Assembly (NCBI GenBank): GCA_010356995.1
Contig: ML996688.1
Span: forward strand, 1,524,579 to 1,588,578
Source of the DNA: Trichodelitschia bisporula
Taxonomy: Eukaryota
Reading direction: 5' to 3'
Length of the DNA stretch: 64,000 bases
Shown: positions 1 through 64,000 of the stretch, one piece after another
Layout of the letters: each line of letters opens with the position of its first letter
Position numbering within the stretch: the stretch's first letter is position 1
Position numbers and translations under genes: made by a program
Notes under the pieces: generated by a model
The model's database searches: none
Told to the model about the DNA's origin: nothing
The model's input: the letters and a program-made list of their open reading frames with translations, nothing else

Positions 1-403
1 ATGTGGAGTTGGTGAGGAGCTTGGTTGGGAAGGGGGAGGAGTATCGGGATCCGAGTTTGCCTTAAGCGCCGTGGGGCCATGACAACAGACGGAGGCTCGA
101 TTCCCCCTCGCTTGCGACCGGAATCCTCGAAGCGGCAACACCAGAAACGGGTGTCGGAACGTCGAGGCTACATCAGCTGTAGCTCGACAAGCCATTTGGG
201 CTCGGCAGAAGACGAGCATCCCGGAGCGCTGAGGACGGCCGGATGGCAACTTTATCGAGGACAATCAGATCACCTGGCGCTGCCGCAGCGACCAGGGCAA
301 AGAACATGATCCATGAGCGAACAGCTAGGAAGCATATAGGAACATGGAATACCAGTCAAAGTATCCAATACAGCCAATTTAAACCCACCAGACAATCAGA
401 CAT

Positions 404-1491
404 CTACAACTTCGCCCCCATAAACTCCAAATTCACCGGCGTCAACGCCTTCCCGGTCTCAAAGAACGCCAATATGTTCTCAATCCCCAGCTTCTCAAAC
501 CCAATATGGCTCTCCAGGCTCGCCCCCGCCGTATGGCTCAGCAGCAACACATTATCCATCCCTGCCAACTCCGGGTTAATATTCGGCTCATCAAAATGCA
601 CATCCAAACCCGCCGCCACAATCTGCCCACTCCGCAACGCTCCCACCAGCGCCCCCTCATCCACCAGCTTCCCCCTCGCAATATTCACAAACCGCGCCCC
701 GGGCTTCATCGCCGCAAATCGCAGCGCACACATCACCTTCTCCCCCGCAAACGGCGTGGCCAGCAACACGCAATCCGCCTCCGCTAGCATGGCGTCCAAC
801 TCGGCGTAGTACGTCGCCTCGAGCGGAACCTCGACCGCGGGATCCATACGGCGGACATCATTATACAGCACCCGCATATGGCACGCCGCGCGCGCCTTCT
901 GCGCCACCCGCACGCCTATCCTTCCCAACCCGATTATCCCCAAAGTGTGTCCGTTGGGGTTATGCGTACTCGCTGCGATATTCCGATTCGCATCCCAGAA
1001 GCGCGCGGGGTCGCAGGAACGTGCGGACGCAGCGCTCCACCCGAAGTTGCGGAATGTGTGGAGGATGAGCCACAGCGCGGCGTCGGCGACGCTCTCCGTG
1101 CAGGCGGCGGCGCTGTTGCAGTAGAGGATGTTGCGCGAGGCGAGGGCGCGCGTGTCGACCCAGTCGAAGCCGGCGCCGGCGGAGGTGAAGATGCGGCAGG
1201 TGGGGGGTAGGAGGGCGCTGGGGGGTTAGGGGTGGAGCTGGGAGGGGAGGGGGGGGGGCGAGGGGAGTACATGAGCTCCTCGTCCCAGTTGCCCATTTCG
1301 CCGCCTGTGTTCCAGAAGGGGCGGTACATGGCGGCGAAGTCACCGAATTGGTGTGTCTCCAGAGCACGCTTGAATTCGGCTCGTGGCATGCTGTGGCTGC
1401 GGACGATGGTGAAGCGGGTTTGGAGGAGGGCGTAGAGGTCATGGTTCCAGCGGATGTCGTCGCCGAGGTGGAGAATGGTGGGTTTAGCCAT
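404..1491 (-). CDS. D-isomer-specific 2-hydroxyacid dehydrogenase (glyoxylate reductase-like), 2 exons
   Basis: Exon 1 MAKPTILHLG... (1491-1271), intron 1270-1218 (GTACTC...CTAAC...CAG), then an in-frame exon with SAGAGFDWVD, Rossmann GIIGLGRIG, FVNIARG, AGLDVHFDEP and LLSHTAG. Confidence 0.92.
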
Positions 1492-2939
1492 GATGAGGCG
1501 TGGGATTGAAGGAATTGGGGATGTTCGTGGTGAGGGGAGCTCGTGGAGGAGATCACCAGATAGAAAGCCGGCTTATGCGTGCCAGCGTGGCGGTTCATGC
1601 AGGCGTGGTACAGATGCAGGTACCGCGAACCATGGGCGAGTCGTTCGTGTCATAGCTTACTCATGGGAAAAGAAGCGAGCGGTATGGCTCATCGGGTGGT
1701 ATCGAAGTGATAAGGCGGTGGAGATCATAGTTCAGCAGATAATGCGACTATCCTGGACGTCGGCCGTAGTGTAATGACCGTTATCGGAGACGAACAGAAT
1801 GCAAGGCAAAGGCGGTCGCTAGATGTTCGTTCTCTACATTGTGGATACTACTATGTATGCTCAAGTTAGCTATGTACAAGAAAAGATGCCATCATCGTTT
1901 ACTGAATGTCTTTCCAAAAGATGCCCTACGTAGTTGAGAAAGGGCACGGTGTTGAAGTCCGTTGTGCTTAGTCATCTTCGCTAAAGAGGCGACATAAAAG
2001 CTCTCCATTGCAGCTTCTTCTCCTCTTCTTTTCTTCATCAATTTGAAAGTTGAACAACCCAGAAAATTTGACGTCGATGATCTCCCACCTGATTTCGGCG
2101 TTGTATTAGCTGGGGAGAAGAACCGATTCTTCAAAAGAAGCGAGGGGACCTTTGGCTTGACCTGCGACTTCCGTGAGGATCGAACATCCCTTTGTTACTG
2201 GCATGTGGTGAGTGTGCCGATATGGCTTTGCGGTAGTTAGGCTTTTGTCTGTGTCGGCTCTCTGCTGCTGGCAGTCGGTGTGTCCTCTGTGTGTACGCAG
2301 ATGCAGTAGTACAGCGAGTGCAAAGAGACCAAAGTGGGCTTAAAGGCCGAGTTGTTCGGAGAGCTGCACACCACCATTGGGCCATGGGCATCTACCCGGC
2401 TCTTGTGGATCGTGGACTCCCGGAATCGCTTGCTTTGCAGTACCCAGATGCCGATGCTGAAGGCCAGCTGTATTTAAGTTGCCCTTGAGTTGCTTGATAT
2501 CTCCTGTGGCGACATTTGATATGAGGCGCTCCGGCTAAGCTGAATCTCTCCAACTTCCCCTTTTCAACTCGCCCTTCCAGACTACCAAACCGTGAGCAAC
2601 AGTTGTGACCAGAAACAAGTCTCCCAACTGCCCCGCATCCCGAAGATCAGAACTCGGTAGCCAGCCATTCGCACATCACGGCAAACTCGATCGGCCTGCG
2701 CGTGCCAATACCTTGTTCCGCAAGCGATTCCGCTCCCAACGCCAGCCAAGCCCTATTGGCCGACCATCCGTCCCCCGTGTTCCACGCCGTCGCCAACATT
2801 CATCTCAAACCCTCCCCTAACCCTCCCCATCGCCACCACAACAACGCTCCTTTGATCCAACACTCCTCCCTTTGATGTCTACAACCTAACCCCTAATCCC
2901 ACCTCTCAATCTTGAACTCAAGTTCGAAACCGCGTTACC

Positions 2940-4746
2940 ATGGCAGGCTCCGAAGCCCCCCTCCTCCGGCGCTCCTCCGACCGGCAATCCACCGACGAAG
3001 ACGAATCCCTCCTCACCGGCGAACACACGCACAAAGCCGAGCAGCGCAACTGGTCCTTCTACCGCACCATCGGCCTCGCAACATGGGCCTCCCTCGCCAC
3101 CGCCGCCGTCATCATCCTCTCCGTCCTCGTGCACAACCAGCGCGCTTCTACCAAACCCCCCTCCCTCGCCTCCAAGCGCAACCTCGTCATGATGGTCTCG
3201 GACGGCATGGGGCCTACGAGTCTATCGCTGACGCGCAGTTACAAGCAGTACGCGCACGGCACCGGGTGGGGGGATAAACTCGCGCTGGATCCGCATTTGA
3301 TCGGGCAGAGCCGCACGCGCTCGACGTCGAGTTTGGTCACGGACAGCGCGGCGGGGGCGACGGCGTTTAGCTGTGGGTTTAAGAGCTATAATGGCGCGAT
3401 TGCGGTGCTGCCCGATCACACGGCGTGCGGGACTGTGCTTGAGGCTGCGAAGAAAGCCGGGTACATGACGGGCCTGGTGGTCACGACGCGGATCACAGAC
3501 GCGACGCCCGCGTGTTTTGCGTCGCATGTGAATATGCGGTCTGAGGAGGATCGGATTGCGGAGCAGCTCGCGGGGTACTATCCGCTGGGTCGGGTTGTGG
3601 ATCTGATTATCGGCGGGGGGAGGTGCCATTTCCTGCCAAATGCGACGGAGGGGAGCTGTCGCGATGATGGGAAGGATGTGATTGCCATGGCGCGGGAGAA
3701 AGGGTTCAATTATGTCGGTGACCGTGCGGGATTCGATGCGCTCAAGCAGGGCAAGGATGTGCAACTCCCGCTGCTCGCGCTGCTCGCGGACACGGATATC
3801 CCCTACGAGATCGACCGCCGGAACGAAGACGACGTCTACCCTTCGCTCAAGGAAATGGCCCTCACCGCGTTGAATGCGCTGAGCGCTGCGACGAAGGATA
3901 GCAAGAAGGGGTTTTTCCTCATGGTGGAGGGCAGCCGGATCGACCACGCGGGCCATGCGAATGATCCCGCGGCGCAGGTGCACGAGGTGCTGTCCTACGA
4001 CGATACCTTCGCGGCCGTCGTGGATTTCGTCAAGAAGGACAAGACGCAGGGCGTAGTCGTCGGCACGAGCGACCACGAGACCGGCGGGCTGGCCGTTGCG
4101 CGGCGTACGTCCCCTTCCCCCCTTATACACAATAACTAACCACCCTCCAGAGCTCCACCCGACCTACCCCGAGTACCTCTGGTACCCCGGCGTACTCACC
4201 AACGTGTCACACTCCGCCGAGCGGCTCGGACAGGAATACTTCGCGCACCTCAGCTCCTCCGCCTCGTCCCCGAAATCCGACCTCACGAAATGGGTCCAGA
4301 ATCTAGTGACCACCGAGCTGGGAATCCACGATGCGTCGGATGAAGAAATACGCCTGCTCGTCGAGCAGCCGGATAACGCGCCGTATGCGTTTGCGGATAT
4401 GGTGTCCCGGCGCGCGCAGACGGGGTGGAGTACGCATGGGCACAGTGCGGCGGATGTTAATATCTATGCCAGCAACGCCGCCGATGTGCCTGCCCTGGTG
4501 GGGAATCATGAGAATACTGAGGTTGGGGAGTTTTTGCACAGGTATTTGGATGTGGATGTTGAGGCGATCACGCGCGAGCTGAGCGCTGCGGGGCCGGAGT
4601 GGGAGACGGTCGATGCGCAGGGTGTGAAGGTTGGGTGGTTGGGAAGACTGCCGAATGATGGGGAGAGGCTGGATGGGCAGGATCATGTGGATCATTATAA
4701 GGGAGATTATAAGAAGCATAAGAGGTGTGAGATCTGTGGGTTGTAG
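2940..4746 (+). CDS. PHO8: Vacuolar-type alkaline phosphatase (type II membrane anchor), 2 exons
   Basis: N-terminal TM segment. Motifs MMVSDGMG, VTDSAAGATA (catalytic Ser), EGSRIDHAGHAND, TSDHETGG and THGHSAADV. Intron 4105-4150 (GTACGT...CTAAC...CAG) joins the two ORFs. Confidence 0.95.
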
Positions 4747-5132
4747 TGGTTGGAGGGGAGAGGAGCGTGTGTGTATGTGTGTCCCCTGTATGGGTTGGAG
4801 TTTGGGAAGGCGTTGGTGGGAGTCCAGATTGCTAGGTCAGTAGCTCTAGTGGTAATCGGGTGCTACTTTCAGGTTCAGGGCTGGTCTGGTGGTGATGGAA
4901 TGCACGAGGAACGTCGTGTCCTGACCACCGTCCTCATTCAGGGGTCCCGATTTAGGGGTCCGGGTTCAACAAGACGTCACCGGCTTCGATACCACCAGAA
5001 CTCCGTCTGTTTACTTCCAGAATCTCCACGTTGGGGCATGCGTCGATGTAGAAGGCGACTTACCTGACGTCAGGACCACAGCGGGGAGGGGTACATATAG
5101 GCCTCGCATCGGGTTGTTGATCTGGCACATCG

Positions 5133-5204
5133 CAGCATCACCAGCATCACCAGCATCACCAGCATCACCAGCATCACCAGCATCACCAGAATCACCAGCA
5201 CTAC
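5133..5204. repeat. 9-bp tandem repeat (CAGCATCAC) x6 plus 2 variant copies
   Basis: Read directly. It ends just before the ATG at 5206. Confidence 0.95.
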
Positions 5205-5205
5205 C

Positions 5206-5835
5206 ATGAGCCCCCAGCACCACCAGCACCAGCATAACCAGCACCACCAGCACCAGCATCACGAAGACCACACCCACCCCACCCACGCCTATCACCACAT
5301 AATGCGTCCCCACCCCGACACCCACTCCGAGTCCGTCCAGATCCCCCCCATACCCCCCCCCTCTAACACCCCCCAGAATGCCCGGCGGCAGCTGTGGCAC
5401 CGACGCCATGCTCTCAAGCAGCAAAATCACGCCGCTCGACGCAGACGTCAAGCGCCACGTCCCGCACGCGCCCTTCGGCAGTGGCAGCACGGGCTACGAC
5501 TACGACATCGACGAATCGCGGATCGAGCCGCTGGGGGGCCATGGTGAGTGTCCCGCCTCGCGCCGGCCCACCATCACGCGTCGAGACTGCGCGTGGCCGG
5601 GAGGGTTAGTGAAGTCGACGGCGCGGCTGACATGCTGGCAGGACAGTACCAGCACCCACTGCCGCACGCCGACTCGCAGGGCGTCGTGGGCCGGGATCGC
5701 GTGATTGCGACGAGCAAGATCGAGCCGTTTGACCACAAGGGGCCGGCGGGGAATATGACGTATGGCGTTGATCAGGAGATGGTGGATAAGGCTCGGATTG
5801 AGCCGCTGAGCGAGGTGCGCGAGCAGATGGACTGA
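5206..5835 (+). CDS. Small (~161 aa) hydrophilic protein with His/Gln-rich N-terminus and repeated [SA][KR]I[ET]P[LF] motif, 3 exons
   Basis: Introns 5331-5376 (GTCCGT...CTAAC...CAG) and 5544-5641 (GTGAGT...GCTGAC...CAG) join three ORF-track fragments in frame (125+167+194=486 nt). An alternative start exists at 5302. Confidence 0.65.
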
Positions 5836-8800
5836 TTTTGAGCGTTTGACGGGTTTGAGGTGTACGTACCATACTGTACCCAACGTCGACGAATCTTTCT
5901 TCGCCACTTGGCAACTGTTGCTGGTGCTGGCGCCGGTTGTGTCGGGACCTGCCTACTATCGGAACTATTCGCGGCACCATTCACTCTATCCCGATTCAAG
6001 GCCCCGACGCGGATATAACGCCCAGCCACGGATATGACCCGCAATCCCATCCCACGCCGCTGGGCCGCAATATCCCAGCCAACCGCTGTCCAGGAACTTA
6101 GCCGGACGGCCGCGAACAGCGAAAGTGCCAGCATGGAGGCTCTTGCGGCGTCCATCGCTGCCAGAAGCGGACCGGCTTCGTTCTAGAAGATATCAAGCGG
6201 ACGACTGACATCTGGAAGGTCAGCTACCGTAGCCGTGCCGCATCCGGTTGGAGGCTGGCGTGCATGGGCCGTTCGTTTGGGCTGCGGGCTGCCCTCTGCT
6301 TGCTTCTCGAGAAGTGCAATTCCGCTTGGGGCCGAATGGCGAGGGACCTGCCTTTCGCGGTAAGTCGGTGCTGATGGACAGGGGACGAAATACCGATGGC
6401 CTTGCCACCCTACCATGACGACTGAAGAAGCATCACGAGAACCATGGGCCATGATAGTGAGATTGATCAGGATACTCGCCACCGTCCCGGACTTGAGTCC
6501 GGCGGTTACGGACGTTTGAACACCGTCATGGCCCAAAATCAGCCGCCACTAACCGGCCCACAAGGCCAAAACAGACCCCATTAGCCCGCCTAACGCTCGT
6601 CGTTTGACCAGCGCTCCCGGTCTCTTGCTGCCATCACGCCGCTCAAATCACGCGGCCGTTCGTGCGGGAGCACTCGCACTACCCGCGCGGCACAGCGGAA
6701 GGCCGAACGCGGAAAGCGATATGAATCCATCGGTCTTCGCGGGATATCCAGAGACGTCCGCGCCGGTGTCATGATGGCCACGCAATACGCGCACAGGCTG
6801 CGGGGCGCGGGTTACGCGGTGGGTTGGGGCCGTTGGGCCGGCGCCGTTGGAGAGGGGAGGGGTGCTCGGTGGGGTCTTTGATATAGAATGGGGCCGTAGG
6901 GACTAGAGGGCGGGTTCCTGCGGGGTGGGTGTACGCAGTCGGAGATCCTTAGGGATGGGGTTGTGTGGGTGGTGGTTTGAGGTTCGGGTGGGCTGTGGTC
7001 TGGTGGGTTGTGGGTCTGGTGTTTTGCGGCTCTTGAGGGGATTGGCTAGGGTAGGATCGTGGTTTGGTTGGCGATCGATGGCATCGTGAGGGAGGTGGTG
7101 CGACGGCATGGGGGAAGAGTGGTTGAGCTCAATGAAACGACGAGGTGGCGAGGTTTCAAACGTGAGGAAGGCGCGATCTGAGGCTCTTGAGATTGTGGTA
7201 CAGGTGGCGGAAGGTGGAAATTCTATTCTTGTCACACGCCCGGCATCCCGTGCGGTTCAGAGACCATCGAGATGGCAACGTGAATAGCCAACGTCTGGCT
7301 CGCGGATTAGGAGACGATGGGAGAACGAAAGGGCTATGGTAAGGAGGCCTTCGTTAGGGAAGGATAGCACGAGGCCAGAGAGCGAGGAGTAGAAGCGACA
7401 CGACCACACGTGCAGGCACTCATGCTGTGGTGCCGACCCTGGCCGCCATGCTCAGCACACTTCCCTCCAACCCCTCCATCGTCCCTTTCGCAGCACGCAT
7501 GCCGTCGTGACACCCAGACCTTGCCACACCGAACCACTCCTCCCCAACTGCATCGTGATGCCAGAAACACCTCCACTCACATAGCACACGATTACTTCCT
7601 CTCCATTCCTCAACTTGTCATCCTGACATCACCACTTTCAACGGAACCCTTCGTCCCCGCTCCTCCGCCGCGGGGCCGCAACTCCATTATCCATCGTCGT
7701 CGTCATTCCACCCCGTGCCCAAACCCGACCGGCTGTCTGGCTGGAAATACAGCAACCATCAGCCGCACGACCGACTGCCAAAACCAGGCACATCCGGCCC
7801 TCCCACCTCGCATCAGTGTGAAGAAGGTTGCATCACAGCCTTGCGCGGCCGATCTTCTGCGCGCATCGCATGCAGCCGAGGTGGGGCCGCTTATCAGCTT
7901 ATCGCGTTGCCTGTCGTGCCGCCCGCGGAACGGGGGCCCAATCATGGGTGCGGGATATGAGGGCGGGGATGAGGAGATGGAGAATGATGAAGAAAAAGCT
8001 GGGCAGATTGCTTGCACATGTTCGGCGATGCTTGAGTTTGCTCGAGCTCGACGAGGTATGGAGGCTTCTCGGGACTCGATATCGCGAAGCTCGCCCCGTT
8101 CATACTCGAACGGTATCCTGACCACGAAGCAACCATCCAGGCTCGAGAGGTTATCCTGACACCACAGGAACAATAATCCGACGGACTAATTGCCTTGCTG
8201 TGCCTTTACCTCGCGCGCCCGCATATCTAGTTCGGGTAGAGTAGGACGTCGATATGACGCCTGATTGCGCTTGGATTGCACATGCTTGGCTGCGGGGTGT
8301 TTGATTGGCTGGCTTTTCTGGGCGGAGGGCAGGTTGGGGGGAGGCTGTGGCTTGCGTTTGCGCGGTTGCGGGGTGGGAGAGGGGGACAAAAGCTACTCTG
8401 GGGTGGTGTGTAGCACAGGGTCTTGACGATGCTGAGGACTGGCGATGTCGGAGGGACAAGTGTACCTCCGTACGTACCTTGGGTACTTGTGTGCAATATG
8501 AAGAGAGAAATTATCGAGAGAGGATAGATGGACTGTTGATAGAGTTTCGGCTGCTGTGCCGGAGATTCGCATTGCAACCCGCAGGCCAACCACCGCCCGC
8601 CCCATGACAGATATCGTATATTGCGCGAGATTTGACGAGCTTGGTACATGGCCGTTAGACACTCTGCTGCTCGGCATCTAGGGCTAATGTATAGCGAGAC
8701 GATGCCATGGACTTGGTACAATCGATACATTTCAGCTCGGTACCTGAGCTTTAATCGACAGCGGAAGTCCTCAGTCGGGCTCGCCATTCAGCGCAAAAGC

Positions 8801-9710
8801 CTGCTTTCCAGCAGCATCAAGAGACATGCGGCAACATTACTGCGCAAAAAGAAGCACCGCATTTCTCCGGCCGGTGAGGCCGTGCATTGAACATCTGCAC
8901 ACTGCAATGCACAGCTGCTGCAACACAGAACACAGCCGCAGCTCATGCGTCTGTCGCACGGCGCGGCCGCAGGGCGCACGCAGGCTTTGACGCCGTTGGT
9001 GACGCGCCATGACTGGCTGTTGGTTGGCGGGCGCGCTTGTCGCGGCTCGACTTTCTAGAAGGGTCGTTTAGCCTGGCGTATGTAACCTGGGCGGGCGGGG
9101 CCGACGATGCGGTGCTGTATACACAATAGATGCGGTATACGTTGGTAGGGAGACCTGGGATTGCGCGGCACTCCTCTGGGCAGCGGGGGTGGAGCGTTGC
9201 GGGTGAGGGCGCGGGTAATGATGGGTGGCATGGAGAGTGGTATCTTGTATTTTGCGCAGATTGCGCGTGAGGACGGCGGTGGAATTTGCACGGGCCTGGC
9301 GGGAGGGGCGTGGCAGGTTGATTACGGCACGGGTAGCGAGGCGGCGTGGGTGCGCGTGTGGGATGATGTGTGGGATGAAGCTAGCGCTTTGCGTTTTCGT
9401 GGTGGTTCGCTGAGAACTTGTGAAGCGTGCTTTGATGGTGGTTTACGAGGCGAGCTTCTTTGCTTTGGTGGTGTGTTTGCGTTGGGTCTGGACTTGCTTG
9501 GTCGCATCATGGGGAGACGCGCCAGGCACGCTGCGAACGAACTGGCCTGGACGCGGAACGGGCGGGCGAGGCGTTAAGCAACCCGCACATTGCAGCTAGA
9601 GATGCAGCTAGAGTGCTGCCGAGACGCTAGTGGGGTGAGAGATCGGCTGTAACTGGCCTGCGAACAGCCTGTGCGCGGATGGAGCTAGTGCGCATTGGGG
9701 ATTTGGGTAG

Positions 9711-9747
9711 GTGGGAGGTGAATAGTGGGAGGTGAATAGTGGGAGGT
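9711..9747. repeat. 14-bp tandem repeat GTGGGAGGTGAATA x2.6
   Basis: Read directly. Confidence 0.85.
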
Positions 9748-9823
9748 AGGGTGGGGAGGGGCGAGAGCGATGGCGACAAAGATAGGGACGGGATTGCCAG
9801 AGATCAAGAAACGGAGCGACAGC

Positions 9824-9871
9824 AAGAGTGACAGGAAGAGTAACAGAAAGAGTAACAGAAAGAGTAACGGA
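9824..9871. repeat. 12-bp tandem repeat AAGAGTAACAGA x4 (imperfect)
   Basis: Read directly. Confidence 0.85.
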
Positions 9872-10685
9872 AGTCTCAGAGGAAGGACGGGACAAGAAGA
9901 AGGTGAGGCAGAGGACTGAGAATAGATTGCAGCAAGCGGCATTATTGAACGCATGGTCAACTGCTACTTTCAGCAACAGCAACAGAAACAACTCTCCTCT
10001 CTTCTCCTCCCGAAATTCATCACTGCCAAACACGCCGCCAGGAACTGGTACCGATACTGTTGAAGGTACATTCCAGAAGAGAGAGAGAGAGAGATAGAGA
10101 GGGAGAAGAGAGGGAAGAGATCCCCCGGCTATTGACCTTCTTCCTTTCCTCCCTCCCTCGCCCACTCATCCCCAACCCTCTTCTTCTCTCTTCCCACTCT
10201 CGGTCATTGACGTCCAATCCATTTCCCTCTTTCATCCACTCTCGACTCCCCAATCCCACATTTCATCCCGCGCTTCTCCCACCCACCCAAACCCGTGCAA
10301 GCCCGCTCTCTCTCACCCACTACAGCCCACCCACCACCTAAACCACACCTCCACTCGCAACCTCCCTCCCTTTTTTTTTCTTTACTAGCCACCCCTCTCC
10401 ACCCTCACCCTCCCCCTCCCCCTCCCCAAAGCTCGACTTCTTCCCGCCGTCGCCTCTCTTTCTTCTCTCCTTACAACCTCCCCTCCCCCCCCCCCCCCAC
10501 CACCAAGGCTTCTCCTGTTCTTTGCATTTCGCGCTACTCGGCCTCGTCTGCCACATACCACTCGTTCAATCCCTTTGTTCTCTCCTCTCGCCTCTCTCCT
10601 CACTTCAATTCCACGTTGAAAGATAATTAATTCCGACCACTTGCTTCACGCCCCCTTCGCCACATACCCTGGACCCTTATCGGAG

Positions 10686-10835
10686 ACGCGTCGCTCGAGA
10701 ATCGGAACATACACGAATACCAATTCCTTCGACCACACAACTTTGCACACAAACAAACACTCTTCATTCCCGCTCGCTAGAAACCCTCATCCGGTAACGC
10801 GTCGCTCGAGGATCGGAACCACACTCGAATACCAA
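10686..10835. repeat. Imperfect ~38-bp direct repeat, each copy starting with ACGCGT
   Basis: ACGCGTCGCTCGAGAATCGGAACATACACGAATACCAA (10686-10723) versus ACGCGTCGCTCGAGGATCGGAACCACACTCGAATACCAA (10797-10835). Confidence 0.85.
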
Positions 10836-10998
10836 ACTCCGGGACCGCAGAAATCGCACACTGCACCCGTAATACCCCCCCCGGCTCGCTGAACTTGGGA
10901 GCTATCTCATCACTCCACCTCCACCGCCCACCTCCAGTCCTCAGATGCTATCCTGAATCACTTCGCGAATCCCGCCGATTCTTCGTCAGTCGCTCACG

Positions 10999-13213
10999 AT
11001 GCGGTCGACCATATTCCGCAACATGAACCCCCTCAAGCTCCTCCCCATTCGGACAAACGTGCCATATGAGCGTTTACCTGGCTACGAGAGCAATAATGGC
11101 TCGCCTTTCAGCGCCGTCTCCCTCAAGAAGTACCGCTGGCGCTCACCCAGTCCTGGCGCTGAGCGCTTTCCTGCACTGGTGCGCATGTCGCTCTCGCGCC
11201 TAATCATGCTTGCTGTCACAGCCTTCCTTTGCGTCGGACTTGTGGCTGTCGGTGGCTATCGCGGTCACCAAAGAATGAAGCACAAGCCTGCCCCGGTGCG
11301 GGAGGCCTACCCATGGGAGTCATTTACTCGGTATGAACCTACCCCTCTCCTACTGACGCAACGATGATCATTGTGCTGACACATGTCCTCATAGCCTCGA
11401 TGGCTTCTACAACGGCGTAGGCACCCTCGTGCCCAAGTCAGAGTGGACGCCCGAGCAGCACCATCTGCGCGAAAACATCACCGTTGCCGACAAGGGCCCG
11501 CGCAAGCCCACGTCCGCACCTCCTCTCGATCCGATTGCCTTCGACCCTTACGCCGAGTACAAATCCGACAAGTACTTGCAGGACCACCATCCCGTACACG
11601 AGTGCTTCCTCGATGCCAACGACCGCGTACGCACTCCCGACGTGTATGCTTACCCCGGCTTGCCGCAGAACTCCTCTGAAGCCTCTTTCGGCTCCTATGA
11701 CGTCCTTGGTATCCGCGACGATGTCTGCTGGGAGCGCTTTGGCCGCTTCGGTCCGTACGGCTACGGCTACGACCGTGAGGAAGGCGGTCTGGGCCTTGCG
11801 GAAAAATCGGAGAAGGTTGGCAGCGGCAAGGTTAGGAAGCAGCAGCCCAAGGTCGACTACCGCAAGATCAACTGGGGTGAGGTCCAGCGCCGGTGTGTCG
11901 CCAAGAACAAGGATCGCTTCGATCAGAACAAGACGGTGGCTGCGGGCGAGAAGGCGGAGAAGGGCCTAAAGAAGCGTGTGGCTCGCCAGGCGTATATCCT
12001 GCGTGCATACACGGGTTACAAGTACGACGACCACCAGCTGCTCACCATGCGCGCTATGATTACCGAGTTGTCGCTTAAGACCGGTGGCGAGTACGACGTC
12101 CATTTGCTCGTGCAGGTGCGCGACGACAGCATCCCCATCTGGACCGACAAGGAAATCTACCGCAAGACGCTCGAAGAGTCTGTCCCCGAGGAGTTCTGGG
12201 GTATCGCCACGCTTTGGTCTGAGGGTCTGATGCGCCTCTACTACCCGGCTCCTTTCCCGGACAACTTCGATAACCCGTCGGGCCAGCCTATCCATGGCGT
12301 CTACCGCGGCGCCCATTTCCCGCTCTTCTGGTTCGCGCAGCAGCATCCCGAGTACGAACACTACTGGAACTGGGAGATGGATCTGCGCTACACGGGCCAC
12401 TACTACGAGTTCAACAAGCACATCACCGAGTGGGCCAAGAACCAGCCGCGCAAGGGCATCTGGGAGCGGAGCGCGCGCTACTACATGCCGGAGCTGCACG
12501 GCTCGTGGGCCGATTTCCAGAAGCTGGTCGAGCAGGAGACGTACCAAGACCCGGATGGCCCGGTCTGGGGCCCGGTCAAGTTCCCCAACAGCGGGATGCT
12601 GCCGTCTCCGAATGCAACAAAGCCACCAACCACCTATCTCGAGGATAACTACGAGTGGGGCGTGGGCGAGGACGCCGATCTGATCACCTTCAACCCGCTC
12701 TTCGACCCCGCCAAGACGAACTGGGTGTTCCGCGACGACGTCGACGGTTTCTCCCGCCAGCACCCGATCCCGCCAAGGCGTGTCGCCATCATCACGGTGT
12801 CGCGGCTGTCGAAGCGGCTGCTCGACCTTGCACACAAGGAGACGTACAAGATGCGCCACACCATGTTCCCAGAGATGTGGCCGCCGACCATTGCGCTGCA
12901 CCACGGACTCAAGGCGGTGTACGTGCCGCACCCGGTGTACTTCGACCGTCTCTGGCCCCTCGAGTACATGGACCAGATCTTCAACAAGCCCGAAAAGCCG
13001 ACGGAAAGTGTGTTTGGCTGGGGCGAACACAACCAGCTCGGCTCGAGCTTCTATTATAACTCGGGCTTTGCGGGCGCGTTGTGGAGGCGCTGGTTCGGTT
13101 ACAGGGAGAATAAGGAGGGTGGGAGCTGGGTTGAACTTACGACCACGGGACGGCTTTGCTTGAGATCGACGCTGTTGCATCCGATTAAGTTTGAGCGGGG
13201 ACCGACGGAGTAG
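10999..13213 (+). CDS. DUF3405-family type II membrane protein, 2 exons
   Basis: N-terminal TM helix. Intron 11331-11394 (GTATGA...GCTGAC...TAG). Family-typical segments ELSLKTGGEYDVHLLVQV, WNWEMDLRYTGHY, RLSKRLL, LHHGLKAVYVPHPVY and LLHPIK. Confidence 0.85.
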
Positions 13214-14085
13214 TGGTTGGGGAATGGGTTTCTTGTGCATATTTCGGTCGGTCTTTGCGATGGCTTGCGGTGCTCAAAAGCGTGCGTCTTTGTGTCTTTT
13301 CACTGGGGGTGTATTGGGGTTGGGGCGATGGGTGGGTTGTTGTTTTTTTTTTTTTTTTTCGGGGCGTGTGGCTAGAGTTTTCATGGTTTTAAAGGGTTGT
13401 GCGCACGGAGGCCGAGATCGAGATGGAAGTTGAGCTTTCTCCTCACAACGCTCGCTCTCTCGCTTCGCTCGCTGCGGAATACATACTACATCGGGGGGAG
13501 CACGACGCTTTATTTTCGCAGCTTGTTTGGCGGAAGGGAGGCGTGGGAGCTGCATTCTGTTGTAAAACATTGGGATGGCGTTTTCTGTTCGATTGAAGGC
13601 AGGGGAGGAGTTTGTTTTTGCTGCGCACTACAGCTACTGCCTGATGTCGCTGCTCCTGCTGCCGCCGCTGCGCCGTTCATCTTGCGGGCTCGCTGCGAGC
13701 TTAATTACGATTCATGGGCGGGATGGGGGATGGTACGGTAATGCGAGGCTGGCTGGCGGTGGGGATGGGCTGGTAATAGGATAGATAGATGTATGATGTC
13801 TGTTCGCGATATGCTGTGCGGTGATTGCTGGGGAGTGATGGTGATTTATCGAGGCGGATTACGCTCATAAAGAGGACATAGCGGATTCGGCCCTCTCTCT
13901 CTCTGCCATCCCGACGTCTATCAAAGTCTCTCTCCTCGAGCCTCAGCCGAGGAGGTCCATGATTATCCAAAGAGTTACTATCCAGCTCCACACGAACACG
14001 GTTGATATTCAATAGACGTCTCGATTGTATTCTCGTTCAGCTCTATCCACACGTCGTTGATCGTCCGCAGGACGAACACCCACTC

Positions 14086-15375
14086 TCACTTCCTCGCCTC
14101 AGCAACACATCTCGCACAAGCACACTCGAACCCCCAAAACTGCTTCAACCGCTCCCTCCTCTCCTCGACCCGTAACCCCTTCTCATCGCCCCCAAGATAA
14201 CTGATACATAGCTCCTCTCCCTCCCCCACGCCCCGCCCCTCATCCTTAACCCAAAACTCCCACCCCCTCCCCACCCTCCTCTTCCCCACATTCGGCGCAC
14301 AGCTATGATTGAAATAACTCGCCTCAGGCCACACCCCATACCCAAGGTACTCGTCCCCTCCGCCACCAGCATCATACACGCCCTTCTCCCCCTCTCCAAA
14401 TCCCGAGCCAACATCCCGCACCCCAAACGCATTCCAGTTCTCCACCCCGGCGAGCCTCCTCAGCAGCCCCGGATCCACAGCTCCTACCACTTCCCAGGGC
14501 AAAACGACCAGCAAAGCTCCCACCCCCGCCGCCCAGGCATGCATCTCCCCCTCCGTTCGCCACGGCACCGCTTCACCCACCAGTCTTTCCAAAGCCGCAT
14601 CCCACGCCGCTCCTTCCCGTGCCCGGTTCAGTACGCTGTTCAGCATGAACCGCAGCACGTCAGGGTCCGGCGAAGTTGTTGGGTTGAGGGCTTGGGCGAG
14701 GGTGTTGCGCGGGGGCGCGGCTTCGGGTAGCGTCCGGAGCACCGCGTAGTCCCGCTGCCACTTTTCGGCCCGAGCCCGCGCACGCAGAATATGCGTCCGC
14801 CGTGCGTCGAGCGTACTGGTTAGGTCATCGGCCTGCTCAACCGTCGGGCGCGGGCCCGTGGGTTGTGACTCCGGCTCCGGGGCGCGGCGGGCGGCTCGCG
14901 CGAGGAACGTGTCTACGGCCGCCATGGAGGCGAGGGCGAGGTCCTTGCCTCTCGGACCCTTGACCTCCTCTTCCTCCCCGAGACCAGTCCAACTCTCCTC
15001 CCAGGCAGCGCGACATGCCTCGGTGCAGAACACCCCGGGTGGGTGTGGGCGGACGGGCCAGATGCGGCCGAGGTCGTAGGCGAGACACCAGGCGCAGACT
15101 TCGCGGCGGTGGGCGCGGAGGATGGTGGATGCGAGCAGGGAGGAGGTGGATAGGAGGGGGGTTGAGGGGGGGAGGGGGGCGGTAGTGAAGACGCCTGTTC
15201 CTGAGTGGGGGGTGGGGAGGAGGGTGTAGGGTTTTAATGGGAGATAGATGGAGAGCGAGGAGAGGTCGAGTGTGGCGGCCTTTGCTTGGAGGGTTGGCGA
15301 GGGGAAGGTTGAAGTCGAGGTTGAGGTTGGGGTTGAAGTGGAGGGAGTCGGCTGGTCGGAGAAGAGGTCGGTCAT
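14086..15375 (-). CDS. SET-domain lysine methyltransferase (SMYD/Set6-like)
   Basis: Split SET domain: GTGVFTT, MYND-like CAWC...FCTEAC, ASYFNHSCAPN, GEELCISY and post-SET FECACARC. The first in-frame ATG is at 15375. The ORF track extends further via TTG. Confidence 0.88.
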   Translation of the reverse strand: MTDLFSDQPTPSTSTPTSTSTSTFPSPTLQAKAATLDLSSLSIYLPLKPYTLLPTPHSGTGVFTTAPLPPSTPLLSTSSLLASTILRAHRREVCAWCLAYDLGRIWPVRPHPPGVFCTEACRAAWEESWTGLGEEEEVKGPRGKDLALASMAAVDTFLARAARRAPEPESQPTGPRPTVEQADDLTSTLDARRTHILRARARAEKWQRDYAVLRTLPEAAPPRNTLAQALNPTTSPDPDVLRFMLNSVLNRAREGAAWDAALERLVGEAVPWRTEGEMHAWAAGVGALLVVLPWEVVGAVDPGLLRRLAGVENWNAFGVRDVGSGFGEGEKGVYDAGGGGDEYLGYGVWPEASYFNHSCAPNVGKRRVGRGWEFWVKDEGRGVGEGEELCISYLGGDEKGLRVEERRERLKQFWGFECACARCVAEARK

Positions 15376-16247
15376 GGTGGAGGTTCCTCGAGGGAATGGG
15401 GATGAGCGCTGTGAGTGTGGAGTATGCGTTGGCGATGCTGTGTCTGCGGCAGTGCGTCCTTGAGGTCCGTTCACGAGGCGGATAGGTGCGTGAACGCCTG
15501 GTTCTTCTGTTACACTGGATCCACGCAGTACGTCCTTGGTACCTGTTGACGATATTGATAGGTGCCTTGAGCGCGAAGTCGTTGACCGTAACGCTGTATC
15601 CACGGCAGTACGTTGGTACGTCCTCAATTCCCGTTCCCTAGGCTTGAGCCGCGCTGAATCCAACCCAGCCTCGCGTAGCCCAAATGCAGAAACGATCTGC
15701 CAAAACCACGTTTTTTTAGCTCCCTCTCCAGATCCAACCCAAAAAAATTCCTAGTCTCTTCTCCTCTCCATCGCCCGTCCAGATTGAAATAATAATACCA
15801 AAGCCATGGCGCCCACGATTCGTACCTGTAAAAGGAGTAAGAATAAGTTGAAGAAGTGAAATGTAGCTCACTTCCCGCTCTTGTATCTCTAAAAATTCGC
15901 CCCATACATCCGTAATAGCGCTAGCAAACGCATGGTACACCGCCCAGTCCCAACGCCGCTGCGCCGGTGCCGGTCTGGCCGGCTGCATATCGGACAAGCG
16001 AGGCGAGACCTATGGTGCATCCGAGCGAGCCCGAAGGGGAAATGCACGGTGCGGGAAGCGCGCGTGTGATTGGGCGGCGTTTACGGCGGCTCAGGCACGT
16101 CGGGGGGTCCTGACGCGAGCCACGTGCGACGCCACGGTGCCACAGCGCGAACTTCACTTCCACGATCTTACAACTTCCCCGCCAAATCTTTGAACTTCAC
16201 CACCAACACTCTCTACCGTACGACCACCACCCGCCAGACAACCCCCA

Positions 16248-17141
16248 ATGCCGCCAACAAAACGCAAAAAGTCTCTCGCCTCCGGCCGCCCCCCCACCGC
16301 GCGCCCCGTCTCCTCTTCCCTCCCGTCGAAAGTTACGCGACGCATCATCCGCACGCACCACACGCTGCAAAAGGCCCACGCCGCCGCGCTCTCCGCAGGA
16401 GACACCGCTACCGCTTCCACACTTGCGGCGCAAATTGTGGCGCAGGGCGGATTACCTGCGTATCAGCGCGCGAGTACGGTTGGGCAGACGGCGAGCCGCG
16501 GCGGGGACTCGTCGAGGGTGTTGGTTCAGTGGGTGGGGGATATGGGTGTGAAGAAGGAGGGTGAGGGGAAGTACAGGTTGTTGGAGGTCGGGTGCCTGGC
16601 GGTGGATAACGCGTGCGCCAGGAGCGGGGTGTTCGAGGTGGAGAGGATTGATTTACGGAGTCAGCATCCGCTGATCAAGGAGGAGGATTTTATGGAGAGG
16701 CCGCTGCCGCGGGGCGAGGGGGGGGAGGGGAGGTTTCATGTTGTGAGCTTGAGTTTGGTGGTTAATTATGTGCCGGAGGGTGGGGGGAGGGGGGAGATGT
16801 TGAGGAGGGTTAGGGAGTTTCTTGTGCGGGGGCGGGATGGGGATGGGAAGGAGAAGGAGAAGGGCAAGGAGGACGGCGTAGAAAGAGAGAACCCGTTTCC
16901 GGCGCTCTTTCTGGTGCTTCCTGCGCCTTGTGTGACGAATTCGAGGTATCTGGATCAGGAAAGGCTGGAGGGGATTATGAACAGTTTGGGGTTTGTCAAG
17001 ATCCGTGAGAAGGTGTCGGCGAAGCTGGTGTACTACCTATGGAGGCTTGATGGGACTGCGGATCCGAAGCCAATCGCCTTTCCAAAGGTGGAAGTTAATC
17101 CGGGGAAGAAGAGAAATAATTTTGCTATTGTTCTGCGCTGA
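16248..17141 (+). CDS. BMT2: 25S rRNA adenine-N1 methyltransferase
   Basis: Intronless ORF with IIRTHHTL, GGLPAYQRAS, RGGDSS, LLEVGCL, RIDL, EEDFMERPLP, VSLSLVVNYVP, LFLVLPAPCVTNSRY and RNNFAIVL. Confidence 0.9.
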   Translation: MPPTKRKKSLASGRPPTARPVSSSLPSKVTRRIIRTHHTLQKAHAAALSAGDTATASTLAAQIVAQGGLPAYQRASTVGQTASRGGDSSRVLVQWVGDMGVKKEGEGKYRLLEVGCLAVDNACARSGVFEVERIDLRSQHPLIKEEDFMERPLPRGEGGEGRFHVVSLSLVVNYVPEGGGRGEMLRRVREFLVRGRDGDGKEKEKGKEDGVERENPFPALFLVLPAPCVTNSRYLDQERLEGIMNSLGFVKIREKVSAKLVYYLWRLDGTADPKPIAFPKVEVNPGKKRNNFAIVLR

Positions 17142-17551
17142 AGCATGGGAACTGGTGACACCCGAGTGGAGTAGAGCGTCACTGGATGGGGGATATCGGG
17201 AAGGCATCGCGACCGAGGACATGCTCAGCAGGTAAGCTCAAGGATAACGCTATCGGACCCGCCGCTGACTGTCTGTAGAGTTTGCAAGTCCTACGAAGCC
17301 GAGAGATCGAGCATGACGATGTCCAGGCCGGTTAGCGACGATATTCGAATGACATCGGATCCAGTTGTGCCAGTGGAGGACATGGCGATCCATTTCTAGA
17401 GAGGACAGCCTTCCTCCTCAGCGACGTCCAGCAAGAACGAGGATCTATATCGAATCAAGATACCACGCTTCTCAGCATCTCCTCATCATCCAGAACACTA
17501 TGATATTACCATTATCGCATCCAGCGCGAAGATCTAACCCCCCTATACACC

Positions 17552-18528
17552 TCAAACCCCATTCATCGCCCTCACCGCCGCCGCCGGGTCTCCAACACCC
17601 ACAAAATCCACCAACATCACAGTGGGCTTATTCCCCCACTGCCTGTTGCACACATCCGCCTGGCCACCCACACTCCCCGCCCCCGCCGCCGCATTCGTCT
17701 TCGGCGCATTCTGCCGGTCCGGCACCAGCACATTCAAATTCCCCACATTCACAACCTGCTTGTCCAAAAAGTGGTTCACGATGTACATGCTCTGCTTCCC
17801 GTCACCCTGCGCTTTGTTCGCCCGGTCCATGGGGCAGGTGCTAAAGCTGGCGTCGGTGCTGTCGAAGGGCGTTTCGAAGAAGTTGTTGAATTCGTCGAGG
17901 ATGAAGGGGACTTTGGATTCGTCGGCGCCGTAGTCTGGTCTTGCGTCAGTTTTGGAGGGAAGGGGGGAGGAGGGGACGTACCGAGATACAGCACCACCCG
18001 CTTCTTCGTATCGATCATCTCCCCCAAACTCGGCCAATCCCCCTTCGCAAGCGGGCGCGGACTACTCTTCGGCACAAAAAGGTATCCATCCAACCCCACA
18101 CTCTTAATCACATCCGCAAACTTCCCCACATCAACCCGATCCCCATTCGTAAGCAGCACGCTCACCACCTCCCGCGGATTCGCATCCACCCAGCTCCTCA
18201 CCGCCTTCAAGTAATCCGCCACCGCGCCCCCATCTTCCAACAGACAACTCGTGTGGCACATCCGGAGTGCATTATTCCACCAGTGCGTCTGGGAGGTGAG
18301 GAACCGGGCGCCGGCATTGAGTTGGTCCCCGACGGACAGGATTTGGTTTTGTGCCGGGAGGGGGCCGATGAAGGCGCTGTCGTGTGCGCCGAGGTAGGTT
18401 ACGCTGCTGTAGGAGCGTGAACAGAGCGATGGTGAGCCGTTGCAGCTGGATGGTGTAGAGGCGGGGGTGGATACGGTGGGCGGGAAGAGGGTGGGGAGGA
18501 GGGCGGGGAGGAAGGAGGGGAGTTTCAT
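17552..18528 (-). CDS. Secreted PI-PLC-X / PLC-like phosphodiesterase, 2 exons
   Basis: Signal-like N-terminus, CNGSPSLCSRSYSSVTYLGAHDS, QLNAGARFL, MCHTSC, WVDANPREVV, NHFLD and KPTVMLVDF. Intron 17981-17935. Confidence 0.88.
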
Positions 18529-20105
18529 GGCTGGTGGGAGGGGAGCTCAAAGGCACCGCCAAAGGAATGTAGACGGAAGATGTAAGTCGGAAAGGACGGT
18601 AAATAGAACAGGATATTAGATCCGCGCGCGCCCGCGCCCGGAGGCGGTATATCTATATGCACACACGTACATCCTCTTACTCGGGCCCCCTATAAAACGG
18701 TCTCGAAGCGAAACACATCCAATCCCAACGCCCTCGCGTGTCGTTTCAGTAGCTATAAAATCCAATAGGGCCCGCCTGCTGCGCCCTGGATCCTCGTGCC
18801 AGGCTGGCCCGATTGGGTCGGCCCGCGTGGGGCGTGTCATTGGCCGGGTGACCAAATAAGCTTGTTCCGCGGGAGAGATCTTAGTGGTCGGATGACAGAT
18901 CTGAGTGGTGGGAAGGGGGGATCGCGCGGCTCGCCCTTTGTTCTGGCGTTGTCTGGGCCCCGGCGCGCGGTTCCAGTGGCGCGTGAGCCGCAACCTGGGG
19001 TTGAGAGGACTGGGTGGCCGAAGTCTCATCTTGGGCAGATTGGGCTGCGGAGACCTACCGTCGTCGCCACATGATAGTGGGCGAGTCGCTGTTTCGTCTT
19101 GGGATGTTTGGAAATGGTTGGAGTTTGAGGGGCACGGTACTTTTGCATAGCCGCTTGATTGGGCGCGCGCTATGGTTCGTTTGGCGTATTGGAGTGCGGC
19201 TGGAGTTTTCGAGTCCGAGTGTCAGTGAGGCTGAAGCAGTTCGATCGAGATGCTATGGCTTGCCGTCCAGGGGTCGGCTGGAAAAGTGGCTGCCATTCTG
19301 TCCAGGCGGCGCTGCGGGTGGGAGCAGCCATGACTTTCTTTGGGTGGCGCTTGGTCTCGACTCCACGATCCCAACCGCAAGTCGACGCGAGCAGAGAATC
19401 ACGAAAGACTCGGTAAGATAGACGAAGGGATATGGACGACGTCGTTTAGCACCTGACCGAGTGCTTCATACGATCCGTACACCCATACCACACCCCTTTT
19501 TCAAGATATCTCAGTTTCCTGCGATGAAGATCTGAGAGAGGGGAGTCTACGTCACGCAGCGATGCAGAATCAACGTCAGGCTGTCACCAAATCCATCCTG
19601 TACGACAGCTATGATACCGATCTCCACAGTCCATCGTAAGGCACACGCAGCCCGTCAACCACTTGAAATATCCAAGTTCGCGGTGTTGCCGACCTGCCGG
19701 GTGCCGATACCTGGATGGGCTCGTTCCATCCGGTCGCAATACTCCAGCGTAGCGATATCATCATCATTTCACGCAGCTTTTCTCAATTTTACCGATACTT
19801 GGAATGGTCTCGGCATGACCAATAGGCAAGGCGTCGCTCGCAAGGCCAGATACGTGTCCGTCTCCGTGGGGTGTGGGCAATTTGCTCGCGCGATCGTTGC
19901 ATCTGCATTTCCCCGCAACGCTTTGATCTGTCGACAATCCCATGTGGCCAGAGGTCGTGCCGTTAGTCTCATACAGCACTCCTGCCCTGTGTTTAATCTG
20001 AACTTGGAAAGCTGCTCATGCTGCAGGCGAGGAGACAGTCACACTTCTTCCCGGCTTGTTCGTTCTGATGCCATTTGCGTATTCGTACAAATCCCGCACC
20101 CTGTT

Positions 20106-21234
20106 CTAATTGACCAGCTTGCCATAAAACGGCAACCCAATGCTCGACAGCAGCAACCGTGCCTCCTTATCATTCTTCGCCGTCGTATGCACCGTAATAT
20201 GCATCCCAGGAATCATTTTCGGCGGGTACCTGCAAACACATTAGCCCCGTCCCAACCACCCCCATCCTCCCCAAAAACTCACATATCATAATTAACCTCC
20301 ACCTCCGGAAACAACGCCACCCCCTCCGCCCCAATCCCAAACGAAATATTCCCCGTACTATCCCCACTACTCCCCTTCAACCCCCTCCACTCCTTAATCC
20401 GCGGCAGCACTATCTCCACCACCTTCGCCAGAAAGTTATGCATATCCTCGCCCCTAAGATCCGCGGTCACGCTTACGTACCGCCCCGCCTTGAGGCCCCA
20501 TTGCAAGATACTATTTCGCGCGCGGTGTGTCTCGGCCCGTACGTTGGTCACCGCCTGCACCACCATCCCCGCAACATGCAGATACGCGCTGTCCTTTATC
20601 GCCTCCGACGCCATCGTGTGCACCGTCACCCGCTCTATCTTCGGCACGTTCCGAAATGTAATCGGCGCGTGCAGCGGGAGCAACACTGCGTTTCCCTTCG
20701 GTGCGCGCAACGGCCGCCCCGCGAAGTACGGCGACTCGCCTTCCCAGCTTCGCAACCGCTGGCCTACGGGCCCGCGTTGCTGGCCAAGGGGTACGTGGGT
20801 GTATGTTTGGGCGAGCATGTCGGGTGCAATGGTGCTGGTGTATGTTTGCGCGAGGCGCGGGAGGGAGAAGGGGCCGGGGACGAAGAGACGGGAGGACGGG
20901 TCTGAGGGGGGGGGAGGTTGGTGCGGGTGGAGGGGGCCGCGGTAGAATTTGGGGGAGCGGAAGCGGTATCTGGGATGTTAGATGGGAAGTTGATGGGGGA
21001 GGATGGCGGGACGGACCTGCTGGCGGGCAGCTGCTTGGGCCGCGCGCGCGATTGTCCCACGGGATTGAATTCTGAGGCGTCGCGGGGGGGAGGAGTGAAG
21101 GAGGTCGGCTCGAGGTCGGCGTCGTCGGCGGCGGCGGAGCTGTATGTGCGGTTTGAGGGGGAGGGGCGGAGACAGCTTGTGCAGGTTGAGCGGGCGAGGC
21201 GCCGGAGCGCGGTGGGCGCTTCGCGGAGGGCCAT
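20106..21234 (-). CDS. MRPL7: Mitochondrial large-subunit ribosomal protein uL5m, 3 exons
   Basis: Arg/Ser-rich presequence. Introns 21016-20970 and 20282-20230 give YRFRSPKFYRGPLHP, SSGDSTGNISFG, FPEVEVNYDMYP and C-terminal ARLLLSSIGLPFYGKLVN-stop. Confidence 0.92.
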
Positions 21235-23358
21235 TGGGGAGGAATTGGCGGGGAGATGTTGGTGATGGTGGTGTTGGTGTGGAGTTGAAGATTTCCGTTT
21301 GGGATGTGGTCTGTGCGTGGATGGGGGGCGTGATTGGGTGGTGGGGGGGTTTTGCTTGACGACGGACGAGATGGGAGAAAATGTTCAGTGCTTCCTTTGA
21401 TAGTTCGTTGGAGTTTGGGCATAGAAGTAGTAGGGACTTTCATTCTGAACTATGTGGATTGCTTGTTTCTATCCAATTGTCTACAGTTCAAAGACTGTAC
21501 GAACAGTGGGAGCGCGCTTTGGATGTACGGAGGAGACGCATGTAGCTACTCTTCCTCCGGTGAAGGATTCCTTCGAGAGAAGCTTGATACAAGTCCAGAA
21601 TACTCATACCCTGCGAGTGCCCGGCCTTGCTGCAGTTCGTAGTGAATTAGGCAAGTGGTAGAGCATGGTGGCCGAAATGGGTTCATGCGTCCAACCTCAC
21701 TTGGAACAGATACGAGGCGAGCACAAACGATGCTGCCTGTCCGTATTCATGTCAATGCCGTGAATGTCTCGTGGATGTGGCGCCAATACGGTAAGCTGAG
21801 ATGCACTGCTGTTGAGAAACTTGTTTTCCAACTGCCGTGCCGACGTTCGGCGAACAAACATAAGGCTAATCCTCAGTCCACTTGAGCCTCCGAGATATCT
21901 GCACCAAGTCCGAGACGCGTTGCCTGATGGGCATAACCTGCAGGATAAGTACGGTACGGTCTGCCACGAACGTGGAATAAAAACCGGCCAACGATAGCCA
22001 GGAGTAGCTAGACGGAGAATTCATGCTTCAGTTAGATCTCCTTACCCACGGTCTGGAACCCAGACCAAACCGAATCCTGGCGGCACATCCGACTTTCTCG
22101 GCAAGGAGAAAATCCATCAACCACAGGCACTGCGCCGGGTGGGTCGCATCGCCACAGGCATCCGAATAAAAGCAAGGCTCGGCAGCTGCTTTGGCTTAAC
22201 ATAATCAGGCAACGGCATTTTTCGTAATCGGAGCGGCCCGTAGCTCAGGACGGCACACGTAACCTTACCGTAGTGGTCTCGCCACCTGATGCGGCTGCTA
22301 ACTAGGCGACACCGGAAGCGAAAGAATTGTCCGGCGCCGACAAAAGTTGAGCGGCACAGGTGACCGGCCATGGCGTGGGGTCGTTGGGATGACGCAGGCC
22401 TTGACAAAGACACGGAGTTTGGAGTTTACTGATGCTCCGAAAGCCTTTCGCCGCATCGTGAGGAGGGGGGTTAGGTTATCCATGGCGGCGCAGAATGACG
22501 TGAAAGGGGGGAGACGGACTGCCTGTCAAAAGTGTGAAGAACGCTGGGATATGCCTTCTTGTCGGCGAAAGATCTGCGACGCCGTGCTCTACCACCTGTT
22601 CAACCTGGTGCAGGGCTGGGCGCTAGAGATGGTAGTGTGCATACTGCTAGCCAATGTACTGTAGGCCGCAGCGGGGTTGGTCGTGGGTTTGCGGTAGTCT
22701 ACTGCGTAGGATGGAGAACTTTGGGGAGCTGAGGAGAGGGGTGGGAGCAGACTGGGGTGACGTTGATAGGGGAGGGGGATGTGAAGGATTCGGGGAAGAA
22801 GAAAGAGGATGTTGCATTTCGAGGGGCATTTGGGGGAGTTGCCTGGCCTCAGCTTTCACTGCACTAAGGTTATTGCCGGAACTTCAAGTGGCCAGATCAA
22901 CAAAGATCTTCAACCACAGCCTACAACCTATTTCTCACCACCTAAAAACTTCCCTAGTTTGTGTAGTTTAGCGGAGGGAAATAAGGACGGACATTCAACA
23001 ACCCCCACCAACACCCCCCCCCCCCCGCGATACAACGTACGCGCCCAGCCTTTTTGACGTCGCCTTCCCTAATTTCGCCTCTCCCGCCGCTCTCCACACC
23101 CCGAACCCGCGACTCTTGATCTGCTTAGGCTCTCAGCCTCTCCTCATCTCCCCAACCGCTTCCTCTTCTTCATCTTCTTTTTACCCAGCTCATACTTCCT
23201 GCAAAAGTATACCAGCAAAAGCTTCTCTCCCATTCAATCCATCCATCGCGTCTCTCCACTCGACTCGACTCGACTCTTCTCTACCCCAGCCCCCCACCTC
23301 ATCTCCCCCCGCACCTTCGACCTAACCCCATGGACGCGCCCTTTGCTCCGCCCATATC

Positions 23359-25843
23359 ATGAACACCGTTACGAGGTTTCTTAGCAAGCGGGAGAAGAAA
23401 CACAAGGACCACTCGCACGACAAGGTATGCTCCAGTGCCTGCAAATAGCCGTCACCTGCGTCGATCCCCCAGCTAGCTCTCACATGCCATTGCTAACGTC
23501 GGCTCGCGCTTTGGTTGTAGCCACACGTTCATAAGGACCTCTACCGCATATTCCACCTCGATGACTCTGCCAGCTCCATCCGCCGCAAGCTCGACCGTGA
23601 TGAAGAGAAGAAGATTAAGACGGTGCTGCAGCGCCTAGAGCAGCACAACATCACGGACCTAAAGGACGCTCAAGTCGAATACGCCCTTCGTTCCAAGGCA
23701 TCTGATGGCGATTGTGACAAGGCGTTTGAGCTCTTGCTGCTCTTCCAGGATGCGCTGCATGGCGTTGTGCGTCCACTTGACATGGAAATGAAGCTGTTGG
23801 GTGCAGAGAACCGCGAAAACGTGACCTGCTATATCGACTCGCTGCTGTTCGCCATGTTTGCGCGTACCGACAGCTTCGATACCATGCTGACAGCCGAGAG
23901 GGATGGTGATCTGAGGCGGCTCGTGACACTTCTGCGGTTGTGGGTCAACATGCTGCGTACGGGAAAGTTGATCACGGTTGACATTGTAAGCGCCGTTAGC
24001 ATCTTGTAACTCTTGTCTCTAACCCCTCCCTAGACCAAACACATGCAAGATGCTCTCGGCGCCTGTGGTTGGGAAGAAGCCTCTCTCCTGCGCCAGCAGG
24101 ACGTCTCCGAAGCCTTCGCCTTCATCACGGGCAAGCTGAACCTGCCGCTCCTCACTCTTAAAATGGATGTCTACCATACGGGCAAGGAGGACAAGGATGA
24201 TCACCGCATCGTCCGCGAACGCCTCCTCGAGGTTGCCATCCCTCCTCCGCCCACCGATGGCAGTGCCGTCAAGCTCGAGGACTGCCTCGAGTCGTACTTC
24301 AACAACAAGATCGAGGTGAAGCGGCACCTGCAGCGCCGCAACACGCTGCAGTCCGTGCGTGCGTCCGATATTAAGAAGGTCAACGTCGCACAGGTCGAAC
24401 ACCTGGAGCTGCGCTCCAATTCGCCCAGTAGGACGCTGGATCGCCACTTTTTCCCCAGGGATACTAACGACCTGGCAGCGAGCATCTTCAGCCAGCGTCA
24501 TGTTGATGTTGGCGAGCTGGTGGAGAAGCGTACGCGCGACGACATGCTGCTCAATTCCCGCACACGCTCTGGAACCATTAGGCGGGAGGTCCTGATGCCG
24601 GCCTGGCAGTTCTTCAGCCTTATCCGTTTGTCTTTCCCGCCTGCACTCGTCATATGAAGCCTCGCTAACCTCCCACTCAGCATGGTACACGCAAAACCGA
24701 CCCCAAAACGACGAGCAAGTCGTCGCCCATCTCTCCACAAAGCGGCCAGTGCTCGGCATCTGCCTCAAGCGGTACAGCATGACCCCCGAAGGCGTCGGCA
24801 CCCGGCTGGACACCTATATCGACATCCCCCTCGAAATCGGCCTCCCACACTTCATATCCGACTCCAACGGCGACTCCTCCTACGAACCCTCCTTTACCAA
24901 CTTCAAACTCAGCCTGCAATCCGTCATCTGCCACCGCGGCAAATCCCTCGATGCGGGGCACTACATATCCCTTGTCCGCGGACCCCCCTCCGGCGCCGCC
25001 TGGCTGCGCTTTGACGACCTGGCCCGCGAGCGTGTGACACCCGTCGATATGCCCGAAGCGCTCCGCGCTGAATGCCCCTATCTCCTTTTCTACCAGGTCG
25101 TCCCCATTGACGCCAACGGCGCTTGGATCGAGGACCCGCCAGCGTATGAGACGCTAAAGCACACCTTCGCGGGCACCAACGGCACCGCCGTTCCGCAGGA
25201 TGCTGTCACCGACACCACTGAATCCGCCGTCGATACGGCCTCCGAATCCTCGGGCCCGGTGGGCGGGTTAACCGTCGTTGTCGCGTCCGCCAGCGCACCG
25301 GATACATCTTCTCCCACAGAGCGCGGCTTACTGTCTCCGGGAAAGAACAGCAGCGCGCCCGAGAGCCCCAGCGCGCGCGCCGAACAGCCGGGAGAAGCGG
25401 GCGTCCGCCCATATAGTCTCGATCTTGGCCATTTGGTCGCGAACAACTTATCCGAACGCCGCGTGAGCATCGGCTTCACGGACGGTCCATCCCCGGCCGA
25501 AACACCCGACAGCGGGGCCGGGACACCCAGCGAGGAGCGGACGAGTTTCCTGGGGGTGGGGACTAGGGCGGGGCGCGGGTGGCGGAGGGCGAGGAGTGGG
25601 CAGCGGGCGCGGAGTGGGACGCGCGAGGGCGGGATGTGGAAGTTGAGTAAGAAGAGTAAGGAGAATGGGGATGTGGCGGTTGAGGATGGGGAGGATGGGG
25701 ACGTTGGTGGGGGGAAGGAGAAGGGTGTTAGGAGGGGGAGGTCCTTGATGCATCCGAAGAAAGTGCTTAAGAGTGGGAGTTTTTCCTATGGGAGTGGGAA
25801 TGGGAGTGGCGGGGAATTGGAGAGGCAGTGTGTTGTTATGTAG
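23359..25843 (+). CDS. Ubiquitin-specific protease (peptidase C19, CYLD-like Cys box) with C-terminal CaaX, 4 exons
   Basis: Introns 23425-23520, 23986-24033 and 24626-24680 all keep frame. Cys box NVTCYIDSLLFAMF, QQDVSEAF, CLKRY, His box CHRG...AGHY...WLRFDD and YLLFY. Ends CVVM-stop. Confidence 0.9.
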
Positions 25844-26149
25844 GTTTTTCTCTTGGCAAGGGAGAAGGGGGGGGTGAAAATGGGCGGCGTTGATGGTGCG
25901 ACGGTAAAAGGCATGGATAACGGATGACCGGCGTTTTGGCGGGTTACTGGGTAATATGGTATGGTGGGGGATTCTGATACGGGGTTTGTTCTGCATTGGG
26001 CGGGCGGATGGGGCACGTTCGGCGTGTGGTGGGTGGTGTTCAGGCGACGGTGGTGTATTGATAGACTGGCGGGTATGAGTGCCCGAATGAATGGACGCTT
26101 TGCGATGTCAAGGTTTGCGCTGCGTGGTCCGGTGTTCACGTCGATGTTT

Positions 26150-26697
26150 TTACCCGACATTCACGATATCCAACATCAGGTACCCGATACTGACTCACTG
26201 TTACCCACCACTGACCCCAGTTACTCAGTACTGACCAAAATTACCCGGTGCTGGCTACGGTTACCCAGCATGGCAACATACCCGGCTTTGACGACGTTAC
26301 CCGGCACTTGTCCTGCACCCACGACGCCCGGCACTCACGATACCCGGCACTCACAACATACCGGGCATTCACGACCTGCGCCCTCCGATGTGGACACGGA
26401 AGGAGCATTATTATGTCAGGAAGGAGCATACTAACGGACATGATGTAATGAGCGCATGATAGAAGGAAAGGAGCAAAGGAAGATACTAGGCATCGTGTAT
26501 TTTTAAGTCTTGGGAGCCTCTTCTTCTCTTCCTCTCTTCGTCTTCTACTTTCAATCTTCACTTTCCACAGTTGCCGTTGCCTGTGTATGAGCTTTGCGCT
26601 CATCAGATACCCGGCACTGACAACATACCCGGGCATCGGCGATATACCCGGCATTCACGACATCCACCTCAAAACTAGTTACCCGGGACCCACGTAC
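26150..26697. repeat. Degenerate 18-20-bp minisatellite, consensus approximately TTACCCGGCACTSACRACA, in two blocks
   Basis: Units at about 26150, 26181, 26201, 26221, 26241, 26261, 26279, 26297, 26327, 26341 and 26359, then about 26608, 26626, 26645 and 26679. Confidence 0.85.
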
Positions 26698-27008
26698 AGC
26701 ACATGACCAGAAGTACCGTCGATCAAGCATCCATTGCCTACCCGACCCTTGCGGGCAGCTGCCTATCTATCCCCCTACCCCTATACCCGCCCGGCTACGT
26801 AGGAAAAACTATCCATACATCCCCCCAGGTCCAGCCGAGCCAAAACCCAGATAGATACCAGGAAATCTAACGAGCGTATCTCCCCCCCAACCCAAACTTC
26901 CCAAACCTCCCAATCCAAATCCCCCCCCCCCCCCCCCAAAAAAAAAGAAAAACACCGCGCCAGACTCCCTCCCTTGGAGTAGCCCAGACGCCGGCTGGGT
27001 ATCATCCA

Positions 27009-29675
27009 CTACATAACAACGCACTTAAACCCCCCCTCCTTCCCTTCCTTCCCCCTAGGCGCCTCCACCCTCTCCGCCATCACCGCAACCGCAGCCTCCC
27101 CCCTCCGTCCACGCTCATTCCGCCACCACCCGCCCCGACGATCACCCTGCCCCTGCCCCTGTGCCTGCCCTTGCAGCGGCAGGTGCGCCTCACTCCCCCC
27201 CTGGCCCAAACTCGCCAACCTCGTCCCGGCCCTCCGTCCACCCACCGTCGTCTGCCTCCTCGCATCACCCGGCCCGGCACGGCTGCGCATCGGGCTCAGC
27301 GGGCTGCCGGTGCTGGTACTCGGTCTCCGCGCGATCCTGCCCGGCGGCGCACTAGCCTGCTGCACGCCCCCACCCATCTGTCCCAACCCCCCGACACTCG
27401 CGGGTCGACTCGCGCCCAGCATGGAGGGGGGCCGTTCGCGCGGCGCCACAGGTGAAGAGGGCAGGCTGTGCGTCGCCCTCGACGCGCGCAGAGGCGGTGG
27501 TATGAGCAGCGGGGGTTGCTGAGGGCGGGATGACATCTGCGGGCGGAAAGTGCGGCTCAACCGATTCTCCCTCGGGCCGGGGTTAAACGCCGTAGCCAGC
27601 GGCTGCGCCATCGGCGGCTGTGCTTGCGCCTGCGGAATAGAAAGCGGATGCGCCAAATGCCCACCCACAACCCCCACCCCCACCGCCTGCACCCCCGCAA
27701 TCCCCACCGCCCCCGCCTCAGGCTCAGCACTATACGGCGGTGGCGGCGGGACCCAGTTATCCGCGTCGCTCTCGTGGGGCATTTCGCGCAGGCCGTCTGC
27801 GCGGCGGTACTCGAGGGGTCGTTCCGGGAGCGCGCGTAGGTGGGTTCGGTTTGCAGTTGCGGCGACGGTGGCGGCGCGGTGCAGGCTGAAGTGTGAGCGC
27901 GGTTGGGCGTTGGCGTAGGGCTCGTCGAGGGGGGGGATGGGGCCGTCCTCGTCCGGGATGAGGGGGAGGGTGTTGTCGTCTGTGGTTGAGACGGAGCTGA
28001 GGCTGCGCCGGCGCCGGGAGGGGTGCGTGTGGGAGTCGGAGGAGAGGGCGAGGTCGCGCAGGGTTACGATGGAGGCATTGCGCGCGGAGCCGGAGGAGAG
28101 GCTCCTCCTGGGCCGATCGCGTGGCCCTGGGGAATGCTCGGGGCGCGAGCGGTGTATTTGCGTCCGGCGGCGCACGAGGTCGACTTCCCGCTCTAGCTCG
28201 AGCTGTTCGTCACCCAGCGCCTCGGTCGGCACCAGGTCGTCGAGGGAGAGGGTGAGGGTTGCCGGGGGAGACGGCGGGGCGGAGCTAAAGTCTATGAGGA
28301 GGATTTTGCCGCTGGCCGTCGGCGCGACGGTGGGGACCACGTCCTCGGGCATAGCAAGGGTGACGGTGCTGAGCAGCGCGATGAGGCGCTGCGTCGGTCC
28401 CGTCGGGGGCTGCAGCCAGCGGACGCAGGTGAGGAGTTCAGCGGGGGCGGCTTCGTCCTTGGGCGGGAGGGGCGCGCGCTGGCAGGGCGTGAGGGCGGGG
28501 ATGTCGCCTGCGGAGGAGGGGGAGGTAGGCGAGGCGTCGTCGCGCCAGGAGGGTGGGATGCGATACACCCATATTTCTTTACTGCTTTTCAGGCGCACGG
28601 CGACGGCGGCGCTCCGCCCGTCGCTGGATATAGCGGGCAAGGGGTCTTCGGGCCGCTCCGAGCGGCCCCAGCGTACGTCGGGGGGGGGGTCGAGTTTTTT
28701 AGAGCTGAAGCGCTTGGCTGTCATGTCGAAGACAGCGAAGCGCGCGGCTTGCGCGTCGTACGCGAGGAGCTCGTTTGTAGGCCCCGGGCCGGATTCGGGC
28801 AGGAAGGCGGCCTGGCGCGCGGCGAAGCGCTCAGGGAAGAGCAGTTGCGAGATCCAGATTTTGCCGAGGGGGGGGGGGGCGGCGATGATGTCTTCGTTGA
28901 AGGTATCCTCTAGCGCGCTGTCGATGGATATCACGGTTGATTGGCGGCAGCGACGCGCGGGGCCAGTGATGAGCAGCGAGCGGCCGTCTTCGGAGAAGGA
29001 GAGCGTTTCTACGGCCCCGCTGTTTATGTGTCGTTTGTCTGTTTCGAGACACCCCGGGCTCAGGTTGCAGATCTCGATCCCGCCGTCCGACCCTGCGGCT
29101 ACGGCGTCGCCGGCGCTGGAGAGGGCTAAGGCTTTGGCTTCGTTGTTCAGGTATACGGTGTGGAGCTTGCGGTTTGGGGCGGTCAAGATATCCACGCCGC
29201 CGTCGCCGCACTGGTAGACGTCGATTTTGTGAGGCGTGGTTAGGACGGCGAAGCGCCCTGTGTCGGTGATGGCGACGGCGAGGGGTTTGCGGCGTATGCG
29301 GAAGACGCGGCAGTGGTTCTTGTAGTCGGGTAGATGCGCGGCGGAGAGCACGTAGAGGACGGAGGAGCTGTAGGCTACGACCCACCGGCCCTTTGGTGAG
29401 ATGCTCAGACCGAAGGATTCGGGGAAGGCGCTTGAGGTGGCGGTTATGGAGACTAGGGATATGGTTGTTGTGTGGGGGGTGAGGGCGGGGAGATCGGGCG
29501 CTGTGAGGGGGTTTAGGGATGTTGAGGTTGAGGAGCTGGTGGGGGACATGTCGATGGTGTCGGTGGGGGAGAGGGAGTGTAGCGACGTCGACGTCGCGGT
29601 GGCCATGAGGGCGTACTTGTCCGTGTCGGGGCCATCGCAGTGGGGAGACAGAGGGGGTGGATTCGTTGAGTCCAT
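27009..29675 (-). CDS. WD40-like beta-propeller protein with disordered C-terminus, PPPY motif and CaaX
   Basis: Intronless 888-aa ORF with blade-like segments LSISPKGRWVVA, VAITDTGRFAV, LALSSAGDAVAAG, LSFSEDGRSLLI and AISSDGRSAAV. Contains WVPPPPPY and ends KCVVM-stop. Confidence 0.8.
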   Translation of the reverse strand: MDSTNPPPLSPHCDGPDTDKYALMATATSTSLHSLSPTDTIDMSPTSSSTSTSLNPLTAPDLPALTPHTTTISLVSITATSSAFPESFGLSISPKGRWVVAYSSSVLYVLSAAHLPDYKNHCRVFRIRRKPLAVAITDTGRFAVLTTPHKIDVYQCGDGGVDILTAPNRKLHTVYLNNEAKALALSSAGDAVAAGSDGGIEICNLSPGCLETDKRHINSGAVETLSFSEDGRSLLITGPARRCRQSTVISIDSALEDTFNEDIIAAPPPLGKIWISQLLFPERFAARQAAFLPESGPGPTNELLAYDAQAARFAVFDMTAKRFSSKKLDPPPDVRWGRSERPEDPLPAISSDGRSAAVAVRLKSSKEIWVYRIPPSWRDDASPTSPSSAGDIPALTPCQRAPLPPKDEAAPAELLTCVRWLQPPTGPTQRLIALLSTVTLAMPEDVVPTVAPTASGKILLIDFSSAPPSPPATLTLSLDDLVPTEALGDEQLELEREVDLVRRRTQIHRSRPEHSPGPRDRPRRSLSSGSARNASIVTLRDLALSSDSHTHPSRRRRSLSSVSTTDDNTLPLIPDEDGPIPPLDEPYANAQPRSHFSLHRAATVAATANRTHLRALPERPLEYRRADGLREMPHESDADNWVPPPPPYSAEPEAGAVGIAGVQAVGVGVVGGHLAHPLSIPQAQAQPPMAQPLATAFNPGPRENRLSRTFRPQMSSRPQQPPLLIPPPLRASRATHSLPSSPVAPRERPPSMLGASRPASVGGLGQMGGGVQQASAPPGRIARRPSTSTGSPLSPMRSRAGPGDARRQTTVGGRRAGTRLASLGQGGSEAHLPLQGQAQGQGQGDRRGGWWRNERGRRGEAAVAVMAERVEAPRGKEGKEGGFKCVVM

Positions 29676-30263
29676 TGGGGGCGGGCTAGGACATTGTGGA
29701 GGTCGTCATTGATGGGGGATTTGTGCGGGGAGGGTAGAGTTGCTGTAGGCTGCGTGGTCAGCGAGGCTGCGTAAAGGACTACGTCGCGGACATCGAGTAG
29801 GCCAGTTGGTCGCTGAGGCAGTAGAAGCGGTGTCCCCAACGAAAGGGGGAGGGGGGGGCGAGGCTGATGATGTTGGCGGCGTTGGAAGGTTGTCGATTCG
29901 ATTGCTGACAAGCTGTGTGGTTCGGCTCTCTCCGTTCCGTATCTCTCTTGCGGAGGAGTGAGAGTGAGGGAGAAAGAGGAGGGAAGGACAAAGCAGGGTG
30001 AGCGAGGGTTGAGGCGAGCGCCGATCTGGGGGGGCTATTATTAGCATCATCGCCCACACTCATCTGCCTTGGGTTTGGCGTCGACATCATAAATTAACTG
30101 CTCAAACACCATAGCACTAGCCACACTTGCGCGTCACTAGCCACAGTTAGGGGGATCACCGAGTTCCGCTTTGGGATGGATGTTCACCGCTCCATTACGG
30201 ATGTGCAGTTAAAGATAAACGACAGAAATCCTACAGCTCCGATCGCTCTATGACCTTACCAGC

Positions 30264-31514
30264 CTACCCCCCCCCCCCCCCATCATCCCCAGTAACGTGC
30301 AAAAGAAACAATCTCCCCTCACTAATCTCACACCCCACCCCAAGCAGTTCCCATCTACTCCCCGCACTGACCCCAACCTCCTCCATAACAGGTAACAAAT
30401 CCTCCCTCCCCACATCCGTAACATAAACATCCCCCCCCCGCACCTTACTCCTCCCCACCCTCTTCAACCGCCCATTCTCCACTGCCGCCGCAGCAACAAG
30501 ATCAAACAACCCCCCCTTCTGCTCGCGCCTCTTCTCCGCCCTCACCCTCGCCTCCTGCGCTTTGTCCGCCATCCCAGCAGCTGGGTTCTGGGCTACGATC
30601 CAGAACATCCACGTCGGCGTCCCCTCCTCGTCGTTCATGATCACGGGCTCCGTGCGCGGCGCACCCGGGGAGGGGAGCGGGTCGAGACTCGCTGCGAGCG
30701 CTGCGGCCTGCGCGCGTGGGTCTACGTCGCCGAATTCGCCCCGCAAGCCGCGGTGCCCCGGGTATTGATGTCTGCCACCGGGTAGATTGCCCCATTGACC
30801 ACGCGGGCTGGGGTCGCGCGGGCGAGGCCGGCCGCCGAGATTCATGTTCCCGAATTGCCGATCCAAGTCAGCGCCGGCACGGCCGCGGGGCTGCTCGTCG
30901 AAGTCGGGGTCGAAGTCGCCCTCTATCTCATCTTCCCTATCCCGGCCGTCATCTTCGGCCCCTTCCTCTCCCTCCCCTTCATCCCCCCAATCCTCACCCT
31001 CCTGTCCTCGCGGCGGCGCACCAGGCTGATTCCCCACGCCCTGCCCAAGCCCTCCCCGCGGCCCCACACCACGCTGATTCCCCACCCCCCCCCCAACCCT
31101 CTCCGCCATACCCACAGGAACGTACCCGCGCTGTCTATCCAGCCCAAACCGCGCCCCCGGCGGCGCAAACGGAGGCATACGGCGCACACCCGGCGGCCTC
31201 CCCGCCTCCACCTCCCGTATCGTGTGCCGCACCACCTCCATACTCCGAACTCGCCACGCGTCCCACTCCGCGGACATGCGCGGCGGGAGCATTGCCCGCA
31301 GCGTCACCATCACTTGGTGGATAGCGTCGAAGGCGGCGTTTTGGCGGATGATGTAGAGGACGTAGCCGGGCTCACCTGGGTTCGGGAGGGGCGTGGTGGC
31401 GATGGTGAGGAGGGTTTGCAGGGCGTCTTGGGCGGCGTTGAGATGTGGGGCTAGGGCGGCCAGGGGGGGGGCGAGACGGCGGGCGTGCCGTATTTCGGCG
31501 GGTTGGCGGTACAT
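30264..31514 (-). CDS. Hypothetical protein with helical N-terminus and Gly/Arg-rich and acidic low-complexity middle
   Basis: Long open frame whose first ATG is at 31514 (MYRQPAEIRH...). No family recognised. Confidence 0.55.
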   Translation of the reverse strand: MYRQPAEIRHARRLAPPLAALAPHLNAAQDALQTLLTIATTPLPNPGEPGYVLYIIRQNAAFDAIHQVMVTLRAMLPPRMSAEWDAWRVRSMEVVRHTIREVEAGRPPGVRRMPPFAPPGARFGLDRQRGYVPVGMAERVGGGVGNQRGVGPRGGLGQGVGNQPGAPPRGQEGEDWGDEGEGEEGAEDDGRDREDEIEGDFDPDFDEQPRGRAGADLDRQFGNMNLGGRPRPRDPSPRGQWGNLPGGRHQYPGHRGLRGEFGDVDPRAQAAALAASLDPLPSPGAPRTEPVIMNDEEGTPTWMFWIVAQNPAAGMADKAQEARVRAEKRREQKGGLFDLVAAAAVENGRLKRVGRSKVRGGDVYVTDVGREDLLPVMEEVGVSAGSRWELLGVGCEISEGRLFLLHVTGDDGGGGG

Positions 31515-32170
31515 TGTTGCGGGGGGTGGGTGGGGGTGTGTTAAGGTGTGCTCGGGAGGTCGTTGTTGGCTGTTGTTGGGCCTTTCGCCTCGTTGGATGG
31601 GCAAATGGCGCCCTTGGTCTGGAGTGAGTTTCCGCTTTTGCACCCCTTAAGAGAAGGAGCTCTCACTATCGAGCCTGTGTTCAGGCGATCCTGGTCGCCG
31701 CCTGCCGTACTCGTACCACTCAGGTTCAATCCTGAGCTCCACGCGTACTTGAACGTTGATTTTGTAGTTTGCGGGAAATCGTTGAGGTTGGCGGTCATGA
31801 AGGTAGCCTCGTGATCTGGTTCGTAGAAACTTGGGGTCAGGTGCCGCCATCTTGCCGGCCTTTTATACCCCGTGGGCTGTGAATGTATGCTGGATGAATG
31901 TACTTCCTCTGCGCAGTGAAAAACAAGGCCTATCGTGAAAGCCGGTACAGTGGATTGCACTTGCAAGAAGAGATGGGAATAATTAGTTTGTCGTAGAGAC
32001 CGGGAAGCCGTCACTTTTATAACTCCTGCCGCCTAGACGACTAGCACCCAGTTTGGAAAGACGCAGAAAGTAGGACAATCGGAATATGAGCAATTATGTC
32101 TGCTACTTCCGAAACATCCCGTCCAAAGCAGAGTGCGTCGTTTGGCTTCTGAGTGCAGCTGCACTCCTCT

Positions 32171-33933
32171 TTATTCCTCCTGCTGGCGCATATGGGTAGG
32201 TAAATTCCAGCTAGAGTAATCCAGATGCACAAACGCGCGGTCGACGTACGGCACGCTCTCAAGAACATACTGCAGGCTCTCACCCAGGTCGTGGCTGTCG
32301 CGCAGATTCATATTTTCGTCCAGGACCACGTCGACCTCGACAATCAGCTTGTCGCCGCCGTGGTAAGCCTGCAAGCCTTGGATCTGCTTGATTGTCTTCG
32401 CGAAGCGCATCGTCAAGTACAGAAGTACATTCCGCTCGTCTGCGGTTGCGGCGGCGCCGGAGAGGTTGCGAATGTGAGTGAGTGTCGTGTGTGACCAGGC
32501 GAAGATGACATACAGGGCGAGCAGGATGCCGCCGAGTGAATCGAGCCACCAGATGCGCGCATAATAGCCAACTACAGGCGTTAATACTGCTCCTGATCCG
32601 GATGAATTTACTCACCAAGTGGGAATATGATACTGAAGGTGTTGAACACCACGTCAGTTGCCGCATCCTGCGCCAATGCTTGCACGCTGCTGTTGTTGAT
32701 CAAGCGACACCACAGCCAGCATCCGCCCTTGATAACAACTGTCGCGGCCATGATAGCAATCGCTGCAGGTGTGAGATTGACAATCTCGCCCTCACCCTTT
32801 GTTAACCGCGACAGACCCTCGAGTGCAACTTGGAAGAAGGATGTGATCATGATCACGCTGAACACCAGTACACCGATAGGCTCCAAGCGGCGCCGACCCG
32901 CGGGGTATCCGTGGTCATCGCGCTGCGATATGAGCCGTGTGGTGACCCACACAATAGCAGTAGACAGGAAGTCGAGCGCCGCGTCCACCATAGATGCAAG
33001 CACGGACACCGAGGACGTGAGTACCGCAACCATGACCTTCAGGACCAGTAAAATCGCATTGGCGGCCATGTTGCCGTAAATAGCCCAACGGACCACGGGC
33101 TCCGACCCGTCAACATCATCGTCTGGCACGTAGTCTGGCAGCGGGATGCGGTCCTCTTCTTCATCCTCGATATCCGTAGGCCGTATAAGTGGGGTGCTCT
33201 CGTCAGGGATTTTGTAGAGATTCTTTGGCGTACGCTTGAGGCGTGTGGCACTGCTGCTCTGCGGCATGCCATTCAGCTCGCTTTCGGGGGTGGGGAGCTC
33301 CAGCGGCGTGGGCAGCTCCTCATGGATAGTGGGGGGCACGCCGTTAGACGTGTTTGTGTACTCCTGGATCAGATCGTGCGGAAGCGAGGAGTCGAGCAGC
33401 TTGTCAATGTAGAGGTACTGCTGGATGAGGGTGTTGTTGCGCTCGTAGTACTCGCGGCTGCCATGAGATCAGTCGGGTGCAAAACGACAACTGTCTGGGC
33501 CAACTCACATGGGCTTCTTCATCCGCGAAAGCTCCTCCTCCGTCTTGAAGTACTGTTCCCAACGATATCGCGGATTCGAATACCCAATCAGCCGCTGACT
33601 GCGCATTTGAGGAGCCATGAGCGCGCGTGCACCATCGCTGGCCCTCCGCTCCACTTGCGGCATGCCCCACATCCACACGCCATCCTCAATACTGTCCCTC
33701 CTTCCTTCCTCTTCGTGTGCGGCGGCACCTGCCGCATGTCCGGGAAGGCGCAGAGCGCTCGAGTTGCGACGAATGCTGCCCCCTGGCGTGGCCAGCCCTT
33801 GCAGCAAGCCGGGCAAGTTCTGCCCGCGTGTGGATATGGGCCGTGGGAGGACATCTTCGCTGAGCTGAAGGAATGGTCTGGGTTGTGGGCGTTGGGGAGT
33901 TATGTCGGTTCGTGGAGAGGCTGGGCGGGACAT
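32171..33933 (-). CDS. Cation diffusion facilitator (Mn-CDF/MTP-like), 3 exons
   Basis: Introns 33508-33458 and 32615-32572. Motifs IREYYERNN, SVLASMVDAALDFLS, YPAGRRRLEPIG, ALAQDAATD, SHDLGESLQ and VDRAFVHLDY. DxxxD metal sites are typical of the Mn clade. Confidence 0.93.
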
Positions 33934-35722
33934 GATCGCGGTGGCGGGGTGAGCTTCAAGCTCCCTGGTCCAGTGAATGGGGGATGTTGCAATTGCGCGG
34001 TGTGACGTGCGAATTGATAGTAGTTGTAGTGAATGCGGATTAGACGTGGTGTTGGTGACAGAGGTAAATCAGCGCATAGAACTAGGTTTTCAGCAAGCTC
34101 AGTGACGAGCCTTTTTCCTTACTCCCCTTCACGGAGAGGGTTTATCTCTCGTCGCGCCGCACGACGTCGGCGCTAGCAGGGATTGGTGTGGCTGAAGTGG
34201 CAAGGAGTGGGGGTCTTTGGTCAAATAAATGACGTCCGACTTTGACACCACTCTGGCGGAAGATATCAGAACATCTCTGCTGGAAGGAAGCCTCAAATCT
34301 TTCTCCGATAAAGAGCGAGAGTAATGCACATTGGCCAGATAGCGGGAGTTCCATGACTGCTCATCCTGAAAGTATTCTAGCCCTTGTCCTCATACTTATC
34401 GTTACTTCCACATTCAATGACCCCAGCCCTCAGCTCTTCGTAGGCATGGATGAATATGACTGCGAACAGCGGAGGAACGGGGCGCAAGTCTCTTCGAGTG
34501 GGATTCGAGGCCATTATCGATGGAGCGTAATCACTAGATCGGTATCTTTGACACCAACGCTTCTTACGAGCTCGAAAGCTAGATACTTCAGGATGTTTGG
34601 TAGCCGAAGAACTTGTCCCACCCCTATTCAGCATTTAGCATTTAGCATCCAGCCTTATGTCCTAACCATCACTAACATGCAACCTCGGGGTTCTCTCTGC
34701 CAAAATTGATGGATGGAAAGTGCGGGCACGGGCAATATATAGGAATATTAGCATTTCAAGGAAAGTGACGTCCCGCAACGGATCTGGCTGTGAGCATGGT
34801 GCCCAGGAGGAGACTTTTCGGTAGAAGCGTGTTGACGGTTGTCAATCCCGATTCCCTGAGATATGTTTGCATGAGAGTCCCGTAAGCTCTGGGGGGTTGA
34901 GACGGCACTCTTGAGCTCGTAAAGGGCCTGATGTCCGCCTCAAAATCTGTGATTTCGGCAGTAAATGGCACTTGCGGCAGTCTGCTCTCTGACCCACGTT
35001 GGAAGAGGACCATTGCGGCGCCTTTGACGCGGCTTTTCACGTTGTGGAGAGGCATCCAGATCCAAGGCCCGCGCCAAAGCTCACTTCACCAGATGACGGT
35101 TCCGGAAAACAAGGAGGGCCTTGCTGAAGCAAGCTGACATACTGACCGAACTTCCCACCGCAATGAAGTTGCGAACCGGATTTCAAGGAGTTCCGCGGAA
35201 GAACAGCAGTGAGGTTCAGCTGCGAAGCTACACACTTTCCCTCCGTTTGGGCCCCATGCTATGGGGCAGACGGCGCGAACAGTATTGAGTTGTCTGAAGT
35301 CGATACCAAATCAACTCTTTGCATTCGGCATGCAAGCCATATGCGCTGCTCGACTCGAAGTCCTCCCCGGTTCCTGGGTGACTGATAGCACGGCATATTG
35401 GTCGACTGCCGTCGTGGCAAGTCTCAGATCCTCTGCGTCTCTCGCAAAGCTAGCTGAATAGGGGATCAGCCTCTCAGTATCCGAGGATCAGCGCTCGTGT
35501 GCCGTGATTTCCTGGGATTCACTCCGAAAGGTTGCGGTGAAGCCTGCAGGTCCACATTTTGCAGTTGCACCGCCGCTGGATCAGAGATTTCCTAGCCACT
35601 AAAGACGAGAAGACGGGTCAGTAAGCCCCTATTCCGATGAACACTCACTTCGAAAGAGTCTGTGATGTTATCGATATTGTCGCTGGAATCTTCAGCCAAC
35701 ATGACTCTCCTCAAACGACATA

Positions 35723-36226
35723 TCATGCCTCAGTCGTAACCCACTCATACGTGGGTGCTGGCCTTGATTGAGCAAAGATCATCCTGACCGAACCACAGAC
35801 AGCACAGAAACAGGCTTCACATGCCCCGCAGGCCACACAACAGCAGAACGTGCTCATGCCGCTGCAACAGGATCCAGGTAACCACAGCATAACACCACAT
35901 ACATCGCCGCCCCCCATAATCGGGCCCTAAGGTGTACAACCTACTGCCGCACCCCCTTCCTCCCTGGCAGCACGTCTCACCGCATCGCCCACACCACACG
36001 CCGTGGCGTCAATGACAGCGGGACGAGCATCCCCGTTCCGAAGCCTAAAGCGGGACCGCATGTCGTGCAGCGCAGCGAGACACAATGCGGCAAGCAGGCC
36101 AAGCTGCCCACCGCCCGTTTGCGGAAGCAATGATCCAGTGGACGCGTGTCCTGACGAAGAGGCGGTGGCTCGAAGCTGCTGGTTGATGGGACGAGGCGTT
36201 TCAGGCACGGGTATAATTGGCGGCAT
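35723..36226 (-). CDS. Possible small protein with Cys-rich hydrophobic C-terminus
   Basis: Two same-frame ORFs separated by one TAG (35929-35927). A putative 54-nt intron 35980-35927 (GTGAGA...TAG, no clear branch site) would join them. Confidence 0.3.
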
Positions 36227-39200
36227 AAGTGTGGTGCAATCGGGCTCGCGTTACGTGGGCTTGATTGAAACTACGATCGTGCTCTGTGGGACGGTTACGA
36301 CAGTCTAGGGATGAGGACTGCATCCTGCGGTAGATGATCGGATTGGTGGTGGTGGGGGAGGGAGACGTCCGGTATGCGGCCAGGTAGAGAGGACGGTGTT
36401 GATTGCCATAGCGGTCAGCTACCAGCCTTCGGCTTGTGCTACCTTTCTGTCGTCCCCATTAGCTTTGTCTCATAATATCGCCCACAACTTCGAGCTTATT
36501 GCGATACCGTTTTCGGCATCTGCTTTGCTCGACCGTTGACTGTAGATGCGGATTGGAAGACTCCATATCGGTGGTATCATGTCTGACGAGAGCACTTTGC
36601 GCTATGAACCAGTCCACACACTGAAGTTTCTCAACAAAAAGGTTCGCCTTGTTGACCGAGTGCACCTGCATGAGTTCAACCAGATATCAGATCTCCAATC
36701 GGGGAACAACTATTTTCCGCGCCGCCTCATTCACGTACAACCTATCCGAACCAAAAGAATCGTGACCCTAGACAAATGCCTTGCCTGAAACAACTCGTCC
36801 GCCTAAACATAAAATAGCAACATGAAGCTTCACTTCCAGCACGTGTCTCGTTGCTGATGCCTGCCTGCCCCTCTGTGGCGTCTGGCGCCCGCGGCATGGC
36901 GGCGACGACGATGTGCAGGCTGACCTCGCCCTCCACCTCGACAAGACAGACGACCACCCGCGGGCGGCGACGGCGTGGCAAGTCTCAGTCCATGACGCCA
37001 GACTCGGCCATCCATTACTCAAGAAGACACATACGGCGTTCAGCACAACGCAGTCCATTCTCCATCCCCTCCACCGCGCCTCAATGTCCCGTACCGTATA
37101 CTGTACCGCACGAGACTTGCGTCGTAAGCCGCGCCGTGATTCGCCCATTGGCTGCAACAGACACGGCGGGCGACGGAAATAGCGCGCGGTGTGATATCAC
37201 CAAAGCTCGACCGTATGCGACCCCGCCTCGTTGCCCTCCAGCTCGCATCTTTCTTCCCTGAGCTTGACCTCCCGGTCGACGGCATGCCTGCTCAGCAGCC
37301 CTTGGCATCGCTCCTTCCCTCCCCTGCCGCGCCCGCGTCCGCGTAGCCGACGCGCCCACATGAGTGGCCTGCAAAGCGCGCGCGGCGCGCAGCCGTACGC
37401 GGCTGGATACCGTGGGGTGAGGCGGCGATCGCGTGCGGCGCGGGCGTCGGCGGTAACCGGGACAACGAGGGAAGATGTGCGATGGTAGAGATGAAGGACC
37501 GGAAGTGAGGTTTGATGGGACAAGGATATGAAACTTAGTTGCTCGCGCCGTTGTCGCGCCCGGGACTCGGGTCGGCACGCTGTGCTATATATTTCGGGCG
37601 AGCACCCCGAGCCGGGTTTTGCGGTTTGATGTTTGCGACTTCCGGTTTGTCGCAGCCGAGCGAGCGCGGCTGTCGTGCGAACCTCGGACGCGCGCGGAGA
37701 CGTCACTGCAGGCAGGGGAAGGTGCAAAGTCGCAGAGGTCACGATGGCCGTTTTGGGCGGGGCAGGGCAGGGTGGGGCAAGATATATGAGATCCACCTTC
37801 GCAGAGCGTGGGTCTAGCGTTAGGGCCCTTTGGACCATGCTCTACGGTATCATCTACGACATAGGTGGGGTGAGGTTGGCCGGATGATTGCGATCAGGCT
37901 GGTTCTTGTGGTGATGCTAGTGGGGTGAGTATCGGCTTGCTGGCTGGGGCTTTTGCGAAAGTGATACTGATGTCCGTCAACCGATCATCCAGCCAGTTAG
38001 CTAGCTTGTTTCTTGCTCCAGTGTGCGGTAGCATTTCCAAGCGACGCCATTTCGGCGGGAGGCTCAAATCTTCCCGCGTTGAATCCTGTAGCCTGTAGCT
38101 CGCCTTGGGATCTTGGGGGTTACCATTGGCCGCATGTCCGTGATATAGCCGGGGGACGGAGAGGTGAATGGGCGATGTGGGCGAGGATGAGGTTAGGGGC
38201 GGAAGGTGGAGGGGGTGGTAGACCGAATGCAGATGCTGCCAGATTGTCCATCGTGACCTAGAAAGTGGAGCAAGACGTCTGCAGCCAAGCAGCGGGGGTT
38301 CGGGCGTCTGGTGCTCCCCCCTCCTTCGCATCCCTCCCCAGATCCCTGCTCCCTGGTCTCTTTGCCTCTTCCTTCCCCCCCCCCCCACGAGCGCGAGAGA
38401 CAACCAGCCGGCTACAGCCCTTCAGACCAGGAGGCTTAGCTATTCGCAAGCAAGCAAAAGCGTTCTGCGGCAGGAACCAACACTACCTGTAACCCCGAAA
38501 GACCTGTCCTATCCCCGATGCGTGCACGACAAGAGTCTTACCAGGAGAGCTCCCCGCGCCCCTCGCTCTCCAGGCACGCAGCGCAGAGCTAGGGAAAGCA
38601 ACCTACGTATGTCGACCAACCGCGCGCATCATGCTCTGGCGCACCTTGTACATTCGTGTGTCGAATGCTCGTGCACTGCTGTGCACAAAAGCCCAATGCT
38701 TTGGTCATGCCTGCGCGGCCCCGCCCTCGACCTCGCGCGCACATCGTCTTCCACACTAGGGGTGCGAATGGAGTTGTGGGGAAAGAGGGAGTAAGAAAGG
38801 ACGGGGAAACAAAAAGCTGCTGCGTGCTTGCTGATGCTCCTTGTGCTGCTCCATATGCTGCTGCTATCCAGAGGTGCGAAAAGCCCTGGTCTGCCCCTCC
38901 CTTCCCGCCTACAGGTTGGGGCTAGCACCGTTCTATTTTCCCGCCCTGCACCCGCCGGGCCCGCACATGATGATGGCGCATCCGCGCTTTCCAAGCTGCG
39001 GACAAAGAGCGGAACGGGCACTTCCCAAAGCGACGAGGAGCAGGACTAGTTAGACAGAGACAGGGTGGTGCCGCGTAGAGGGCGCGAGAAGAGGAGGTGG
39101 GTGAGTGAACCACTCTATTCCTCGTCTTGAACCTACGGAGACGCAAAATGAGCCTGATAGTGGCTGGCGAGGGCAAAGTCGCCGTAGAAGGCATGTATGC

Positions 39201-42200
39201 TCTCCTATTGTGAGAGACTGCAGAATGGGAGTCAGAGGCGCACCGCGATATGTTGAAAAGAGCAACGAGACGGAGGTATAGCGGATCCAATGGGCTGACA
39301 ACGGGCGGGACGGCGTCCACCCTGGAGAACGAAGGAGGGGTGGAGGGGTCCGCACACTGAGCAGTAAGAGGAGAGGATTTGAGCCTGCAGAGCACCTGAT
39401 CAGACAAAGATTTGACTTCTGTCTCCGTTTCGCATCCTTAAAATTCTTGGGTAGAGGAAGAGGGGGTATGGGTGTGCGCCTGCCGATGTCCGCTGGCTGA
39501 TGGTTCGTGGGAGCGGGTGCCGTTGTCGCCTCGTGCAGCTGATGACCTCGTCCTGGGAGGGATTAACACGTTCCTGGGACGAGGGAGGGGCGTTTGGGTC
39601 GTTCTGCTTGGAGAGTTGAAGCGCTTGGGGCGTTGAGGATGGAAAAAAAAGTGATGAACCGTCTTGGGGGTGTTGAACAAAAGGCACGGGAAGATGAGGT
39701 TGACCTTTTGTTGGTTGTTAAAACTTTGTTGGCTTGCTTTGATGGTGGCCGCTTCACCGCGAGGCTCTTCGCGTCTCCTTGCCTCTGATTTTCTCGTCCT
39801 CAACGACAACTCGACCCGCTGACAGCAAAGAATCATCTCTGTGATCCTCTCGCCGCAATCAATTTGGCCTTGCCCGGCCAATCAACGCTTACGTTTTGCA
39901 AAAGTGCAGTATCATGGACGGCCCATGTAGTGAGCTTTTGGGCTTGCGTGCAGTCAATATGAGCCATTTGGTGTCGCCTGCTGCTGCCGCTTCTGCTGCT
40001 GCTGCTGCAGACCACTTTCACGATGCAATGCGTGCATGAGGATGAAGCACGAGAGGGCTACACATAGGCGGGAGTTGCGAGAGCGAGCTGTGCGCTTTTC
40101 ATGGACAGGGCTAAATTGTGGACGAAAGAGAGGAGGATTAACAGCCCGGCGGAGTGGCGAGCCGAGCCGAGTGACGAGTGACGAGTGGCGGAGATGGGTA
40201 AGGAGTCGTCCCTGTCCTCGCATCGCATCGCTTTGATTGTATCAACGGTCGATACTGTGGTGCCCAGCAGCTTGAAAGCGGCGCGAAGCCCTCCGAGTAT
40301 CGCCTTCGAGTCGCTCCGCAGCACCGCAAGTCATGTCGGTTGATCCGTCGGTCAGTCGGTCAGTCGGTCAATGCCAGAGATGACGGCTACCACTCGATAT
40401 GGCCGTAATGGAAGGCGGGAAGGCGATGTGCCGCTCTTGAGTAACGAAGGCATTACGCAGAGCCGTAACGCCGACGCCGCGGGTGGCTCAGGCCATTGCC
40501 ATCACCATCACGAGAGTTGTCAGGCTTTCTACCGATGTCTGGTCTTTCATTGTAATCGCGTGTTGCTGCGGTCATTGGACGCAAACCCTCGGGACTGCTG
40601 AGGCCGTTTTGAAGGGAAAGTCGTAACAAGAGAGTCACTCGGCAAGGTCTGTCATCAATTGACGCTGGACATCCTCAGCCCCATTCGGCGTCTTCATTTC
40701 GAGATTCATAGGATAGTCTTCCTCCCGTAGAGCATCCTACCATCATGCGTTGCCTACAGGGCCTACAATGCCTACTACTAAATACTAGAACTACTATCTA
40801 GCCTCGTTAATCATCGTCAGTGCTTATTGCTTTCCTCCGGTCAACCGACTGTACATCGTACAAGTACCTGAATAATATACATAAGTTGTAGCTCTCCTCT
40901 CCTGCCACCCCTCCCCCCCCTCCTTCATGCCCAGCCCTCTGCGAGACTGCCCACCAGACCTGCCAGGAAAAGGTGCCACTGACCAGCAGCCAGTCCAAAT
41001 CAGACCAGCCGCCAGCGCTTTCGAAACCTCCAACAACATCATCCCTTCGCCCCTTCGTCATCCCCCACTAACGACCCTCTCCAATCTCCATTCCCTCCCA
41101 CCCATCCCCCTCTCTCTCTGGCTTCCTCTCCACCTTGTCCCCCTCCCCTCTTCTTCCCATCTCATCACTTCTTCAAGTGCGCTCCATTCACAAGCCCACA
41201 TTGTCACTTCTCTGACAAACCACGATCCCATCATCAACCGCTGCAACATCACGATTCTTTACCCCTTCGTTCTCATCCATTGCACCTGCTGCTCTGTCCC
41301 CATCCCGTTCGCCGTCGACCCCACCCCGTTAAGGGAAAGAAAAGGCTCTCTCGAGCCCAGCCTCATTCATACGTCGTTGACGCCTCCACGCGAGCGACCG
41401 TGGCGCAATCTCGAAGCAAACCAGAGAGAGCCAACCCAAAAAGCGAACAAAAACCCTAACCTCCGCACCACCACCAACCTCTTTCCCTTCTCTTTTCCTC
41501 CTCTTCCGCTTTTTCGTCTTTCCCTTCCCCTCCCCCTCTCACATATTGTCTCTTCACACCCAACGGCAAGCAACATCCAAACCCTTCCTACTCTTTACCG
41601 ACCCTTACGTTCAATCTGACTCTCGACCTCTCCGTCACCGGCTGTATCCAGCTGCAAAACCCTATTCACACATCACTTACCCCGTTTCCCTCGTCAAAGA
41701 AACAAATCATCACCGTCATCACCCCTCCTCCTCTATTTCCCCTACTTCGATACGGTCATCTTCCACCCTAAACCAACCCCGCCAACGCTACTCGTCATCC
41801 CGCTTCGGCAGCCGCAAGCCAGCGACGCACTGCACGCACGACGCTCCGCGCACCAGACAAGCCCACGACGCACGCACCTGAGCCTGCCTCACGCACTCTC
41901 TTCTGTCTCCGTCGCTCCTCCCCTACATACCTCTCCACCTCCCCCCACCTCCCCCCGTCCGCACTTGCATTCTTTCTGCTTCGCCTGCACACCTCCGCCC
42001 ACTCAAACAAACACGCAACCCCTCCACACACCCCCAACCTCCTCCGCTCCCCGAACAACAATAACAACACTACGCGCTTCCCCGTGAACTGTGTCACCCA
42101 CAACTCAGTCACGCACCCCCGCTCCACGCACATCAATTCGCCTAGACCGCTAGAAAACCAGCTCGACGCACCAAATCCGCCCACAACGGCCTTCTTCGTT

Positions 42201-42343
42201 CGCGCGCCGCGCTCTTCGCATCAGCTCCTGAACATCAGTCCGCCGTATTCGCGATAGCAATATATTTTCCCCGCACTGAAACAAGGATCAACCGCCAAAA
42301 CAACCGCGTTCACACGCTTCGCTTCTTTTCCTCCAACTCAATC

Positions 42344-43908
42344 ATGTCGCAGGGTCGTCCATCTGCATTCTCAAGCATAAGGATGGGCGGTATGTCATTC
42401 TCTCTTCTTCTTCCGCTGCTTCCCCTCGGCGTCCTTCGGTCTATTCATCCGTGTTTCGACGCTAACTTGTGATTTTGTAGAGGTTATCCGTGAAAAGGTC
42501 CAGGATGGCCTGACGGGCGAAACGAAGGACCTCGCCTACACACAGTGCAAGATCGTCGGGAATGGCTCCTTCGGTGTTGTCTTCCACACGAAGCTGTCGC
42601 CTAGCGGGGAGGATGCTGCGATCAAGAGGGTACTGCAAGACAAGCGGTTCAAGGTACTACCTTCATACCTTCGTGTTTGTTCCTTTTTGCGCCTCGGCCG
42701 TTTAACCGTGTGTTAACCAATCCTGTGTAGAATCGCGAACTTCAGATTATGCGCATCGTGCGTCATCCCAACATTGTCGAGCTCAAAGCATTCTACTACA
42801 GCAACGGAGAGCGGGTAGGCAACTCTTATGCACTTGTAGTAATGGTTGTTTCTAACGGCCAAGGTTTCACAGAAAGACGAGGTCTACCTCAACCTGATCC
42901 TCGAATACGTCCCCGAGACCGTGTACCGCGCTTCGAGGTACTTCAACAAGCTGAAGACGGTGATGCCAACGCTCGAAGTCAAGCTCTACATCTACCAGCT
43001 TTTCCGGTCGCTAGCATACATCCACTCTCAAGGCATCTGTCATCGGGATATCAAGCCGCAGAACCTGCTGCTCGATCCCTCGTCAGGCGTGCTGAAGCTG
43101 TGCGATTTTGGCAGCGCCAAGATTTTGGTGGAGAACGAGCCTAATGTGTCGTACATCTGCTCGAGATACTACCGTGCGCCGGAGCTGATTTTCGGTGCCA
43201 CTAACTATACCACAAAGATCGGTACGTGACGATACTATATGGGAAGCATGCCAAAACTTACGTGTGTGCCTTTGCAGATGTGTGGTCGACGGGCTGTGTC
43301 ATGGCCGAGCTCATGCTTGGTCAGCCGCTGTTCCCTGGTGAATCTGGCATCGACCAGCTGGTGGAGATCATAAAGGTGCTGGGCACGCCGACGCGAGACC
43401 AGATCCGGACTATGAATCCGAATTACATGGAGCACAAGTTTCCGCAAATCAAGCCTCATCCCTTCAGCAAAGTAGGCACCCCTAACGACGCTACTGCCGG
43501 GAGCCAACTAATATCCCAGGTCTTCCGGCGGGCCGACAACAATGCCATCGATCTCATCTCGCGCTTGCTTGAGTACACCCCCACACAGCGTCTCTCGGCG
43601 ATCGAGGCCATGGTGCATCCGTTCTTCGACGAGCTTCGCGACCCGGCAACGCGTCTTCCCGACTCGCGGCACACCAACGGTGGTCCGAAGGAGCTGCCGC
43701 AGCTGTTCGATTTCTCGCTTCATGGTATGCCTGCTTTTCTCGTCGTGACTCCCAGCTAACGGTGGTAGAACTATCCATCCGCCCTGACCTGAACCAACAG
43801 CTTGTGCCGCAGCAAGCGCGCGCCGCTCTGCGGGCCAAGGGCATTGACATCGACTCTCCTGACTTCAAGCCGCTCACCAAGGACCAGATGCAGGCTCGCC
43901 TCGATTAA
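42344..43908 (+). CDS. GSK3: Glycogen synthase kinase-3 (CMGC kinase), 7 exons
   Basis: Introns 42390-42480, 42654-42730, 42815-42872, 43222-43277, 43472-43519 and 43725-43768. Motifs [38 protein letters not shown] and [18 protein letters not shown]. Confidence 0.98.
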
Positions 43909-45949
43909 GGCGCCCGCGTGAGCCCTGAGAGTCTCCCTCAAAATCTGCACGCCTGTTGAAAAGTACGCTTTTTGGACCGAAGCCTTGTTGTGCGCTCGGA
44001 ACCCCCATGCGACCGGTGCGCTACTCGTCGGTCTTGCCTATCCGGCCCTCTTCACATTCCCAGGAACGATATCATCAACGATTATGTCTGTTGGCCCGGC
44101 GGGTGCCGAGCCGGTGTTGCTTTGGTTCTCGCAGGCTGGGCGACAAGCGTATGGGGCCCGTAGATTGCGTTTCCTTTTCTTTCCACTTTCCTTGGCCTTC
44201 TGGCACGCGCCGGAGTAAAAGAGATTCACTACGACCAAAACGAAGGGAAGCATCGAAGGCGAAGTTGAGAGTGGGCGGCGCGAGGAGTGGAAGGGTTCAA
44301 TGCATGAGGGGTGTCCTGATGCGTTTCATCTTTTATGCAAAACATGGCGGCTATCCTTTTTTTGGGTTCGACACACATTGTTCCTGTTTGATCTTGCGCG
44401 TCGTCGCCTGTTTTTTCGCTGTGTTTTTGTCCGGGACCATGGTTCTGGGAGTCAAGGATACAGCGTTAGATCAGGGCAAAGCGGCAGCGAGGGTTTGCAA
44501 TGGGGGCACATTGATGTGTTTCGGATGGCAGTTCGGGGGTGGTAGGCACACGGCGGGCGGGCGGGGGGGGTTTCACTGTGCTAGGTTCAATCATGGGCGA
44601 ATGGAGGGGGACGTTGTAGAGGACTTGTGTTATTCTTCGCTTTTTCTACGATGGCTTGCGGAGTCTGAAGACTGAATTCTGCGCTCGTTGGGGTGTGATT
44701 CCGTTCGGGGAGTACCTCCTTCCCTTTCTGATGCCCTCGTTTCTCTTGACGCTCGCTTTGCCCCTATCACTCGTGCATGCGTTCTGTGGCTTTCCTCATG
44801 ATGGATAGACTTATGACTTAAGGTTGACGGATGACGGATGACCGGACGAGTAGTGCGAGGGTGGAAGCAGCTGGTGAAGCATGGTAGGGTAACTCCAGCC
44901 GGGCATAGCTGCGGACTCCGACGGAGAAGGCGTCGTAGAGGGGGACATGAGTTCGTTTCTTAGGCAGGCCATGTCAGCAATCGTTAACGCCGCACGACAC
45001 TTCTCTGCTTAGTGATGGGGCACGTGAGTGTTGCAGGTGATGAGCGATGAACACGATGATGGCTCCAAGGGGCGGGCACGGCATCGGTATCCTTCAGAGA
45101 CCGTGGGCTTCGGGCTGCTTGGTTCGCCACCGTCCGATGCGCGTTGGTCGTATCGCCGAGTGGTACCGTACCCGTAATTTACGCCGGCCCGTCCGGTTTC
45201 CTGACCTTGACTCCCAAGACCGGGCGGACTGGAGGCGGGGGGTGCCGAAGCGACACGGCTTTTCTACGCGGTTTGAATGGGGTGGGCATGATGCGGGACG
45301 GGCTACCGTACCGCACCACCGTACGCAGTGCCGCTGCTGGAAGCGGTCGGGAACGATGGCGCTGTGGGCTCACTACCGTACAGGGCAGCGGAGCGATCAC
45401 CGGGGGCCCGAGCAGGCTCGATGGCTTACGTACAATGTACCGTAGAGCCCAAGGTGCTCAATGAGGCGTTGCGGCGTCGATCTAATCCATGTGACGAGAC
45501 GAGCTGGAGCCGGGGGGTTGAGTTAAGCTTCGCGTGTTGTGGAAGTGGCGCTTTGAGCGTGGTGTGATTGGAGGATGTGTGGGGATGAGGGGGGGGGAAG
45601 AGGGGAGTTCTCAGCGTACCGGTGAGGGGATATGCCTGGCGGGCGTGAGGCTGAGGGGGGATTGGATGTGAGATGATGGTTGATGGGTAGTTTTTGGAAT
45701 TCGTCAGGTGTGATGGGAGGAGAGGGTGAGGACGAAGGCGCTTGGCGGAGGGGGATGTCTGATGCGGATGGAGGGGCACAGCCTTGCGGATGGAAACTAT
45801 CGTGAGGGAGAGAGCGGCGAGGGATGGAGGGGGGACGGGTCCGAGTTGGCATTCAACAGCAACCGAAGCGTGATTTCCTCAGTCTCTTCAACCGCACAGT
45901 GAAGAAAGCATGCCCCATAACTACCCCTTTTAAGTCTCAGCGCCTACAC

Positions 45950-46172
45950 CGGTGGCCTAGATCGTCTACAATCTCGCAGATCATGAAGTAATACTCTAAC
46001 CTCCGCCAAAATTCCCAGTTCCCCTACTCGATATAAATTCTCGGGAGCGGTGGGAGAGATCCTTGGGCGCTATATATGAGAGGTACTCACGGTTGAGTCA
46101 TCGATCCCGACCGCCAACATATAAACGAGTAGGATTCCCCCCCTTGCCTTACGGTAGCCGGTCTAGCCACCG
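45950..46172. repeat. Nested imperfect inverted repeat (fold-back), MITE-like or structured RNA candidate
   Basis: CGGTGGCCTAGATCGTCTAC (45950-45969) pairs with GTAGCCGGTCTAGCCACCG (46154-46172). Inner arms are CCTACTCG/CGAGTAGG and GCGGTGGGA/TCCCGACCGC. Confidence 0.6.
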
Positions 46173-46677
46173 CGCCCAAATTACCAGGCTGTCTTATTGA
46201 ATTTGCTTTCCTCCACACCTCGACTTCGAAGGATAAGACTGGCGACTATGAATAAAATGGTATGGTTATCAGTCTTTCGAGACGATGTAGACTAATTATT
46301 CGCACCAGGCCCCCCCCCCCCCCCGCGCCTTTGAGTGTTGATCGGCAGTGAGCTGTGACTTCTCCTCGCAGCCGCTCACCGGCTGCCAGGAACAGCAAGA
46401 TATGCCACAGGAAGGGTCGTCTCTCTTCGTGATTGCGAGTATTAGGCACCCTTGTCGGCCCTTGAGCGGCGTCAAGCGAACTTCTCGTTCATCATGGCAC
46501 AAGGTGGCTTCTACGCTGAATACTCTCCGGACCTCATCCAAGAACTGCTGAGCGCCGTACCAGCGCAGACGGGCCCGTTTAAGAGACAATCATCGTCCCG
46601 TACAGGCGCGTGGGAGCTATCTCCGCTGCTGCCTCCCGCGTATCGTCCATCCAGGACATCCAAGGCCATGCGATGGC

Positions 46678-48217
46678 TCAACAGAGGTGGAAGAACTTCC
46701 TCAGCCACCCACAATCCGGTGCAACATTATGCTCCCAGTCATCCCTATCAAGCTTAGCACACACATCACCACTCCCGCACAGCAGACTTACACAAACGAC
46801 TCAAACGGCACTCCCCTCAACTTCCTCGCAACCCTCCCCTTAACCTCCACCATCTCCCACGCTTCCGGCTCAAAACTCACACTCGCCCACGCCTCAAACA
46901 ACCGCCGCCAGTAGCAAGCCTGCGCGGCGGGCGTCAAAACGCGATCCCTAAACACCTTCACCCCGTTTCGCGCAATGCGCTCCGCCTCCGCCGGCCGCTT
47001 GCGCAGGTCCTGAATCTTGCCTTCCAAATCTGAAAAGTCAGACTCAACTTCGACGTAGTTCTGGTCTGGGCCAGCAGGCACAAGCAGTGCGTGGTGCGGC
47101 TCGATCCACACCCGCTTGTGTGCGACGAATACGGAGCGACAGTTCTGCAGGTACTTCCCGCGACCGGAATAACTCCGCCCTAGGCTGTCAGCATCCACCT
47201 CCCGCAATATAGAAAACCCATACCTTCCGTCTGGACAACGAACTGATACCGGCAATGCGCCGGTATACTCAGCGCCAGGCTCGCAGACTCGGGCCTCAAC
47301 TCCGTCGCGCTGGCCCAGAATAACTCACGCACATCCGCCCAATTCTTCCCTTTCGTGACACGGAGCAAGTCCTTGCGGAGCGCATTTGTCCCGGCCGCGC
47401 CCCGCCACACCGCTTGCGGTATCTTGTCCTTGAACTCCACACCCCGCTCTGCATCCACGATCTCAGCGCGGATCTGCGAATACTCGCCCACCTGGCCTAG
47501 CGGCCAGGACCAGTACCCGAAGTCGCTCATAAGCCACTTCTCCTTCTCCTCGGGCCGCCGACTCAGAGCCCATATCGTGCGGCCCAGGCGGTATGGGTCC
47601 GCGATGTCAGCTATCGAGAAGGCGAACTCAATGTTTGGCACCGGGTCGCGGCTGGTGAGCACGGCGCGGTTTATGGCGTGGAGGATGGCGAGGGCGCGCA
47701 TGCGGTGGTGGGAGGAGGGGAGGAGGGTGTGCGAGAGGATGGAGAGTTGCCTGTTGTGGATCATGGCACGGATGGCGCCGGAGCTCCAGTTTATATCGAT
47801 GTCGCCGGGTGTGATCGGGCCGGCGGTCTTTCGGTGTGCGACTGCGCGGTCGAGCTCGGCGAAGAGGCCGCTGAAGGTGGCGGCGCATTGGGCACGGGTT
47901 AGGTTGTAGTCCTGGCTGTCCCGCGTTGTGTCGAATGTCCATGGTGATTCGGGGTCGATGGAACTGGAGACTGGAACGGAGTGGTTATGCGTCGGGTGGA
48001 CGGTAGGTAACTGAGCTGGATCGGGGACAGATAGTTTCGGCTCTGGTAACCGTCCATCTTCAAGGTTCAGCGGAGGCCGCTTCTGCGGCGTGATTTCGCT
48101 GCCCAGCCAGCTCGTACGAGAGAAGGTAAAGACCCATGTAGAGCACAAAGCGATGAGTATCAACACCACCGCCGCAAGCAGAGTTACTGTGCGGCGTGGA
48201 TGTCGAGTGAGTGACAT
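46678..48217 (-). CDS. Glycosyltransferase family 90 (CAP10 domain), 3 exons
   Basis: N-terminal TM. Motifs VPNIEFAF, WLMSDFGYWSW, AVWRG, HCRYQFVVQTEGRSYSGRGKYL, DFSDL and AQACYWRRL. Introns 47223-47180 and 46791-46745. The last exon (VDDWEHNVAPDCGWLRKFFHLC) is less certain. Confidence 0.9.
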
Positions 48218-49336
48218 TTGAGTCTCCTAGCCTAGCTAGCAAGCATGGCGTCTGGGCGGGAAGAAAACTAACCAGACTAGAACTAGAACACTGAAGGTGG
48301 GAGAGGCCAGTTATGTGAACCATATAACTTCATCTATGCTAGGCTGGGGTTGTGCCACGGTGAGCGCACAGCGTGGGTCGCGGACCCCAAAGATGACGCG
48401 AGTCATTCCGCTGTTTAATGCAGCCAACCGGAGGCCTGGAGTCACAGCCTTGTCCATGCGCCGAAGGATTCGATCCTGCGGAAGGAATTGTCGAAGGAAG
48501 TGAGTGATAGAAATAATATCTTGATGATTGGTAATATGAGCTCCCAGAGCTCTTTGGAAGAAGGCTTGGGTTATATTGGTTGACTTTTCTGTTCAATTAC
48601 AAGAAGAACATTGAGACTCCGGCTTCGATGGGGTGCCGAAGTCACTTTCGGGAAGGCTCACTATTTCGTACTCCTGTTACCGACGTGAATAACTGAGCAG
48701 GACAACTGCTAGGAACAACGACAAGACGACAGGAACGAAAGGTAGGATAATGGAAGCATAGGCTTGACAAGGAGTAACGCCTACAGTGTGAAGTGGAAGA
48801 AGAGAAGAAGGAGAGTCAAGAGACGCTCGAGACTGAGGACACGACGTGGCACAGATCCTCCCATATTCCTTCCTTCCCGTCATGAGCACAGTATCATGTT
48901 CCTTCCTTCCATCGTGCGACACATTACGTCGTATGTGCCTTCCGTTGGCATGTCCCTTCCTGAGACTGACATGCTCCTTCCGACGGCAAGTATGATGTTC
49001 TGGTGCCTTAATGTCCTGTACGCCCAGGTGTCTACCCCATGGGAACGAAAGAAGGCTATCAACTTACACCCTTCACAGACATCAAGATGTAAATCGGTGT
49101 ATCGGTGGGATGTGGTGGATGGGCTTTTGTGAAGCTGGAAGAAGTGCGGAGAGTCCTGGATGTAGTCTTTGCTACGGGAGTGAGACATATGTAGTTGAAA
49201 GGTCAAGCTTCTCTCCATCATATCATACTGTAAAGCATGCTCCACTGCCCTTTCTTTAGCCAAGATCCTTGATTAAAATGATGATAAACTCAAAAGTGGC
49301 ATACCCAACATGTATCTATACAAGACAACCAACTCC

Positions 49337-51076
49337 CTAAATCTCCTCACCCTCCGGCGGCCCCCTCGCCAGCTCCGGCGACCCTTCGTTCAGCATCCTA
49401 AACAGCTCGAGCAAAGTCTCCTTAAGATCCGGATACTGTTCCACAATCTGTGCAAACCCGCTCGCAATCAACGTCTGGTAGTGCCGAACCATCGCCTTCA
49501 ACTCCCTCTGATCCTGCACCGCATTCTCCTTATAACACTTGTGCATCTCAGCAGCCAGCATCGCCTGCTCCACCGCCTCCAGCCTGGCCGCGCATTTGAC
49601 GCAAGTCGCCTTCGCAAGCGACGCCTCATACCGCTCAATAACTTCATCGCGGTTATCGCGCGGCTCAATCGCCACCTTAGCTGCCGCCTCGACCCGCGCG
49701 GCATCCCGCTGAGCAACAGCCTCCACGAGCCGCGTGTACTGCTCCTCGGTGGCGGTCCGCTCTGCCATAACCTGATCCTTCAGCTTGGCGTACTTGACCA
49801 CCAGTTCGTCGTGCTCCGCGATCTTCGCCTTGCGGGTCTCAGCGTGGAACTGCAGGCTCGCGATGTCAGCGTCCTTGTCCTCGAGCAGCTGCAACGCCGG
49901 CTCGAGTTCCTCGCACTTAACCTTGTACAAGTCCATGAGCTTGTGGTACTCGACGGTGAGGAGATTGAACTGCTTGACGCGGGAATCGGCCGTCGCCATG
50001 GCGTCCAGGAGCTCCGCCTTCTGCTGCAGCGCTTTCTTCAACTCCCCGAGCTGCTCCTCGAGCATCGTCTCCCTTGACTTAGCCATCTCGACGACGCCTT
50101 CGAGATGCTCGACCAGCTCCACTGTCACCTGGAGCTCTTCGTCCTTTTCCTTCAGTGCGGCCTCTGCCTTCTCCGCCCTCGCCTCCGCCTCCTCAGCCTT
50201 CTTGTTCTCCTTCAGCGCTGCCTCCGCACGCACCGCCCTCGCCATCACCCCCTCAACATCCTCGCACAACGCCGCTTGAGCAATGCACAGCTCCCGCGCC
50301 GCCACACACACCGCCCTCTCCGTCCCAACCTCGCCCTCCATCTCCACCACCATCTCTTCCGCCTTCCGACACCTGCGCTCCAGGTCCTTCACCCGCTCCA
50401 CCAGCCCCTTCGCCCGGCTATCCCCACGGTTGACATCGTCGCTCGCGTCTGCAATCTGCTTCTCGAGCTGCTGGATCCGCGCGTCCTTGGCGCGGCCCTG
50501 CAGCTCCAAATGCACAGTGTACTTGTCGCGGAGGGCAGGGTTCGGACGGGGGCCCTCACGCAGTTTGCCCTCGAGGGACAGACACCGCGACTGCAGGGTC
50601 TTGAGCTGGGCGTCGTAGTTGAGGAGCTTGTTTGCGGATTCGCCTAGCGAGTCGTGCAGCGGGATGAGCGCGGCGTGGAAGGACAGCTCCCAGGAATGGC
50701 GTGCAGTGAGTGCGTGCTGGGCTAGCGATGTCGTGCCCTCTGACTCTGAGCGGGAGAGTGCGGAGAGCGCGGTCTGCTCACGGGCGTGGCGTGCTGTAAG
50801 CTCGGAGTGTGTTTCCTTGATGAGGCCAAGGGGCGTTTGACCGTTGAGAGGGCCTATGGGGGCGGGGCATGAGGAGGGCGCTGGTGAGGTGGAACTGCGG
50901 GAGGAGGGTGGTGCGGGGGGCGAGGAGGCACGGGAGGAAGAGGAGGAGGTGGTGGAAGGAGGGGCAGAGGTTCTCGACCTTGAGGGTTCCGGGTCCCTGG
51001 AGAAGTCGTAGGATTGGAAGTGGGCCGGGTCACGGCGGAAAAGGAGGGTGTTGATGATTTTGTCGAGGCGAATCAT
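49337..51076 (-). CDS. Hypothetical coiled-coil protein (579 aa)
   Basis: Intronless ORF with a Ser/Pro-rich N-terminal tract followed by a long E/K/A/L heptad-like region. Confidence 0.75.
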   Translation of the reverse strand: MIRLDKIINTLLFRRDPAHFQSYDFSRDPEPSRSRTSAPPSTTSSSSSRASSPPAPPSSRSSTSPAPSSCPAPIGPLNGQTPLGLIKETHSELTARHAREQTALSALSRSESEGTTSLAQHALTARHSWELSFHAALIPLHDSLGESANKLLNYDAQLKTLQSRCLSLEGKLREGPRPNPALRDKYTVHLELQGRAKDARIQQLEKQIADASDDVNRGDSRAKGLVERVKDLERRCRKAEEMVVEMEGEVGTERAVCVAARELCIAQAALCEDVEGVMARAVRAEAALKENKKAEEAEARAEKAEAALKEKDEELQVTVELVEHLEGVVEMAKSRETMLEEQLGELKKALQQKAELLDAMATADSRVKQFNLLTVEYHKLMDLYKVKCEELEPALQLLEDKDADIASLQFHAETRKAKIAEHDELVVKYAKLKDQVMAERTATEEQYTRLVEAVAQRDAARVEAAAKVAIEPRDNRDEVIERYEASLAKATCVKCAARLEAVEQAMLAAEMHKCYKENAVQDQRELKAMVRHYQTLIASGFAQIVEQYPDLKETLLELFRMLNEGSPELARGPPEGEEI

Positions 51077-52317
51077 TTTGGTTGCTTGTTTTGGTTCTGG
51101 TTCGAGATGTTCGTTGGTTGTAAATTCTGATTGAAGAGAAATGTCTGCCTGCTAGGCGAGTCGTAGTCCGTTACCACGACTGATAGTTCGGAAGAGCTTA
51201 CGACAGTTGTTCTTGTAGACGGCCGGACAAAGAATCGTGCGATATGGTGAGGCCTTGGCCAATGGTCGCCGTTGAACAAAGCTGCCATCCCGTGTGCCTT
51301 GAGTCAATTCCCAGCCGGACAAAGGGATTCACGACCCCATTGCAGCCTTCTAACAAAAGTAGTGCATGTTCAACCAAGGCTCAATTGCCAGCCTTTGTCG
51401 AGATCGCGAATTGCCGCGGCAAGCGGCCGAGTTTCGCCAGCCATGTGTCGAGCCGTTTGCCCAAGGTTGTATCGGGTACCGGCTGCTTGTAATCGTTCCG
51501 TTGGCGCGCGAAGTAGAGTCTAAGTAAGACTGTCCCATCGGCTGTCCCTCCATGATGTGTTGTCGGCTCCGTAGGGCGGGGCTTGGCAGCCTTGCCGGGG
51601 TCACGATGATGTCGAAGGAAAACCTCGGAGTAGAACAAAAGTGCGTTTCTAAGTGCTGGTTGAATCGTTTACTCTTGCGGCTTTTATGAAACTTCAGCTT
51701 CCATCTGTAGGTAAGGGTGTCCCAGAGGCGAAATGGCGGAAGTGGCGACTGTGCAATGGCAGAAGTAGCGAATGTGTGATGGCGGAAGTCGCAAAGGTGA
51801 GGTGAAGGCAAGGATGGCGACCATCGCCCGGCCGTCTAAGGAAGTACGGCGCGTAACGAGGAGCTAGCATGTCGTCCTATGAAGTTGAAGCCCTACACCC
51901 GATGTTAGGTACGCTTGATGCGGATTCAGGCGATCAATGCGAGGTTCATGCTACCAGTGGCAGTCAGTTCATGATCCACCTAGCTTACGAACACTCACCA
52001 TTTGAGGACCCCACCCCCGCTCCACTCCTTCCCTCGGCTCCCATCCATTGCCAATCACCAGTCACATATCTCTGCAGAAGACACCAACGGCACCACCGAA
52101 TACTATTCTTGATTACGTATCCTCAAAAGGGTTATACTGACTGTATCTGTCTCACTCGTCTCTCGGAAATCCACCACAGTATCGTTCAAAATCGTCAGAT
52201 CATATCAACCTGGACTCCGTCTGAGTAATAGCGAATGAGCCATTACGAGCAACCTAGTATCAACGCCTCCCACCTACCCTCGCCAACAATGAATGGTGAA
52301 TGAGAAATCTCGTTATC

Positions 52318-53197
52318 CTAAGTCTCGCCGAACAGCCTTGCCGTGATGTCACCCATATACTCCTGCTCCAGCTCATAGTCCTGGCCGTCCATCTTGTCGA
52401 TGCCCACGTACTCAAAGGCAGCCACCACATGCGGAACGTCAAAGCCCATGGCGACAAAGCGATCAATGAGATCCTTGTTATATCCATGATATCTGCCTTT
52501 ATTAGCTATGGTTGATGGAGAAGGAGGGACGACGTACTCGGCCAACTTCGCCTTCTCTTCATTCTCGCGTGCCTGGCGCGCCTTGAACTTGATGGTCTCG
52601 GCCGTCGCGCCGCCGCTGCCTTCTCCACGCTCGCGACGGGGAGCGCTGGCGTACTTGACAGCCCACTCGCGCGCCTTGTGCTCGAACTCGGCCGGGTGTT
52701 TGATCAACATGCTCGCGACTTCGGCATCCTGGGGATCGCGAGGCTCGGGGGTACTGAGAAGCGATTGCAGGGAGATCAAGGCGGACTTGATGGTAAGGAC
52801 GGGAGACCAGGCGGTGGAGAGAGTGTCAAGGCAGATGGCACCCTGAATAATGAGCAATCACCCAATGCTACGACAAGAGACTTACCGTCTGGCTGCTGAC
52901 ATTCGGATGCCAGAGCTTAGTCTCAAACTTCATATGAGGAGGACGGAAGGGGTACTCGACGGGAATAACGATATCGACAAAGTATTTCCCGCCTTCGTAG
53001 GGAGTGTCGGGAGGGCCCATAAACTGGCCGCGCAAGTGGGACATATCGTCGTCTGCCACAGGCTCCACTGTGATCTGGGAATGAGGGTCGTTCTTGATGT
53101 CCTGGATCTCCTTGGTGATGCGACGGTTGCGGTTGTTGCTGGCAGAGCCAGCACGACCACCCATACCGAGCCCACCCCGTCCTGAGCTAGCATTCAT
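52318..53197 (-). CDS. UBC1: Ubiquitin-conjugating enzyme E2 with C-terminal UBA-like domain, 3 exons
   Basis: GPPDTPYEGG, YPFRPP, WHPNVSSQTGAICLD (catalytic Cys), PQDAEVA and UBA-like FVAMGF. Introns 52885-52843 and 52537-52493. Confidence 0.95.
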
Positions 53198-53748
53198 GAT
53201 TGTGGAGTAGTATTGTGACGGACTACGATGATGGCAGGGCGTGTCTTAAGAGCAAAATCTATGGTAAGGCTAGGCAGTGAGTCGGGCGTTCCGGTGGCTG
53301 ATGGCGATAGCAGGAGCAGGTGACTCACGGAACGGACTAGTTTAGTGGCGGTGTCACCGTACAGAGAAGTGGTAAGTGAGCAGCAAAGGGGGTGAATGCT
53401 GCGATGTCGCCGTTGCAAGAGCGAGGCAGAAGCGTGAAGTGTGGGGTTTGCAAGAAGGCAGAGCGGGGAGAGGCGGCGACAAGGCGGGATAGCTGGGTGG
53501 GGGGGGAGAATGGGAGGGGTGGTTGTTTCGAGGGGCGACACTCGAGGAATAGGGCGGGATATAGCGGTGGGTTTGGTTTGTAGCAACTCTTGTGCACTGA
53601 TCTGAATTGCTTTTCGAGGGAAAGAAAAGGAAAAGGAGCACAAGGTATAATGGAAGACTTGGGGTTGGGGCGGTACGTGTCAAGCAATCCTTGGAGGAGT
53701 TGAAGTGGTGACGAGAGTGGTGTAGAAGATGGTGGAGCGTGAAAGCGA

Positions 53749-53751
<3 letters not shown>

Positions 53752-53784
<33 letters not shown>
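53752..53784. repeat. (GA)n microsatellite in the UBC1/RPT2 divergent intergenic region
   Basis: About 16 GA units, read directly. Confidence 0.95.
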
Positions 53785-53786
<2 letters not shown>

Positions 53787-54171
53787 AGCTGTACACTGCG
53801 CTACTGCGCGTTTGACTGCAGCCGCCGTAGCGTCCAAAGAGAGCTCAGGCAGTAAAGTACAGGCAACAGGCGTGCAATTGGGAGAAGGAGGGAGAGAGAA
53901 ACGCCCGCCTCCGGCCCGGTGAGCCTCCGGGTCATACCTTGCCAAGACCATCGGGGCGCGTCCCTTGGTGTTCATCGATGTGAGCATGAGAGAGCTCGCC
54001 TCCATTCACTCAACCACTCCAACCCCCATCAGCATCGCCAACTGCCCATCGTCGAGTCCTTTGCATGCACCATATCTTGTTCTTGAGCGAGCGGTGTCAC
54101 TCTATTTGCCTTAGTTCCGGTTACTCCAGCAGCTTTATTATCCCCTAGACTGCTCCCCAAGGACAGCGGCC

Positions 54172-55709
54172 ATGGTTAGCTTACATATCCTCCATCATGG
54201 CCAGCACTAACAACGACATAGGGTGCGAATCAGTCTGTCCCCGGTGGAGGTCCTCCTGGCGATGGAAAGGACAAGAAGGATGCAAAGGTTAGATAACCAC
54301 GGCCAATACACCGACTGCCGCTGACAGCCTACGCAGAAGGAGAAGCCCAAGTATGAGCCGCCACCACAGCCCACGACCCGCATCGGCCGGAGAAAGCGCA
54401 AGCAGGCGGGCCCGAATGCGTCGGCGAAGCTCCCCACTGTCTACCCTTCGTCGCGTTGCAAGTTGAAGTACCTGCGCATGCAGCGCATCCACGACCACCT
54501 GCTGCTTGAGGAGGAGTATGTGGAGAATCAGGAGCGGATGCGCAAGGCCAAGGCAACGGCCACGGCTGCTCCCGCGTCGGCCGGAGGAGACTCTGACGCC
54601 ATGGATCGCAACGCCGATGAACGTGGTCGCGTTGACGACATGCGTGGCAGCCCGATGGGCGTCGGTACGCTGGAGGAGCTCATCGATGACGACCACGCCA
54701 TCGTGTCGAGCGCGACGGGCCCCGAGTACTACGTCTCTATCATGTCTTTCGTCGACAAAGACCTTCTCGAGCCCGGCGCTAGCATCTTGCTGCACCACAA
54801 GTCTGTCTCCGTTGTCGGCGTTCTGACGGACGATGCGGATCCGTCGGTCTCAGTCATGAAGCTCGACAAGGCGCCTACCGAGTCGTACGCCGATATTGGT
54901 GGCTTGGAGGCACAGATTCAGGAGGTTCGGGAGGCCGTTGAGTTGCCTCTCCTGCATCCGGAGCTGTACGAGGAGATGGGTATCAAGCCGCCGAAGGGTG
55001 TCATTCTCTACGGAGCGCCTGGCACTGGCAAGACGCTGTTAGCGAAAGCTGTGGCAAACTCTACCAGTGCTACCTTCCTGCGCATTGTGGGTAGCGAGCT
55101 TATCCAGAAATATCTTGGTGACGGCCCGAGGCTCGTGCGCCAGCTCTTCCAAGTGGCGGCCGAGCATGCGCCTGCCATCGTCTTCATCGACGAGATCGAC
55201 GCTATCGGCACCAAGCGCTACGAGTCGACGTCTGGTGGCGAGCGTGAAGTCCAGCGTACCATGTTGGAACTGCTGAACCAGCTCGACGGGTTCGATGACC
55301 GTGGTGACGTCAAGGTTATCATGGCTACGAACAAGATCGAGACTCTTGATCCTGCTCTCATCCGTCCTGGTCGTATTGATCGCAAGATCCTCTTTGAGAA
55401 TCCTGACCGTAAGTATCGCCGTGTTTCATATGGGATACGGATGCTAACAAGCTTGCAGAGACGACCAAGAAGAAGATCTTCACTCTGCACACTTCCAAGA
55501 TGTCTCTCAGCGAAGATGTGGACCTTGACGAGTTCATCAACCAGAAGGATGACCTGTCGGGTGCTGATATCAAGGCTATCTGCTCGGAGGCCGGTCTGAT
55601 GGCGCTGAGAGAACGTCGGATGCGCGTCCAGATGGCTGACTTTAGGGCGGCGCGTGAGCGTGTCCTGAAGACGAAGAGCGAGGGCGAGCCGGAGGGTCTG
55701 TACTTGTAG
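54172..55709 (+). CDS. RPT2: 26S proteasome AAA-ATPase subunit 4, 4 exons
   Basis: ATG-only first coding exon. Introns 54175-54221, 54288-54336 and 55409-55458. MGANQS N-terminus, Walker A GAPGTGKT, Walker B FIDEID, RPGRIDR and C-terminal EGLYL. Confidence 0.97.
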
Positions 55710-56072
55710 AGGGATGGACTGAACTGGTGCGGAGTGATTAGCTGCAACATAGAACGCGCGGTGTAATTGTAGCAGCTGTTATTGAAGTCTTGATATGGTC
55801 TTGACTCTCCTGTAGCCTAACCAGTGCCAGCTGCCAAAGTATTCCAGTCATGTCAACAACCCAAAATCCCGAATTTTTGTGCCAGCTCTATCTATGCTCC
55901 ATTCGTATGCATTTCCAGTTACTGGCTGAGTCCTTGTGGTGCAGAATCGCTGTAGTGCTGTTGTGCGATCGCGTTTATCTAATCATTCCAAGCTTTCACC
56001 TAGAAACCTTACCACCTTGACCTCCGAAGCACCTCCGCGCCTCCACAACCTCACCACCCCACCACCGACACC

Positions 56073-57267
56073 ATGTCCCTCACCGAAGACACACTCTACG
56101 CCTCATCGACACAATTTCGGTTATGGAGCTTCACGCCAGAAAAGCTCGTCTCCCTCCGCGCCGAAACCAATGCCTTCGCCACGAAAAACATCACCAAAGC
56201 CATCAAGCGCGCTCGCGCCTCTGACGAGACAGATAACAAGGAGCAGAAGATTGACTGCCTGACGATGGAAGAAGAACAGACGCTCATCAACGCCTACTGC
56301 GCGCAACTCATGCACCTAGGCCAAGCAAAGCCCTTCTCCCTCCCCGTCAGCGTCGTGGTCCGTCCCCCACCCCCCCCCCCCTCACCTCCCACTACCACAC
56401 CTAACACAATCCCAGGGCACCGCAGTCCAATTCTTCAAACGCTTCTACCTCTCCAACTCCCCCATGACCTACCATCCGCTCCAAATCCTCCCCGCAACCC
56501 TCTTCCTCGCCACCAAGACCGAGAGCCGCCACATGGCACTCAAAGACTTCGCGGAGAGGCTCCGGGGTCTCACGGCGTGGAAAACGGCGACCCCGGATGA
56601 GGTTATTGCGCCGGAGTTTATTATCACCCAGGCGTTGAGGTTTAGTTTCTCGGTTAGACATCCGTATCGCGCGCTTTCGGGGTTTAGGCTAGAGATGCTG
56701 GGGTTGTTGGAGGTTGTAAGGGCGCGCCGTGGGCCCGCTGGGTTTCCGCTGGCGGTTGAGGATGTAAGGGGTAAGTTACTTGGTGGGCGCGATCCTGAGG
56801 CGTGGGGCGAGGTAGTGCAGCGGATGCATGAGACGGCGCTGAAATACTTACACGGCGCGGCGCTGCTGTCTGATGTGTACTTCCTGTACGCGCCGGCGCA
56901 TATCACATTCGCAGCACTCCACATCGCGGACCCGGAGTTCACGGAAATGTTCCTTGAGATCCCGCTACGGAACAAGCCCGAGCTCAAAGCACGGGTTCTG
57001 GCTACAGTTCTTGCGTGCAAGGTCGTGCTGCTGGAAGCAGAGAAGCGCAGGGTGGATAAGGAGGAAGTGGCAAGGGTGGAGGCGAAGTTGGCGCTGTGTC
57101 GGGATCCGGAGAAGATTGATCTTGTGGGGTTGAATCGGGCGCAGAAGAGGGATGCTGCTGAGGATGGGCAGTTGGATGAGAAGGTTGCGAAGAAGAGAAG
57201 GCTGATACGGGAGAAGAGTGCGAGGGATGCGGAGGATTTGTTTGGGCCGGGGCTGGTTGGGAAATGA
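56073..57267 (+). CDS. CCL1: Cyclin H (TFIIK/CAK cyclin), 2 exons
   Basis: YASSTQFRLWSF, TAVQFFKRFYLSNSPMTYHP, LFLATKTE, EFIITQALRF and VRHPYR. Intron 56358-56415. Confidence 0.9.
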
Positions 57268-58150
57268 GGGTTTGGGGATTGGAGTTTGGGCTGGCGTTGT
57301 GTGAGTGTATGGATGGTTCATTGTATCATAGATGGAGTTTGGGCCGCTGATGGCTTTCGGGCGGCGGTTCGGTGGGCTTAGAGGAGTAATGTATTGGTAT
57401 GGACAGGCTGCGTGTAGAGGACTTATGGTGGGCTTGAGAGCGCCGTCAACAGCTTCAACGAACCTAAGGTATGTAGCCTCAATGGTCTTATAGTCTTCAA
57501 TCTGATAACATTACCTCTAGACCACGCATCCTTTGCACTGTCTGCGAGTTGCTATGCTTGATATCGGCTTCAGAATGGATACATCTCCACCAAATGCGAG
57601 CAGGACCATGAAGAAGCGGTATCCAGCACCGCCCGAGCCACTCACTGCATAGATCTCGTCATAGGCTCAATATCCTCACCAATATCAAAGGCCAACTTCC
57701 AAATCAACATCTGCCAGACCGTACCCACGGCACCACTCACTAACATCAGAGCGGAAGGCACTCAGCCTTGCACGCATGAACGACCAGGATCCTTCCACGG
57801 CACCCTCCTCGCTAGGATGCGAACCCGCTGTCGATATACGTCAACGCACTGTCCAACGATCTTCCCCAGGTTTCATCGCTTTGCACCAAACCTAGCTCAG
57901 CAGGTCACCACATTCCCGGGTAGGGCACAGGCATAGCAAAGCTTGGTATAGGCGACAACATCATGGTTCCCGTATGCCAAACAAGAAACCATCCCTGGCA
58001 TTACTATGGCACGCTCACTGGCGGATATGACGAGGACCCGGCGGAATGGATCCCGTCGTGCTCAATTATGTACGCGAAAGATATTGACGCCCCTCCCCCC
58101 GATCTACCTGACCTTCCCTCTTCCATCACTTCGCTTAAGGCATTCATCGC

Positions 58151-58857
58151 TTAAGCGGCAGGCCCGTTACCCCCCGCCATGATCCAGGCATCGATCCGCA
58201 GCACGCTGGACCCATCCGCACCCGCCGCAACCTGGCGCAGCGTACCAATGGCCACAACGTTGTTAAGCCAGTAGTACGCGGCGGCACCGGTCTCGAACAG
58301 GAAGCGCAGCTGCAGCGACCCGTTCGGGGTGCTGGAGCCCGTGGACCGAATCCAGATGTTCGCGCCGTCGGTCGTGCGGAAGTTGTAGCGCGTGTCCGGG
58401 TGGAAGATGCCCGTCTTGGTGTCGAAGTAGCCCCAGTCAGCGCCGAGGTCGAGGATGGTGCCTAGGGGGAGGGGGTCAGTAATGTCCGTTTGTGATGAAT
58501 GGGGAGGGGAGGGGGAGTAAGCCTACCGCTCAGAGCCGGCCCGGTGAAGTTCCCGCCCACGATGGGGATGACGACGCGGTCGCCCTCGCTGACGACACCG
58601 ATGTCAAACGGCGCGGCGCAGTTGACGAACGCGGTGTACAGGAAGGTGAGCGCCGGGGCGGTGGAGCTCGGGGCGGAGCTGCACGCGGCGGAGGTCGAGC
58701 TGGGCGCGGCGGAGGTGCTCGTGGCAAGGATGCTCGACGATACCTTTGCACTAGACTTAGGCTTGCTGGCTACACCGGCGGCATTTAAGGTATCTACTGT
58801 CTGCGCGAGAACAGTGCCGGCCACGGCCAGCAGCGGGAGGATGGTCTTGAACAGCAT
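58151..58857 (-). CDS. Secreted DUF3237-family protein, 2 exons
   Basis: Signal peptide, Ser/Thr linker, IPIVGGNFTGPALSG|TILDLGADWG, DTRYNFRTTDGANI and FETGAAAYYWLNNVVAIG. Intron 58526-58462. Confidence 0.88.
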
Positions 58858-61001
58858 TTTCGTTTTGGAAAGTTGAAAGGAGTGGATAGCTTAACGGTGA
58901 AGCTGGAAGGAGTGGACTGTCGATGGGGACCGGTATTAATATGGATATGAATTGGTGGTGGGGATGGATTGGATCGACGACGGGGGGAAGGGTCTTCTTA
59001 TATCCCTTCACGATTAAGAGCTCCCCGCTCTAGCAAGCTGCATGGCAATGGTCCTGCATATCCTGCTAGCTCGCTGCGAGAGTCGTGCATCCGCTGTCCG
59101 GCACAGGGACTTGCCTTGACGCGGACCCGCGCCACACGCCTCCCGGCGGGCGGTAGTGCGGTGGGGGCCCTGCCGGGGCGACCGCGGCGCCTCTTCTCCC
59201 ATTCACGATAGCAAAAGACGCGGCAAAGGCGCCCCATTCCCCTCGTGGAGGCCCCACTCCAGGCACCGCGATGTCCGCTAGAAGGGGGAATGCAACACCC
59301 GGTGGCGTCGGTGCTCTGGGGAATATTGGACCGAAGTTAGGAAATCGCATGGCTCAGCGGCCGGGAAATTGGCGAGATTGGAAAGCCCCACCGCGGAGAA
59401 CTAGGGCCGACCGTTTGGGACCTTCGCTTCAGCCCGTGTTTTTCTTCGAGAAGGGTGAGGGGGGGCCGCTAGGCGGTTCGGGAATGGGTGAGATGAGGAG
59501 CTGTTGCGTACATCCGTAATTCTCCCGCTTTCCAAGGTGTAAGCTCCAAGATGTTCAGCTTTGTGACGCAAGTATCGATGTTCGGGGATGAGTTCGAGCT
59601 TGCTTGTCTTGCACGACGTTGTTACTATGCTTCAGGATACGAGGGTTGTTTGGGTTGGGTTGCTACGAAGTAGGCCGGCCGTTATGCGAGGCCAGCGCGG
59701 GCGCGCCTGCATGCGCCTGCATTTGCCCGCTGCGAGTCATGGCGCGTTTGCGGCGCGCTAGGCATGGAACACGGATTGGGCATGTTCACGATGCGATTCA
59801 TAGTTCTGCGTATATTGGCAAGTAAGTGCCAGACGCGCGCTCTTCGCAACTGTGCTATGGGGAAATACGATGTTGCTAGGCGCCGTGCGGAGGCCAAGGG
59901 TTCAAGATCTATGGAACTGACGATGCCGAGAGGTATAGCTTCAACTCCCGCGCCTTAGAGCTAGTGTTTCCACGTGGGCGCCGAGGGTTGGCACGTTCCT
60001 GCGTTCTTCGTGAGGAAGATTGGGGGTTGGAGAGGGGTAAGAAGGTATTGTGGCTGCGGGCAAGGCGGAGTGCGATATCATCGTGGAAAGTCTGGAAGCG
60101 GAAATGGCCCTCTTCGTGCCGCCTCCTATCGAGAAAATGGAGTCTTCGGCTATCGGATTCGATAATCGAGTGGGTCCGGATCATGGCAAATGGTTCGACT
60201 GCCCCCCTTCGAGAACGAGTGGATACTGGAGTACGAAAGTACGTGACGCCGCAGCCGATACAACCTACTGTTACGCAATAAAAAGCGAGAATTGGAAGGC
60301 CGAGTCTTCTTTCTCCTTCCCATCACGTTCATTCGCAAAATCCGATGCATCAGTGAATGTCATTCGAGTTGATCAATTGTTTTTTCCTCACTGACCCACC
60401 GTCATACCCGCATTTGTTGCTCGCTCGCTATCCCATGCCCCCCCGCGCTTAAACCCCGGTCCGATACTTGGCTGTCAGCAATTTCGAGCTGCCGGTGCCG
60501 GGATGGGCCTGGTTCGTGGGTTGGGGGCCCGAGTCAGGGTGTTTGGCAGGCGCGACGTCGTTGTTGCCGGACTGGATGTGAGGCGGTAAATGGCCATGAT
60601 AGCATTGTGTATTATGGATTGCGTTGTACGTGGATGGAGATGCGAGGTGAAAGGAAGCTCTATGTATATGGGTAGATAGCGAGCAAGCGCTTTGCTTCGC
60701 CATCAGCCCACCCGCGAACCTGCAATATCATCCCCATCAATCCCTAGAGCTCAACACCTCAACCTCCCCCATCATCAACATGTAAACAACCCCCTCCTCA
60801 CCGCAACCACCACACGCCCACCCGGCCCACGACTCAAACCACGACCCACAACCGGCCTGGAGCATGGCAACGCAACACAAATCACCCGTCCGCCATAAAT
60901 AGTTCCGCAGCCCCACTCCCCATCATCATCACCGCATTTAGCCCGGCCATGTGCGATGTGGCCTCCCTGCCCCCATCCCGCCAGCGGAAGCGGGACCTTT
61001 C

Positions 61002-61181
61002 GCCGGGCCCAGATGCCCGGGAACGGGGGGGAGCGTGGCATGAGCTGCGATACTGCATTTTCAAATCCTCACCGAATGCGTATGGTTCCATAGATAGAGC
61101 TTTTGAGAACCCTTTTTGCCGGGGCCCAGGTGCCCGGGACGGGGAGGCCTGCGAGCAAGGCTGCGGTACTGCATTTTCAAA
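61002..61181. repeat. Imperfect ~64-bp direct repeat, 116-bp period
   Basis: Both copies (61002-61065 and 61118-61181) start GCCGGG(G)CCCAGRTGCCCGGGA and end GCTGCGRTACTGCATTTTCAAA. Confidence 0.85.
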
Positions 61182-61848
61182 ATTTGTCGGCTGGGAATGG
61201 ATCATGGGTGAAGGAAGCTTTACCTCCGCAAGGCGTGCTGTTGTCCGGAATATCCAGAGGGCGCTATCTTTCGTAGCTCCGGGGTATGGCGGGGAAGGCG
61301 TAGGAGGCTGCTCTGGTGCTGGCTTTCATATCCGGTTGCCGAACGCCATCTTTCCCCGAAAACCCTCATCAGCTCATGCCCTTGCCGATCTGCCGGACAA
61401 GATCATGTCGTACAAATCGAGTTCCACCGGAGCAGAGCACGTAGAGAGTTGCCGTTGTAAGTGTGATACTCATATATACAGAAAGAGTAGCTTTTAAAAT
61501 GCCAGGCTAGTAAGACAAGAGACCATCGCAAACCCTCAAAGGCGCACCACATCCACGTCCTATCCTCAATCTCATCTCTAGACAAGCATACCCTTTACAC
61601 ATGTACCCCAGATCCCAGATACTCCGGAAGCCTCACCGCAGCAGAACTCAAACCCCAAATCGATACAGACCTTGCCCTCCCCAGCTTCGATATATCGAAA
61701 TCCTTCCCGCGCGGTACCGTGCCGTCCCGCCCGCGCCACACCGCGCGCCACTACACTCACAACCATCAGCGGGAGTGGCCATCGCATTACCATCGCAGAG
61801 CAAGAAATACAAGGCCAGCATTGCCCGGTAAAGCAGCTCCAGCATACC

Positions 61849-64000
61849 CTACTCCACATTCTCCACATCCACCTTATTCTCCTCCACCCCCTGCATAACC
61901 TCATCACCCCCCTTCCCCCCCTCATCCCTTTCCTTCTTCCCCTCCCCCTCCCCCCTCGCAACCTGCTGCGCAACCGCCGCCTCCCCAACAATAGCCTCCT
62001 CAACCGCCATCTTGCGCCCGAAAACCCTCGCCCAGCGCCCCGCCCAAGTGCGCACCAAATTTCCCTCCTCCTCCCCCCCCTCACCCTCAATAATAGCCCC
62101 CTCCGTCGCCCCATTCGCAAGCCCAGAAACCGCCTCCACAATGCTGCCAAACAGCGCCCGCTCGCCCACGCGCTCCTTCTCCAGCGTATCGTCGAGGAGC
62201 TGGACCTCATTCGCCCCCAACGCGCCGCGCGCCCCCGCGACCCGCGCCTTGACAATCTGCCGCACGCGGTTCGTGACCTTGAACATCGTGACCGAGACCA
62301 TCTCATAGCGCCACCACTCGGCGAGCACGCGCCCGTCGCGCAGTGCGTCAGGGCCGAGCGCCCACTGGACCACTGACTCAGGCGTGACGATTGTGTAGTT
62401 CAGCAGCTTGTCGACGATGTTGACGGCCGTGCCTGGGTGGTAGGCCCAGTAGCTCACGACGCTTTGGATGATCTGGCGGCGCGCGGCATCGGATTGGGCG
62501 CCGATGGCGAGGAGGCGTTCCTTGCAGCGCTCGATGTTGGAGAGCACGTGGGAGAGCGACTTGGAGCCGATGAAGCAGATCGCCGTCATATAGGCATCGG
62601 TCGAGGAGACCAGCGGGTCCAGAACGCCGTGGGCCAGAGCCTGAGAGTGGATCGCATCAATAGGAACCTGGAGCTCAGTATCGGCAGCGCGCGAGCGGAG
62701 AAGCGCCAGGATCTGACGACCCTCGGCGGCATAGGGTGTGGTCTCAACATTGTACTTGAAGTCCGGGATATCCTTTTCCTTGCCGTCCGGAATCAACGAG
62801 TGATACTCAGCCGGAAGCGACTCGCGGATGCGCTTGGTAAAGCTGAGACGGATTTCCTTGTCGATAGAGCTCAAGATGAATGCCTTCTTAGGATGGACAT
62901 TTGGGCGTCCAACCTCCTCAGACCACTCAGACCACTTCCACCGGAAGTCGTAGTTGCTGATGTGGTGCGCAAACCAGTCCAAAAACCGGTACGCAAGCTC
63001 CATGTCGAGGTACTCCAGATTCTTGAACACATAGCGGATGGCACGACCCAGACTCGGCGCGATGGCGCCGGGGGAGAAGCGACAGGCCTCGATGACGACG
63101 GAATGGTAGTAGACAAGCTTGTGCTCAGGGGCGGGAAGAAGCAGAAGCTGAGAGAATACCGCGTCGATGGCGCAGTCTTCGGGCTTCCACGGAGATCGAC
63201 CCTCCTCAACGTCCTTGATCTTGTCAAACGGCACGCTGCGCCCAACGAACGTTCCCGGTGCCCAATAGAGATCGAGATCGATGAGGAATTTGGTCACAGC
63301 GATGCGGTTAAAATCCATGACGTTGATCTGGTCGACTATGACATCACGGATGAGGGAACACGCGATGTTCTCTGTCGTAGGAACAGACTAGCACAGATTA
63401 GTTGCATCCTACGGAGTCCGCAAAGTGGACCTACCTCGACCGACAGATCCGCATACAGCGAGCAGAAAGCCTCTGGGAAAACGGGCTTCGGACCCGGATT
63501 AACTGGCGAAGGAACCGTAACCGTCGGGAGGGTTTGCTTGTTGACGACGGCATCATCCGACTTATTGTAAATCCTAGGGATGCAGGCGAACGACCAGCCA
63601 AGCGTTGACTCCCTCACGAGCTGCTTCTGTAGGAGACCGATGATGCTCTGGTACTCGAAGATATTCTCGTCACCATTGCCTGGGAACGGGTTGGCGAGGT
63701 TTTCGAGAGGATGCGAAGCCGACGCGATGATATCCGTATTCTCCAGAAGATCCAGCGCCTTCTGTTCGAGGCCGGAAGAGGATGTAAGCGCATACGGGAT
63801 AGTGACGAGAATAATCTTGACAAGTTCGAGCCCAACGGCGTCTTCCTGAGAGGCAGCCTGCAAGTCCGCCGCAGTATCGAACAGCTGATCAAAGACGCTG
63901 AACACGCCGTCACCTTCCAAGATACCCTGAAGGCAGGCGAAGAAGCGAAGGAAGAACTTGAACTCGCGCCACTCGCCAGCGTCCAGGTACTCCTGCATCA
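61849..64000 (-). CDS. STO1: Nuclear cap-binding complex large subunit CBP80, 5'-truncated by the window edge
   Basis: WREFKFFLRF, VYYHSVVIEAC, IAPSLGRAIR, RFLDWFAHHISNYDFRWKW, KEIRLSF, IGSKSLSH and DKLLNYTIV. Intron 63434-63388. Confidence 0.93.

Follow-up and report, generated by a model that had tools for sequence, protein, structure and literature searches.

Organisation of the locus and transcript support

The window, i.e. the whole 64,000-nt stretch of Trichodelitschia bisporula contig ML996688.1 that was analysed, carries a convergent gene pair: a gene for a ubiquitin-specific protease (USP, peptidase C19) on the forward strand (23359–25843) and a gene for a DUF7165 propeller protein on the reverse strand (27009–29675), with stop codons 1165 nt apart. 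The USP gene, which is delimited by contig joints, open frames and a Pfam UCH match (E = 4.8e-16), consists of the exons 23359–23424, 23521–23985, 24034–24427, 24479–24625 and 24681–25843. They are separated by GT..AG joints at 23425–23520, 23986–24033, 24428–24478 and 24626–24680, as found in the contigs of two runs, and no joint falls in the last exon. These two runs come from a single sample whose kind, "RNA?", is a guess, no run holding the locus being recorded as RNA. The USP product counts 744 amino acids, or 761 when intron 3 is retained; both forms are open, and exon 3 is identical to the corresponding part of the public protein KAF2404671.1 (P0043, 760 aa). This third intron (24428–24478) is a 51-nt, in-frame element with a GT..AG joint and a branch-point motif, and it is retained in the public gene model. 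Its joint depth is 1307 in run X1 vs. 175 in run X2, a difference which suggests that retention is optional. Contig depth in these runs is unsuited to ranking genes by expression. The intron sits within the variable insertion of the USP.

As for the propeller gene (P0001), it is a single exon of 888 codons with a Pfam PF23749 match (E = 6.6e-45), and contigs cover it gap-free over 27683–29998 and 26957–27635. Both gene ends were re-read from the sequence and correspond to those of the first-pass annotation: TGT GTT GTT ATG TAG on the forward strand up to 25843 for the USP, and TGC GTT GTT ATG TAG on the reverse strand down to 27009 for the propeller protein. Likewise, the PPAY of the USP (25136–25147) and the PPPPPY of the propeller protein (27732–27749) hold their positions. 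The contig 26957–27635 crosses the propeller stop unspliced, and both USP forms end in CVVM. The longest USP contig piece among those listed ends at 25814, 29 nt before the end of the stop codon. Over the six frames of the window, four of 2964 stop-terminated tetrapeptides have the CaaX pattern, and the remaining two close frames of only 9 and 5 codons.

The intergenic space contains a cluster of short degenerate repeats with a TACCC[GA]G core (26242–26690, forward strand), which lies outside both proteins and groups nine of the 13 forward-strand copies of the window. It is enclosed by a 15-nt inverted pair (26062–26076 and 26783–26797), loose contig ends are found at 26401–26550, and a 72% match occurs at 48903–48982. 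It is possibly a dispersed repeat and could mark a rearrangement site. No Rfam match was found within 22000–32000. Concerning the surroundings, the neighbours are a ribosomal L5-family gene (20282–20977) and a cation-efflux gene (32611–33468), both on the reverse strand. A 460-codon Gly/Pro/Arg-rich frame (30264–31646, reverse strand), partly covered by contigs and with no Pfam match, lies upstream of the propeller gene.

The USP, its catalytic residues and its family

The first-pass annotation had read the first gene as a CYLD-like deubiquitinase (DUB). The enzyme class is borne out by the Pfam UCH domain, the USP fold and a complete catalytic triad. The UCH domain was found in 30 of the 31 family members scanned, and the fold of the T. 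bisporula protein matches that of USP2 (Z 19.8, rmsd 3.7, 261 aligned residues), with a structure model of middling quality (mean pLDDT 54). The Cys box (23806–23835) contains the oxyanion Asn (23809–23811) and the catalytic Cys (23827–23829), while the His and Asp-Asp boxes (24953–25021; His at 24959–24961, Asp-Asp at 25013–25018) align with those of yeast Ubp8. Among 36 diverse family members, the Asn, Cys and His are invariant and the Asp-Asp pair nearly so. As judged from these residues, the catalytic machinery is intact and the protein is a predicted deubiquitinase.

Ahead of the Cys box there are only about 115 residues, which are helical. They include a three-helix bundle (residues ~47–100, 23596–23757) with helices at residues 47–62, 70–78 and 86–100 and a pLDDT of 87–95 over residues 51–100, and this bundle is kept as far as Pneumocystis. 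It resembles UBA/CUE domains by shape only: the name UBA was set aside, with no Pfam match and a sole fold match (Z 6.8) of the kind found as common background, and CUE appeared in one of 31 members in the Pfam scan, at E = 0.15.

The family, with its CaaX end, was found in Lipomyces (two proteins), Kockiozyma, Trichomonascus, Pneumocystis and Tuber, and these six named proteins, out of ten distant representatives looked up, place it in all three ascomycete subphyla. The Atlas holds a further, mostly Mucoromycota cluster for the USP (score 0.93). One public model, P0095 from Penicillium taxi (1730 aa), joins the USP to Pep3/Vps18; this fusion is probably a merged annotation of neighbouring genes.

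The narrower label of CYLD-like draws on a resemblance in the Cys box, over 27–56 residues (E = 0.18–0.3); among solved structures, the Cys-box piece matches CYLD and no other, at E = 0.26. The two proteins also have the common USP fold (Z 17.4, rmsd 4.0, 239 aligned residues). Searches with larger parts of the domain, however, gave CYLD no special place: it ranks 21st in the fold search (Z 17.4 vs. 19.8 for USP2) and third of four, at E = 0.18, with a profile of mostly N-terminal fragments, in which USP7 comes first (E = 0.076). With the 36-member diverse profile, led by USP35, USP1 and USP30, it falls outside the best 60 of 66 matches. The His box of the family is canonical, and nearer to those of Ubp8, USP35 and USP1 than to that of CYLD.

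The architecture differs as well. According to the accessible part of the source, CYLD carries N-terminal CAP-Gly domains (PMC8511506); Pfam scans of 31 family members found none. The approximately 20-residue insertion in box 6 of CYLD binds the proximal ubiquitin, as described in the available portion of PMC6462090. A long insertion after the catalytic Asp was not found in the family, the Asp-Asp and closing boxes being separated by 18–22 residues in 206 of 206 matches, just four residues longer than in Ubp8, if box 6 is equated with this stretch, as we infer. The fingers subdomain of CYLD is truncated, as far as the accessible sections of two reports go (PMC6462090, PMC10719079). In the fungal family, a conserved stretch of 38–39 residues was present in 200 of 200 USP matches, the model having a pLDDT below 50 at residues 212–238 and 292–362. 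As a whole, the family lacks both the CAP-Gly domains and the long post-Asp insertion of CYLD and adds a CaaX end and a PPxY motif. On these sequence comparisons, the first gene should be called a divergent fungal USP, and a preference for K63 or M1 chains should not be assumed.

The DUF7165 propeller protein

The second gene had been described as WD40-like, and its predicted model indeed contains a WD40-type beta-propeller (residues ~62–480, 28236–29492, reverse strand) of 29 strands, i.e. about seven blades, with a pLDDT mostly of 75–95. DUF7165 (PF23749) is assigned at 154 bits vs. a curated cut-off of 26.7 (E = 6.6e-45). In the fold search, many WD40 propellers were matched at Z 20–23 (20.5–23.4, 277–309 aligned residues), and a profile match to PkwA was obtained at E = 3.2e-09. 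PROPPINs (Atg18/Hsv2/WIPI) gave the top fold matches, but these were tied with other WD40 proteins. FRRG is the phosphoinositide-binding motif of PROPPINs, and the stretch corresponding to that of Atg18 keeps one Arg only; the PROPPIN assignment was rejected.

After residue 480, the model shows a disordered tail. Within it lies a near-invariant block of 65 residues (584–648, 27732–27926, reverse strand), defined by its invariant columns and ending in WVPPPPPY. The part of this block that precedes the PPxY, conserved to a greater degree than the propeller, has no Pfam match and is a likely second binding site. No homology between the USP and propeller families was found beyond the last 11 columns (probability 0.8%). 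A second DUF7165 cluster of the Atlas is named F-box domain-containing, an F-box being present in 15% of its members; propellers of the DUF7165 type may accordingly act with ubiquitin ligases of more than one sort.

Conservation of the CaaX ends

Farnesylation is signalled by a terminal Cys-a-a-X in which X is Met, Ser, Gln or Ala. The CVVM-stop of the USP (25829–25843, forward strand) and that of the propeller protein (27009–27023, reverse strand) both follow this rule, and within each family the CaaX end is conserved far beyond chance. Cys stands at position −4 in 220 of 227 USP relatives, this set being what remains of 260 pooled proteins once 33 without a closing box or a 60-residue tail are removed; among the 120 relatives listed, 105 end in Cys-x-x-x. 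The last residue of the 220 CaaX relatives is M in 195, S in 8, Q in 7, V in 5, A in 4 and I in 1. As for the propeller, the CaaX is present in 39 of 42 relatives found by a propeller-only query. It is also present in 111 of 125 proteins of the wider set, all 111 ending in M or Q and eight of the 14 exceptions being named partial. Of 71 metagenome loci, redundant ones included, in which the frame reaches a stop, 68 have it too. In both families the CaaX is kept although the tails hardly align, and both signals are under selection.

Two other points about these ends had to be corrected. The T. bisporula tails are hardly basic, the net charge over the 20 residues before the Cys being 0 and +1 for the USP and the propeller protein, vs. 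family medians of +3 and +4. A second Cys within 10 residues of the CaaX Cys was found in none of the 220 USP and none of the 111 propeller relatives. Membrane binding of the T. bisporula pair may consequently be weak, given tails that are not polybasic and have no second Cys. As to the tetrapeptide shared by the two genes, CVVM accounts for 19% of the ends in the USP family and 39% in the propeller family, or about 7% jointly; the USP and propeller ends are identical in one of 13 species pairs, that of T. bisporula, which is the level expected by chance.

Distribution of the PPxY motifs

The PPxY (WW-binding) motif of the USP, PPAY, is located about 13 residues past the catalytic domain. Conservation of PPxY holds in full for the propeller and partially for the USP. 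In the propeller family, the motif occurs in all 42 relatives of the propeller-only query, with an invariant Tyr and the right spacing; counts from later queries, which were built on the conserved block or its neighbour, are biased. In the USP family, it occurs within 60 residues of the domain end in 117 of 227 relatives, mostly 10–25 residues beyond the catalytic domain, vs. 0.35% in shuffled tails, and is beyond chance. Aspergillus (11 of 11 entries) and Penicillium (27 of 28) lack it, however, as do Pneumocystis and three Lipomycetaceae proteins, from which it follows that docking on Rsp5 cannot be essential to the USP family. In a divergent group of 22 USPs that includes Lipomyces and Trichomonascus, the usual site is empty and 12 members have a PPxY upstream of PAW (2.3% in shuffled sequences), a relocation that points to selection for a WW-binding site.

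In both proteins the motif lies in disordered surroundings (pLDDT < 50). Across the relatives, x is mostly Ser, Pro or Ala. These are the residues preferred at this position in Rsp5 substrates and in peptides selected by WW domains, according to the part of PMC1911201 that could be consulted; in the same part, all of more than 300 peptides selected by these domains had a PY motif, which is also found in 72% of high-confidence Rsp5 substrates. Since it further reports PPxY in about 4% of yeast proteins (PMC1911201), a single PPxY is weak evidence.

Gene linkage in other species

Both proteins are present in all 13 named species that yielded both, and the idea of a conserved, linked pair was not upheld: adjacency was found in none of the 12 named species other than T. 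bisporula and at none of 80 propeller loci. In 11 of the 12, the genes are on different contigs (or hundreds to thousands of accessions apart), namely in Tothia, Verruconis, Aulographum, Lineolata, Zopfia, Pseudovirgaria, Delitschia, Lojkania and Polyplosphaeria, in Venturia inaequalis (four accession series) and in Macrophomina (two). In Venturia effusa, both lie on one 2.87-Mb contig, 20 accessions apart. Linkage was judged here from contig sizes and accession numbers, and some contigs measure only 78–152 kb. Concerning the metagenome, seven USP queries, run against 80 of the 107 loci, detected no USP beside the propeller gene, the window control being strongly positive; a downstream flank of 4.5 kb or more was available at 32 loci, of which 23 are distinct, and no USP occurred in those 23.

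At two of the closest propeller loci (L002 and L003, 53% identity), the upstream neighbours are homologous to genes for a 2-hydroxyacid dehydrogenase and for an alkaline phosphatase. Those at L002:2078–7265 correspond to positions 183–4746 of the window (0.2–4.7 kb), 25 kb away from the propeller gene. Gene-order shuffling inside chromosome regions is a known pattern in Dothideomycetes, and the displacement of these neighbours fits it. With the orthologues unlinked, adjacency is no evidence of a module, and the side-by-side position of the two genes in T. bisporula is probably accidental.

Interpretation

The explanation that we favour, at somewhat better than even, is that the two proteins are independent of each other, that both are farnesylated and dock on WW domains within the Rsp5 membrane-ubiquitination system, and that gene shuffling made their genes neighbours. 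Both would be farnesylated and hence tethered to the cytosolic face of membranes, and both would bind a WW domain. The likeliest bearer of that domain is the Nedd4-type ligase Rsp5, whose counterpart in Aspergillus is HulA. The propeller protein could act as a lipid-anchored Rsp5 adaptor or substrate, its propeller picking the cargo, and the USP as a membrane-tethered editor that removes ubiquitin from Rsp5 cargo or adaptors, perhaps assisted by its N-terminal helical bundle. The tail-to-tail arrangement would be a by-product of shuffling within the chromosome region.

A more specific version, in which the farnesylated propeller adaptor and the farnesylated USP sit on different WW domains of one Rsp5 and mark and edit the same cargo, would make an undescribed membrane ubiquitin-editing unit of filamentous ascomycetes, with a pan-ascomycete USP arm reaching Pneumocystis and with the direct docking motif lost in Aspergillus and Penicillium; we regard it as improbable. 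A shared complex of the USP and the propeller protein is, in our estimate, of similarly small likelihood. Its prediction from USP residues 40–535 and propeller residues 62–512 scored 0.01 with a mark of 0.34 and counts neither way, alignments being unused and controls not folded.

That the two are true partners, a farnesylated USP and its farnesylated propeller cofactor meeting on Rsp5 with genes that are usually unlinked, is a rather unlikely alternative on balance. The same two signals stand on both proteins, which co-occur wherever both were recovered, and contigs of one sample cover both genes. Genes for eukaryotic protein partners are seldom linked, so that the scattered orthologues are compatible with partnership. 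The taxonomic ranges nevertheless appear to diverge, the USP reaching Pneumocystis and yeasts, whereas all named propeller matches, among the best 120 of 432 listed, are Dothideomycete. Moreover, the 21 sequence matches of the propeller and its best 50 matches by fold include neither WDR48 nor WDR20, and a cofactor that is itself lipid-anchored and itself carries a PY motif has no need of the USP.

Such a partnership would have precedents. The human USP46/USP12-WDR48-WDR20 complexes and Aspergillus CreB with its partner CreC likewise consist of a USP and a WD40-type propeller. USP46 and USP12 match the T. bisporula USP only weakly (E = 0.08–0.18), and the DUF7165 propeller has no listed match to WDR48 or WDR20. 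CreB is described as a USP in the part of PMC6627422 that was available.

It is about as doubtful that the CaaX ends function while the proline-tyrosine motifs have a partner other than Rsp5, either a different WW protein or an SH3 protein, or that the PPPPPY of the propeller protein is just the end of a longer conserved binding block. The propeller PPxY does close a 65-residue near-invariant block, far longer than a WW ligand, and entire genera have lost the motif of the USP. The invariant, correctly spaced Tyr of 42 of 42 propellers and the recurrence of the USP motif at different sites across lineages speak against such a role, as does the PY motif in every one of the more than 300 peptides selected by Rsp5 WW domains (PMC1911201, the accessible part). 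Finally, a selected, physically linked module with a CYLD-type, K63/M1-specific enzyme is very improbable: the genes are adjacent here and share a contig, 20 accessions apart, in V. effusa, and the Cys-box piece has CYLD as its sole match among solved structures (E = 0.26), but adjacency occurs in none of the 12 other named species and at none of the 23 distinct loci whose downstream flank reaches 4.5 kb, CYLD is 21st by fold, behind USP7 by the N-terminal profile and outside the best 60 of 66 matches, and the enzyme has neither CAP-Gly domains (31 members) nor a long post-Asp insertion.

Comparison with known systems

The pairing of two independent Rsp5-docking proteins can be set against the yeast system, in which the PY motif is a docking code, as it would be in both T. 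bisporula proteins. The yeast Rsp5 adaptors known so far resemble arrestins or span the membrane; the T. bisporula protein would instead be held by a prenyl group and recognise its targets through a propeller. Rsp5-Rup1-Ubp2 reportedly provides a DUB that opposes Rsp5; by comparison, the fungal DUB would be equipped with a PY motif and an anchor of its own. Yeast Gis4, a CaaX protein, may be a relative.

On the animal side, human USP32 has, like the fungal family, a USP domain followed by a C-terminal CAAX box. It differs by its length of 1604 aa and its EF-hands, DUSP and UBL, domains of which none was found in 31 members of the fungal family, and the CaaX ends of the two may be convergent. 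In the accessible part of PMC10485055, USP32 with its CAAX box is associated with membranes and endosomal traffic and is called the only such human DUB.

As for the literature, neither a publication on DUF7165 nor a paper on the CaaX or PPxY of either family was found in the literature searched, most subscription papers being outside it, and the consulted portions of three fungal DUB surveys (PMC6627422, PMC7804941, PMC9599802) gave no placement for the USP family. In each family the combination of lipid signal and PY motif is genuinely conserved, and it is undescribed in that literature. The pair itself is probably accidental, yet it brings to light two families from which clear predictions can be drawn and tested. 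If the lipid signal, seen from Pneumocystis to Dothideomycetes, acts as proposed, fungi would target a DUB to membranes in the same way as animals do with USP32. A prenylated PY-motif propeller, if true, would be an Rsp5 adaptor of an unusual sort and supply DUF7165 with its first function. Both would bear on transporter turnover in filamentous fungi and on fungal farnesyltransferase-dependent proteins.

A possible link to an already studied gene came from the qRT primers of Alternaria alternata Aaubp7. Its forward primer reads REESPYL in one frame, i.e. the closing box of the USP family, which is found exactly in 11 of 269 proteins and with at most one residue different in 56. For the reverse primer, five of seven residues fit at a place some 48 residues further downstream in the Curvularia orthologue, and none of the four control primers matched exactly (primers of five of the 13 genes were compared). 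AaUBP7 is credited with a DUSP domain in the accessible part of PMC12295320, which conflicts with the identification, as the USP family has none. With these primer matches, it is nonetheless likely enough that Aaubp7 is the Alternaria orthologue of the USP for it to be treated as a lead. Should the match be right, sporulation and germination phenotypes of a deletion are already on record: in the same available part of the report (PMC12295320), the Aaubp7 deletion reduces sporulation by more than half, brings germination below 80% and abolishes longitudinal septa, while the mutant is outside the set of slower-growing ones.
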